Shown: piece after piece, positions 1 through 31,937 of the stretch | Layout of the letters: every line of letters starts with the position of its first letter | How positions within the stretch are numbered: the stretch's first letter is position 1 | Origin: Candidatus Saccharimonadales bacterium | Lineage (GTDB): Bacteria; Patescibacteriota; Saccharimonadia; Saccharimonadales; Saccharimonadaceae | Length of the DNA: 31,937 nt | Direction of reading: 5' to 3' | Assembly (NCBI GenBank): GCA_038248455.1 | Contig: JBBRXL010000001.1 | Span: 1 to 31,937 of the forward strand | The notes under the pieces: generated by a model | What the model saw: the letters and a program-made list of their open reading frames with translations, nothing else | Databases searched by the model: none | What the model was told of the DNA's origin: nothing | Program-made: the position numbers and the translations under genes

Positions 1-2
1 AG

Positions 3-218
3 CGCAAGCTTGTGTCAGAACTCAGATCAAAAGGTGTCGAATCTTCCGTCATTGATGGATTAATGGTGGACAGTGAACGAAGTGATGATGATGAGATAAT
101 GAAGATTATTACCAAAAAAAGACAAAAATACATCGATCAAAATAAGCTAATTGCATATCTTGCAAGACAAGGCTTTGACTACGATGATATAAAATCGGCT
201 CTTCAAAAAGTCGACTAA
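3..218 (+). CDS. recX: RecX regulatory protein, C-terminal part (5'-truncated by the window)
   Basis: Frame open from the window edge; ELRSKGV and KLIAYLARQGF match the RecX helical repeat motifs (ELxxKGV, KLxxxLxRxGF). Confidence 0.75.
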   Translation, partial: RKLVSELRSKGVESSVIDGLMVDSERSDDDEIMKIITKKRQKYIDQNKLIAYLARQGFDYDDIKSALQKVD

Positions 219-790
219 TAATCAATACTATCTGGTTGAGGGCTTGAGCTTCTAAATGGGTTAACAAAGTCTCTTTGTTGGATTTGTTTTACTGGTTCGG
301 GTCTCTTGGCGGTTGTTCGAACTATTATAACGTCGTTATTTATCTCGACAATTTGAGATCTGTGTATTAAAAGTCCTGAACTAGTGAAGCTTTTTATGAA
401 TCCACCTTTTACATTGAGCTGTTGGATGATGAAACTATTTGAGTCGAGGCTATAATCTTCGATAGTACCTAGCTTTCCACCGGCTTCATCTTTTACTTTC
501 ATACCAACAGGATTGAAGTTAAGGCGGAATATTTCATTGATTTTGATAACATCGTCCAGACCTATGAATTCATCACTACTGTCTACAATCATACCAATGT
601 CGCTCATTTCGCGTACGTCAGCCATGCGAATTATAGAAGGGTGCTCGGAAATTAGCGGACCTTCGGCAATATAGCCAACAATTTTCAGGTTAGCGGGGTC
701 AATCAGTGCCTTTGTCGTATGGGCGAGCTTTGTGCCAGTTTGAAGTCCCATTATTGGAACGTTGATTAATTTTGATCCTGGTAATAGCAT
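215..790 (-). CDS. PRC-barrel domain protein (two barrels)
   Basis: 191 aa; two repeats of the PRC pattern (G..V....G.kLg.....liDp...kIvgy; GMKVKDEAGGKLGTIEDY..D....I..L.V). A TATAAT lies 6 nt before the ATG. Confidence 0.65.
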   Translation of the reverse strand: MLLPGSKLINVPIMGLQTGTKLAHTTKALIDPANLKIVGYIAEGPLISEHPSIIRMADVREMSDIGMIVDSSDEFIGLDDVIKINEIFRLNFNPVGMKVKDEAGGKLGTIEDYSLDSNSFIIQQLNVKGGFIKSFTSSGLLIHRSQIVEINNDVIIVRTTAKRPEPVKQIQQRDFVNPFRSSSPQPDSIDY

Positions 791-826
791 AAGTATATTA
801 TAGATGTTTTACGAAGTAATATCCAT

Positions 827-1102
827 CTATTCCGAGAAAGGATTAACTCTTCCGGCTGGGAGACTATATGGCGGATTGGTATCTTGCTCAATTATTTTGT
901 CAATAATTTGTTGGTTTGAAACCGTACTTGGTGTGTTTGATGTAGTAGTATGGTCTGGATTGGAGTCATTGAATACGTTGGTTAACATTATCACTGCAGT
1001 AGCCAGGCCGACAACGAATATCACTATAAATATTGTTAAGTGAAATTTTCGAAAAACCATGTTGATCATTTCCGCAATATTTTTAATATTTAATGATTTC
1101 AT
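827..1102 (-). CDS. Small single-TM protein of the pilus cluster, possibly PilP-like
   Basis: 91 aa, one hydrophobic helix, Thr/Ser/Asn-rich linker, C-terminal GRVNPF; directly follows the pilO-like gene. Confidence 0.55.
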   Translation of the reverse strand: MKSLNIKNIAEMINMVFRKFHLTIFIVIFVVGLATAVIMLTNVFNDSNPDHTTTSNTPSTVSNQQIIDKIIEQDTNPPYSLPAGRVNPFSE

Positions 1103-1109
1103 AATTATC

Positions 1110-1631
1110 CTACTTTACCGATATTTCGATTTTAATTTTTTCTGTCTTCACCATATCAGCCGATCCATTTACTCTCGACAACGATAGGCCTGATATCTGT
1201 AGTTTTGGCAGACTTTGTTCTATATTTCCTATGAACATTATTAATCCATTGTAGCTAGCGGGGTTCTCGATTGTAAGTAGGATTGACTGTGCCTCGTAAG
1301 CGTAGTCAGTGATTTTAATACCGGCATCATTTGCGTATTTATTTAGTGATACCACAACATCGGTTTGATAGCTTGTCGCAGGGTAATAAAATTTTTCAGA
1401 AACAGTTACGGCTTTTTTCTTTTGGGCTAGTTCTGTGCTAAGATTTCCAGCACTCTTACTGTTATCTAGATTTTGGTTTGAATTCGAAACGGATGCTTTA
1501 ATGTCGAGAGCGGTTATTTCAAGTTGTTTTTGAGTATAATAAAAACCAAATGATATTGCCGCGGCAAGAAGAAGTAGCGCTACAACTAGCGTATTTCTGA
1601 GAGTTATAGGTTTGTTGTCTGTCTTGTTCAT
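1110..1631 (-). CDS. pilO: Type IV pilus alignment protein, PilO-like
   Basis: N-terminal TM, coiled segment, then a ferredoxin-like pattern (YNGLIMFIGNIEQSLPKLQISGLSLS); ATGA overlap with pilN; position after pilM-pilN. Confidence 0.6.
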   Translation of the reverse strand: MNKTDNKPITLRNTLVVALLLLAAAISFGFYYTQKQLEITALDIKASVSNSNQNLDNSKSAGNLSTELAQKKKAVTVSEKFYYPATSYQTDVVVSLNKYANDAGIKITDYAYEAQSILLTIENPASYNGLIMFIGNIEQSLPKLQISGLSLSRVNGSADMVKTEKIKIEISVK

Positions 1632-2197
1632 GACGCGAACTCCCTGTTGAAAATAACATCGACTGTAAGAATATTGTTGTAGCCATTTATACTAGATTTG
1701 TTTGATCCTGAGAGTGACTGGAACGTAACGGAGCTGAATAAACCTCCTGGAGTAGACTGTTCTAGCGCAGATTTTAGCGTGGCTGCTGTATCGGCATTTG
1801 TAGCGTAGAAAGTTATTGTTGATTTTGTATTGAAGGCATTTTGATCTATGACGATATTGTCTATTATAGTACCAGCCGGCATTATGCTTGCAAGGCCAGT
1901 AAGAATTTTTGAATATTTTACTTCTTGGTTAATGATATTGCTGGCACTGCTCAGGGTATCGTCGGCTACTTTTATTTGATTTGTAATCTCAACATAGCTA
2001 GCTGTTTTGGTCGTATTGTCATGGATAAGGCTATCGGCACTCGTCTTGAGACCACTCAATATTAAGTAAGTGCCATATGAGACTAGAGCCAAGAAAACGG
2101 CGCCAAACGTCATAACAATTATATATTTAACTAATATACTATTTGATCTAGCGGCCTTGATGTCATTTTTCAATGGTTCAGGAAGAAGGTTTATCAT
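1628..2197 (-). CDS. pilN: Type IV pilus alignment protein PilN
   Basis: N-terminal INLLP motif (PilM-binding), TM helix, periplasmic-type domain; overlaps the pilM stop. Confidence 0.8.
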   Translation of the reverse strand: MINLLPEPLKNDIKAARSNSILVKYIIVMTFGAVFLALVSYGTYLILSGLKTSADSLIHDNTTKTASYVEITNQIKVADDTLSSASNIINQEVKYSKILTGLASIMPAGTIIDNIVIDQNAFNTKSTITFYATNADTAATLKSALEQSTPGGLFSSVTFQSLSGSNKSSINGYNNILTVDVIFNREFAS

Positions 2198-3249
2198 TTT
2201 AGAATCTTTCCTGGTTGGATAGATGCCAGACCTGCAACCGTTATATATCTTGATCTAAACTGCTTGGTTGGTTCTGGTAGCTTGCCGAACTCTAGTTTTT
2301 GCCAAGGGCTTGCCACTCGGGCGGGCATAACTAGCTCGTTAGTGAAATATTCACCGATACCGGGTACGTTACTACCGGCTCCAACTATAAGAAGTTGCTC
2401 GAGTTTGTTGCCATCGGCTAGTCGCTCGTCATAATATCTCATAACTTTTCGTATTTCCACCGTCAATCTTTCAAGAGTAGGTTTCAGGGCGTTGGATATT
2501 TTTTCTTGTCTTGGACCAGCACTTAGACCGTTTAGGACCTTGAGCTGATGGGCGTTTTCGATTGATATATTGAGTTTTTTGGCTATATCAAGTGTAAAAG
2601 TATTAGCTCCCAGAGCTAGTCCACCAGTTACTTTGATATTTCCTTTGTCGAGTACGGCTATGTCGGTATTGGCCGGACCAATATCAACTATCAGGCTTGG
2701 TAGTTGGCCGTCTTCAGCCACAGTGATAAGTCTACCAACTGCACTAATGCTAGGCTCTATCATAACTGTCCTCATTTCGGCCGCTTCTAGTGCCTCGATA
2801 CAGCTATCAATAATTATTCTAGGAACGGCGCTCATTAGAACAGTGATTTCCTTTTTGGATCGTTCAATTATCTCGTAATCGACATAAAGTGTTTCTAGTG
2901 GTACGGGTATATACTGCTCGGCCTCAATGATAACTGCATCATGGATTGTTTTCTGGACGCTTGTCGGTAGCGTAAAGGTTCTTGAGAAGCTTTTTGCAGT
3001 CGGTATACTAACGGCTACATGATTACTGGGAAGTTTACCAATCAGTTTTTCTTTTATGAGAAGTTTAAGATTGTCCGCAAGATAAGTGGACTTACCATCT
3101 AGTGATTCACGTAATTTGATAGGGTCAAGGTCTGTCGCGCCGTGTCCGAGTACTAGCCAACGCTTAATGTCTACTGACATTATTTTTATACCAGTATTAC
3201 TGATATCGATTCCTACAACTGGTTTGTCTTTATAAAATAATTTAGCCAT
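2194..3249 (-). CDS. pilM: Type IV pilus assembly protein PilM
   Basis: Actin-like fold motifs VGIDIS, IVDIGPANT, LLIVGAGSNVPG, EAEQYIP; the ATG at 3249 is preferred over the GTG at 3258. Confidence 0.9.
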   Translation of the reverse strand: MAKLFYKDKPVVGIDISNTGIKIMSVDIKRWLVLGHGATDLDPIKLRESLDGKSTYLADNLKLLIKEKLIGKLPSNHVAVSIPTAKSFSRTFTLPTSVQKTIHDAVIIEAEQYIPVPLETLYVDYEIIERSKKEITVLMSAVPRIIIDSCIEALEAAEMRTVMIEPSISAVGRLITVAEDGQLPSLIVDIGPANTDIAVLDKGNIKVTGGLALGANTFTLDIAKKLNISIENAHQLKVLNGLSAGPRQEKISNALKPTLERLTVEIRKVMRYYDERLADGNKLEQLLIVGAGSNVPGIGEYFTNELVMPARVASPWQKLEFGKLPEPTKQFRSRYITVAGLASIQPGKILK

Positions 3250-3309
3250 GATGCCCACAAGTGTTTTCTGCTATTAATTATAGCATGAGCAGTTTAAAGA
3301 CGGCTATGA

Positions 3310-4536
3310 TTATTTAATGTTTTGAGATAACGTTGCGATCGGTAGCATGACGCTGGCTGCGATTACGCCAACCATACTTCCCATTAATAAAATCATGACA
3401 GGTTCGATAATAGAACTAACGCCTTCGATGGCTGTATCGACTTCTTCCTCGTAATAGTCAGCAACTTTTAGAAGTACTGTGTCTGTTTGGCCAGTCTCTT
3501 CTCCAACAGCTAGCATTTGGGCAACGATTGCTGGAAATAGTTCGTTTTGACCCAATACCGCCGACAAGGATCGTCCGTTCTTGACTTCATTGACTGCATC
3601 AAGTAACGCCTGTTCGTAGACTACATTACCGATTGAGTGAGATGTGACCCTGAGGCATTCGATTACGGCTACACCTGCACCCATAAGGGCCGAGAAAGTA
3701 CGCGCGAAACGGGCGATTGCAATCTTTTGGGCTATTTTTCGTATTACAGGTAGTCTTAATATTAAGGTGTCCTTCTGGAGACGACCTTTTGGGGTTTTTA
3801 TGTATTGAATAAAAAGGTATATAAGGCCAAAGAATACTGGAAATATAATGTACCAATAACCTGTAAATGCTCCACTGATGGCTAACATCATGAGTGTGAT
3901 GCCAGGAAGTTTTGCGTCGGCACCGCCGAGGTCGAGTAGTACTTTACCTATTTGTGGTATTACAAATAGCATTAGTCCGAAAAAAGCTAAAACAGTAATT
4001 ACAACTAGTACCGTTGGGTAGGCCATGGCACTTTTTATCTTTTTCCGGATAGTCGTACTTTTTTCTTGTTGGATTGCTAGTCTTTTGAGGATATCTTCCA
4101 GGATACCGGCTGTTTCTCCGGCCCTTACCATGTTGACGTAAACATCATTAAACGTTGCCGGGTGATTTCCGAGGGCATCGCCTAGATTTGAGCCAGCTTC
4201 AACGTCTTTGATGACAGCAATCAGTATTTGCTTGAGGGCTGCACTTTCAGAATATTCCGCAAGTGATTTTAGAGATCTAATCAATGGCACTCCGGCACCG
4301 ATCATTACACTGAGCTGCCTGGTCATAATTACCAGATGGTCGTTTTTGACTTTACTGGAGTTAAAAACATTATCAAACGAAGTCTTTGTTTTTTTATCTG
4401 GAGCTAGTTTGACACTTACGGGGCGTAAGTGTTGTTTACGGATAGATGCGATAACGCTCGCTCTGTCGGGTAGCTCTGTAAAACCATGGATGGCTTTTTT
4501 GCTTGAATCAACTGCAATATAGGAGAATCTAGGCAT
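3310..4536 (-). CDS. pilC: Type IV pilus platform protein PilC (GspF family)
   Basis: TRQLSVMIGAGVPL, YVNMVRAGETAG, AMAYP, QMLAVGEETG, EP motifs of the T2SSF family. Confidence 0.93.
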   Translation of the reverse strand: MPRFSYIAVDSSKKAIHGFTELPDRASVIASIRKQHLRPVSVKLAPDKKTKTSFDNVFNSSKVKNDHLVIMTRQLSVMIGAGVPLIRSLKSLAEYSESAALKQILIAVIKDVEAGSNLGDALGNHPATFNDVYVNMVRAGETAGILEDILKRLAIQQEKSTTIRKKIKSAMAYPTVLVVITVLAFFGLMLFVIPQIGKVLLDLGGADAKLPGITLMMLAISGAFTGYWYIIFPVFFGLIYLFIQYIKTPKGRLQKDTLILRLPVIRKIAQKIAIARFARTFSALMGAGVAVIECLRVTSHSIGNVVYEQALLDAVNEVKNGRSLSAVLGQNELFPAIVAQMLAVGEETGQTDTVLLKVADYYEEEVDTAIEGVSSIIEPVMILLMGSMVGVIAASVMLPIATLSQNIK

Positions 4537-4538
4537 AA

Positions 4539-6323
4539 CTAGTCTTTACTTACCCTTAGAACTTCTTCGATGGTGGTCTCACCCCTGAGTGCTTTAACTA
4601 GACCATCGACCTGCATGGTTACCATACCTTCGATGATCGCTTGGTCTTGTATTTGGGCACTTGTTGAATTTATCATAATTAATTTTTGGATAGCCTGAGT
4701 GTTTGCTAGCACTTCATAGATTCCTATTCGTCCAAGGTAGCCGGCATGTGCTTCTTCGGAACTATCATCTGGATCAGCTCGCCATAGGCTTATAATCCCA
4801 TTTTCATCGGTACTAAGTGGGCTGTCACCCCCTACACCTTCGGCTTTTGCTTGTTTTTCTAGTTCGTGGATGACTTTAAAGCTTTGACCTGGTGCTAGTT
4901 TGAAGAGCTTTGTTATAGTTTCTCTTTCTTCTTCGCTCGGCGTATAACTCTGTTTAGTAGATGGGTGAAGTTTACGAACGAGTCGTTGTCCAACGACAGC
5001 CCGAACGGTACTGGCTATTAGAAACGGTTCTATACCCATGTCTAGTAGTCGTGGTAGACAAGTGGCGGCATTATTGGTGTGAAGGGTGCTGAATACTAAG
5101 TGGCCTGTTAGGGCGGCTTGTACGCCCAGGTCAGCCGTTTCGCCGTCACGGATCTCACCAATCATAATAATATTTGGGTCTTGGCGTAGTAGGGCCCGAA
5201 GTCCGTTGGCGAAGGTCATGCCGGCTTTATCATTCGTTTGAGTTTGGTTTACACCTTGAATTTTGTATTCAACAGGGTCTTCAATGGTTGATATATTAAC
5301 ACTTGGCTCGTTTAATATAGACAGGACACTAAACAAACTAGTCGACTTACCACTACCAGTTGGACCTGTTACTAGAATCATACCGTTGGGTTCGGTCATG
5401 GCAAGTCTCATGATCTGTAGAGATCGTCCCCAGTATCCTAAGGATTCGAGGCTAACTGCTTGATTTGATTCATCCAAGATACGCATAACTATCTTTTCGC
5501 CGTCGGCAATTGGTAATGAACTGACACGAAGGGCGTATTGCTTTCCGGCTACCTCAACTTTAAAGCGACCGTCTTGCGGAACTCGCTTTTCATCAATCTT
5601 TAAGTTACTCATGATTTTGATACGACTAACGAGTGCGCCAACCACATTTTTGGGCATACGGTTAACTTCTTTTAGAACGCCGTCAATACGGTAACGAATC
5701 TGGACATAGTTTTCTCGGGGCTCGATATGAATATCACTGGCGTGGCTTCGGATCGCATACTCAAGCAGCAGATTAACCGTTTTGGCAGTAGGTGAGTCCT
5801 CTCTGATGTCTTGTTCGGATATCTCACCAAGTGCCGAAAAGTCATCGATTCTTTGGATATCGATGACATCTTTTAATTCTTGGTCGACATTACCCCTGTA
5901 ATATTCTAATGAAGCCAATACATCCTCTTTTGTGGCTATATATATTCTTGTATTGACGCCGATTTCTTTTTGGATGAAGTTAATGGCCTGGACATCATCA
6001 GGGTCTTCCATGGCGAGGTGCTGGATGCCGTCTTTATCGATATCAAATAGTATCGCGTTGTATTGTTTGGCTATTCGTTCGGGAATTTTATTTAGAGTAT
6101 CAAATGGAATTTTTTGCGGATGGAGTTCAACGTAGGGTATTTGTATGTAATCAGCAAAAGCTTTGACTAGTGTTTTTTCATCTAAAATATTCTTTTCAAC
6201 AACAAGATCTTTTAGAGGCACATTTAACCTGGCACCCTCTTCTTTGAGGTCCGTTATTTGCTCGGGAGTAGCCACACCACTGCGCGTGAGCAACTTCTCG
6301 ATGATTTCATCAGAAATACGCAT
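4539..6323 (-). CDS. pilB: Type IV pilus extension ATPase PilB (GspE/PulE family)
   Basis: ASDIHIEP, PQDGR, Walker A GPTGSGKST, TIEDPVEY, LRQDPNIIMIGEIRD, STLHTN. Start set at 6323, 10 nt after a GGAG. Confidence 0.92.
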   Translation of the reverse strand: MRISDEIIEKLLTRSGVATPEQITDLKEEGARLNVPLKDLVVEKNILDEKTLVKAFADYIQIPYVELHPQKIPFDTLNKIPERIAKQYNAILFDIDKDGIQHLAMEDPDDVQAINFIQKEIGVNTRIYIATKEDVLASLEYYRGNVDQELKDVIDIQRIDDFSALGEISEQDIREDSPTAKTVNLLLEYAIRSHASDIHIEPRENYVQIRYRIDGVLKEVNRMPKNVVGALVSRIKIMSNLKIDEKRVPQDGRFKVEVAGKQYALRVSSLPIADGEKIVMRILDESNQAVSLESLGYWGRSLQIMRLAMTEPNGMILVTGPTGSGKSTSLFSVLSILNEPSVNISTIEDPVEYKIQGVNQTQTNDKAGMTFANGLRALLRQDPNIIMIGEIRDGETADLGVQAALTGHLVFSTLHTNNAATCLPRLLDMGIEPFLIASTVRAVVGQRLVRKLHPSTKQSYTPSEEERETITKLFKLAPGQSFKVIHELEKQAKAEGVGGDSPLSTDENGIISLWRADPDDSSEEAHAGYLGRIGIYEVLANTQAIQKLIMINSTSAQIQDQAIIEGMVTMQVDGLVKALRGETTIEEVLRVSKD

Positions 6324-6431
6324 ACTGCTCATGCTCCATTGTAGATTATATCGAACTAAAGTGCCATACAAAGATGGTTATTTTTCAGGGGTTAGTAATT
6401 GGGCAATATAGTATTGTATAATATGGTTCTA

Positions 6432-6887
6432 ATGTTGCAACAAATTTCAACCAGTACTGAGCATATGATATCTCTTGGCGAAAATATTGGTTGTTGTCTT
6501 GTTGGTGGTGAAATCATTGAACTCCGGGGTGATGTCGGTGCCGGTAAGACAACGATTACTAAAGGAATTGCCAAAGGACTTGGCGTAGATGACGACGTCC
6601 AAAGCCCAAGTTTTACTATAAGTCGGCTATATGAAGCGCGTGATGATTTGTCACTTGCGCATTACGATTTTTATCGACTTACTGATCCTGGTATTATGGC
6701 CGATGAACTAAGAGAGACTGTAAGCGATAACACTACGATAACTATAATTGAATGGGGAGGTGTTGTTGACGATGTCTTACCGACAGATAGACTGACAATT
6801 GAAATCTCTACATTATCAGAAGATAAAAGACAGCTAGATATAAGAAGTGGCGGGAAGTCCAGCCGGAGAGTATTGGAAAAATTATGA
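6432..6887 (+). CDS. tsaE: tRNA t6A biosynthesis ATPase TsaE
   Basis: Walker A GDVGAGKTT, VQSPSFTI, HYDFYRL, IIEW. Start moved to the ATG at 6432, after TATAAT at 6417-6422. Confidence 0.92.
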   Translation: MLQQISTSTEHMISLGENIGCCLVGGEIIELRGDVGAGKTTITKGIAKGLGVDDDVQSPSFTISRLYEARDDLSLAHYDFYRLTDPGIMADELRETVSDNTTITIIEWGGVVDDVLPTDRLTIEISTLSEDKRQLDIRSGGKSSRRVLEKL

Positions 6888-7270
6888 TTATACTGCTCGA
6901 TACTAGTACTGGACTTTGTCAGCTGAGTTTGGTTGATGGTGAAATGAAATATGATTATGAGTGGCAAGCCGACCGAACATTAGCCCACGGCTTGCTTGGC
7001 TATATCAAGCAAAAACTTCAAGATAATAATCGAGATTTTATAGACTTAACTGGCATCGGTGTATTTGCTGGACCTGGAAGTTTTACGGGTATTCGAATCG
7101 GACTCACGGTGGCAAATACTTTGGCCGATAGTTTAGCCATACCTATTGTCGGTAGTACCGATAGTAATTGGCAATCTGAACTAATAAAGGGTATCAGAGA
7201 TGGAAGAGACGACAGAATAGTCATGCCCTTTTATGGCAGCGATGCAAATATTACAAAGCCACGAAAATAA
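6884..7270 (+). CDS. tsaB: tRNA t6A biosynthesis protein TsaB (short, N-terminal domain only)
   Basis: ILLDTS, GPGSFTGIRIG motifs; ATGA overlap with tsaE; only 128 aa. Confidence 0.85.
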   Translation: MIILLDTSTGLCQLSLVDGEMKYDYEWQADRTLAHGLLGYIKQKLQDNNRDFIDLTGIGVFAGPGSFTGIRIGLTVANTLADSLAIPIVGSTDSNWQSELIKGIRDGRDDRIVMPFYGSDANITKPRK

Positions 7271-7429
7271 CTTGTATATATTGTTCAAAAAGCGCTAAAC
7301 TATAATTAAGTCTTATTAGACTTCTGAATAAATTTTGATACTATCGCTTAACCGACTTAAATTTGATAAATTTCATCTAATCTCAAAATTCATCATACCA
7401 AAGGGGTTCTTGCGAGGAAGGAAAACAAT

Positions 7430-8941
7430 ATGTTAGAGGGAATTATAGCCGCATTGGTAGGTATATTTGCTGGTGCCGGTGGAACATACGCTTACGAGAA
7501 GAAGCGATCACTTGGTGGCAAGCACAAGGCAGAGAAAACAATCGCTGATGCAAAGAATAAAGCCAGTGACATTATATTAAAGGCCAAAGATGAAGCCATT
7601 CAGATGGCAAACGAAGCCAAAAAGGACGAAACAGAACGCCGCAAAGAGTCACAGAGAATTGAAACTAGGTTGGTTGACCGTGAAACTAGTTTGGACCGAA
7701 AACTGGACGAACTAGATAAGCGTTCTGAGAACTTACGAGCACAAGAAGATGAAGTAGAATCTCTTAAAAATGAGATTCGTGAAATTCGCACTAAGCAACA
7801 GGAGAAGCTAGAAAAAATTGCCGGTCTTAAAAAGTCAGATGCGGCTGATAAGTTAATGCAGATGACCGAAAAAGACATCAAGCAAGACTTAGTAGGTTTA
7901 GTAAATAAACTTCAAAATGATGCCAAAGAAGAGGCTGAAGACCAGGCACAGATGATTTTAGTTACTGCAATGGAGCGAATGTCGTCCGAGGTGACTTCTG
8001 AGCGTACAATAACAGCTCTAAGGCTTGAAGATGAAGAGATGAAGGGTAGGATAATCGGCAAAGAAGGTCGAAATATCCAAGCTTTGCAACGAGCAACTGG
8101 CGTGGACATATTGGTTGACGATACTCCGGGTATGATTATTCTAAGCAGCTTCGATCCATTGAGGCGACAAGTTGCTCGTATGTCTCTAGAGATGTTGATT
8201 AAGGATGGACGAATTCATCCAGGTCGGATTGAGGAAGTTGTAGCTAAAGCTGAAAAAGAAATCGAAAAAGAAGTCGTTAGGGCTGGTGAAGATGCTGCTC
8301 GCGAAGTCGGTGTTGTTGGTATTCCAAAAGAGATGCTACACCTATTGGGTGAATGTAAGTTTAGGACAAGTTATGGTCAGAATGTTCTGTTACATTGTAC
8401 AGAGATGGCTCATTTATCTGGACTAATAGCTGAAGAAATCGGTGCTGATGTACGCATAACTAAGATTGCTACGTTACTGCACGATGTCGGTAAGGCTGTT
8501 ACGCATAAGATAGAAGGTAAACATCACCATATTGGTGCCGAGTTTGCCCGTAAGTACGGTATGAGCGACGAAATAGTTCATGCTATTGAAGCTCACCATG
8601 ATGACATTGAAGCCACAACACCAGAGGCATTAATTGTGCGCATTTGTGATGCTCTATCAGCTGCTCGTCCAGGAGCTCGCAATATTAGTGCCGAGAACTT
8701 CGTAGAACGTATGCGCGACCTAGAGAATATCGCTCTTGGCTTTAACGGCATTGACAAGGCCTACGCCATAAGCGCTGGACGTGAAGTTCGAGTTATCGTT
8801 AGTCCCAAGGCTATCGATGACCTTAGTGCTATCAAGCTGGCTCGTGATATCGCTACCAAGATCGAGAGTACCATGCAATATCCTGGTACTATCAAGGTTA
8901 ACGTAATTCGTGAAACGAGAGCTATCGAGTTCGCCAAATAA
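7430..8941 (+). CDS. rny: Ribonuclease Y
   Basis: N-terminal TM, long coiled coil, KH domain (KGRIIGKEGRNI), HD domain (HCTE...LLHDVGK), AISAGREVR; GGAAGG RBS. Confidence 0.96.
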   Translation: MLEGIIAALVGIFAGAGGTYAYEKKRSLGGKHKAEKTIADAKNKASDIILKAKDEAIQMANEAKKDETERRKESQRIETRLVDRETSLDRKLDELDKRSENLRAQEDEVESLKNEIREIRTKQQEKLEKIAGLKKSDAADKLMQMTEKDIKQDLVGLVNKLQNDAKEEAEDQAQMILVTAMERMSSEVTSERTITALRLEDEEMKGRIIGKEGRNIQALQRATGVDILVDDTPGMIILSSFDPLRRQVARMSLEMLIKDGRIHPGRIEEVVAKAEKEIEKEVVRAGEDAAREVGVVGIPKEMLHLLGECKFRTSYGQNVLLHCTEMAHLSGLIAEEIGADVRITKIATLLHDVGKAVTHKIEGKHHHIGAEFARKYGMSDEIVHAIEAHHDDIEATTPEALIVRICDALSAARPGARNISAENFVERMRDLENIALGFNGIDKAYAISAGREVRVIVSPKAIDDLSAIKLARDIATKIESTMQYPGTIKVNVIRETRAIEFAK

Positions 8942-8960
8942 GTCTGACTTATTAACTATC

Positions 8961-8996
8961 AAAATAAGGTCCAAGCAATGGACCTTATTTTATTGC
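8961..8996 (+). terminator. Intrinsic terminator after rny
   Basis: Perfect 13-bp stem aaaataaggtcca/tggaccttatttt with a 5-nt loop and a T-rich tail. Confidence 0.8.
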
Positions 8997-9142
8997 TTGT
9001 GATTATAATCACAGCTTAATATAGTTTATGCAGAGTAATATAAGTATATCGATTGATAGAGGTAGATATCACCCCTGTTATTAGCTTTGACATAAAGCAA
9101 AATCTATTTTGTATATATGAATTTTTTACAACGCATTTTTCA

Positions 9143-9172
9143 TTGACAACGCTATGGGTGCGGTATTATCAT
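9143..9172 (+). promoter_or_regulatory. Sigma70-type promoter for the nrd operon
   Basis: TTGACA (9143-9148), 18-nt spacer, TATCAT (9167-9172). Confidence 0.55.
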
Positions 9173-9181
9173 CAACACAGA

Positions 9182-9197
9182 ACGCTACATATAGCGC
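9182..9197. promoter_or_regulatory. Candidate NrdR box
   Basis: acgctacatatagcgc matches the acaCwAtATaTwGtgt consensus at 12/16 positions, is palindromic (cgcta/tagcg) and lies just downstream of the predicted TSS. No clear second box found. Confidence 0.45.
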
Positions 9198-9244
9198 CTA
9201 TATAAATAAAAATAATCAGTATTATGACGGTAAGGAGTGTAGAG

Positions 9245-11344
9245 ATGTACCAGTCAATCAAGAAGCGTAACGGTAAATTAGTGGCCTTTGAGCTTGATAA
9301 GATAGAGAAAGCATTGTTTAAGGCTGGCGAGGCGACCGGCGAATATGATTTGCAAGTAGCCAAACAACTAGCAAAGAAGTTAATCGTAAGGGCCGAGAAA
9401 GAAGTATCGGCAAAAAACCCAACAGTTGAGCAGATTCAGGATATCGCTGAAGAAATACTACTGGATTCTCGTTACAAGAAAACAGCCAAAGCTTATATAA
9501 TCTACCGCGATCAGCACGAAAAAATTCGTGAACTTACATCAGCAGCAAATATAGATCTTATCGACAGTTACCTTGGTAACTTGGACTGGCGTGTCAAAGA
9601 AAACAGTAATATGGGCTATTCGCTTCAGGGTCTCAATAACTTCATATCTTCAGAGATCAGCAAGCACTACTGGCTCGATAAAGTTTATTCAAAAAAAATA
9701 GCAGGTGCACATACATCAGGTGATTTGCATATTCATGACTTGAATCTACTTGCTGTATATTGTGTCGGCTGGGATCTACTTGATCTACTAAAAGAAGGCT
9801 TCAAGGGAGTTTCTGGCAAGGTAGCTAGCAAGCCTGCCAAGCACTTCAGGTCGGCACTTGGACAAGTTGTCAACTTCTTCTATACGCTTCAGGGTGAAGC
9901 CGCTGGCGCCCAAGCCTTTAGCAACTTTGACACACTACTAGCACCATTTATTCGTTACGATGAACTGTCGTACAAAGAAGTCAAACAGGCGCTTCAGGAA
10001 TTTGTGTTCAACGTTAACGTGCCGACTCGTGTTGGTTTCCAGACTCCGTTTACCAACATCACACTTGACCTAAATGCCCCATCAAACTTAGCCGGTACGC
10101 CAGTCGTAAGAGGTGGTGAGTTGACTGACGATAACTACGGTGATTTCCAAGCGGAGATGGATATTTTTAACAAAGCTCTACTTGCGGTACTTACCGAAGG
10201 CGACGCCAACGGTCGAGTATTTACTTTCCCAATTCCAACCTACAATATAACGCCTGATTTTGACTGGGATAATCCCGTTATCGAAGATCTATGGGAGACT
10301 TCGGCTAAGTATGGAATTCCGTATTTCTCAAACTTCATAAACAGCGATATGAAACCAGAAGACGCTAGGTCAATGTGCTGTCGACTACGTATCGATAATC
10401 GCAAGCTAGAGTATCGTGGCGGTGGACTATTCGGAGCCAATCCTATGACTGGATCAGTCGGGGTAGTTACTATCAACCTTCCGAGGCTGGCTCTCAAGTC
10501 GAAGTCAAAGGAAGAGTTCATGGAGGGACTTGAGGATTTGATGAATATGGCCAAGTCTAGCCTAGAAGTAAAGCGCAAGACGCTCGAGAAATTTACTGAC
10601 GCCAATCTTTACCCCTACACTAAATACTACCTACGAAACATCAAAAAAGGCTTCGATCAGTACTGGAAGAATCATTTCTCAACTATCGGAATTGTTGGTA
10701 TGAACGAGGCGCTCATCAATCTACTCGGTGTAGACATTGGATCTGACGAAGGTCGTGAATTTGCTGAGGGCGTCATGGATTATATGCGCGATAAGTTGGT
10801 GGAGTATCAAGAAGAAACCAGTAATAACTACAACCTAGAGGCGACACCTGCCGAAGGTACGACTTATCGATTGGCGCAAATCGACCAAAAGGATTTTGCA
10901 AATGCTAATTTCGCTAATGGAAAAGGTAAGTCTGTTGCGGCGCCGTTTTATACGAACTCAACTCACTTGCCGGTTAACTACACGGACGATTTGTTCGAGT
11001 TACTAGACCTTCAGGACGTATTGCAGACGAAATATACCGGGGGAACTGTCGTTCATTTCTTCCTAGGAGAACGTATCGATGACGCGCAGTCGTTGAAACA
11101 GCTTGTCAAAACCATCTGTACCAAGTATCGATTGCCATACTTTACGTTTAGCCCAAGCTTTAGTATCTGTAAAAATCACGGCTATCTAAAAGGCGAGCAT
11201 GAATTTTGCGAAAAGTGTGAAGAACCATGTGAGATCTATTCTCGAGTTGTCGGCTTCCTGCGACCAACTCATCAATGGAATAATGGCAAGCAAGCCGAGT
11301 TTGCGATGCGCTCAAAAGTGAATATTGAAAAAGCTCTAAAATGA
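9245..11344 (+). CDS. nrdD: Class III (anaerobic) ribonucleoside-triphosphate reductase with N-terminal ATP cone
   Basis: ATP cone (IKKRNG..VAFELDKI), HIHDL, YCVGW, SMCCRL finger loop, GMNE, EATPAE, Zn site CKNH...CEKC, glycyl loop YSRVVGFLRP. AAGGAG RBS precedes the ATG at 9245. Confidence 0.96.
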   Translation: MYQSIKKRNGKLVAFELDKIEKALFKAGEATGEYDLQVAKQLAKKLIVRAEKEVSAKNPTVEQIQDIAEEILLDSRYKKTAKAYIIYRDQHEKIRELTSAANIDLIDSYLGNLDWRVKENSNMGYSLQGLNNFISSEISKHYWLDKVYSKKIAGAHTSGDLHIHDLNLLAVYCVGWDLLDLLKEGFKGVSGKVASKPAKHFRSALGQVVNFFYTLQGEAAGAQAFSNFDTLLAPFIRYDELSYKEVKQALQEFVFNVNVPTRVGFQTPFTNITLDLNAPSNLAGTPVVRGGELTDDNYGDFQAEMDIFNKALLAVLTEGDANGRVFTFPIPTYNITPDFDWDNPVIEDLWETSAKYGIPYFSNFINSDMKPEDARSMCCRLRIDNRKLEYRGGGLFGANPMTGSVGVVTINLPRLALKSKSKEEFMEGLEDLMNMAKSSLEVKRKTLEKFTDANLYPYTKYYLRNIKKGFDQYWKNHFSTIGIVGMNEALINLLGVDIGSDEGREFAEGVMDYMRDKLVEYQEETSNNYNLEATPAEGTTYRLAQIDQKDFANANFANGKGKSVAAPFYTNSTHLPVNYTDDLFELLDLQDVLQTKYTGGTVVHFFLGERIDDAQSLKQLVKTICTKYRLPYFTFSPSFSICKNHGYLKGEHEFCEKCEEPCEIYSRVVGFLRPTHQWNNGKQAEFAMRSKVNIEKALK

Positions 11345-12030
11345 AAATAGGCGGCATACAAAAAATGTCTTTGGTGGATTATCCGTCAAAGACATGTGCC
11401 GCCATTTTCACGATTGGTTGTAATATGCGCTGTGGATACTGCCACAACCCCGAACTAGTTTTACCCGAAAGATACGCCGATAGCATTCCCGAAGAAGACA
11501 TCTTGAAATTTTTACAATCACGAATCGATAAACTTCAGGCCGTTGTAATCAGCGGTGGTGAGCCAACCATGCACGATGACTTGCCAGAGTTTATCCGCAA
11601 GGTAAAACAGATGGGGTTCTTGGTAAAGCTCGATACTAACGGCACTAATCCAAATATGCTGCGACGGTTATATGACGAAAAATTAATTGATTTTGTGGCG
11701 ATGGATATCAAAGGATCACTCACGAATTATCAGACTATCGCGGCTCGACCGCTCGACATGGATGCTATATTGCAAAGTATAAAAATGATAAAAAGTTCGG
11801 GTGTGGAGCATGAATTCAGGACGACTGTTGTTCGTTCTCAAGTTTCATTTGATGATTTCGACGAGATCGGAAAACTGGTCCATGGAGCTAAACGCTATGC
11901 TTTGCAGAAGTTTGTACCCAAGCGAACACTAAGTCCGCAGTTTAGGCACGAGACAACATATAACGACGAAGAGTTTGCTAGGCTAAAGCAAAAGATGGAA
12001 AAATACGTAGATATTTGCGTGGTGCACTAA
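11341..12030 (+). CDS. nrdG: Class III RNR activating radical-SAM enzyme
   Basis: CNMRCGYC (CxxxCxxC), ISGGEPT, KLDTNG; ATGA overlap with nrdD. Confidence 0.93.
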   Translation: MKIGGIQKMSLVDYPSKTCAAIFTIGCNMRCGYCHNPELVLPERYADSIPEEDILKFLQSRIDKLQAVVISGGEPTMHDDLPEFIRKVKQMGFLVKLDTNGTNPNMLRRLYDEKLIDFVAMDIKGSLTNYQTIAARPLDMDAILQSIKMIKSSGVEHEFRTTVVRSQVSFDDFDEIGKLVHGAKRYALQKFVPKRTLSPQFRHETTYNDEEFARLKQKMEKYVDICVVH

Positions 12031-12032
12031 TC

Positions 12033-12701
12033 ATGAAGAGGCTTGCTAAAGTTGTAGATATTATCTATGAATCACCAGATGTTATTACGATTAATTTTCT
12101 GGTTGATGGGGCGGTCATGCCATTTACGGCCGGACAATATATTACTGCCTACTTCGACCAGACAGGTTTTCTTCCAGGAAAGGCTTATAGTTTATCGAGT
12201 AGTCCCGATGAGCCGACTATGAGTATAACAGTCAAAAAGATTGGTTTGTTTTCTGGATTACTGCATGATCTTAAAGTAGACGATAAATTTACGATATCCA
12301 AGCCCTATGGATTTTTTAATTTAGATATTGATCGGCCTATAGTCGCGATAGCGGCTGGTGTGGGCATATCACCCATGTATAGCATTATCAAAGACAAAGT
12401 TGATAAGTCTGATACATCTTTGATTGAGCTATTTTATTGCAACAAAACTGAGCAAGATATAATATTTCGTACCAGGCTCGAGCGCATACGTCAATTAAGT
12501 GTAAACCATTTTATAACCAAGCAGCCTAATACGTCGTGTATACCTCGAAGATTTTTAGCAAAACGTGATATTAAATCTACAGGTAATATCTATTATATTT
12601 GTGGAGCACAGCAATTCGTGGCAGACATTTGGCGACAACTGATAGATATGGGTGTGGATGTTGATTTGATTTCGACTGAAACATTTTTTGAGGCCTCATA
12701 A
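12033..12701 (+). CDS. Ferredoxin/flavodoxin-NADP+ reductase-like FAD-binding oxidoreductase
   Basis: FTAGQY, KAYSLSSSP (FAD-binding), AAGVGISP (NAD(P)-binding), YYICG; starts 2 nt after the nrdG stop. Confidence 0.85.
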   Translation: MKRLAKVVDIIYESPDVITINFLVDGAVMPFTAGQYITAYFDQTGFLPGKAYSLSSSPDEPTMSITVKKIGLFSGLLHDLKVDDKFTISKPYGFFNLDIDRPIVAIAAGVGISPMYSIIKDKVDKSDTSLIELFYCNKTEQDIIFRTRLERIRQLSVNHFITKQPNTSCIPRRFLAKRDIKSTGNIYYICGAQQFVADIWRQLIDMGVDVDLISTETFFEAS

Positions 12702-13873
12702 TGGACGTTGAAGTCCTTGAATCAGTTGAGATTATATCTGTTCCGAGCACTGAGCTAGATAGTCAATTAAATAAAGCTTACTGCGCCGAAATCGGCGGCA
12801 TTGCTTGTACCACCTGTTTCTTCTTTGATATGTGTCCAAAGACGCCACCAATTGTCGACGTGATTATTTCACTAGATTCAGAGCCAGCCAAAAACTCGGT
12901 TGATGTGATTCTTGCAGATTCATTTATCGCGCCCGAAAAACAAGCAAGCGAGGCTTTATATTCCAATAACCAAATGGACGTGGTATTGGATCGGGTATAT
13001 CCTGACAAAAAGGAAGTACAACCTGCGCGCTCGAAATACCTGGATAGACTAATGGATGACAGTGTTGAAGTTGTCGTTGCGGATAGTATAGCCGCAAAAC
13101 AGTTAGCGATGACAGCCGAAGATAATTTTGTTGTGCCTGGACCTGTCGCAGAAAAGACAATTGTCAATATTGAACATGAAGATATGCCTTATATCTCACC
13201 AGAAATAGCAAAAGCTCAACCAGAGCCCGAGCCGGTTATTGAAGTACTATCAGCGTATCAAGCTGATCATGATGAGATTATCGAAAACCAAGAGCCAATT
13301 ATTACTGACCGTTGCGTAGAACTGTTACCAGTCAAATCCGTTGAAATAGACGAACTTGTGGTAGAAAAGCCAGAAATAACTAAACCATCTATATTTTTAT
13401 CAGATATCGAGGAGCCTAAGCGCAAGGTTGTTGAGGATCGAGACGCTCAGGACTCATTAGCTGAGACTACAGCATTTGAACCGGAAGAAGCAGTTGTTAT
13501 ATTGTCTGAAGAAGCAGAATCGGAACTTGAGACATTAGAATTGGTTGATGAAATGCCTGAATCACAAGTTGGAATTGAATTATCGTTATCAAAAGAAATT
13601 AGTAAGACTGTAGATGAAACTGAGTTGATTAGAGAGGTGGACCCGTCCTTGTTTTTAGTTGATGAGATTGATCAACCGGATATTGAAAGATTCCAATTAG
13701 AAATAGTCAAAGATACTACAGCCGTAGGGCTTTGTGTGGATTTTGAACCAATCATAGATAATGATGATGAAATAGATTTCGAGCGACAATTCATCGACCA
13801 AAGAGGCATCATCATTGTCCGAGATATTATTGATTTGATGCGCACGTTAGCTAGGTTTGCTCTTGCTGGCTGA
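12701..13873 (+). CDS. Hypothetical highly acidic protein with an N-terminal four-Cys motif
   Basis: 390-aa open frame; TAATG overlap with the upstream gene; CAEIGGIACTTCFFFDMCP followed by an E/D/P/V-rich low-complexity body. Confidence 0.7.
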   Translation: MDVEVLESVEIISVPSTELDSQLNKAYCAEIGGIACTTCFFFDMCPKTPPIVDVIISLDSEPAKNSVDVILADSFIAPEKQASEALYSNNQMDVVLDRVYPDKKEVQPARSKYLDRLMDDSVEVVVADSIAAKQLAMTAEDNFVVPGPVAEKTIVNIEHEDMPYISPEIAKAQPEPEPVIEVLSAYQADHDEIIENQEPIITDRCVELLPVKSVEIDELVVEKPEITKPSIFLSDIEEPKRKVVEDRDAQDSLAETTAFEPEEAVVILSEEAESELETLELVDEMPESQVGIELSLSKEISKTVDETELIREVDPSLFLVDEIDQPDIERFQLEIVKDTTAVGLCVDFEPIIDNDDEIDFERQFIDQRGIIIVRDIIDLMRTLARFALAG

Positions 13874-15547
13874 TTATTTTCCACCAAGGAAATAAATAGG
13901 CGATAAGAAGTCGCCCTGCATAGCGCGAATTTGCCAATCACCTGTCGGTATTATGTAACCACTCCAAGTCCAACCGGATTTTCCGCCCGCATCTGTCTGG
14001 GTGTATGGAAGATATCGGTCATTACCCGATGTATTATCATGCATCCAGATAGTACAGTAGCTAGCAACTGCTGCTGTGCAACCACTACCTAGTGTCGTAG
14101 AACTGGAGTAGCTATGTTCGGATTTGGAACTGCCGGCTTGTAGTAGAGTTGGCTTAGCTGCAACCGAGTTTAGCGACTGGGCAACCTGGAGGGCCTTGCC
14201 GGCGTTGATGACACCGTGGCCGTACTCATTGGCATATGGAAGTCCGCTCATTGCTGAGACTTTAGTAGATGTTGCCGATATTATAGCGGCTATATCATCG
14301 ACGGATGAACTTGGCCGGATAGATTTAATTAGCGAAGCTAGGCTAGCGACTTGAGGGGAGGCAAATGATGTACCATATAGCGCGCCAGAATATAGTGTTG
14401 TTGCATTGGACGAAGTCCAGGTCGGTGAATTGATAGTACCAGAACCTGGAGCGACAACATCTAAGCCTGGTCCGTAACTACTGAAACTAGCTCGTTGGTC
14501 ACTCGAAGTTGTGGCGCCGACTGAGATGACATGGTTTAATATCGCAGGATACCCCATATAACCTACACCCAGACCTGCACAGCCTGATTCTGTGCCGGTA
14601 CCACAGTTACCGGCTGCCGCCACTACAACAACGTTTTGAGAGTAAGCATAGTCGACGGCTGTTTTCATAGCTGGATCGTAATCACTGCCGCCGAGGCTCA
14701 TGTTTATCACACTGGCGCCGTTGTCGACTGCATAATATATAGCAGCTACAATATCGCTCGTGTAGCCCGGTCCGTCATCGGTTAAAGCTTGGAGAGGTAT
14801 GACTTTCGTATTCCAGTTGACGGTAGTTATACCCACGTTGTTGTTGCCAGCTGAGCCGACTAAACCGGATGTTTCTGTGCCGTGCGATACACCTGCTCCA
14901 TTTACATTAGTTCGTCCGGTTTGTGGATTATTATCGCCTAGGGCAAAATTCCAGCCGCGCCAGTCGTCGACATAGCCGTTATTATCATCGTCACAGTTAT
15001 TGGTAGATTTATCTACAGAGACTCCCGTCCAGCATCTACCACCCAGGCTGGTGTTGCCTATCTCGCCAGAGTTGGTGTACCAGTTATTTTTGAGGTCTTC
15101 GTGGTTTAGTGAGAACCCCGTATCAATGACTGCGACAATCGTTGAGCCGTTTCCTGTCGAGATATCCCAGGCGGCTGGAGCATTTACTTTTTGGATGGCC
15201 CAGTTGGTGGCGTATCCCGGATCGTTGGCTACTAAGAGTGGATAGTAGATATGTTCGTTAGTGACTGATTGCCTAATTTCTTCTTGCTTTGGTGCGTTGA
15301 CTACTGGTTCGGCTGCCTTTGGTTTGACTAGGTCCGTACGGGGAATATCGACAGTTGGTGAGGAATCTACGGCAGGTTGTTTAGTTTCAGACTTGCTTGA
15401 GAGCTTGCTTGATTCTATTGGTTGAGCTTTGTCAGGAGATGTTATTGTGACAGGTGATATCTGAATAAATTTTAGGCCTACCAAAACAAACATCGCCACG
15501 ATTATGATACTAGACAGGGAAGTTAGAAATATCTTTTGTTTATTCAT
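13874..15547 (-). CDS. Membrane-anchored S8 (subtilisin/thermitase-like) serine peptidase
   Basis: N-terminal TM, S/K/P linker, VAVIDTG (Asp), SHGT (His), AAAGN (oxyanion Asn), GTSFASP (Ser). Confidence 0.93.
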   Translation of the reverse strand: MNKQKIFLTSLSSIIIVAMFVLVGLKFIQISPVTITSPDKAQPIESSKLSSKSETKQPAVDSSPTVDIPRTDLVKPKAAEPVVNAPKQEEIRQSVTNEHIYYPLLVANDPGYATNWAIQKVNAPAAWDISTGNGSTIVAVIDTGFSLNHEDLKNNWYTNSGEIGNTSLGGRCWTGVSVDKSTNNCDDDNNGYVDDWRGWNFALGDNNPQTGRTNVNGAGVSHGTETSGLVGSAGNNNVGITTVNWNTKVIPLQALTDDGPGYTSDIVAAIYYAVDNGASVINMSLGGSDYDPAMKTAVDYAYSQNVVVVAAAGNCGTGTESGCAGLGVGYMGYPAILNHVISVGATTSSDQRASFSSYGPGLDVVAPGSGTINSPTWTSSNATTLYSGALYGTSFASPQVASLASLIKSIRPSSSVDDIAAIISATSTKVSAMSGLPYANEYGHGVINAGKALQVAQSLNSVAAKPTLLQAGSSKSEHSYSSSTTLGSGCTAAVASYCTIWMHDNTSGNDRYLPYTQTDAGGKSGWTWSGYIIPTGDWQIRAMQGDFLSPIYFLGGK

Positions 15548-15608
15548 GTATTTGTTTTTGGTTTGTTGTGTTTTTATTATAGCATTTTGTGCAATATAAA
15601 TGCGAGTT

Positions 15609-15620
15609 GGGGTGAAAGGA
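15609..15620 (-). repeat. 12-bp direct copy of the tRNA-Pro 3' end (T-stem/acceptor)
   Basis: ggggtgaaagga at 15609-15620 is identical to 15690-15701 within tRNA-Pro. Confidence 0.7.
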
Positions 15621-15647
15621 TATCGTTGCGCTTCTCTGCTTGCTTAC

Positions 15648-15685
15648 AAAATAAAATAGACTACGCAAGGTAGTCTTTTTTATTT
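15648..15685 (-). terminator. Hairpin/terminator directly 3' of tRNA-Pro
   Basis: agactac/gtagtct stem with a 5-nt loop, flanked by complementary A/T tracts. Confidence 0.7.
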
Positions 15686-15760
15686 GGTCGGGGTGAAAGG
15701 ACTCAAACCTTCGACCTCTCGGTCCCAAACCGAGCGCGCTATCAACTGCGCCACACCCCG
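15685..15760 (-). tRNA. tRNA-Pro(TGG)
   Basis: Full cloverleaf on the minus strand: acceptor CGGGGTG/CACCCCG, anticodon stem CTCGG/CCGAG with loop TTTGGGA, encoded CCA. Confidence 0.95.
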
Positions 15761-15885
15761 AAGTGTGTACTTAGGAGATTATAGACCATTTACGGTATTA
15801 TTTCCAGTGGTAGGGGCGACAATTTTCATAAAATATTAGCCGATGGTATACCCCTGTAGGCAGAATATTGTTATAGTTAGTGAAT

Positions 15886-17466
15886 ATGAAAAGCTTTCTA
15901 TCTAGATTTAAAAGAAATTCAAATAAATTCATACCACTTGACTGGTGGGTGCTTGGCGGTGGTCTGATCGTTTATTTATCGGCTACTCTGTACAAGATTA
16001 CATCATCGGGTATTTGGTTTGACGAGGGATTTAGTACCTATATTGCTAGGTTTAATTTCTTCGACATAGCCAAATATACAGCCGCGGATGTACACCCACC
16101 TATGTATTATTGGTTTCTGAAAGTCTGGATGACATTTTTCGGCAATAGTGAACTGGCGATCCGGTCGCTTAGTGTATTATTCGCCGTTGTCGCTATCGTC
16201 GCGGCATTTCTGCTAGTAAAGAAATTATTTGGTCGCAAAGCTGCTTGGTTGACTGTACTATTTTTGTCCGTATCACCGATGCTCGTTCGTTACGGTATAG
16301 AAGCTCGCATGTACACCATGGCTACTGCTATCGCTATAACTGCGACGTATGCGTTGACAGTTGCTGTCGAGTCAAAGAGCCGTAAGCCATGGATAATTTA
16401 TGGTGTATTAATCGCTGTTGGTATGTGGACTCATTATTTTATGGCTCTTGTCTGGCTAGCTCACTGGGCTTGGCGATATATTGTACTAAAACAATCTGGT
16501 CTAAAGAAGCAAAAACTAAAAAAAGAATTCTTCTCAAAAAACTGGATGCTAACTCATATTTTGGCTGTTGCGATTTTCTTACCATGGATTCCATTTATGT
16601 TGATTCAACTTGGCGGCATTCAGGGTGGAGGATTCTGGATTGGTCTTGTTGGCGCCGACACATTAACTGGTTATATGACCAACGTTTTGTTTTATCAAGA
16701 GCACGGCAAGGCTAATGGTTGGTATGCGATAGCGGCTGAGGTTATAGCTCTTGCTTTGGCTTTTGTGGCTTTCAAGCTTTATCCAAAACTAAACAAGAAA
16801 GATAAGAAAAATTATCTACTTATAATAACTCTAGCTTTCATACCAGTTCTCTTGCTATTTATCTTCTCGTTGCCTCCGCTTAAGTCATCTTTTGTGGAAC
16901 GTTATCTGATGCCTTCGGTTGTTGGTTTCGGAATATTCTCCGGTGTAACAATCGCGCTTGGAATGAAGAAGCTCAAGAGGGTTTGGAGTGTAGGCCTAGT
17001 CAGTCTGATGGTAGTGTCGATGTTGGTCGGAATATTAAATGTTTATTATTACGGCAATTACAACAAGAATACAGATACAAAAGTAAACACGGCTCAGCTA
17101 GTTAAAGATATTCAAGCAAAAAACAATGGCGAAACAGAGCCAATTATAGCTAAAGACCCATGGATTTTCTACGAAGCAGTCAACTACACAACTGATAAAA
17201 ATCCAGTTTATTTCATTGATCAAGATGCAGATTATAGGTATGGTTCAACCAATATGCTACGAGATAATGATCAGTTCAAGATAAAGGATTTGAAGGCTTT
17301 TGAAAAAAATCACCCTAAGATATGGTATATCGGAAACACTGGCAACCAACCGCTTTCATCGTCTCACAAAAACTGGATTCAAGTACAGGCATTTTCGATA
17401 TATGACCCAATCAACAAAACCGATCCTTATAAAGCTGTCGAATACCGCATCACTAGCGCGGAATAA
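15886..17466 (+). CDS. GT-C fold membrane glycosyltransferase (PMT_2/GT39/ArnT-like)
   Basis: WFDEGFS, DVHPPMYY, IRSLS, EARMY motifs; about 12 TM helices; C-terminal extracellular domain. Confidence 0.85.
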   Translation: MKSFLSRFKRNSNKFIPLDWWVLGGGLIVYLSATLYKITSSGIWFDEGFSTYIARFNFFDIAKYTAADVHPPMYYWFLKVWMTFFGNSELAIRSLSVLFAVVAIVAAFLLVKKLFGRKAAWLTVLFLSVSPMLVRYGIEARMYTMATAIAITATYALTVAVESKSRKPWIIYGVLIAVGMWTHYFMALVWLAHWAWRYIVLKQSGLKKQKLKKEFFSKNWMLTHILAVAIFLPWIPFMLIQLGGIQGGGFWIGLVGADTLTGYMTNVLFYQEHGKANGWYAIAAEVIALALAFVAFKLYPKLNKKDKKNYLLIITLAFIPVLLLFIFSLPPLKSSFVERYLMPSVVGFGIFSGVTIALGMKKLKRVWSVGLVSLMVVSMLVGILNVYYYGNYNKNTDTKVNTAQLVKDIQAKNNGETEPIIAKDPWIFYEAVNYTTDKNPVYFIDQDADYRYGSTNMLRDNDQFKIKDLKAFEKNHPKIWYIGNTGNQPLSSSHKNWIQVQAFSIYDPINKTDPYKAVEYRITSAE

Positions 17467-18520
17467 TTTTGTTGACATTTGGAATTTTCAAAATAGACCA
17501 TACAATCATGATTGCTACTATGCCAAGTAATGTATTTTCTACGATATTAGTGCTACTTAATGTAAAGTAGCTGATGATACAAAGTGCCACTCCATGAACG
17601 ATGTAAGCCGTGAGTGAACGTGAACCAAACTCGCCAAGTAACCAGCCGAAGTATTTTTTGATGTAAGATTCGAACTGGATAAAAAACAACAAGAAACCGG
17701 TGAACCACAGAAAGGCCAGGCCTGCTCTGTATAAACTGATAGTGTCCTTTGTGAATAGAGGGTTTAGACTGGACGTTAAACTTGGCACCAGCGTTGGCTG
17801 GAATATACATAGGTATGAGACTGCAACGGTTACAGCTGTTGCTAGCCATATGGAATATTTGAACGTATTGCGACGTTTGACTTCCATTTTTTTCCACCAA
17901 TCTGTAATATCTTCTAGATAGTAGCCGGCGACACTCGGTACGAAGAACAAAAATTGCCATTGCAATATTTCGCTATGATTTGTCCAACCTATGATTAGCA
18001 AGATTAGACTGATGAGTCCTACCATCCAGGTCTTGCCGCGGCGCATGAGCCATACTGCTATTGGAGATGCGGCCAAGAATACAGCGTATAGTGCCAAGAA
18101 ATAAACCCACAGAAATGTATATTCGAGATGTATCAGTTGGTTAAATAGTTCGCGCCAATCACCTATATCTACAGGGTAGCTGGGTGCTCCACCTCCCAGT
18201 TTGATATTCCAGATTATTGCCGCATAAGCTAGACTGGCGATTATTGACCATATATATAGTATGCCGGCTCGTTTTAAAAGTTTGACGGTGATACTTTTTA
18301 GGGAATCACTACGTCCTTTGAATCCACGGACGTAACCGATAAGTAGGCCAGATATGATGACAAAACCTTCGGCAGCAGTTACCCATAACTGAGCTTTTCC
18401 GCTAAGTGCCCCAGCGACGCTTGGCCAGCGCGATAAATGATCAACGATAATTATTACAATAAAGTAGCCTCTTAGGTAGTCGAGCGACAGCATTCGATTC
18501 GGTTTTTTAGTTCTTGGCAT
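17453..18520 (-). CDS. OpgC-like membrane acyltransferase
   Basis: RMLSLDYLRG, IIVDH, AAEGFVIISG, LALY, WQFLF, GSRSLTAY resemble the OpgC/acyltransferase-3 family; about 10 TM helices. Confidence 0.75.
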   Translation of the reverse strand: MPRTKKPNRMLSLDYLRGYFIVIIIVDHLSRWPSVAGALSGKAQLWVTAAEGFVIISGLLIGYVRGFKGRSDSLKSITVKLLKRAGILYIWSIIASLAYAAIIWNIKLGGGAPSYPVDIGDWRELFNQLIHLEYTFLWVYFLALYAVFLAASPIAVWLMRRGKTWMVGLISLILLIIGWTNHSEILQWQFLFFVPSVAGYYLEDITDWWKKMEVKRRNTFKYSIWLATAVTVAVSYLCIFQPTLVPSLTSSLNPLFTKDTISLYRAGLAFLWFTGFLLFFIQFESYIKKYFGWLLGEFGSRSLTAYIVHGVALCIISYFTLSSTNIVENTLLGIVAIMIVWSILKIPNVNKIIPR

Positions 18521-18570
18521 TGTTTAATTATACCATCGACATTGGCAGCGTTTGCTTAAAAAGCATTGAT

Positions 18571-19293
18571 TTAGCGTGGACGGCGCATGGCAACGGCTCG
18601 AGCTTCAAGAGTGTAGCAGTCGCTGATGGGTTCACTATAAAATACACCATATTTGCGCGTAATAGCTTGTTCAATCAAGAAATCAGCAATCTTCGGGTTT
18701 TTCGGTAGTAGCGATCCATGCATATAGCTACCTATAACGTTTTTGTAGCGAGCGCCCTCACTGTCGGACTCTAGGTTATTGCCAGCTCCCACGCGGATAG
18801 TCCCGAGCGGTTCGACATCGCTGTCTAGATAGGTTTGACCGCTGTGATTTTCATAGCCGACTATCTCTCCGAAGTCTTTACTAATGGTGACGATGTTGCC
18901 GATCAGTCGTTCTGCGCGTCCGTAAGTCTCGATATTTAAGATACCTATACCGCGGATAACTATACCGTCGGCTGTTTTAAAAAACTTTCCAAATATTTGG
19001 TATAATCCACATATTACTAACATGGGCGTGCCATCTTCAGCAAGCTTTTTGAGTTTTGGGGCTATTCTAATAAGGTCATCTTGGATCTTGTTCTGTCCGC
19101 TGTCTTGGCCGCCACCGCCAACAATTATATCTACGTTATCGGGGAATTTATCACCAACGTCGTAAGTCAACAGATTTACGCCGTAGCCATACCACTGAAG
19201 GCGACGCATAATAACTAGAACGTTGCCGTAATCGCCATATATATTCATATCTTTTGGATATAACTGCAAGATAGTGATCTCTCGTCCGGTCAT
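18571..19293 (-). CDS. gatD: Lipid II isoglutaminyl synthase glutaminase subunit GatD (CobQ-like)
   Basis: NIYGDYGN, GGGQD, ICGLYQ (catalytic Cys), YENHSG, SYMHGSLLPKNP; ATGA-coupled to murT. Confidence 0.9.
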   Translation of the reverse strand: MTGREITILQLYPKDMNIYGDYGNVLVIMRRLQWYGYGVNLLTYDVGDKFPDNVDIIVGGGGQDSGQNKIQDDLIRIAPKLKKLAEDGTPMLVICGLYQIFGKFFKTADGIVIRGIGILNIETYGRAERLIGNIVTISKDFGEIVGYENHSGQTYLDSDVEPLGTIRVGAGNNLESDSEGARYKNVIGSYMHGSLLPKNPKIADFLIEQAITRKYGVFYSEPISDCYTLEARAVAMRRPR

Positions 19294-20558
19294 GATATTT
19301 TCTCCACCTTGGTAACTTTAGAAAGTTTATTCCTAATATCGAGCATGGCTGTATATGTACAATATATTCGCTTTGGTTTATCTTTGTTGGTTGTTATAAA
19401 TTTCTTTAGAGCTTTTTTGATATTTGGATCAATATTATCTACTTTAACTTCGTCATATTTAAGACGAAGTCCCATATCAAAAGCACGAATGCCCGAAACT
19501 TGAGATACGCCTTTCTCGTGCAGTGACTCAAAACCTACGTCCCAAAGCCATGACATATCTCGACCATCGGCATAGTTGTCGTTGATGGCAATCATAGTAG
19601 CGCAGTTGAGTGGGTCAAATGATTTTAGGCCAAGCCGGAAGCCAGAAGGGTTTTTTACTAAGACTAGTTCTAGGGGTTGACCTTTTATTATAAGTGTCTC
19701 GCCTCGTCCGAAGGCTGGTGAGACATTTGATAAGTCTTCTAGGAGTTTAGCATTGTCTACCTTATCTCCGACAATTGACCGTACAAGAGTAAGGGCTGCG
19801 GCAGCATTAAATACATTGTAGATTCCATTTAGTTTTAGGTGTGTTCTATGAGCTTTGTTCTCTATAACAAACTCAGCTTTATCAACAGAGAAACGGTTAA
19901 GTACGACGTCCGCTTCGACGTTAGCCTTCGTTACGAGTCCTCCTCTCAGCGTGTCATCGGTTGGAAATTGAGCAACGAGTAACTTATCTAGCCCGAAGAA
20001 TTTTACTTTTTGAGTTGTGAGTGATTTTTGTATGTCGGCAATTCGTCTGTCTTCGCGGTTTAATACCACTGTATCTGTCGTACTAATGGCAATTTGGCGA
20101 AGCATGTTTTGGGTTGTATCGATCTCTCCGAAACGATCTAGTTGGTCACGCATCACATTTAAGATTAAGCTGTAGCGTGGTTTGATTGTCTTTACGAAGT
20201 TTACACCGTGGGCTTCATCAAGTTCCAAGACGGCTATGTCGGCCTTTAGTTTGCCGCTCAGGCTAATCTCGCCGAGCAGTGCGGCCGCTACTCCACGGGT
20301 AAAATTACTCCCTGTGCGATTCGTAAATACATTGAGACCCTGACCCTCGAGAAGTTCAACGACCATTTTGGTAGTCGTGGTCTTGCCGTTGGTGCCACTA
20401 ATAACCACTACGCCGCGCGGTAATTGGCTAAGTGTATTTTTGATAAAGTCGGGGTCTATCTTCTCAACAACGAGTCCCGGTAAAGCCGATCCGCCACCGC
20501 GTAGTTTTGCGACAGCTTTGACAGATTTTCCAATAATGGTTACGTACGTTTTTGGCAT
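19290..20558 (-). CDS. murT: Lipid II isoglutaminyl synthase MurT (Mur ligase + DUF1727)
   Basis: SGTNGKTTT, GSNF, LELDEA, RDQLDRFGE, LVKNPSG, NYADGRDMSWLWDV, YTAML. Confidence 0.92.
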   Translation of the reverse strand: MPKTYVTIIGKSVKAVAKLRGGGSALPGLVVEKIDPDFIKNTLSQLPRGVVVISGTNGKTTTTKMVVELLEGQGLNVFTNRTGSNFTRGVAAALLGEISLSGKLKADIAVLELDEAHGVNFVKTIKPRYSLILNVMRDQLDRFGEIDTTQNMLRQIAISTTDTVVLNREDRRIADIQKSLTTQKVKFFGLDKLLVAQFPTDDTLRGGLVTKANVEADVVLNRFSVDKAEFVIENKAHRTHLKLNGIYNVFNAAAALTLVRSIVGDKVDNAKLLEDLSNVSPAFGRGETLIIKGQPLELVLVKNPSGFRLGLKSFDPLNCATMIAINDNYADGRDMSWLWDVGFESLHEKGVSQVSGIRAFDMGLRLKYDEVKVDNIDPNIKKALKKFITTNKDKPKRIYCTYTAMLDIRNKLSKVTKVEKIS

Positions 20559-20594
20559 ATAGCCTATTATAGCTTAAGCAGGTATAATGAAGAT
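20559..20594. promoter_or_regulatory. Back-to-back -10 elements serving two divergent, apparently leaderless genes
   Basis: TATAAT on the minus strand (20566-20571) 7 nt from the murT ATG, and TATAAT on the plus strand (20583-20588) 6 nt from the ATG at 20595; palindrome gcttaagc between them. Confidence 0.65.
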
Positions 20595-20975
20595 ATGTTT
20601 TTGGTGGGTATAATTTCTTGGTGGTATGGAAGTGGCTGGATCAGTCGCTTGTCGATGACTAAAAATGGTTTAATCAAGAGTTTAGACTTTTACTCTATAG
20701 GTTTAATATTGAAGACTTTGTTCTCGCCTTATCGTCAGATATCGGCCGATTCAGTCAGTGGCTCTATGGGCGTGCAACTTCGGGCAATGATGGATAAATT
20801 TATATCTAGGATTATCGGATTTATCGTTAGGAGTTTTGTGTTGGTGTTTGGAATGGTTGTGATCGCGGTTCAGGCAATAATAGGCGCATTGATAAGTATT
20901 TTATGGCTAGTTGTTCCTTTTTTGCCGGTATTTGGTCTAATTATGTATGTCGTAGGCTGGACTCCATCGTGGTAG
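20595..20975 (+). CDS. Hypothetical membrane protein coupled to the Clp-like ATPase
   Basis: 126 aa; WWY, LKTLFSPYRQ, SRIIGFIVR; C-terminal TM hairpin; overlaps the start of the next gene. Confidence 0.75.
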   Translation: MFLVGIISWWYGSGWISRLSMTKNGLIKSLDFYSIGLILKTLFSPYRQISADSVSGSMGVQLRAMMDKFISRIIGFIVRSFVLVFGMVVIAVQAIIGALISILWLVVPFLPVFGLIMYVVGWTPSW

Positions 20976-23407
20976 CTAAGAGTTTTAATTACAGAAGCAC
21001 TAGATCAGAGAAGGCTAGAATTTGGCACGGTCTTGGCGGTGGAATTCAGGCATTAATGAGCTTTAGTGCAGTAGTTTTGATATTTGGAGGGCTCGCCCTG
21101 GTTGCAACCGGTCAGGCTATTGGTTGGGTGGCGCTTGGTTTTGCATTTATACCTGCTATGGTTGTCGAATGGAAAAAAGGAGAACTCGATAACCTAATCG
21201 TTGATAAAAAAAGCGAATCGATTGACGGCCTCATATCAAACGAAGTACTTGGGATGCTATCAAAAGACCCTAGTCCGTACGAGATAGCGACTATTGTTGG
21301 ACGCGTTTACAGTGGGCAGTTTTTTGCAGCGCGATTTGGTGTTGGAGCTGGCCTCTTGCAAGAAATATCTTCCAAAAATTCTCGAGATATTGGACCGCTA
21401 TGGGATGAGGCAAGAAAGATTCAAAAACAAATCGAATCTCAATATATTTCAGCCGGAGTTTTATTAGTCGCTATCATCAAGCTATTCCCGAACCACGATA
21501 CATTATTAGCCCATCTACAGTTGGACGTCGATGATTTGCTCCAAGGCATTAAATGGCAGGCTTATATCGACGATCTGATTGATTCATCTAGGCAAGCCAA
21601 GCTAAATGGCGGCATAGCCAGAGACTGGTCGTTTGGCTGGATACCTAATTTGTCGCGTTTTGGTCAAAACATTAGCTCGCAGATTTCATCCGGTAGTTTG
21701 TCTGCCATCAAGCTAGGATCTCACCAGGAATCATTAGACCATTTGTTGTCTATTATGGCCAGTAAAGGTCAGTCTAGTGCTGTATTGGTCGGAAAAGCAG
21801 GTGTTGGCAAGACCACGGTAGTTTATGCATTAGCCGAAAAGCTTCTGGATGCCGATTCTGGAGTCGACAGTAGTTTGCGGTTCAACCAGGTGTTCATACT
21901 TGATGCCGTATCACTGATATCGGCCGCACCAGGTAGAGGAGAGTTGGAGGGATTGGTGAACAGATTGCTCAGTGAAGCATATAGGGCCAAGAACATTATA
22001 ATCTGTCTAGATAACGCTCAGCTATTTTTTGAAGAAGGTATTGGCTCGGTCGATATATCCAACATACTGCTGCCGATACTTGAAGCCGGGAATCTCAAGA
22101 TGGTACTTACGATGAACGAGCAAAAGTACCTTCAGATTAGTAGCAAAAACCCACAGATAACTAGCGCTATGTCGCGTATAGTTGTCGAAGAGCCAGATGC
22201 TACCGAAGTATTTACTGTTATGGAAAATAAATTAATATTTATTGAATATCGTAAGAAAGTTACATATATGTATCAAGCAGTTCGTGAAGCTTATCGACTA
22301 AGTAGTCGGTACATATACGACTTATTTATGCCAGGCCAGGCTATCAAGCTCCTGGAGTCGGCTGCGGAATACGCCGAGAACGGCCTCGTTACGGCACGTT
22401 CTGTTCAGCAAGCTATCGAGAAGACTCAAGGTATTAAACTTGGAACAAGCGACAACCAAGAGGATCGAGACAAGCTACTGAACCTCGAAGCTTTGATCCA
22501 CGAGAGGATGATTAACCAGTCTAGGGCGGTAAGTGTAGTTAGTGATGCACTGAGGCGGGCCCGTTCTGGCGTGCGCAATCCAGATAGACCAATAGGTACA
22601 TTCATGTTCCTCGGGCCTACGGGTGTTGGTAAGACTGAGCTGGCCAAGGCGCTGGCTAGTGTGTATTTTGGCGGAGAAGACAGGATAATCCGACTTGATA
22701 TGAATGAATATGTCAGTAACGATGACGTGCAACGCCTGATAGCCGACGGTGCTGACGATAGCACAAGTTTGACAGCTCAGATTATGAAACAACCGTTTAG
22801 CGTGGTGCTGCTCGATGAGATAGAAAAGGCGCATCCGAATGTTCTCACTACATTTTTGCAGTTACTGGACGAAGGAATATTACGAGATGCCAGGAACCGG
22901 GAAGTTAGTTTCCGTGATGCGATCATTATAGCCACCAGCAATGCCGGCGCTGACAGTATCCGTGAAAATATTGAAAGAGGGATTGATATCGAGAAATTTG
23001 AAGACCAACTCGTTAACCAGTTGATTGGTAGTGGCGAGTTCAAGCCGGAGTTTTTGAACAGGTTTGATGAAATCGTTATGTTCCGACCGCTAAATAAAGA
23101 AGAACTGCTGCAGGTTGTTGACCTGATACTTGTCGGTGTCAACAAGACTTTAGCTTTGCAGAAAGTATCGGTCGACGTCAGCTTGGAGGCGAAGCAATAT
23201 TTGGTAGAAAGTGGATATGATCCTCGTCTGGGCGCTAGACCTATGCGACGCGTTGTGCAAAAGGCCGTAGAAAATACAGTGGCCAAGAAGTTACTCTCTG
23301 GCGATGTTCAGCCCGGTGGAGTCGTGGCGATTGATCTTGAGACTGTCAAGAAGTTGGTAGATAATAAGAATCAGGCCGACGATATAATCGAACAGTCTAA
23401 GGTCTAA
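20969..23407 (+). CDS. Membrane-anchored ClpA/ClpB-family double-AAA+ ATPase (atypical)
   Basis: Two N-terminal TM helices; NBD1 GKAGVGKT / CLDNAQ; NBD2 GPTGVGKT / LLDEIEKA, FKPEFLNRFD, GARPMRR. Start likely the GTG at 20969. Confidence 0.88.
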   Translation: MVAKSFNYRSTRSEKARIWHGLGGGIQALMSFSAVVLIFGGLALVATGQAIGWVALGFAFIPAMVVEWKKGELDNLIVDKKSESIDGLISNEVLGMLSKDPSPYEIATIVGRVYSGQFFAARFGVGAGLLQEISSKNSRDIGPLWDEARKIQKQIESQYISAGVLLVAIIKLFPNHDTLLAHLQLDVDDLLQGIKWQAYIDDLIDSSRQAKLNGGIARDWSFGWIPNLSRFGQNISSQISSGSLSAIKLGSHQESLDHLLSIMASKGQSSAVLVGKAGVGKTTVVYALAEKLLDADSGVDSSLRFNQVFILDAVSLISAAPGRGELEGLVNRLLSEAYRAKNIIICLDNAQLFFEEGIGSVDISNILLPILEAGNLKMVLTMNEQKYLQISSKNPQITSAMSRIVVEEPDATEVFTVMENKLIFIEYRKKVTYMYQAVREAYRLSSRYIYDLFMPGQAIKLLESAAEYAENGLVTARSVQQAIEKTQGIKLGTSDNQEDRDKLLNLEALIHERMINQSRAVSVVSDALRRARSGVRNPDRPIGTFMFLGPTGVGKTELAKALASVYFGGEDRIIRLDMNEYVSNDDVQRLIADGADDSTSLTAQIMKQPFSVVLLDEIEKAHPNVLTTFLQLLDEGILRDARNREVSFRDAIIIATSNAGADSIRENIERGIDIEKFEDQLVNQLIGSGEFKPEFLNRFDEIVMFRPLNKEELLQVVDLILVGVNKTLALQKVSVDVSLEAKQYLVESGYDPRLGARPMRRVVQKAVENTVAKKLLSGDVQPGGVVAIDLETVKKLVDNKNQADDIIEQSKV

Positions 23408-23945
23408 TAATTGTAACCAAGTTGTCCGATATCTTAATTATTTTTGATGCTTTGTCGGATGTGACACCAGAGATATAAATGTCTACGCCATCACCGAAAT
23501 ATCCACGAGCTTCGTCTATATTCGTGGCCGGTGGCATACCCTCCGAGTTGGCACTAGGTGCTATTAGTGGGCCAGTTTGTTTTAGTATATTCTGCAAATC
23601 AATATTATCAGGGAGTCTAAAAGCTAGCGAATTGGTTCCGCGGTGTAGGTACTCGTATTTTTTACTATGACAGTCCAGGATGATACTTACTGGTCCCGGC
23701 CAGTACTCATATAAAGCTTTAGATAATTCAGTCGATAGTTTTATTCCAAAAGATCGCAGATCATCAACTGAGGCGATTAGTATTATAGATGCTTTTGTAG
23801 GTGTGCGTTTTTTGAGATTATATATACGTTGAACGGTTTTCGGATTTGTGGCACTACCAACTATCCCATAGATTGTGTCTGTAGGTATAACGGCTACACC
23901 ACCATTTATTAGAATATCGATTAATTTATTTGGATTATTTTGCAT
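23397..23945 (-). CDS. tsaC: L-threonylcarbamoyladenylate synthase (TsaC/YrdC type)
   Basis: PTDTIYG, LKKR, YWPGPVSII, SLAFRLP, APSAN; 182 aa with no Sua5 C-terminal domain. Confidence 0.92.
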   Translation of the reverse strand: MQNNPNKLIDILINGGVAVIPTDTIYGIVGSATNPKTVQRIYNLKKRTPTKASIILIASVDDLRSFGIKLSTELSKALYEYWPGPVSIILDCHSKKYEYLHRGTNSLAFRLPDNIDLQNILKQTGPLIAPSANSEGMPPATNIDEARGYFGDGVDIYISGVTSDKASKIIKISDNLVTIIRP

Positions 23946-24000
23946 ATCTTGTTCTTAAATAAAAAGAGTAGGCAACATTTGAGAGTTTACCTAATCTTTT

Positions 24001-24078
24001 TGGGGCGAATGAAGGGGATTGAACCCTCCACCTCCGGAACCACAACCCGGCGCTCTAACCAAATGAGCTACATTCGCC
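24001..24078 (-). tRNA. tRNA-His(GTG)
   Basis: Cloverleaf with encoded G-1 opposite C73, acceptor GCGAATG/CATTCGC, anticodon loop TTGTGGT, CCA. Confidence 0.95.
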
Positions 24079-24177
24079 ATATTATTTAACCTAGCAATTG
24101 TAACAGATTGAAGGCAATAATTAAATACATAATGGTACTTTTACGGCAAGGCTAATACTGGTATAATAGCAAAACAC

Positions 24178-24252
24178 GCGGGCGTCGTATAATGGCTAAT
24201 ATGTCTGCCTTCCAAGCAAACGATGAGAGTTCGATTCTCTCCGCCCGCACCA
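24178..24252 (+). tRNA. tRNA-Gly(TCC)
   Basis: Acceptor GCGGGCG/CGCCCGC, anticodon loop CTTCCAA, T-arm GAGAG-TTCGATT-CTCTC, CCA; TGGTATAAT promoter upstream. Confidence 0.95.
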
Positions 24253-24436
24253 ATTAAAACTCCTCAGCTTGCTGGGGTATTTTAATTGGTATTCGGCTGA
24301 GAATAGAACTCTCATCGCGATTCGCTGAAAGCGAAGAGCCAGATGAGGGTTCGATAACAAGGAGCAAGACAGGAAAGTTTACTTTCACGGATGTGACGCA
24401 GTTATATCTTTAGATATTCTCTCCGCCCGCACCAAT
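24249..24436 (+). repeat. tRNA-Gly-mirrored element: hairpin, inverted T-arm copy, and a direct copy split at the T-loop
   Basis: Inverted copy 24299-24317 (18/19 to 24221-24239); direct copy 24342-24355 (13/14); exact 21-bp copy 24416-24436 = 24234-24254. Confidence 0.85.
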
Positions 24437-24450
24437 GATAGATCATTATA

Positions 24451-24477
24451 GGCGCCAGAATTGGCGTTTCTTTTTTT
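24451..24477 (+). terminator. Candidate intrinsic terminator after the tRNA-Gly element
   Basis: gcgcca/tggcgt stem with a gaat loop, followed by a T tract. Confidence 0.55.
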
Positions 24478-24503
24478 ATCATTAATAATGCTACGATAGG
24501 TAT

Positions 24504-24995
24504 ATGGAATTATTTGACCTGGTAGATACAGACGATAACATTATTGGCGTAACCAATAAAAAAGAAGCACACAGCACAGGCCAATTGCATCGAGTAGGTG
24601 CAGTGTACGTTTTTGACAGTAAGGATAGGCTATATGTTCAAGTACATAAGTCAAGTGGTGGACTATATGATCACTCTGTAGGCGGACACATATCACAAGG
24701 TGAAACCTATGCCGAGGGAACAAAGCGTGAAGCCGAAGAAGAGCTTGGTATTACGCAACCACTCGAAGAGTTGAGTATATTCTACTCAGACGAAGGCCCT
24801 GAGCTACAGCATATGTTTGGACTTTATACATGCGTAGCTGATCTTACATGGAAATTCGTTCCGAATGAAGAAGTAGATAAGATTATTCCAATGGAGATTT
24901 CGGCTATACGAGATCTTATGAATAAAGATCCCCAAAAATTTACGCAGGGGTTTATTAATACAATGTCCGAGTTTGTTCGCATAAAAGGCGAGTAA
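24504..24995 (+). CDS. NUDIX hydrolase (IPP isomerase type 1-like)
   Basis: LHRVGAVYV, Nudix box GGHISQGETYAEGTKREAEEELGI. Confidence 0.85.
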   Translation: MELFDLVDTDDNIIGVTNKKEAHSTGQLHRVGAVYVFDSKDRLYVQVHKSSGGLYDHSVGGHISQGETYAEGTKREAEEELGITQPLEELSIFYSDEGPELQHMFGLYTCVADLTWKFVPNEEVDKIIPMEISAIRDLMNKDPQKFTQGFINTMSEFVRIKGE

Positions 24996-25074
24996 GTCTC
25001 TATCTTATTTGGTATTTGATCTAGCATTTACCTATCCTAAAGAATTAGAATTATATGTTTGCTATGATGAATGT

Positions 25075-25458
25075 ATGGATTTAAAACAAAAAATTACCGA
25101 GCTGAACTTACCAATTAATAGTTATATAGTAGTCGGTAGCGGGATATTGGGCGCACTTGGTATTCGTGAATCTGGTGATGTTGATCTTGTGGTAACAGAT
25201 GAAGCATATAACGCGATAGAGAAGCTTGGCTGGAAACGTGGACTGTGGGGCGAAATAATTGTTTTTCAACACGAGGTATTTGATATTAGTAATGATTGGT
25301 ATGGAAAATCAGCAGAAGACTTGTTACCTTATGCGCAAGTGGTCGACCAGGTTCCTTACTTAAGTCTTGATGATGTATATGAGTGGAAAAAACAAAGAGC
25401 GCAAGAAAAAGACATTCATGATTTAAAGTTAATTGACGACTACAGACTAAGTCATTGA
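25075..25458 (+). CDS. Small nucleotidyltransferase-fold protein
   Basis: VVGSG...GIRESGDVDLVV (GS + DxD), C-terminal REKDIHDL. Start moved to the ATG at 25075, 6 nt after TGCTATGAT. Confidence 0.6.
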   Translation: MDLKQKITELNLPINSYIVVGSGILGALGIRESGDVDLVVTDEAYNAIEKLGWKRGLWGEIIVFQHEVFDISNDWYGKSAEDLLPYAQVVDQVPYLSLDDVYEWKKQRAQEKDIHDLKLIDDYRLSH

Positions 25459-25519
25459 TTTAACTCTTGCTTAGTTGTCGGACTATGAAACAGAGATAGT
25501 TTTTTGTTATAATCAACCA

Positions 25520-25978
25520 ATGACAGAACGTAATTCTATTAATGGAGCCATCATTCACGATGATGAGTCGAAAAAGCAAGATTATTTATTTCGCGTTTCG
25601 CTAAAGGCCGTAATATTAGACGAAAAAGGTCACGTATTGGTTGTAAAAGAGCGAGGTCGTGATTGGTGGGATCTTCCGGGTGGAGGAATCGATCACGGTG
25701 AGACTATAAAGGGCGCACTCGCCCGAGAGTTGTATGAAGAAGTCTCAATGAAGGGTGATTTTGACTATCAGACGATATTAACAGAAGACCCTCACTACTT
25801 AGAGGGTGGAAATTTATACCAAATCAGGGTAACTTTCATCGTAAAGCCTGACGTATTCGATTTTGGTCCAGGAGAAGATGGAGATGAAGTTAAATTTGTC
25901 GATCCAGTAACATATAAAAACTCGGAGATTATTGCAGAACAAAAGGTTTTTGAATATAGTCAGTTGGCTAAACGTTAA
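25520..25978 (+). CDS. NUDIX hydrolase
   Basis: RVSLKAVI, WDLPGGGIDHGE...ARELYEE. The ATG at 25520 is 6 nt after TGTTATAAT. Confidence 0.85.
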   Translation: MTERNSINGAIIHDDESKKQDYLFRVSLKAVILDEKGHVLVVKERGRDWWDLPGGGIDHGETIKGALARELYEEVSMKGDFDYQTILTEDPHYLEGGNLYQIRVTFIVKPDVFDFGPGEDGDEVKFVDPVTYKNSEIIAEQKVFEYSQLAKR

Positions 25979-26022
25979 TCTGGTATAATAAATCGGACAG
26001 ATCGCACGTCTGATTTGTCCAT

Positions 26023-26098
26023 GCCCCGGTAGCTCAGTGGATAGAGCAGAGGACTTCTAAGCCTAAGGTCGTTGGTTCGATCCCAACCCGGGGTACCA
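26023..26098 (+). tRNA. tRNA-Arg(TCT)
   Basis: Acceptor GCCCCGG/CCGGGGT, D-stem GCTC/GAGC, loop CTTCTAA, T-arm GTTGG-TTCGATC-CCAAC, CCA; weak anticodon stem. Confidence 0.9.
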
Positions 26099-26281
26099 TA
26101 TTATCAACTCATCCTTTTTTGGATGAGTTTTTAATATAATGCGGGTTGGCATTGAACCAACGACTTTTTGTATAGCAAAAAAAGTCGTTTGTTCGGTGTA
26201 GCAAATGAAATAAAAGAAAGCACCAGAGGTATTTTCTTTTATGAATGAGTGGAGGATGCTGGCAGATTCCCAACCCGGGGT
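26099..26281 (+). repeat. tRNA-Arg-mirrored element: hairpin, inverted T-arm copy, and a direct copy split at the T-loop
   Basis: Inverted copy 26142-26164 (21/23 to 26068-26090); direct copy 26184-26197 (12/14); exact 14-bp copy 26268-26281 = 26081-26094. Confidence 0.85.
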
Positions 26282-26465
26282 CAAATTGGTTATGTTTTTT
26301 AAATAAACAAGTTCTATATATGAGTAATTTGTAGTAATTAAGTCTACATTTATTATAAGCGTTTAATTGATGTAAATTTGAAATAACTGTGTATAAACCG
26401 GTCAAGCTTTTGACAATTTGTATAAATGTGTTGATAAATTACGCTAAACGTGTTACTATTTAAGT

Positions 26466-26512
26466 ACAGCGCCTTGATTTGGACTCGTTCCCGTCAAGGT
26501 TCTTTGTTTTTT
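26466..26512 (+). ncRNA. Candidate small structured RNA upstream of the NYN gene
   Basis: Promoter TTGATA(26431)-17-TACTAT(26454); stem ccttga/tcaagg (26472-26499) with inner gga/tcc pairing; T-rich tail. Confidence 0.35.
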
Positions 26513-26528
26513 ATGCTATAATTTACGA

Positions 26529-27194
26529 ATGAAAACAGTGGTTTACATTGATGGGCAAAACTTTTTATATAAGGCTTCAGAAGTTTTAATTACTGCCGGT
26601 TTAATTGCTAATAAACAAGATCTTTATAAGTTAGATATACGTGGGATAATTTCGGACATTATATCAACTGATGAAATGGAAATTAAATATTACGGTGCAA
26701 AAGTTAAAGTTATTAATCATCTTGGCGACGAGATTAAAGACAAATCTCATAAATTTTCAGATAACTCTAGACGTTTGAGGAATACTCTTAATCAACAATC
26801 TATCAAATATATAGAATCAGGAAAACTTAAGCTTCGCGATAGTGATGAATGTAAGAATTGTGGACATAAAGACTTACGTTTTCAAGAGAAGGGTGTAGAT
26901 GTTGGTATTGCAGTAGATATGATAGTTGACGCCTCAGCTGGCGATTTAGATCAGGCTGTGCTACTAAGCTCTGATACTGACCTCATTCCTGCGGTCAAGG
27001 TTGTTCGTAGCCTTATATCCAATATTGTATATATGGGATTCGTAGATAAGCTAACCAACGCTATCATCTCTCAGGTAACAAGGACTGAAACAATTCGTGA
27101 TAGTGAAATTATAGATGCATTTAACCGCTTGAATCCACAGGAAGTTCTACCTATAGAAATATCGGAAAACTCATCGGACGACCCTATTATTTAG
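26529..27194 (+). CDS. NYN-domain (LabA/DUF88, PIN-like) ribonuclease
   Basis: VYIDGQN, QEKGVDV, LLSSDTDLIP acidic catalytic motifs, CKNC knuckle; AT-rich. Confidence 0.88.
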   Translation: MKTVVYIDGQNFLYKASEVLITAGLIANKQDLYKLDIRGIISDIISTDEMEIKYYGAKVKVINHLGDEIKDKSHKFSDNSRRLRNTLNQQSIKYIESGKLKLRDSDECKNCGHKDLRFQEKGVDVGIAVDMIVDASAGDLDQAVLLSSDTDLIPAVKVVRSLISNIVYMGFVDKLTNAIISQVTRTETIRDSEIIDAFNRLNPQEVLPIEISENSSDDPII

Positions 27195-27211
27195 TAGGTT
27201 AGTATAGTTCT

Positions 27212-27272
27212 AGTTTTTAATATAGTTCGGGCTGGAATTGAACCAACGACTTTTTGCATAGAAAAAATAGTC
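27212..27272 (+). repeat. Second copy of the tRNA-Arg-derived inverted arm
   Basis: 54/61 identical to 26126-26186 by manual alignment; contains the reverse complement of the tRNA-Arg T-arm (20/23). Confidence 0.85.
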
Positions 27273-27297
27273 AATGCAAGGTGTTATAATGTAACAA

Positions 27298-28473
27298 ATG
27301 GTGTGGCGCTTTATCTTGACTCTTTTTATCTCTATCGTATCCGTTTTTAGTATAAATAATTACGCGATGGCTCAGGACGCGGATAGGCGACTTATTACAG
27401 TTTATGACCGTGGGACTACGCGAGTTTTTATAACAAAAGAAAAAACAATCGGTAAAGCTCTGAGTTCTGAGGGTATCGAACTTGATGCGCGTGATACAGT
27501 AGAGCCTTCGGTCAAAGAAGAACTGGTGGCGCCGGACTACAGCGTCAATATATATCGGGCGCGCCCAGTTATCGTTGTCGATGGCGCTGTTCGAATAAAA
27601 ACAATTTCACCATTTCAAACAGCAAAGCAAATCGCCAAGGACGTTGGTATAGAGGTTTACGACGAAGACATCACAACGCTTCGGCCTTCAGCCGATTTCG
27701 TAAATGATGGTGCTGGCTTGCTACTTAATATCATAAGGGCTACAACATTCACGTTAGATCTTTATGGCAATAAGTCAGAGTTCCGTACGCAAACTGAAAC
27801 TATCGGTGAAATGTTGAAAGAAAAGAACATAACACTCGGTGCTAATGATAGGGTGTCTTTATCCCTAGATACTCAGATTTCAGTAGGTATTGAAGTTCGA
27901 ATCTGGCGCGAGGGCAAGCAAACAGTAGCAGTAAACGAACCCATACCAGTAATTAGTCGGATAGTTTATGACAATGATCGACCAATTGGCTACAGGGCCG
28001 TTCAAACCAAAGGTATACCGGGTATTCGAAGCGTAACTTATCAACTGGAGATAAAAGATAGTATTGAAGTCTCGAGAGTCGAGATAGCTAGTATCGTTAC
28101 ACGCAAACCTACCGAGCAAGTAGAAGTAATCGGACTATTCAACGATGGTTCGGGACTGACAAAATCAAAAGGTGCGCAGTATTTCGTAGACAGTAAGGGC
28201 GTGTCGCATCGTGAAACATACTATGATCTGGATATGAGCAGAGTCATGCAAAGCTGTGGGCAGGGTGGATATTATTCAGTGCGTCCAGATGGTGCCAAGG
28301 TCGACGCCGGGGGCTATGTAATAATTGCCGCTAACTTCGCAATATATCCAAGGTGTTCAATAGTTGAAACAAGCCTCGGGCCAGCCAAAGTATATGACAC
28401 GGGAGGTTTCGTAGCGAGGTTTCCTTATGGCTATGATTTGGCGACCGACTGGTCGATAGCCGACGGTATATAG
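27298..28473 (+). CDS. YabE/RpfB-like cell-wall protein (DUF348 repeats, G5, 3D-like C-terminal domain)
   Basis: Signal/TM; repeated T...TIgk.L.e.gI.L...D.V.PS units; G5-like KGIPGIRSVTY...EQVEVIG; C-terminal IIAAN...VYDTGG. Confidence 0.8.
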   Translation: MVWRFILTLFISIVSVFSINNYAMAQDADRRLITVYDRGTTRVFITKEKTIGKALSSEGIELDARDTVEPSVKEELVAPDYSVNIYRARPVIVVDGAVRIKTISPFQTAKQIAKDVGIEVYDEDITTLRPSADFVNDGAGLLLNIIRATTFTLDLYGNKSEFRTQTETIGEMLKEKNITLGANDRVSLSLDTQISVGIEVRIWREGKQTVAVNEPIPVISRIVYDNDRPIGYRAVQTKGIPGIRSVTYQLEIKDSIEVSRVEIASIVTRKPTEQVEVIGLFNDGSGLTKSKGAQYFVDSKGVSHRETYYDLDMSRVMQSCGQGGYYSVRPDGAKVDAGGYVIIAANFAIYPRCSIVETSLGPAKVYDTGGFVARFPYGYDLATDWSIADGI

Positions 28474-28513
28474 ATTTCTTGACAATGCTTATGGTTAGAG
28501 TCATTATTGGGCT

Positions 28514-29350
28514 ATGACTAAAATTTCTACAAAAGAATTAAACAAATCCATCAAAACAGATAGAGTTATGGCTGTTGCCGGACTAGTTTTACTATTGTTT
28601 GTGGTCGCTTCAAGTATATTCAGCTTATTCAATAACGCTCGGTTCTTTCAGGACGCGTTCGATTTGGTGTATTATACAAGGTTCACTGTCATTATAGTTG
28701 GTGGTTTTTTGATAGGTTTATTATTTAGAGGATATACCAAAAAAGCGCTACTTACTGGCAGGTCTATATTCACGGGAATTTCTTATGGACTATTAGCATT
28801 TAGTACCTATTTTTTATTTGATATGATAAGGCTCCCTTTCAATGACTTGATTTTTGGACTACCGTTTCCATATGCAAAATTTGTATTTGAGGGTATGCCA
28901 TTACTTGCCCTAGTCGCTGTATTTTTAGTTGCATTGTGCATAAAACGCAGCAATAAGACAGATTTTGTTAGGAATAAGATATTTATTTCATCTCTGATGA
29001 TTGCTTTTTTTGGTACATTTATAGCTCAAAGGATTCAACTTTTAATCTTGGCTAGTACTGATTGGACTAGCGCATTAACATTCAGCTTTTCTTCTATCGT
29101 ATTTGAACCTGTTTCAATAGCAATTATCGTTTTTATTATGCTTATATCGATAAAGCCTTTATTGGATCGGTTCATGTATTCAATACTGATCGGATTGGTA
29201 TACAGTGCATCATTGATGGCTTTTTGGGAATTTAGGACAGATGCGGGTGATGAAGCAACGAATAGATTTGGACTTATCGCAAGTATAGTTACCTTATCCA
29301 TCGTCGCTATATTGACCGGAGTCGTATATTTACAATCGAAAAAGAAATAG
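28514..29350 (+). CDS. Hypothetical polytopic membrane protein
   Basis: 278 aa, about 8 hydrophobic segments; own promoter TTGACA(28479)-17-CATTAT(28502) 6 nt before the ATG. Confidence 0.7.
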   Translation: MTKISTKELNKSIKTDRVMAVAGLVLLLFVVASSIFSLFNNARFFQDAFDLVYYTRFTVIIVGGFLIGLLFRGYTKKALLTGRSIFTGISYGLLAFSTYFLFDMIRLPFNDLIFGLPFPYAKFVFEGMPLLALVAVFLVALCIKRSNKTDFVRNKIFISSLMIAFFGTFIAQRIQLLILASTDWTSALTFSFSSIVFEPVSIAIIVFIMLISIKPLLDRFMYSILIGLVYSASLMAFWEFRTDAGDEATNRFGLIASIVTLSIVAILTGVVYLQSKKK

Positions 29351-29426
29351 ATTAAAGAAGCGTACTAAATTGGGTCGCGCGTATACAGGTGTTTCATATT
29401 AACTAAAACCATGCTTAAATTAGTAT

Positions 29427-29735
29427 ATGACCGAGCGAGCAGCCTCACGCGAATCGGCCAAGCGAGCGACTAGTAATAGCCGTATGGGTGAGCTCGTACT
29501 TGTTAAGGCTATCGAAGAAGAGGTTATTCCGAAAAGTCCAAGCTACCTACAGGTTGCTAAGATATATATGGAATGGAGCGAAATAAAAACAATCCATGGT
29601 AATGACAGCGAAGAGGCGACTCTTGCCGAAATTCGATATGAAACATATCGATCAAAAATGGACAGCGATGAGAGTGGCCTGTTGATGATGGAAATAAATA
29701 ATTTCAATAGCAATAGAGTCAAGGGCGAAGCGTAA
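29427..29735 (+). CDS. Hypothetical protein
   Basis: 102-aa ORF filling the intergenic gap in the orientation of its neighbours; no recognisable motif. Confidence 0.55.
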   Translation: MTERAASRESAKRATSNSRMGELVLVKAIEEEVIPKSPSYLQVAKIYMEWSEIKTIHGNDSEEATLAEIRYETYRSKMDSDESGLLMMEINNFNSNRVKGEA

Positions 29736-29821
29736 AAAATATAGCACACTGCGCTAACTCAGCCCACTTAGGTGTGATAAGCTTGTAGTTAGTAAATACT
29801 ACTTATCTCAGGGGGATTATT

Positions 29822-30586
29822 GTGAGCGTAAAGTCTAAATCTAGTGACACGATTATAAAAATTGATAATTTTCGAATGGATTTCGGAGGCAAAACAGTTA
29901 TAAAAGATCTGTCTTTTGAGGTTTACCGCGGAGAAGTATTCGGCTTTTTGGGAAGTAACGGATCTGGAAAGACGACAACTATTCGGGCTCTTCTGGGTAT
30001 CTATCAACCGACTTCTGGTAGTTCACTTATCGATGGCAAGGTTTTTTCGGTCTCTTCGGGTATGCGACTTGGCTATCTACCAGAAGAACGCGGTCTATAT
30101 AAAAAAGAATCTGTTATAGATATCATGGTGTATTTTGGACAGCTTAAGGGCTTATCAAAACGTGATGCCAAGTTGCAAGCCGAGACATACCTAGCGAGGG
30201 TTAACTTAGCGGACAAAGCTAAGGTTCGGTTAGATAAGCTATCGGGTGGTCAACAGCAGAAGATACAGCTCGGCATTACTATTATGAATAATCCAGAGCT
30301 GCTAATACTTGACGAACCAACCAAAGGCTTTGATCCTGTCAACCGACGACTTTTGATGGATATCATTGAAGAGCATCAGCGAAACGGAACAACTGTTATA
30401 TTTGTAACTCACCAGATGGAAGAGGTTGAAAGACTATGCGACAGGATAGTGCTACTAAAGGACGGTAAAGCTTACGCCTATGGTTCGATCAAGGATATAA
30501 AAGCTAAGTTCGGCGGCGCATCGCTTGATGATATATTCCTAAGAGTATATGGCGATGAAAATGAAGCAATAGGTGAGGAATTGTAA
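29822..30586 (+). CDS. ABC transporter ATP-binding protein (ABC-2 exporter type)
   Basis: Walker A GSNGSGKT, GYLPEERGLY, LSGGQ signature, LILDEP, H-loop VTH. Confidence 0.93.
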   Translation: MSVKSKSSDTIIKIDNFRMDFGGKTVIKDLSFEVYRGEVFGFLGSNGSGKTTTIRALLGIYQPTSGSSLIDGKVFSVSSGMRLGYLPEERGLYKKESVIDIMVYFGQLKGLSKRDAKLQAETYLARVNLADKAKVRLDKLSGGQQQKIQLGITIMNNPELLILDEPTKGFDPVNRRLLMDIIEEHQRNGTTVIFVTHQMEEVERLCDRIVLLKDGKAYAYGSIKDIKAKFGGASLDDIFLRVYGDENEAIGEEL

Positions 30587-31791
30587 TGTATAATCTCGGT
30601 ACAGTATTTCGATTTGAAGTAGTTCGGTCGCTCAAGAAGAAATCTTTTTGGATTATGTCTCTAGCCTTTCCGCTTTTAATAGGTGCGATATTTGGCATAG
30701 TTTATTTTTCAAATCAGGCAACTGAAAAAGCGGTCGACGATACTAAAAATCAAAAATTCTCGCTAGTCGTGACAGATGAAAGCGGCTTGCTAGATAAGCA
30801 ACTACTTGGACAATTTGGCGCTACTGAATCCAGTGACAGACAATCGTCGATACAAATGGTTATAGACGGCAAAGTTGATGCTTACTTTTATTATCCTAAA
30901 AACATTAGTAGTGGTAGCGTAGAGGTATATGCAAAAGACGTCGGCATATTTGATGACGGAAGGTACGAGGCTGTTGCCAAGGCGTTGCTACAAAGCTCCG
31001 TGAGTCAAACCGTAGATGTTGAAAAGACAGCAGTTTTACAAGATAAGGTCTCGTTTGCTACGGCTACATATAAAGACGGTGCTAAGTTCGACGGCATACA
31101 ACAAGCGATAATACCTGGAATATTTTTGGTACTATTCTATATCGTAATCGCCATGTTTGGTAATCAGATGCTGGTCAGTACGACAGAAGAAAAAGAAAAC
31201 CGAGTAACAGAGATGATACTGACGACGATACAAGCCAGGACGCTAATAATTGGTAAGATATTTTCGTTGATAACATTAGCCATAATACAGATAGTTATAA
31301 TATTGGTGCCAATATTGATAGCCTATATATTAATGCACAACCAACTATCGTTACCGGGACTTGATATATCTAGTCTGCCGATTGATCCAGTCCGTATAGC
31401 GATTGGTGCAATATTATTTGCACTTAGCTTCTTGCTGTTTACTGGTGTATTGGTTGCAATCGGGGCAATAGCGCCAACCGCAAAAGAGGCTGGTAGCTTC
31501 TTCGGTGTGGTGGCGGTGCTCTTGTTTGGGCCATTATACGCTGCATCATTGTTCGTATCGGCCCCTGATTCGGCCATAGTTAGGTTCTTGTCGCTCTTTC
31601 CGCTAACTGCACCCATACCTTTGATGTTACGAAATGCTGTCGATAATCTAACGCCACTTGACGTAGTGCTGGGTATCTCAATACTCGCTGTTAGTGCGAC
31701 ACTTGTGATGCTTATCGCCGTTAGGCTATTCCGATATGGCGTGTTGGAATATTCTAGACGGATGTCGTTGAAAGAAATATTTAGAAAATAA
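30586..31791 (+). CDS. ABC-2 family permease (NatB-like)
   Basis: N-terminal TM, large extracellular loop, EEKENRVTEMIL, IIGK, five further TM helices; TAATG overlap with the ATPase gene. Confidence 0.88.
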   Translation: MYNLGTVFRFEVVRSLKKKSFWIMSLAFPLLIGAIFGIVYFSNQATEKAVDDTKNQKFSLVVTDESGLLDKQLLGQFGATESSDRQSSIQMVIDGKVDAYFYYPKNISSGSVEVYAKDVGIFDDGRYEAVAKALLQSSVSQTVDVEKTAVLQDKVSFATATYKDGAKFDGIQQAIIPGIFLVLFYIVIAMFGNQMLVSTTEEKENRVTEMILTTIQARTLIIGKIFSLITLAIIQIVIILVPILIAYILMHNQLSLPGLDISSLPIDPVRIAIGAILFALSFLLFTGVLVAIGAIAPTAKEAGSFFGVVAVLLFGPLYAASLFVSAPDSAIVRFLSLFPLTAPIPLMLRNAVDNLTPLDVVLGISILAVSATLVMLIAVRLFRYGVLEYSRRMSLKEIFRK

Positions 31792-31793
31792 GA

Positions 31794-31937
31794 CTAGTCT
31801 GATATGTCTGAGATAACCGATATCTTGGCGCCGATTGTGTTGAGCCTGTTGGCGAGGTCTTCGTAACCACGGTTGATAGAATATACGTTACGCAGTACCG
31901 ACTTACCAGGAGCGGCTAGCATGGCTAGTAATATCAC
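31794..31937 (-). CDS. murA: UDP-N-acetylglucosamine 1-carboxyvinyltransferase, C-terminal fragment
   Basis: Hand translation VILLAMLAAPGKSVLRNVYSINRGYEDLANRLNTIGAKISVISDISD* contains the MurA C-terminal RGYE..LGAKI pattern; 5'-truncated by the window. Confidence 0.85.
   Translation of the reverse strand: MILLAMLAAPGKSVLRNVYSINRGYEDLANRLNTIGAKISVISDISD

What the first reader, a model, noticed from the sequence alone, without database searches (positions are those of the whole stretch)
24221..24436. tRNA-Gly is followed by a ~185-bp element built from mirrored and split copies of its own 3' half
Seen, in order after the CCA: (1) a hairpin whose arms include the ACCA itself (24249-24259/24280-24290); (2) an inverted copy of the variable loop + T-arm (24299-24317, 18/19), making 24221-24317 one ~97-nt imperfect palindrome; (3) a mini-hairpin ttcgc-tgaaa-gcgaa; (4) a direct copy gatgagggttcgat ending in the T-loop; (5) ~60 unrelated nt; (6) an exact 21-bp copy resuming in the T-loop and running through CCA. 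Deleting the ~60-nt insert rebuilds a second tRNA 3' half. Established: some tyrosine integrases cross over in the tRNA T-loop and leave a single displaced 3' copy. That does not explain the inverted arm or the split copy. Inference: a folded, attC-like recombination site or non-autonomous element templated on its host tRNA, or a cis-antisense arm that refolds the pre-tRNA.
Basis: partly seen in the sequence, partly recalled or inferred. Interest (0 to 1): 0.78.

Follow-up and report, generated by a model that had tools for sequence, protein, structure and literature searches.

The report
Gene-less structured insertion behind tRNA-Gly
The stretch after tRNA-Gly is a 182-bp, protein-less insertion from a family found behind many tRNA genes in Saccharibacteria; it re-supplies the tRNA's 3' end and carries a conserved folded core that matches no family in Rfam 15, and I found no description of it in five paper searches.

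Summary
The 182 bp between the two 21-bp copies of the tRNA-Gly 3' end is one insertion: a genome of the same genus has tRNA-Gly joined directly to the same downstream terminator and NUDIX gene. The same layout follows 8 other tRNA genes in this 657-kb genome in full, and 4 more as remnants. Each copy is built on its own tRNA and is usually 175-189 nt long. The layout is terminator hairpin, inverted copy of tRNA positions 44-77, small hairpin, direct copy of 44-57, core, direct copy of 58-77.

The "~60 unrelated nt" are the best-conserved part. This "type A" core forms a hairpin with compensatory changes, and G.U pairs outnumber A.C 18 to 3 on the tRNA-sense strand. A sibling "type C" core has 24 of 33 pairs with compensatory changes and one invariant G.U pair.

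No recombinase lies in the element. The genome has one Xer-like tyrosine recombinase and one large serine recombinase.

Best reading: a non-autonomous, tRNA-end-specific integrative element with an RNA-like core. The enzyme is unknown. This scan has noted the same family before on other CPR (candidate phyla radiation, Patescibacteria) DNA. Neither Rfam 15 nor five paper searches matched it.

The parts
24140..24167 (+). Promoter-like site of tRNA-Gly (TTTACG-16-TATAAT, with TG before the second hexamer)
24178..24252 (+). tRNA-Gly(UCC), CCA encoded
24234..24254 (+). Left 21-nt direct repeat: tRNA positions 58-76 plus AT. Present once in the empty site of a genome of the same genus.
24249..24290 (+). 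hp1: a terminator-like hairpin brought in by the element. Its A-tract and T-tract arms extend to ACCA/TGGT.
24287..24317 (+). Inverted copy of tRNA positions 44-77. It is 18/19 over 24299-24317; the acceptor-stem part, 24291-24298, is degenerate.
24321..24335 (+). Apical mini-hairpin ttcgc-tgaaa-gcgaa that caps the arm helix (P2)
24342..24355 (+). Direct copy of tRNA positions 45-59 (13/14). It pairs with 24303-24316.
24356..24415 (+). Type A core: a conserved extended hairpin (GATARCRAGGAGCARGRCAG ... CTGAAYGYGACG ... TATATC) sitting in the T-loop position of the second 3'-half copy
24416..24436 (+). Right 21-nt direct repeat (exact)
24450..24479 (+). Native tRNA-Gly terminator. It is orthologous to the terminator that directly follows tRNA-Gly in genomes without the element.
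26099..26281 (+). Sibling unit behind tRNA-Arg(UCU) (tRNA at 26023-26098), built on tRNA-Arg sequence with a type B core
27212..27272 (+). Second, truncated copy of the tRNA-Arg unit (3' side of hp1, the inverted arm and the small hairpin), lying beyond the NYN-domain gene
15606..15684 (-). Shortened remnant behind tRNA-Pro: a hairpin, about 26 nt, then a 12-15-nt copy of the tRNA 3' end

Best explanation
**What it is.** Window 24255-24436 (equivalently 24234-24415) is one integrated copy of a gene-less, roughly 180-bp mobile module that is specific for the 3' end of a given tRNA gene. It belongs to a multi-copy family found across Saccharibacteria.

**Shown here.**
- The module is an insertion bounded by a duplicated tRNA segment running from the T-loop to CCA+2.
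- It supplies a terminator directly after the intact tRNA.
- It carries an inverted copy and a split direct copy of tRNA positions 44-77. These pair to form two helices of a three-way junction.
- The third branch of the junction is a conserved core that folds on the tRNA-sense strand.

**Inferred.** The module arrives and leaves by conservative site-specific recombination within the T-loop-to-CCA segment of the tRNA gene, catalysed in trans, because it encodes nothing. The paired arms rebuild on one strand a duplex copy of the tRNA-gene target, with the core branching off at the crossover region. I therefore favour a folded single strand as the active form.

**Candidate enzymes.**
- The large serine recombinases of co-resident tRNA-end elements. 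These elements have the same three-site layout: attL, an inverted att site, and attR.
- The single Xer-like tyrosine recombinase.

The covariation pattern, and in the sibling type C an invariant G.U pair, suggest that the core also acts as RNA when transcription reads through from the tRNA.
For: **It is an insertion.** In G013 (same genus), tRNA-Gly is followed directly by the sequence that lies after the second repeat in this window. Query positions 1-161 and 317-376 abut there with a 27-nt overlap (sequences).

**It is a family.**
- In this genome the layout is complete at Gly, Arg(UCU), Glu, Met, Leu(GAG), Leu(UAG), Asn and Trp.
- It is partial at Gln, Ser(GGA), Ser(CGA) and Pro.
- Each copy matches its own tRNA.
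- Unit length is 175-189 nt in most copies, whatever the core type.

**Relatives gain, lose and repeat it.**
- In related genomes tRNA-Gly is empty, or carries a type A unit, a type B unit or a remnant.
- tRNA-His carries a type C unit in 5 of 11 loci and a composite B/C unit in a sixth.
- Tandem units occur.

**The arms follow the tRNA.** They track each genome's own tRNA variant, GAGAG against GCGAG.

**The core is conserved and structured.**
- Type A is found by BLAST in 17 of 251 genomes of the family, spread over 15 genera.
- 20 verified hits in a scan of 185,579 species are all in MAGs labelled Saccharibacteria or Patescibacteria, or left unnamed.
- In type A, 7 of 12 pairs show compensatory changes and 97.6% of cells are paired; 0 of 500 shuffles reach the observed pairing or covariation score, 1 of 500 the compensatory-pair count.
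- G.U outnumbers A.C 18 to 3 on the sense strand.
- In sibling type C, 24 of 33 pairs are compensatory and one G.U pair is invariant in 29 of 29 sequences.

**It is under constraint.** The unit is 79-86% identical between genera, while flanking coding DNA is 67-69% identical.

**Nothing is encoded in cis.** The genome has no RT, Y1 or IS110 enzyme, and has one Xer-like recombinase and one large serine recombinase (LSR).

**LSR elements share the layout.** An LSR element at tRNA-Arg in locus L210 has a perfect inverted copy, at least 70 nt long, of its tRNA-side junction. The mini unit shows the same three-site layout in a shrunken form.
Against: - No circular or excised form was seen. Only contigs, not reads, were available, and no joint skipping the 182 bp appeared.
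- No enzyme can be assigned. One genome would need a dozen site specificities but holds only two recombinases.
- LSR islands in these genomes join right after CCA and share only about 8-10 nt of identity. That differs from the 19-21-nt repeat starting in the T-loop.
- One LSR island (tRNA-Asn in G139) has no inverted site.
- The arm helices show no strand-specific wobble bias: G.T 6 against A.C 2 in P2, and 4 against 9 in P1. Evidence for single-strand folding therefore rests on the cores.
- Conservation above that of neighbouring genes would also fit a host-useful RNA that is merely duplicated and lost.
- The window's own type A copy may carry up to two broken pairs in the core helix.
Confidence: 0.55

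Rival explanations
1. It is mainly a host-useful structured RNA made from the tRNA 3' trailer, in the manner of a 3'ETS-type small RNA. It would be co-transcribed with tRNA-Gly by read-through of hp1 and end at the native terminator. On this view the tRNA-derived arms only form a stable handle or pair with the tRNA, and the apparent mobility is just duplication and loss.
For: - Strong covariation, a G.U excess on the sense strand and an invariant G.U pair in the cores.
- Recurrent GCUUGC and GNRA-like loops.
- The unit is always co-oriented with the tRNA and lies between the tRNA promoter and a terminator, with no promoter of its own.
- The unit is better conserved than neighbouring coding DNA.
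Against: - A terminator-like hairpin precedes the unit.
- Presence and absence differ within one genus. There are tandem copies, truncated copies, and different core types on the same tRNA-specific arms.
- An exact 21-nt duplication of the target bounds the unit.
- No RNA data exist for this organism.
Confidence: 0.25
2. It is a decayed scar: the attL and attR remnants left after classical integrases inserted larger islands at the tRNA and most of each island was later deleted. It would have no function of its own.
For: - Direct repeats of a tRNA 3' end are the classical mark of integrase-mediated insertion (Islander, PMC4383910).
- Gene-carrying islets with such repeats occur in the same genomes: tRNA-Met on contig C4, and tRNA-Gly, Gln and Asn in G139.
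Against: - Random deletions would not produce the same 175-189-nt layout at a dozen tRNAs.
- They would not produce cores conserved across 15-30 genera with compensatory changes.
- They would not make a unit better conserved than nearby genes.
Confidence: 0.08
3. It is a by-product of replication: fold-back or template-switch synthesis at the terminator hairpin and the palindromic T-arm created an inverted and a direct duplication (a DUP-TRP/INV-DUP-like product), with no dedicated machinery involved.
For: - The tRNA 3' half, hp1 and the inverted copy form one continuous palindrome of about 97-110 nt.
- Truncated forms holding only hp1 plus the inverted copy exist.
Against: - This does not explain the conserved cores at a near-fixed T-loop position.
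- It does not explain the constant unit size.
- It does not explain arm and apical sequences shared across genera.
Confidence: 0.05

Closest known systems
Genomic islands and prophages that integrate into tRNA or tmRNA genes by tyrosine integrases with T-loop crossover (Williams 2002, from my own knowledge; Islander database, PMC4383910)
   Same: - The target is the 3' part of a tRNA gene.
- The element restores the tRNA.
- A displaced copy of the segment from the T-loop to the 3' end marks the far end.
- Arrays build up at one tRNA.
   Different: - The unit is only 182 bp, with no integrase and no genes.
- It has an extra inverted copy of the target.
- The second direct copy is split in the T-loop by a conserved structured core.
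- A dozen tRNA specificities occur in a genome with one Xer-like tyrosine recombinase.
Folded single-strand recombination sites: integron attC and the CTX-phage attP(+) hairpin used by XerCD (from my own knowledge)
   Same: - Two inverted copies of a target-like sequence pair on one strand to rebuild a duplex site that is irregular at its centre.
- Structure is conserved while sequence varies.
- The enzyme acts in trans.
   Different: - The target is a tRNA gene, not attI or dif.
- No IntI is present; the integron-integrase model scores 136 bits against a 265-bit cut-off.
- The central irregularity is a 60-90-nt structured branch.
- Recombination has not been shown.
Large serine recombinase (LSR) elements of CPR bacteria that insert at the CCA end of tRNA genes and keep an inverted spare att site. 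This comes from earlier notes of this scan and was verified here at locus L210.
   Same: - Same hosts and same targets.
- Same order: tRNA-side junction, then an inverted copy of that junction, then a distal tRNA-like end.
- LSR genes occur in 29 of 34 genomes of this genus.
- LSR elements also use a unit's distal repeat as a landing site.
   Different: - The units carry no recombinase.
- The unit's repeat is 19-21 nt and starts in the T-loop. The LSR islands seen here share about 8-10 nt of identity at the CCA end.
- The LSR elements I examined have no type A, B or C core.
MITEs and CIME-type cis-mobilisable elements, that is, non-autonomous derivatives of insertion sequences (IS) or integrative conjugative elements (ICEs)
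   Same: - Small, gene-less and multi-copy.
- Dependent on an enzyme encoded elsewhere.
- Flanked by a duplicated target sequence.
   Different: - There are no terminal inverted repeats.
- The target is one specific gene per lineage.
- The internal arms copy the target.
- The core shows RNA-type covariation.
Small RNAs derived from tRNA 3' external transcribed spacers, such as 3'ETS-leuZ of E. coli (from my own knowledge)
   Same: A structured, non-coding stretch lying between a tRNA and the operon terminator, on the same strand.
   Different: - Here the stretch is an insertion bounded by target repeats.
- It is preceded by its own terminator-like hairpin.
- It repeats behind many tRNAs.
- Expression was not tested.

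Membership tests
tRNA-integrating genomic island or prophage (tyrosine integrase) | Direct repeat of the tRNA 3' segment at both ends, with an intact tRNA at one end | tested here: met
   Exact 21-nt repeat at 24234-54 and 24416-36. The tRNA scores 59.1 bits.
tRNA-integrating genomic island or prophage (tyrosine integrase) | An integrase gene inside the element | tested here: not met
   The 182 bp hold no gene. The only Pfam PF00589 (Phage_integrase) match in the genome is Xer-like and lies on contig C14.
Integron gene cassette attC | An IntI integrase and an attI platform in the genome | tested here: not met
   TIGR02249 scores 136 bits against a 265-bit cut-off. The protein passes the XerA cut-off instead.
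Integron gene cassette attC | Imperfect inverted repeats that fold on one strand, with structure conserved and sequence variable | tested here: inconclusive
   The arms pair and the cores covary. The arms themselves show no strand bias, and no R-box consensus was looked for.
IMEX (integrative elements that exploit Xer) | Integration at the chromosomal dif site | tested here: not met
   The site is a tRNA gene. The only dif-like candidate, found near the G139 terminus (position 572761), does not resemble the T-arm. That candidate is unverified.
CPR serine-recombinase tRNA-end elements | A large serine recombinase gene reading into the tRNA 3' end | tested here: not met
   Absent from the unit. 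It is present elsewhere: G000 contig C44 positions 820-2310, the tRNA-Asn island of G139, and L210.
CPR serine-recombinase tRNA-end elements | An internal inverted copy of the tRNA-side junction | tested here: met
   hp1 plus the inverted arm is an inverted copy of the tRNA end plus the left arm of hp1. L210 has the same feature over at least 70 nt.
MITE | Terminal inverted repeats and a short target-site duplication, derived from an IS | tested here: not met
   The ends of the unit are not inverted repeats of each other. No IS110 or Y1 transposase, and no reverse transcriptase, was found.
Any Rfam 15 RNA family | A covariance-model match at or near the gathering score | tested here: not met
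   Only the tRNAs pass. All other matches have E above 0.01 and scores far below the gathering scores.
tRNA 3'-trailer (3'ETS) small RNA | A stable transcript processed out of the tRNA precursor | not testable with these tools
   No RNA run holds this DNA. The single read-laying run returned only contigs.

The most novel reading that the evidence does not exclude
The units are a new class of protein-less mobile elements whose conserved sense-strand core is a working RNA: a scaffold, guide or ribozyme. Together with the tRNA-derived arms, this RNA would direct or process the unit's own site-specific insertion at the 3' ends of tRNA genes by recruiting a host or helper recombinase. That would amount to RNA-assisted targeting of tRNA genes in ultra-small bacteria.
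Probability: 0.15. Interest if true: 0.9.

Novelty: new variant of a known kind. Interest (0 to 1): 0.68.

Why it matters
tRNA genes are the classical landing sites of mobile DNA, but the known elements there carry their own integrase. This family is about 180 bp and gene-less. It still restores the tRNA, copies its target in both orientations, and carries cores whose covariation is as strong as that of established RNA families.

It is common in Saccharibacteria, which have tiny genomes of 0.6-1 Mb and little spare DNA. By BLAST, type C alone is in about a quarter of the sampled genomes of the family.

- If the units are mobile, they mark an unrecognised route by which these bacteria build gene islets at tRNA genes.
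- If the cores are RNAs, they add several new RNA classes tied to tRNA loci.
- Practically, the units break assemblies and can be misread as att scars or pseudo-tRNAs.

Tried and rejected
- **Rfam 15.** Searched at gathering threshold and at E up to 10 on the window units, and at E up to 1 on type C loci. Nothing but tRNAs.
- **Known self-cleaving ribozymes.** I looked for hammerhead-like motifs by eye and found no CUGAUGA...GAAA core. No ribozyme family matched in Rfam.
- **Enzymes in the genome.** No reverse transcriptase or Y1/HUH transposase in this genome, and no IS110 transposase in this or four related genomes. Retro-element, IS200/605 and bridge-RNA readings are therefore unsupported.
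- **Viral contigs.** The type A 20-mer gave 0 hits. The type C 3' motif gave only chance hits in GC-rich phages. No phage-borne parent was found.
- **Cores as remnants of a serine-recombinase C-terminal coding tail.** Rejected. The reading frame relative to CCA shifts with the 2-4-nt spacer, and by my own reading of the aligned spacers 7 of 18 units carry a stop in that frame.
- **Wobble-asymmetry and compensation tests on the tRNA-derived arms.** Counts were too small and showed no strand signal.
- **Junction mini-palindrome TATATC-N(2-4)-GATAT.** Too short to be a hairpin in many copies. Its meaning is unknown.
- **Read-level search for circles or empty alleles.** Only Logan contigs were available for the one run that holds this DNA. 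No skip joint across the element appeared.
- **dif-site comparison for a Xer/IMEX model.** One weak candidate in G139, with no likeness to the T-arm.
- **Islets next to units.** These carry accessory genes only (DUF1801, NT5C, a hydrolase and small membrane proteins) and no recombinase, apart from the tRNA-Asn island of G139.
- **Paper searches.** Five searches and two papers opened. None describes this element.

Full report
**1.
- ARAGORN and Rfam place tRNA-Gly(UCC) at 24178-24252.
- The repeat finder returns the exact 21-nt direct repeat (24234-54 / 24416-36) and the 19-nt inverted repeat (24221-39 / 24299-317, 95%).
- It also returns the hairpin that includes ACCA/TGGT (24249-68 / 24271-90) and the 14-nt direct copy (24342-55, 93%).
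- The mini-hairpin lies at 24321-35.
- As single-stranded DNA the stretch folds into three hairpins with z = -4.3 against shuffles.
- A Logan contig from the one public run that holds this DNA covers 24225-24800 without a difference, so the layout is not an assembly artefact.

**2. It is an insertion.**
- In a genome of the same genus (G013), the window's positions up to the tRNA 3' end and the positions from the second repeat onward are adjacent, overlapping by the repeat.
- There, the tRNA is followed at once by the terminator and NUDIX gene that here lie beyond 24436.
- The unit is therefore the 182 bp holding the terminator-like hairpin (hp1), the inverted copy, the small hairpin, the direct copy of 44-57, the 60-nt core and one copy of the repeat.
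- A promoter-like site precedes the tRNA (24140-67). Both hp1 and the native terminator (24450-69) score as terminators on the + strand. No promoter is found inside the unit.

**3. It is one member of a family.** I scanned the whole 657-kb genome (75 contigs, 77% complete).
- The same order of parts follows tRNA-Arg(UCU), Glu, Met, Leu(GAG), Leu(UAG), Asn and Trp.
- Only hp1 plus the inverted arm follows Gln, Ser(GGA) and Ser(CGA). tRNA-Pro has a short remnant.
- In every case the parts are built from that tRNA's own sequence.
- The distance from CCA to the end of the distal repeat is 175-189 nt in most units, whatever the core.
- At least four core types exist. In type A (Gly, Trp) the repeat starts at A58. 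In type B (Arg, Glu, Asn) it starts at 59/60. In type C (common in relatives) it starts at C56. Type D is seen at Met and Leu(GAG).

**4. What relatives show.**
- tRNA-Gly is empty in several genomes of the genus. It carries type A in G000, G022 and (distally) G014, type B in G010, and a remnant in G004.
- tRNA-His is empty here, but carries type C in five of eleven related loci and a composite B/C unit in a sixth. Some have a second unit in tandem.
- The arms follow each genome's own tRNA variant (T-stem GAGAG or GCGAG).
- Units for one tRNA also share arm and apical-hairpin sequences across genera. Trp units from four genomes share the same departure from the tRNA (GGTGCGAT). The arms are therefore inherited with the element rather than copied afresh at each insertion.
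- The same Gly-specific arms occur with a type A or a type B core, so the parts recombine.
- Gene-carrying islets of 1.5-9.4 kb can lie between a tRNA and a distal unit.

**5. The core is the conserved, structured part.**
- Type A is detectable by BLAST in 17 of 251 genomes of the family, in 15 genera.
- An exact-pattern scan of one genome per species (185,579 species) gave 39 hits. By my own estimate about 35 would be expected by chance for the bare 20-mer.
- Twenty of those hits also have the second motif. All twenty are in MAGs labelled Saccharibacteria or Patescibacteria, or left unnamed.
- On 24 distinct type A cores, the predicted extended hairpin is paired in 97.6% of cells. Seven of 12 pairs have compensatory changes, and 0 of 500 shuffles reach the observed pairing or covariation score (1 of 500 the compensatory-pair count).
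- G.U pairs outnumber A.C mismatches 18 to 3 on the tRNA-sense strand.
- Type C is present in 62 of 251 genomes and 30 of 95 genera. It is multi-copy and sits behind at least 14 different tRNAs.
- On 29 sequences, type C has 33 pairs in three helices, 24 of them with compensatory changes and 98.2% paired. One G.U pair is invariant in all 29.
- Neither core matches any Rfam 15 family.
- Between genera the unit is 79-86% identical, while adjacent coding DNA is 67-69%.
- Taken together, selection acts on an intrastrand fold of the sense strand. That is typical of RNA and also possible for single-stranded DNA.
- The tRNA-derived arms give no such strand signal. They are almost always identical to the tRNA, so few informative mismatches exist.

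**6. Enzymes.**
- The unit encodes nothing.
- The genome has no reverse transcriptase or Y1 transposase, and neither it nor four related genomes has an IS110 enzyme.
- It has one tyrosine recombinase, which is Xer-like and is present once in every genome of the genus.
- Large serine recombinases (LSRs) occur in 29 of 34 genomes of the genus, including this one (contig C44, next to tRNA-Gln).
- These LSR elements insert right after the CCA of a tRNA, or after the CCA of a unit's distal repeat.
- Following a lead from earlier notes of this scan, I checked one LSR element (tRNA-Arg, locus L210). Beyond the recombinase gene it carries a perfect inverted copy, at least 70 nt long, of its tRNA-side junction.
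- The mini unit has the same three-site order: tRNA end | left arm of hp1; then right arm of hp1 | inverted tRNA end; then the distal tRNA end. The segment between the inverted junctions is shrunk to the hp1 loop.
- This makes a serine recombinase acting in trans a concrete candidate. The fit is imperfect, however. The LSR islands seen here share only about 8-10 nt with the tRNA end, one has no inverted site, and no LSR element I examined holds a type A, B or C core.

**7. Most likely mechanism.**
- Shown: the unit is an insertion bounded by a duplicated target segment. It belongs to a multi-copy, modular family with gains and losses. Its core folds on the sense strand. It has no enzyme in cis.
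- Inferred: it moves by conservative site-specific recombination within the T-loop-to-CCA segment.
- In this model, the inverted arm (continuous, 44-77) and the split direct arm (44-57 + 58-77) pair to rebuild a duplex copy of the target on one strand. The core branches at the centre. This resembles the folded attC and CTX attP sites.
- The alternative or additional role of the core as an RNA, made by read-through from the tRNA promoter, is well supported by the covariation pattern. Expression has not been tested.
- I put 0.55 on the 'non-autonomous integrative element with a structured core' reading, 0.25 on a primarily host RNA, and little on scars or replication accidents.

**8. Comparison and novelty.**
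- The closest known kinds are tRNA-targeting islands, folded single-strand att sites, the CPR serine-recombinase elements, MITE/CIME-type non-autonomous elements, and tRNA-trailer small RNAs.
- The unit fails a defining test for each of the first four. It has no integrase, no IntI/attI, no recombinase gene and no terminal inverted repeats. It cannot yet be tested for the last.
- Five paper searches and two papers opened gave no description.
- Earlier agents of this scan met the same family on other CPR genomes and also found no description. That is not independent evidence, but it does show that the family is widespread.
- I rate it a new variant of a known kind (tRNA-targeting integrative DNA). 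The boldest reading my evidence does not exclude, an RNA-assisted mechanism, gets 0.15.

Noticed in passing
window 26126-27272: An AT-rich NYN-domain gene (26529-27194) lies between the full tRNA-Arg unit and a second, truncated copy of that unit's hp1, inverted arm and hairpin (54/61 identical). A 69%-identical NYN protein lies near tRNA-Met genes in another genome of the genus (L203).
   Followed up: partly
G000 contig C4 19997-20560 (outside the window): tRNA-Met is followed by a 490-bp islet holding a 92-aa gene. The islet is closed by an exact 23-nt copy of the tRNA 3' end that starts at T54. It has no inverted arm and no core, so it is a plain att-flanked islet next to the structured units.
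   Followed up: partly
G000 contig C44 665-2310 (outside the window): A 496-aa large serine recombinase gene converges on tRNA-Gln(UUG). A second, slightly different tRNA-Gln(UUG) on contig C5 carries only hp1 plus an inverted arm.
   Followed up: partly
L004, L244-L273 (related genomes): The type C core is a roughly 92-nt motif of three helices (four stems). It has 24 of 33 pairs with compensatory changes and an invariant G.U pair, matches nothing in Rfam 15, and often sits at contig ends, so it probably breaks assemblies.
   Followed up: yes
L029 / L038 (G205:C2 ~150.4-150.7 kb): A unit with tRNA-Gly-type arms and a truncated type A core sits directly behind tRNA-Leu(CAA). Its inverted arm is a chimera of a Gly T-stem and a Leu-like T-loop, and cargo genes follow it.
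   Followed up: no
L210 3577-5471 (G152): A serine-recombinase element at tRNA-Arg(UCU) has its recombinase gene flanked by perfect inverted repeats at least 70 nt long. These end in TACCA / TGGTA, so the recombinase segment looks invertible.
   Followed up: partly
L023 / L217 (G133 and a related MAG): A serine-recombinase reading frame runs without a stop through the reverse complement of a whole type A Trp unit, for 64 codons after the CCA. The frame is not conserved in other units, so this is probably chance.
   Followed up: yes
window 24405-24420 and homologues: A small palindrome, TATATC-N(2-4)-GATAT, straddles the boundary between the core and the repeat in type A units. It covaries (ATAC...GTAT in some copies), but its spacer is often too short for a hairpin.
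   Followed up: partly

Follow-up and report, generated by a model that had tools for sequence, protein, structure and literature searches.

The locus behind tRNA-Arg(tct)

The window analysed here (the whole stretch of DNA, 31,937 nucleotides in length) carries a tRNA-Arg(tct) gene followed by an ordered set of inverted and direct copies of the T-arm region of that tRNA, a gene encoding an NYN-domain protein, and a second, shorter set of the same parts. A sister element lies behind tRNA-Gly and a remnant of one repeat lies behind tRNA-Pro. The following features were assigned:

26023..26098, + strand: tRNA-Arg(tct), intact (ARAGORN; Rfam tRNA, 62 bits)
26098..26137, + strand: terminator 1, with hairpin core 26106-26129 followed by a T-run
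26142..26167, + strand: AS arm, reverse complement of tRNA positions ~46-68 (inverted-repeat match; family profile)
26154..26194, + strand: hp hairpin, arms 26154-26169 and 26179-26194 (16 nt, 94%)
26184..26195, + strand: S5', direct copy of tRNA positions 46-57 with one mismatch
26196..26267, + strand: type A insert of 72 nt, which replaces A58 (match to covariance model R1)
26268..26281, + strand: S3', exact 14-nt copy of tRNA positions 59-72
26282..27211, + strand: cargo-like segment (non-coding leader and NYN-domain gene) between S3' and the second AS-hp copy
26529-27194, + strand: NYN-domain gene (Pfam NYN, 8e-12)
27212..27272, + strand: second copy of the right half of the terminator, the AS arm and hp, 89% identical to 26126-26186
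24221..24436, + strand: sister element at tRNA-Gly, with the same order of parts and a different insert
15609..15620, - strand: remnant S3' copy (positions 60-71) of tRNA-Pro, 81 nt downstream of the original and with no AS arm

The palindrome of terminator 1 extends back to the last base of the CCA end of tRNA-Arg(tct). All of the features that an earlier note had described at this site were found at the places given there, and the start of the structure in that description (26068) corresponds to tRNA position 46. The inverted T-arm copy, recorded in it as 21 matches out of 23 at 26142-26164, was measured as a 26-nt arm (26142-26167) with 88% complementarity to 26065-26090. The AS arm forms a self-folding hairpin followed by TTTTT and was called as terminator-like. 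It is linked to the direct copy by the hp hairpin, whose stem continues the pairing between AS and S5' and whose core (TTTTTG..CAAAAA) is a non-tRNA sequence common to elements at other tRNAs.

The match of the insert to covariance model R1 spans 26187-26274 (E 4.6e-22). The insert opens with a GTAGC head, continues with the long P2 hairpin (26210-26242) and a GGAGGA tract, and ends, after the short P3 hairpin, in GAT. The GAT (26265-26267) is located directly 5' of S3', which lies 187 nt, start to start, from the original; the exact 14-nt resumed copy and the reported spacings of 187 at tRNA-Arg and 182 at tRNA-Gly were thus confirmed. The 187-bp Arg unit contains no ORF. If such a unit entered the T-loop as a module, positions 59-76 of the present tRNA-Arg(tct) (26081-26098) would have been supplied by it, and the Arg S3' would represent an earlier 3' end that was displaced and has decayed before the CCA. 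The second AS-hp copy (27212-27272), which is truncated after hp, is likely an older layer.

The tRNA-Arg(tct) of G018 and that of a relative (loci L002 and L094) have an unusual T-loop, TCCGATT, with C at position 55. At both loci, the direct copy within the element bears the same C55 change as its tRNA.

The module family at other tRNA genes and in relatives

The sister element behind tRNA-Gly comprises a terminator (24262-24277), an AS arm (24299-24317), hp, S5' (24342-24355) and S3' (24416-24436). Its repeat is 21 nt long at a spacing of 182, and its S3' is complete to the CCA and is then followed by a displaced terminator at 24450-24469. The proximal tRNA is intact in both the Gly and the Arg element (Rfam, 59-62 bits). 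Within this 657-kb genome the full layout was found at six of the 31 tRNAs, namely Gly, Arg-tct, Glu, one Met, Leu-gag and Asn, with spacings of 176-195. The tRNA-Gln gene and two tRNA-Ser genes have kept the terminator and the inverted arm, together with remnants.

The earlier note had considered that the similarity in spacing and breakpoints might be reproduced by shuffled controls, and it was not. At six of 30 tRNAs the 3' end recurs within 300 nt as a direct repeat of 12 nt or more (mean of 200 shuffles, 0.0), and eight tRNAs have an inverted repeat of 10 nt or more (mean of 200 shuffles, 0.09). When a tRNA was paired with the downstream flank of another tRNA, the corresponding values were 0.35% for direct and 3.5% for inverted repeats.

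A plain insertion of 489 bp is located at a tRNA-Met of the same genome (G000, contig C4, 19997-20600). It has a 23-nt repeat beginning at T54, its own terminator and a 90-aa ORF, and, being without an inverted arm or split copy, is of the conventional type of tRNA-site element.

The anatomy of the family was determined from 49 non-identical elements, each anchored on its own tRNA. S5' covers positions 46-57 (match 0.71-0.96), position 58 is never copied (match 0.00), and S3' starts at position 59 (0.82-1.0) and is near-perfect up to position 68, with roughly half of the S3' copies reaching the CCA. The AS arm corresponds to positions 46-61 in reverse complement (0.6-0.98) and weakens over the acceptor strand. 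Anchor matches were higher with an element's own tRNA (11.3/14, 8.9/11 and 11.8/14) than with other tRNAs (8.5, 6.9 and 7.7). Where elements at the same isoacceptor were compared between differing hosts, both AS copies tracked their own tRNA at 54 of 94 positions and were identical at only 14. These values bear out the earlier statement that each copy matches its host tRNA. The tRNA-templated DNA process proposed on that basis agrees with the match of the copies to their own tRNA, but in most cases the data are consistent with units formed beforehand, each with a matched tRNA 3' end and a terminator of its own.

In the family as a whole, hp frequently reads TTTTTGC-nnn-GCAAAAA. The type A insert starts with a GTAGCG head and ends in GAT; between them lie, in this order, a long hairpin, a GCGGAGGAG tract and a variable hairpin. 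For this insert RNAalifold predicted 17 pairs, nine of them with compensatory changes, and one G.U pair is conserved in 45 of 46 sequences. In type B the insert (GAGAACTGCC...) occupies the same AS-hp-S5' frame, and the loop is broken after position 54. Inserts are flanked by tRNA positions 46-57 and 59-76 and their ends are only CGGC/GCCG-like; there is no target duplication, position 58 being replaced. Two inserts are inverted relative to AS-hp, one at the G000 tRNA-Met on contig C4 and one at L048, and these take the place of T55, which mirrors A58 within the palindromic loop TTCGAA. A search of the window and 16 related loci against Rfam at permissive thresholds returned only tRNA and chance matches to long hairpins.

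Behind a tRNA-Gly that has no full element (L003, in G017), the terminator palindrome still contains ACCA..TGGT, and beyond it there is a 7-nt stretch that weakly matches the inverted T-arm. Sites that seem 'empty' may thus be old ones in which an element has decayed.

The layout occurs behind at least 19 isoacceptors in Saccharimonadales, and relatives within the genus have it at Arg-tcg, Tyr, Phe, Lys, Asp, Met, Ser, Asn, Pro and His. An exact pattern derived from the Arg insert was used to scan 185,579 species genomes. This identified 58 stretches, all from Saccharibacteria-type or unnamed MAGs except for one contig binned as Pedobacter. Forty-nine of the 59 pattern matches lie 89-304 nt (mostly 100-125 nt) behind a same-strand tRNA, representing 20 isoacceptors, and those that are not behind a tRNA are mostly near a contig end. 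The same scan gave no inverted pattern matches.

A covariance model built from the insert alignment detected type A inserts in 42 of the 151 genomes that were sampled to represent the order. Matches in other families have the complete layout, often with two layers. Applied to G000, the model finds the Arg, Glu, Asn and inverted Met inserts and misses those at Gly and Leu. Occupancy of a given tRNA varies between relatives. The tRNA-Arg(tct) element is present in G000, G018, G005, G008, G010 and G014; G002 has a truncated one and six further species of the genus have none. A tRNA-His element of three relatives is absent in G000. The hairpin of the Gly type recurs at tRNA-Asp in relatives.

Since the Arg insert belongs to a family that is conserved, it is not specific to tRNA-Arg, contrary to what had been assumed, and the view that the Gly and Arg elements share a layout but not a sequence has to be revised: the Arg insert has four detectable copies in this genome besides its order-wide occurrence, and the Gly hairpin is likewise found elsewhere. 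The related claim that the two are not one duplicated MITE stands in that the terminal inverted repeats and fixed target duplication of a MITE were not found, but falls in that the elements do share sequence. We conclude that the order-wide family of T-loop insertion modules is real. It is apparently new to the literature, as full-text searches gave no description of these modules.

Stacked layers, strand bias and candidate enzymes

Loci with two or three layers are common, and decay is more advanced in the outer layers. Stacking was found at L039, L083, L028, L132, L134, L138 and L142; the terminators of successive layers are mostly unrelated, so these terminators were not made by local copying. 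The distal S3' is complete to the CCA in 15 of the 49 elements. Nine of these 15 copies are then followed by a terminator, compared to one of the 34 incomplete copies. On these counts, the distal copy is best read as a former working 3' end that, together with its terminator, was displaced by insertion at 58|59. Genes are also found between modules, namely the NYN gene in the window and two ORFs among three modules behind tRNA-Asn at L065. Mobility of the family is strongly implied by these sequence comparisons.

The repeats recombine among themselves too, and at L135 and L136 whole units are tandemly re-duplicated. Close insert variants occur at different tRNAs, and within such pairs hp and the terminator differ, which indicates that the parts recombine or move separately; this is not predicted by a simple fixed unit. 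A tree of the inserts required 35 changes of tRNA label compared to 39.8 in shuffles (minimum 35), a weak signal drawn from few columns that is compatible both with one lineage per tRNA and with free retargeting.

Two further arrangements were observed. At L163:2200-2330 (G053), a tRNA-Met body runs straight into a type A insert followed by a 3'-end copy. An intact proximal copy is missing and ARAGORN does not call a tRNA at this place; this is the product expected from recombination of two 46-57 repeats. At L033:2730-3010 on the minus strand (G018, tRNA-Asp), three consecutive split T-arm units lie without inverted arms between them, the middle one bearing the insert variant found at tRNA-Pro(cgg) of G018.

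The NYN gene is patchily distributed (11 of 61 genus genomes) and is also found in other contexts. It was considered as a travelling cassette and rejected as such, since its homologues in other contexts are without flanking tRNA-matched modules. Two of the homologues are located beside an apparent large serine recombinase (read by eye). Just 5' of the gene, the window contains a promoter-like site, a hairpin of ~30 nt and a T-run (26431-26528), and this unit is conserved with NYN homologues in the unrelated contexts of L157, L161 and L163. The leader hairpin and the gene look like a linked pair of small RNA and nuclease.

The assembled contigs of one source metagenome run contained no skipping joint. 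Neither an excised or circular form nor a pair of empty and filled sites within one population was observed. In one metagenome run, the contig over 26070-26567 had a depth of 6.8, compared to 11-13 for its neighbours. This halved depth over the Arg element may reflect a population variant or a repeat effect on assembly.

The AS-hp-S5' part forms a long hairpin in nearly all 49 elements. The + strand (tRNA-sense) was more stable than the - strand in 35 of 49 cases, with 74 versus 21 G.U pairs. The insert was more stable on the + strand in 42 of 49, and terminators, used as a positive control, in 35 of 49. Bulges are located more often in the 3' arm (29) than in the 5' arm (14), and many of them are A/T bulges of 2-3 nt at the hp/S5' boundary. 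A tRNA-anchored gapless count placed the G.T excess mainly at positions 57-58, with 22 G.T versus 22 A.C elsewhere. As this count is without bias outside 57-58, the strand bias is real but moderate, and its p-values are inflated because the elements are related to one another. It is likely that a folded single strand is involved, since the hairpins fold better on the tRNA-sense strand. The asymmetry itself fits RNA equally. The element contains no sigma-70-like promoter, and the split copy is preceded by two terminator-like sites, a combination that favours a DNA strand over RNA.

The genome encodes one tyrosine recombinase, which scores as XerC, XerD or XerA. A protein of this type is the sole Xer-type recombinase in 40 of the 41 genus genomes. 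With the integron integrase model TIGR02249 it reached 136 bits against a cut-off of 265, below that for an IntI assignment. No reverse transcriptase was found in the genome. Several other candidates were discarded: an IS110 bridge-RNA system (recombinase in one of 41 genomes), TnpB (only one or two of 41) and extra integrases, which are present in four genomes and in none of them adjoin tRNA repeats.

Y1_Tnp-like genes of ~205 aa are present in 24 of 41 genus genomes and 45 of 151 order genomes. These Y1 HUH (RAYT-like) genes are statistically unlinked to the type A insert: the gene and the insert occur together in 13 genomes, with 12.5 expected by chance. No Y1 gene was found in the element carriers G000, G010, G014 (99% complete) and G018. 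At L148, L149, L150 and L151, Y1_Tnp-like genes are each bracketed by inverted hairpins of 18-20 nt that differ between paralogues. This arrangement is the one known for RAYT genes, and the bracketed Y1 genes may constitute a REP-like system in Saccharibacteria.

Interpretation and relation to known systems

The reading that we favour, and consider probable by a modest measure, is that the elements constitute a family of small (~175-220 bp), protein-less mobile modules which integrate in the tRNA T-loop between positions 58 and 59. The integrating unit would consist of (i) a copy of positions 59-76, (ii) its own terminator, (iii) AS, (iv) hp, (v) a copy of positions 46-57, and (vi) the insert with its GAT end. 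After integration, the tRNA would be whole again with the 3' end and terminator of the unit, and the former 3' end with its terminator would be pushed downstream behind the insert. Repeated events would stack layers, and genes could lodge between a 3'-end copy and the next terminator-AS block. The AS-hp-S5'-insert-S3' block may act, as a folded single strand, as the recombination site of the unit. The uninterrupted AS arm would then pair with both halves of the split copy to give a duplex image of the target T-arm, from which the insert would branch off exactly at the crossover. Such a unit would depend on an enzyme supplied in trans, for which the single Xer-type recombinase, a Y1 HUH protein and, after natural transformation, RecA are candidates. 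A more detailed version is put forward tentatively, and we regard it as possible rather than probable: a novel type of integration system in Saccharibacteria, in which enzyme-less cassettes, as folded single strands, would recombine at 58|59 by means of the lone Xer or a Y1 HUH protein of the host. Such cassettes could switch between about twenty tRNAs as targets and, in the manner of integrons, assemble arrays of captured genes behind tRNA genes.

Four other explanations were weighed. The elements could be remnants of double-stranded integrative elements (phages, islands or cis-mobilizable elements) inserted by a tRNA-specific tyrosine integrase that was lost or acted in trans, the inverted arm and insert being attP arm sequences. 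The 3' repeats, the restored tRNA, the position of the newest layer nearest the tRNA and the cargo all conform to the tycheposon model, and the genome contains a plain example in the 489-bp element of the tRNA-Met on contig C4, with its 23-nt repeat and 90-aa ORF. Integrases are tRNA-specific, though, and one module here serves at least 19 tRNAs; the genus genomes have, with one exception among 41, a single Xer-type recombinase, and the extra integrases of four genomes are away from tRNA repeats. The module size is also constant and tiny, and the covariation and strand-biased folding of the hairpins are unexpected for a duplex attP, so that we consider this origin unlikely. Also unlikely is a functional structured RNA made from the tRNA 3' trailer (a decoy, a processing or regulatory element, or a stable non-coding RNA) and kept by selection. 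The compensatory changes, the conserved G.U pair and a tRNA-sense folding bias equal to that of real terminators agree with such an RNA, as does an orientation that is nearly always that of the tRNA; a further, weak point is that 13% of the words sampled from one element occur in two RNA-labelled runs. It is opposed by the two terminator-like sites upstream with no promoter-like site inside, the absence of the element at the same tRNA in sister species, frequent truncation and decay, the stacked layers, occasional inverted inserts and the lack of a match in Rfam. For the same reasons (presence and absence among relatives, stacked layers and frequent decay), the structural element under selection that was envisaged in the earlier note is a poor fit.

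Multiplication of REP/REPIN-like hairpin repeats by a RAYT-type Y1 HUH protein on single-stranded DNA, with the T-arm as the REP unit and a BIME-like alternation, is unlikely as well. Hairpin-flanked Y1_Tnp-like genes do exist in the genus and the order at the frequencies given above, a Y1 gene adjoins an element-bearing tRNA-Met in at least two genomes, and the sense-antisense-sense order and the single-strand folding bias fit. The insert also starts with a GTAG motif, and GTAG is the conserved head of REPs. Against this, the genes and the inserts do not co-occur beyond chance, four element carriers (G000, G010, G014 and G018) yielded no Y1 gene, and the hairpins flanking Y1 genes differ from hp, P2 and P3. 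Finally, the arrangement could be a passive by-product, in which a template switch at the terminator palindrome produces an inverted triplication and a separate small insertion sequence then lands in the spare T-loop, with no movement of a whole unit. PMC11507740 describes the sense-antisense-sense order, which the elements match, as a signature of inverted triplications formed at short inverted repeats. ACCA..TGGT is found in terminator palindromes even without a full element, as in G017, and the tandem re-duplication of whole units in L135 and L136 points the same way. We nevertheless judge this route highly improbable: hp is not derived from tRNA yet is common to different tRNAs, in 19 tRNAs the left boundary lies invariably at position 46, and a search of 169 tRNA loci gave no spare T-arm copy lacking an insert.

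The genomes of Saccharibacteria and their relatives are very small, most of their tRNA genes are present only once, and mobile elements that can be recognised are few. Yet up to a third of the tRNA genes in this genome bear modules, some of which hold accessory genes. If the modules move, they would be a main route of gene flux in this phylum, and DNA could be inserted at one nucleotide of an essential gene without harm. The target-matched arms and the precise breakpoint suggest a recombination logic that could be reprogrammed. In annotating these organisms, split tRNA copies and a new non-coding family should be expected behind tRNA genes.

The modules of the reading favoured here have counterparts in several known systems. 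Among tRNA-targeting integrative elements and their derivatives that lack an integrase, tycheposon arrays insert in the 3' part of tRNA genes, restore the gene, leave partial repeats, push older copies outward and may carry cargo, and CIMEs (cis-mobilizable elements) behave likewise at the 3' parts of tRNAs. The modules share with both the insertion in the 3' part, the restoration of the gene, the partial tRNA repeats, the stacking and possibly the cargo. The marks of tRNA-integrative elements found here are direct 3' repeats, an intact tRNA, presence and absence in relatives, and tandem accretion; an encoded integrase is absent. As differences, the modules have no integrase and are only ~180 bp long, one family serves at least 19 tRNAs, and an inverted and a second direct T-arm copy are added together with a structured insert exactly at position 58.

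The attC sites of integrons and CALINs and the folded attP of the Xer-exploiting CTX phage are bulged imperfect palindromes of which one strand folds better; crossover takes place in a distal arm, and the cassettes are without a recombinase. By analogy, the modules resemble these sites in the arrays of gene and site and the lack of a recombinase inside, and may do so in the bulged palindrome, its strand bias and a crossover in the distal arm. They differ in their target, which is the tRNA T-loop and not attI or dif, and in that the arms of the palindrome are copies of the target; in addition, the only tyrosine recombinase scores as Xer and not as an integron integrase. Like REPs, REPINs and BIMEs, the modules are short extragenic hairpin units of alternating orientation near terminators. 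In contrast to them, the units copy the neighbouring tRNA and not one genome-wide REP, the Y1 genes are unlinked, and the gene flanked by the same, co-inherited repeat that characterises a REPIN/RAYT system was not found. The Dada DNA transposons of eukaryotes encode a transposase, make target duplications of 6-7 bp, target the anticodon or A-box and disrupt multicopy genes. Both Dada and the modules insert, each family at one fixed position, in many kinds of tRNA gene, but the modules, with no transposase of their own, rebuild a tRNA gene that is present in a single copy.

Follow-up and report, generated by a model that had tools for sequence, protein, structure and literature searches.

The two tRNA-derived direct repeats that bracket a gene for an NYN/LabA-like RNase behind tRNA-Arg(TCT), here called copies A and B, are probably an incidental product of three insertions that followed one another at the 3′ end of this tRNA gene, and not the recombination sites of a gene cassette. 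The window, i.e., the whole stretch of 31,937 nucleotides that was analysed, belongs to a genome of the Saccharibacteria, a group with tiny genomes and few recognisable mobile-element genes, in which accessory genes nonetheless turn over. The locus shows a possible route for this turnover, since small insertions are layered at tRNA 3′ ends without a linked integrase and one of the layers carries a putative defence or toxin RNase. It also carries a caution, namely that tRNA-derived repeats flanking a gene need not be the recombination sites of that gene.

The tRNA-Arg(TCT) gene lies on the forward strand at positions 26023–26098, is intact according to ARAGORN, and scores 62 bits against the Rfam tRNA model. 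Downstream of it, on the same strand, copy A (26126–26186) and copy B (27212–27272) are 61 nt long, match at 54 of 61 positions (89%), and are spaced 1086 nt apart; their longest exact run measures 20 nt (ATTGAACCAACGACTTTTTG, 26151–26170 in A). Copy A comprises a terminator tail, a spacer, an inverted T-arm (26142–26167), and the 5′ arm and loop of a hairpin at 26154–26194, while copy B, ascribed below to an older and truncated insertion, comprises a terminator tail, a spacer, an inverted T-arm (27228–27263), and a hairpin at 27248–27272. Over its 26 nt, the inverted T-arm of A has 88% complementarity to tRNA-Arg positions 26065–26090; for B the value is 81% across 36 nt (26055–26090), a stretch that runs from the anticodon loop to the acceptor stem. 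The analysis upheld both the repeats flanking the gene and the reverse-complement T-arm in each of them, as an earlier sequence-only reading of this DNA had described them. That reading took A and B to be the recombination sites of an integron-like, tRNA-anchored cassette, in which a recombinase acting in trans would release the NYN gene as a 1086-bp circle able to re-enter the chromosome through a 14-nt tRNA core. In its favour, the repeats are real, direct, and tRNA-derived.

The distribution of the repeats speaks against such cassette sites. The whole genome assembly (657 kb) contains A and B and no third copy, so the further copies that the sequence-only reading had proposed to search for did not appear, and an interpretation of the 61-mer as a genome-wide repeat family was rejected on the same count. 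Likewise, a 27-nt degenerate core pattern matched A and B only, with an expectation of 0 from 100 shuffles. A tRNA or another known RNA hidden on the minus strand at A or B was also considered and discarded: ARAGORN and Rfam (E ≤ 1) returned nothing there, and a reading of the sequence showed that the 5′ acceptor strands needed for a tRNA are missing. The second short repeat of the locus is TCCCAACCCGGGGT, a sequence of 14 nt present exactly twice. Direct repeat 1 (26081–26094, forward strand) lies inside tRNA-Arg and covers the 3′ part of the T-loop, the 3′ strand of the T-stem, and the 3′ strand of the acceptor stem; direct repeat 2 (26268–26281, forward strand) is an exact copy, as had been reported. 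A region resembling the 14-mer on another contig (C44:3243–3261) proved to be a palindromic terminator that is not of tRNA origin.

Copy A does not stand alone. By its sequence architecture, it is the proximal (5′) arm of a complete, gene-less tRNA-trailer insertion of 187 bp that occupies positions 26095–26281 of the forward strand and represents the younger of two copies at this site. The first half of this unit contains ACCA-TATTAT, a terminator hairpin (26108–26127), a T-run with a spacer, the inverted T-arm, and an AT hairpin; the second half contains a direct copy of the 5′ strand of the T-stem (26184–26196), a conserved core, GCAGAT, and direct repeat 2. The core (26197–26259, forward strand) folds into a hairpin (26210–26224 with 26228–26242) flanked by GAATGA motifs; in an alifold consensus the hairpin shows compensatory changes at its base and at its top, and no Rfam family matched the core at E ≤ 1.

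The unit belongs to a family that is widespread in the genus. With positions 26104–26300 as query against 62 genomes of the genus (61 besides its own), the core region 26191–26260 was found to recur at 80–87% identity in 39 of the 61 other genomes, with at most five copies per genome. The core loci that were fetched lie 60–100 nt 3′ of tRNA genes, always in the orientation of the tRNA, and the tRNAs that bear them are Arg-TCT, Arg-TCG, Met, Tyr, Glu, Phe, Pro, Lys, and Gly. The full architecture of 26095–26281 is repeated within the genus behind 13 other tRNAs of nine identities, in a constant order of eight parts. The tRNA end comes first and a terminator hairpin second; third is the cognate T-arm in inverted form, fourth a hairpin rich in AT, and fifth the 5′ strand of the cognate T-stem, copied directly up to a point within the T-loop. 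The conserved core forms the sixth part, a short and variable hairpin with a GAT end the seventh, and the cognate 3′ end, copied directly from within the T-loop onward, the eighth. In the window’s own genome this full architecture accompanies Gly-tcc, Arg-tct, and Glu-ctc, with nearly the same spacing of the parts at all three (+52–56, +86–90, and +167–172), and partial versions follow Pro, Leu, Asn, and Ser tRNAs. Among 100 distinct tRNA contexts, 15 direct copies of the 3′ end were found, 13 of them at 167–202 nt downstream; these contexts had been fetched largely through matches to the element, so that the share of carriers is not representative.

The 187-bp unit shows the complete eight-part order and lies within the 167–202 nt range, whereas the unit to which B belongs shows the first four parts only. 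The member behind tRNA-Gly in the same window shares with it the part order, the breakpoint in the T-loop, and the GAT before the displaced 3′ end, the two units measuring 182–187 bp. What sets the tRNA-Arg locus apart from the other family loci is the presence of two members 1086 bp apart that enclose a protein gene, an arrangement unique among the approximately 100 tRNA contexts. The same arm that forms copy A occurs behind many tRNAs without cargo, which argues against its role as a cassette boundary. As a possible further part of the element, a mimic of the T-arm at its right end was considered and dropped: by eye, it was present in the window and in L049 and absent from L050, L052, and L058.

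The entry of these 187 bp into the tRNA gene is documented by an empty site. In L097, which carries the closest homologue of the NYN protein (87% identical), the NYN gene begins about 100 nt behind the 3′ end of tRNA-Arg(TCT) and the 187-bp unit is absent. Immediately after the unit, the window retains an older tRNA-Arg trailer (26282–26324, forward strand), recognised by visual comparison with L097 and L100; its first bases, CAAATTGGTTATGTTT at 26282–26296, appear by eye to be orthologous to ACCAAATTGCTATGTTT in L097 and ACCAATTTCTATGT in L100, whose NYN protein is 84% identical and whose trailer resembles that of L097. The L097 contig has 65% GC upstream of the anticodon loop and is probably chimeric there, leaving its tRNA incomplete. 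Because the same trailer directly follows the tRNA in L097, without the insertion, positions 26268–26281 correspond to the original tRNA 3′ end displaced by the unit, and the final 18 nt of the present tRNA-Arg (from T-loop position ~59 to CCA) were supplied by the insertion. The 14-nt copy is accordingly best read as a scar of the 187-bp insertion; the comparison with L097 does not support its proposed role as an attP-like site carried by the NYN gene, the re-entry core of the cassette model. As in tRNA-borne genomic islands, the unit left an exact 14-nt direct repeat of the 3′ segment and a restored tRNA.

For copy B, the best reading is that it represents what is left of the proximal arm in an older unit of the same family that has been truncated, on the strength of its resemblance to other arms and of two precedents. 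In an alignment that includes the proximal arms of ten further tRNA-Arg(TCT) units, it fits the family and keeps the consensus AAAAATAGTC, from which A deviates. Since B retains letters of the family consensus that are missing from A, it was not copied from A. The precedents come from two other species (G074 and G014). There, tRNA-Arg bears a complete unit, after which come the displaced 3′ end with its ACCA, a terminator unlike the first, another inverted T-arm, and a hairpin that is truncated; zero genes separate the copies. Such cargo-less double copies are a further point against A and B as cassette boundaries. Downstream of B, a search for a direct copy of the T-stem, for the core, and for a further displaced 3′ end found none of them. 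Under the serial-insertion reading, A and B would be 89% alike as two members of a tRNA-Arg-specific lineage within one element family, and we regard this explanation of their likeness as probable together with that reading as a whole.

The kinship of the two copies reaches beyond the 61-mers. At the same offset of 1086 nt, the match extends leftward without gaps to 26089–26104 and 27175–27190, where both sides share CGG..ACC.TATTAT (the tRNA end and the first trailer bases), so that the related unit spans about 112 nt. The sequence at 27175–27190 (forward strand) thus appears as a decayed tRNA 3′ end with its trailer, in register with the unit of A (CGGACGACCCTATTAT versus CGGGGTACCATATTAT). 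Two points remain weak: the central 23 nt of B are unrelated to the terminator hairpin found there in A despite the gapless register, and the decayed 3′-end remnant matches at just 12 of 16 positions and lies inside the NYN reading frame.

The register over 112 nt is also what could be expected if A and B had arisen as a local duplication of one trailer arm, by unequal crossing-over or replication slippage, with the NYN gene inserted or captured later and no second insertion. The same can be said of the finding that A is the closest relative of B among the arms compared (68% versus 43–56% over ~100 nt). Several observations make a duplication very improbable: the terminator parts of the two copies are unrelated in sequence; the consensus letters kept by B are absent from its supposed source; the empty site of L097 reveals that the 187-bp unit entered as a block, separating the T-loop from the old 3′ end; and the double copies of G074 and G014 have different terminators, as separate insertions predict.

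The gene between the repeats (26529–27194, forward strand) encodes a protein of 221 aa with an intact set of acidic core residues. It scores 46.3 bits against the Pfam NYN domain (PF01936; cut-off 24.2) and matches the PADLOC model HEC-09 with an E-value of 1.4e-18. Across 13 homologues, D124, D130, D149, and D151 are invariant, as are C108 and C111, and D8 is found in at least 90%. The domain score and the acidic set together identify the product as a predicted RNase. The protein has a CxxC insert, and its C-terminus varies past approximately residue 205; its last residues, DDPII, are encoded by the remnant of the older insertion, i.e., by the decayed tRNA end. No solved structure matched it by sequence at E ≤ 1. 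Judged from these features, the gene encodes an intact, putative NYN/PIN-like RNase whose family is a proposed candidate for defence. HEC-09 itself gave no protection against any phage tested (bioRxiv 10.1101/2024.01.29.577857). The protein described here resembles HEC-09 in its Pfam NYN domain, its match to the model, and its conserved aspartates, whereas the CxxC insert of its clade and the conserved promoter-hairpin leader are not described in that work (bioRxiv 10.1101/2024.01.29.577857).

The NYN gene travels with its own upstream region. The conserved block of the unit extends over 26325–27161 (forward strand; limits approximate, from blastn), shows 74–79% DNA identity between locations, and consists of a 200-nt non-coding leader and the coding sequence. 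Seven other locations of this unit were found (L097/L098, L099, L100, L101/L102, L103–L105, L106–L108, and G023), and one more homologue, on G019, is truncated by the end of its contig. The leader contains a near-invariant segment (26431–26512, forward strand; eight genomes) formed by a promoter-like TTGATA-N17-TACTAT, a hairpin at 26472–26499, and a T-run. In G023 and G019 the inner stem of this hairpin changes from GGAC..TCC to GGAT..ATCC, a compensatory substitution. The leader also holds a GTAG...CTAC inverted repeat and a TTGACA ahead of the promoter-like element. An extended −10 element, TGCTATAAT (26514–26522, forward strand), lies 6 nt 5′ of the NYN ATG, and its position suggests that the NYN mRNA is leaderless. 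Like the upstream promoter and hairpin, this element is conserved wherever the unit occurs.

The AT-rich character ascribed to the gene was confirmed, with a GC content of 33% for 26282–27211 against 42.8% for the genome. Where the flanks were assembled, the seven other NYN locations contain no A- or B-like sequence, which together with the conserved promoter of the unit counts against a cassette delimited by these repeats. Of the eight locations examined, four (the window, L097, L100, and L104) have the gene a short distance 3′ of a tRNA. Neighbours of NYN homologues include SMODS/AGS-C with SLATT, and SMEK with DUF2326. These data support the view of the NYN gene as a mobile accessory unit of foreign composition.

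On its right-hand side, the interval behind tRNA-Arg is closed by a G5/DUF348 (YabE/RpfB-like) gene identified with Pfam (27298–28473, forward strand), a conserved neighbour whose orthologues are 66–76% identical. Its promoter, TGTTATAAT, lies at 27282–27290 (forward strand), and conservation with the relatives restarts at 27278–27281. The content of the interval varies widely among relatives. It is empty in G021 (168 bp), L109 (~140 bp), and L111/L112 (109 bp), and it contains one unrelated gene each in G022 (140 aa) and in L113, where the gene encodes a 2-hydroxyacid dehydrogenase and the former GTACCA and terminator have been shifted downstream. In G013 it contains five genes (an amidase, two DUF218 proteins, a hydrolase, and a membrane protein). 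The sequence-only reading had looked to relatives for empty sites or alternative cargo between the same repeats; both the empty sites and the other cargo exist, and the repeats do not accompany them. Neither an integrase nor the 61-mer was found in the tRNA-Arg–G5 intervals of the six relatives, and the orthologous intervals of G013, G021, and G022 have no repeats besides the tRNA itself. Empty sites are therefore available for the 187-bp unit (L097) as well as for the gene (G021, L109, and L111/L112). The interval is probably a variable, layered tRNA insertion hotspot in which the NYN gene sits.

Taken in this framework, the serial-insertion reading assigns each segment of the locus to one of three events. 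First, an early gene-less trailer insertion would have settled behind tRNA-Arg; its remnant (27175–27286), which includes B and abuts the G5 promoter, would comprise a decayed tRNA 3′ end, TATTAT, a spacer, the inverted T-arm, and the hairpin. Second, an AT-rich segment would have entered at the tRNA 3′ end and shifted the older trailer downstream, bringing a new 3′ end for the tRNA, another trailer, and the NYN unit complete with promoter and leader. Third, in a step that the comparison with L097 shows, a second, complete family copy of 187 bp entered the T-loop of the tRNA, re-supplying its last 18 nt and a terminator and moving the previous 3′ end to 26268–26281. We infer the order of these events because the databases hold no strain-level relatives: no exact or near-identical G5 or NYN protein is on record, the best matches being 76% (G5) and 87% (NYN) identical.

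The recombinases of the genome offer little to an integron-like mechanism. In the assembly, which is 77% complete, one Xer-like tyrosine recombinase (contig C14) and one large serine recombinase (contig C44) were found, the latter on an element beside tRNA-Gln. The window’s contig (C1) contains neither a tyrosine nor a serine recombinase, in agreement with the statement that the window has none. The C14 protein, the sole PF00589 member of the genome, scores 243 bits as XerC/XerD and 136 bits against the integron integrase model, whose cut-off is 265. The assembled genome yielded no rve domain, Y1 transposase, reverse transcriptase, or TnpB. No A/B joint, of either circle or deletion, appeared in the contigs of the one run that contains this DNA; such contigs are uninformative on rare forms, and this is weak evidence against excision of the circle. 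A homologous exchange between A and B could remove the 1086 bp, but there is no sign of a dedicated or used pathway.

Compared with integron cassettes, the locus is similar in that one gene lies between two related, partly palindromic repeats and that no recombinase is found inside the unit. Unlike integrons, which are defined by IntI, attI, and attC, the locus has no array and two repeat copies, and no IntI was found in a genome that is 77% complete. Integron cassettes are mostly promoterless and expressed from Pc, whereas the NYN gene has a promoter of its own; moreover, the repeats here are tRNA-derived and part of a separate element, and NYN homologues elsewhere lack them. The cassette model does account for an interval that acts as a cargo hotspot, for the absence of a linked recombinase, and for the foreign composition of the NYN gene. 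What remains of the proposal, then, is a tRNA hotspot with cargo unlinked to a recombinase; the 61-mers as boundaries are not supported, and A and B as working recombination sites now seem very unlikely.

Small integrase-less insertions at tRNA 3′ ends are nevertheless real in this genome, bounded by direct repeats of the tRNA 3′ end and not by the 61-mers. The clearest case is a 466-bp insertion at tRNA-Met (G000:C4), which contains one orphan ORF of 90 aa and no integrase and is bounded by a perfect 23-nt repeat that runs from the T-loop to CCA; the ORF was not found in the 61 other genomes of the genus. This case raises the question of whether the NYN gene is the cargo of a small integrase-less element of the same kind, which would enter a tRNA 3′ end and re-supply it, with 26268–26281 and the decayed 27175–27188 as its boundaries and the 61-mers as bystanders. 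Such an element would refine the second step of the proposed history. Besides the tRNA-Met insertion, its supporters would be the dehydrogenase gene behind tRNA-Arg in L113 with its displaced GTACCA and terminator, the presence of ACTGTACCA in L100 distal to a cargo of a 204-aa gene and NYN, and the close association of NYN with tRNAs at half of its locations. The counterweights are that the distal repeat of the window is so degraded, that no 3′-end repeat flanks NYN in L103/L104 and only a short one does so in L100 (in L100, L103/L104, and L113, the search for such repeats yielded short GTACCA-type matches only), that the sequence examined around four NYN locations contains no nearby tRNA, and that, once decayed, the traces of ordinary gain and loss of genes next to a tRNA would be similar. 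We therefore consider this element a possibility of rather low probability, and we continue to favour three serial insertions as the account of the bracket itself.

Genomic islands and islets integrate in the 3′ part of tRNA genes by means of tyrosine integrases, may accrete in tandem, and fall into classes with crossover in the T-loop, the anticodon loop, or the 3′ end. The layers described here resemble them in their insertion at the T-loop or 3′ end, in the re-supply of that end by the incoming DNA with displacement of the old one (14 nt here and 23 nt at tRNA-Met), in the succession of layers with the newest beside the tRNA, and in the empty sites of relatives. They differ from them in that no integrase was found in or near any layer and in the tiny size of the units, 187 bp for the gene-less type and ~0.5–0.9 kb for those with one gene. 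Furthermore, the inverted and direct copies of the cognate T-arm around a shared core in the gene-less unit are not explained by an ordinary attP. A literature search on tRNA-linked repeats and miniature integrative elements in Patescibacteria returned nothing relevant.

These features could be united if the lineage possessed a minimal, trans-mobilised insertion system with the T-loop or the 3′ end of its tRNA genes as target, one that moves gene-less structured modules (167–202 nt) as well as single-gene cargo, re-supplies the tRNA end each time, and is run by the lone Xer-like recombinase or by another enzyme; we put this forward tentatively, as less probable than not by a wide measure. If one shared trans-acting mechanism were at work, it would constitute a compact route of gene flow in episymbiotic bacteria and could serve as a tool for site-specific insertion in a group that is hard to engineer. 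Such a system would also represent an economy of tRNA-anchored cassettes in ultra-small genomes. Examples of the cargo that such a system would have moved are the NYN gene at tRNA-Arg, the 90-aa orphan at tRNA-Met, and the dehydrogenase of L113.

At the tRNA-Arg locus of one relative (L113), a dehydrogenase gene has been inserted 3' of the tRNA. The old GTACCA end and terminator now lie displaced further downstream (L113:4395-4440). On the other side of the intact tRNA, 93 nt upstream, 18 nt of the tRNA-Arg 5' end are present as a second copy (L113:3155-3172). The cargo of a second locus, L100, carries at its distal end the same ACTGTACCA as in L113. In L097, the public contig with the closest NYN RNase homologue, GC content falls within positions 1-1430 from 65% to approximately 40%, and the precise point of change is the tRNA-Arg anticodon loop; the contig is probably a chimeric assembly joined at the conserved tRNA.

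The source genome itself bears a 466-bp insertion at a tRNA-Met(CAT) (contig C4:19997-20562, locus L115), whose two ends are marked by identical 23-nt direct repeats, TTCAAGCCTACCTGGTGCTACCA, that span the T-loop to the CCA. The insertion lacks an integrase and an inverted T-arm, and its single orphan ORF (90 aa, C4:20188-20460) has no match in 61 other genomes of the genus. In the same genome, a small integrated element lies behind tRNA-Gln(TTG) (contig C44:665-4600), where the tRNA is followed by a large serine recombinase of 496 aa and by a replication-relaxation-like gene. Apart from this recombinase, the search of the genome yielded just one other.

The trailer element, a gene-less insertion family located behind tRNAs, also has cores behind sequences without an ARAGORN tRNA call (L054:300-500, L055 and L063), as exemplified by a core placed after ...CTGAGCCATA and a terminator. 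Each of these preceding sequences may represent the end of another stable RNA. Behind tRNA-Tyr in L053 (genome G002), as well as in L066 (genome G010), the distal end of the trailer element and the tRNA 3' end are present as several successive partial copies arranged in tandem, which suggests repeated insertion at one tRNA.

Immediately 5' of the NYN gene's own -10 box, the window contains a promoter-like element, TTGATA-N17-TACTAT, and behind it a hairpin with a T-run (26431-26512). This block persists almost without change in eight genomes, is more conserved than the coding sequence, and shows one compensatory change in the inner stem of the hairpin; a possible role is that of a small RNA or insulator linked to the NYN RNase. 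Both the NYN gene and the neighboring G5 gene possess an extended -10 box, TGnTATAAT, which ends 6-7 nt upstream of the ATG (at 26514-26531 and 27282-27300, respectively), and a Shine-Dalgarno sequence is absent. This arrangement suggests that the source genome would produce leaderless mRNAs. In another metagenome (L104), ARAGORN identified a tRNA-like gene (L104:512-584) located 140 nt upstream of the conserved NYN leader and coding sequence; its anticodon has two bases, its acceptor stem is extended to approximately 13 bp, and it has its own -10 box.
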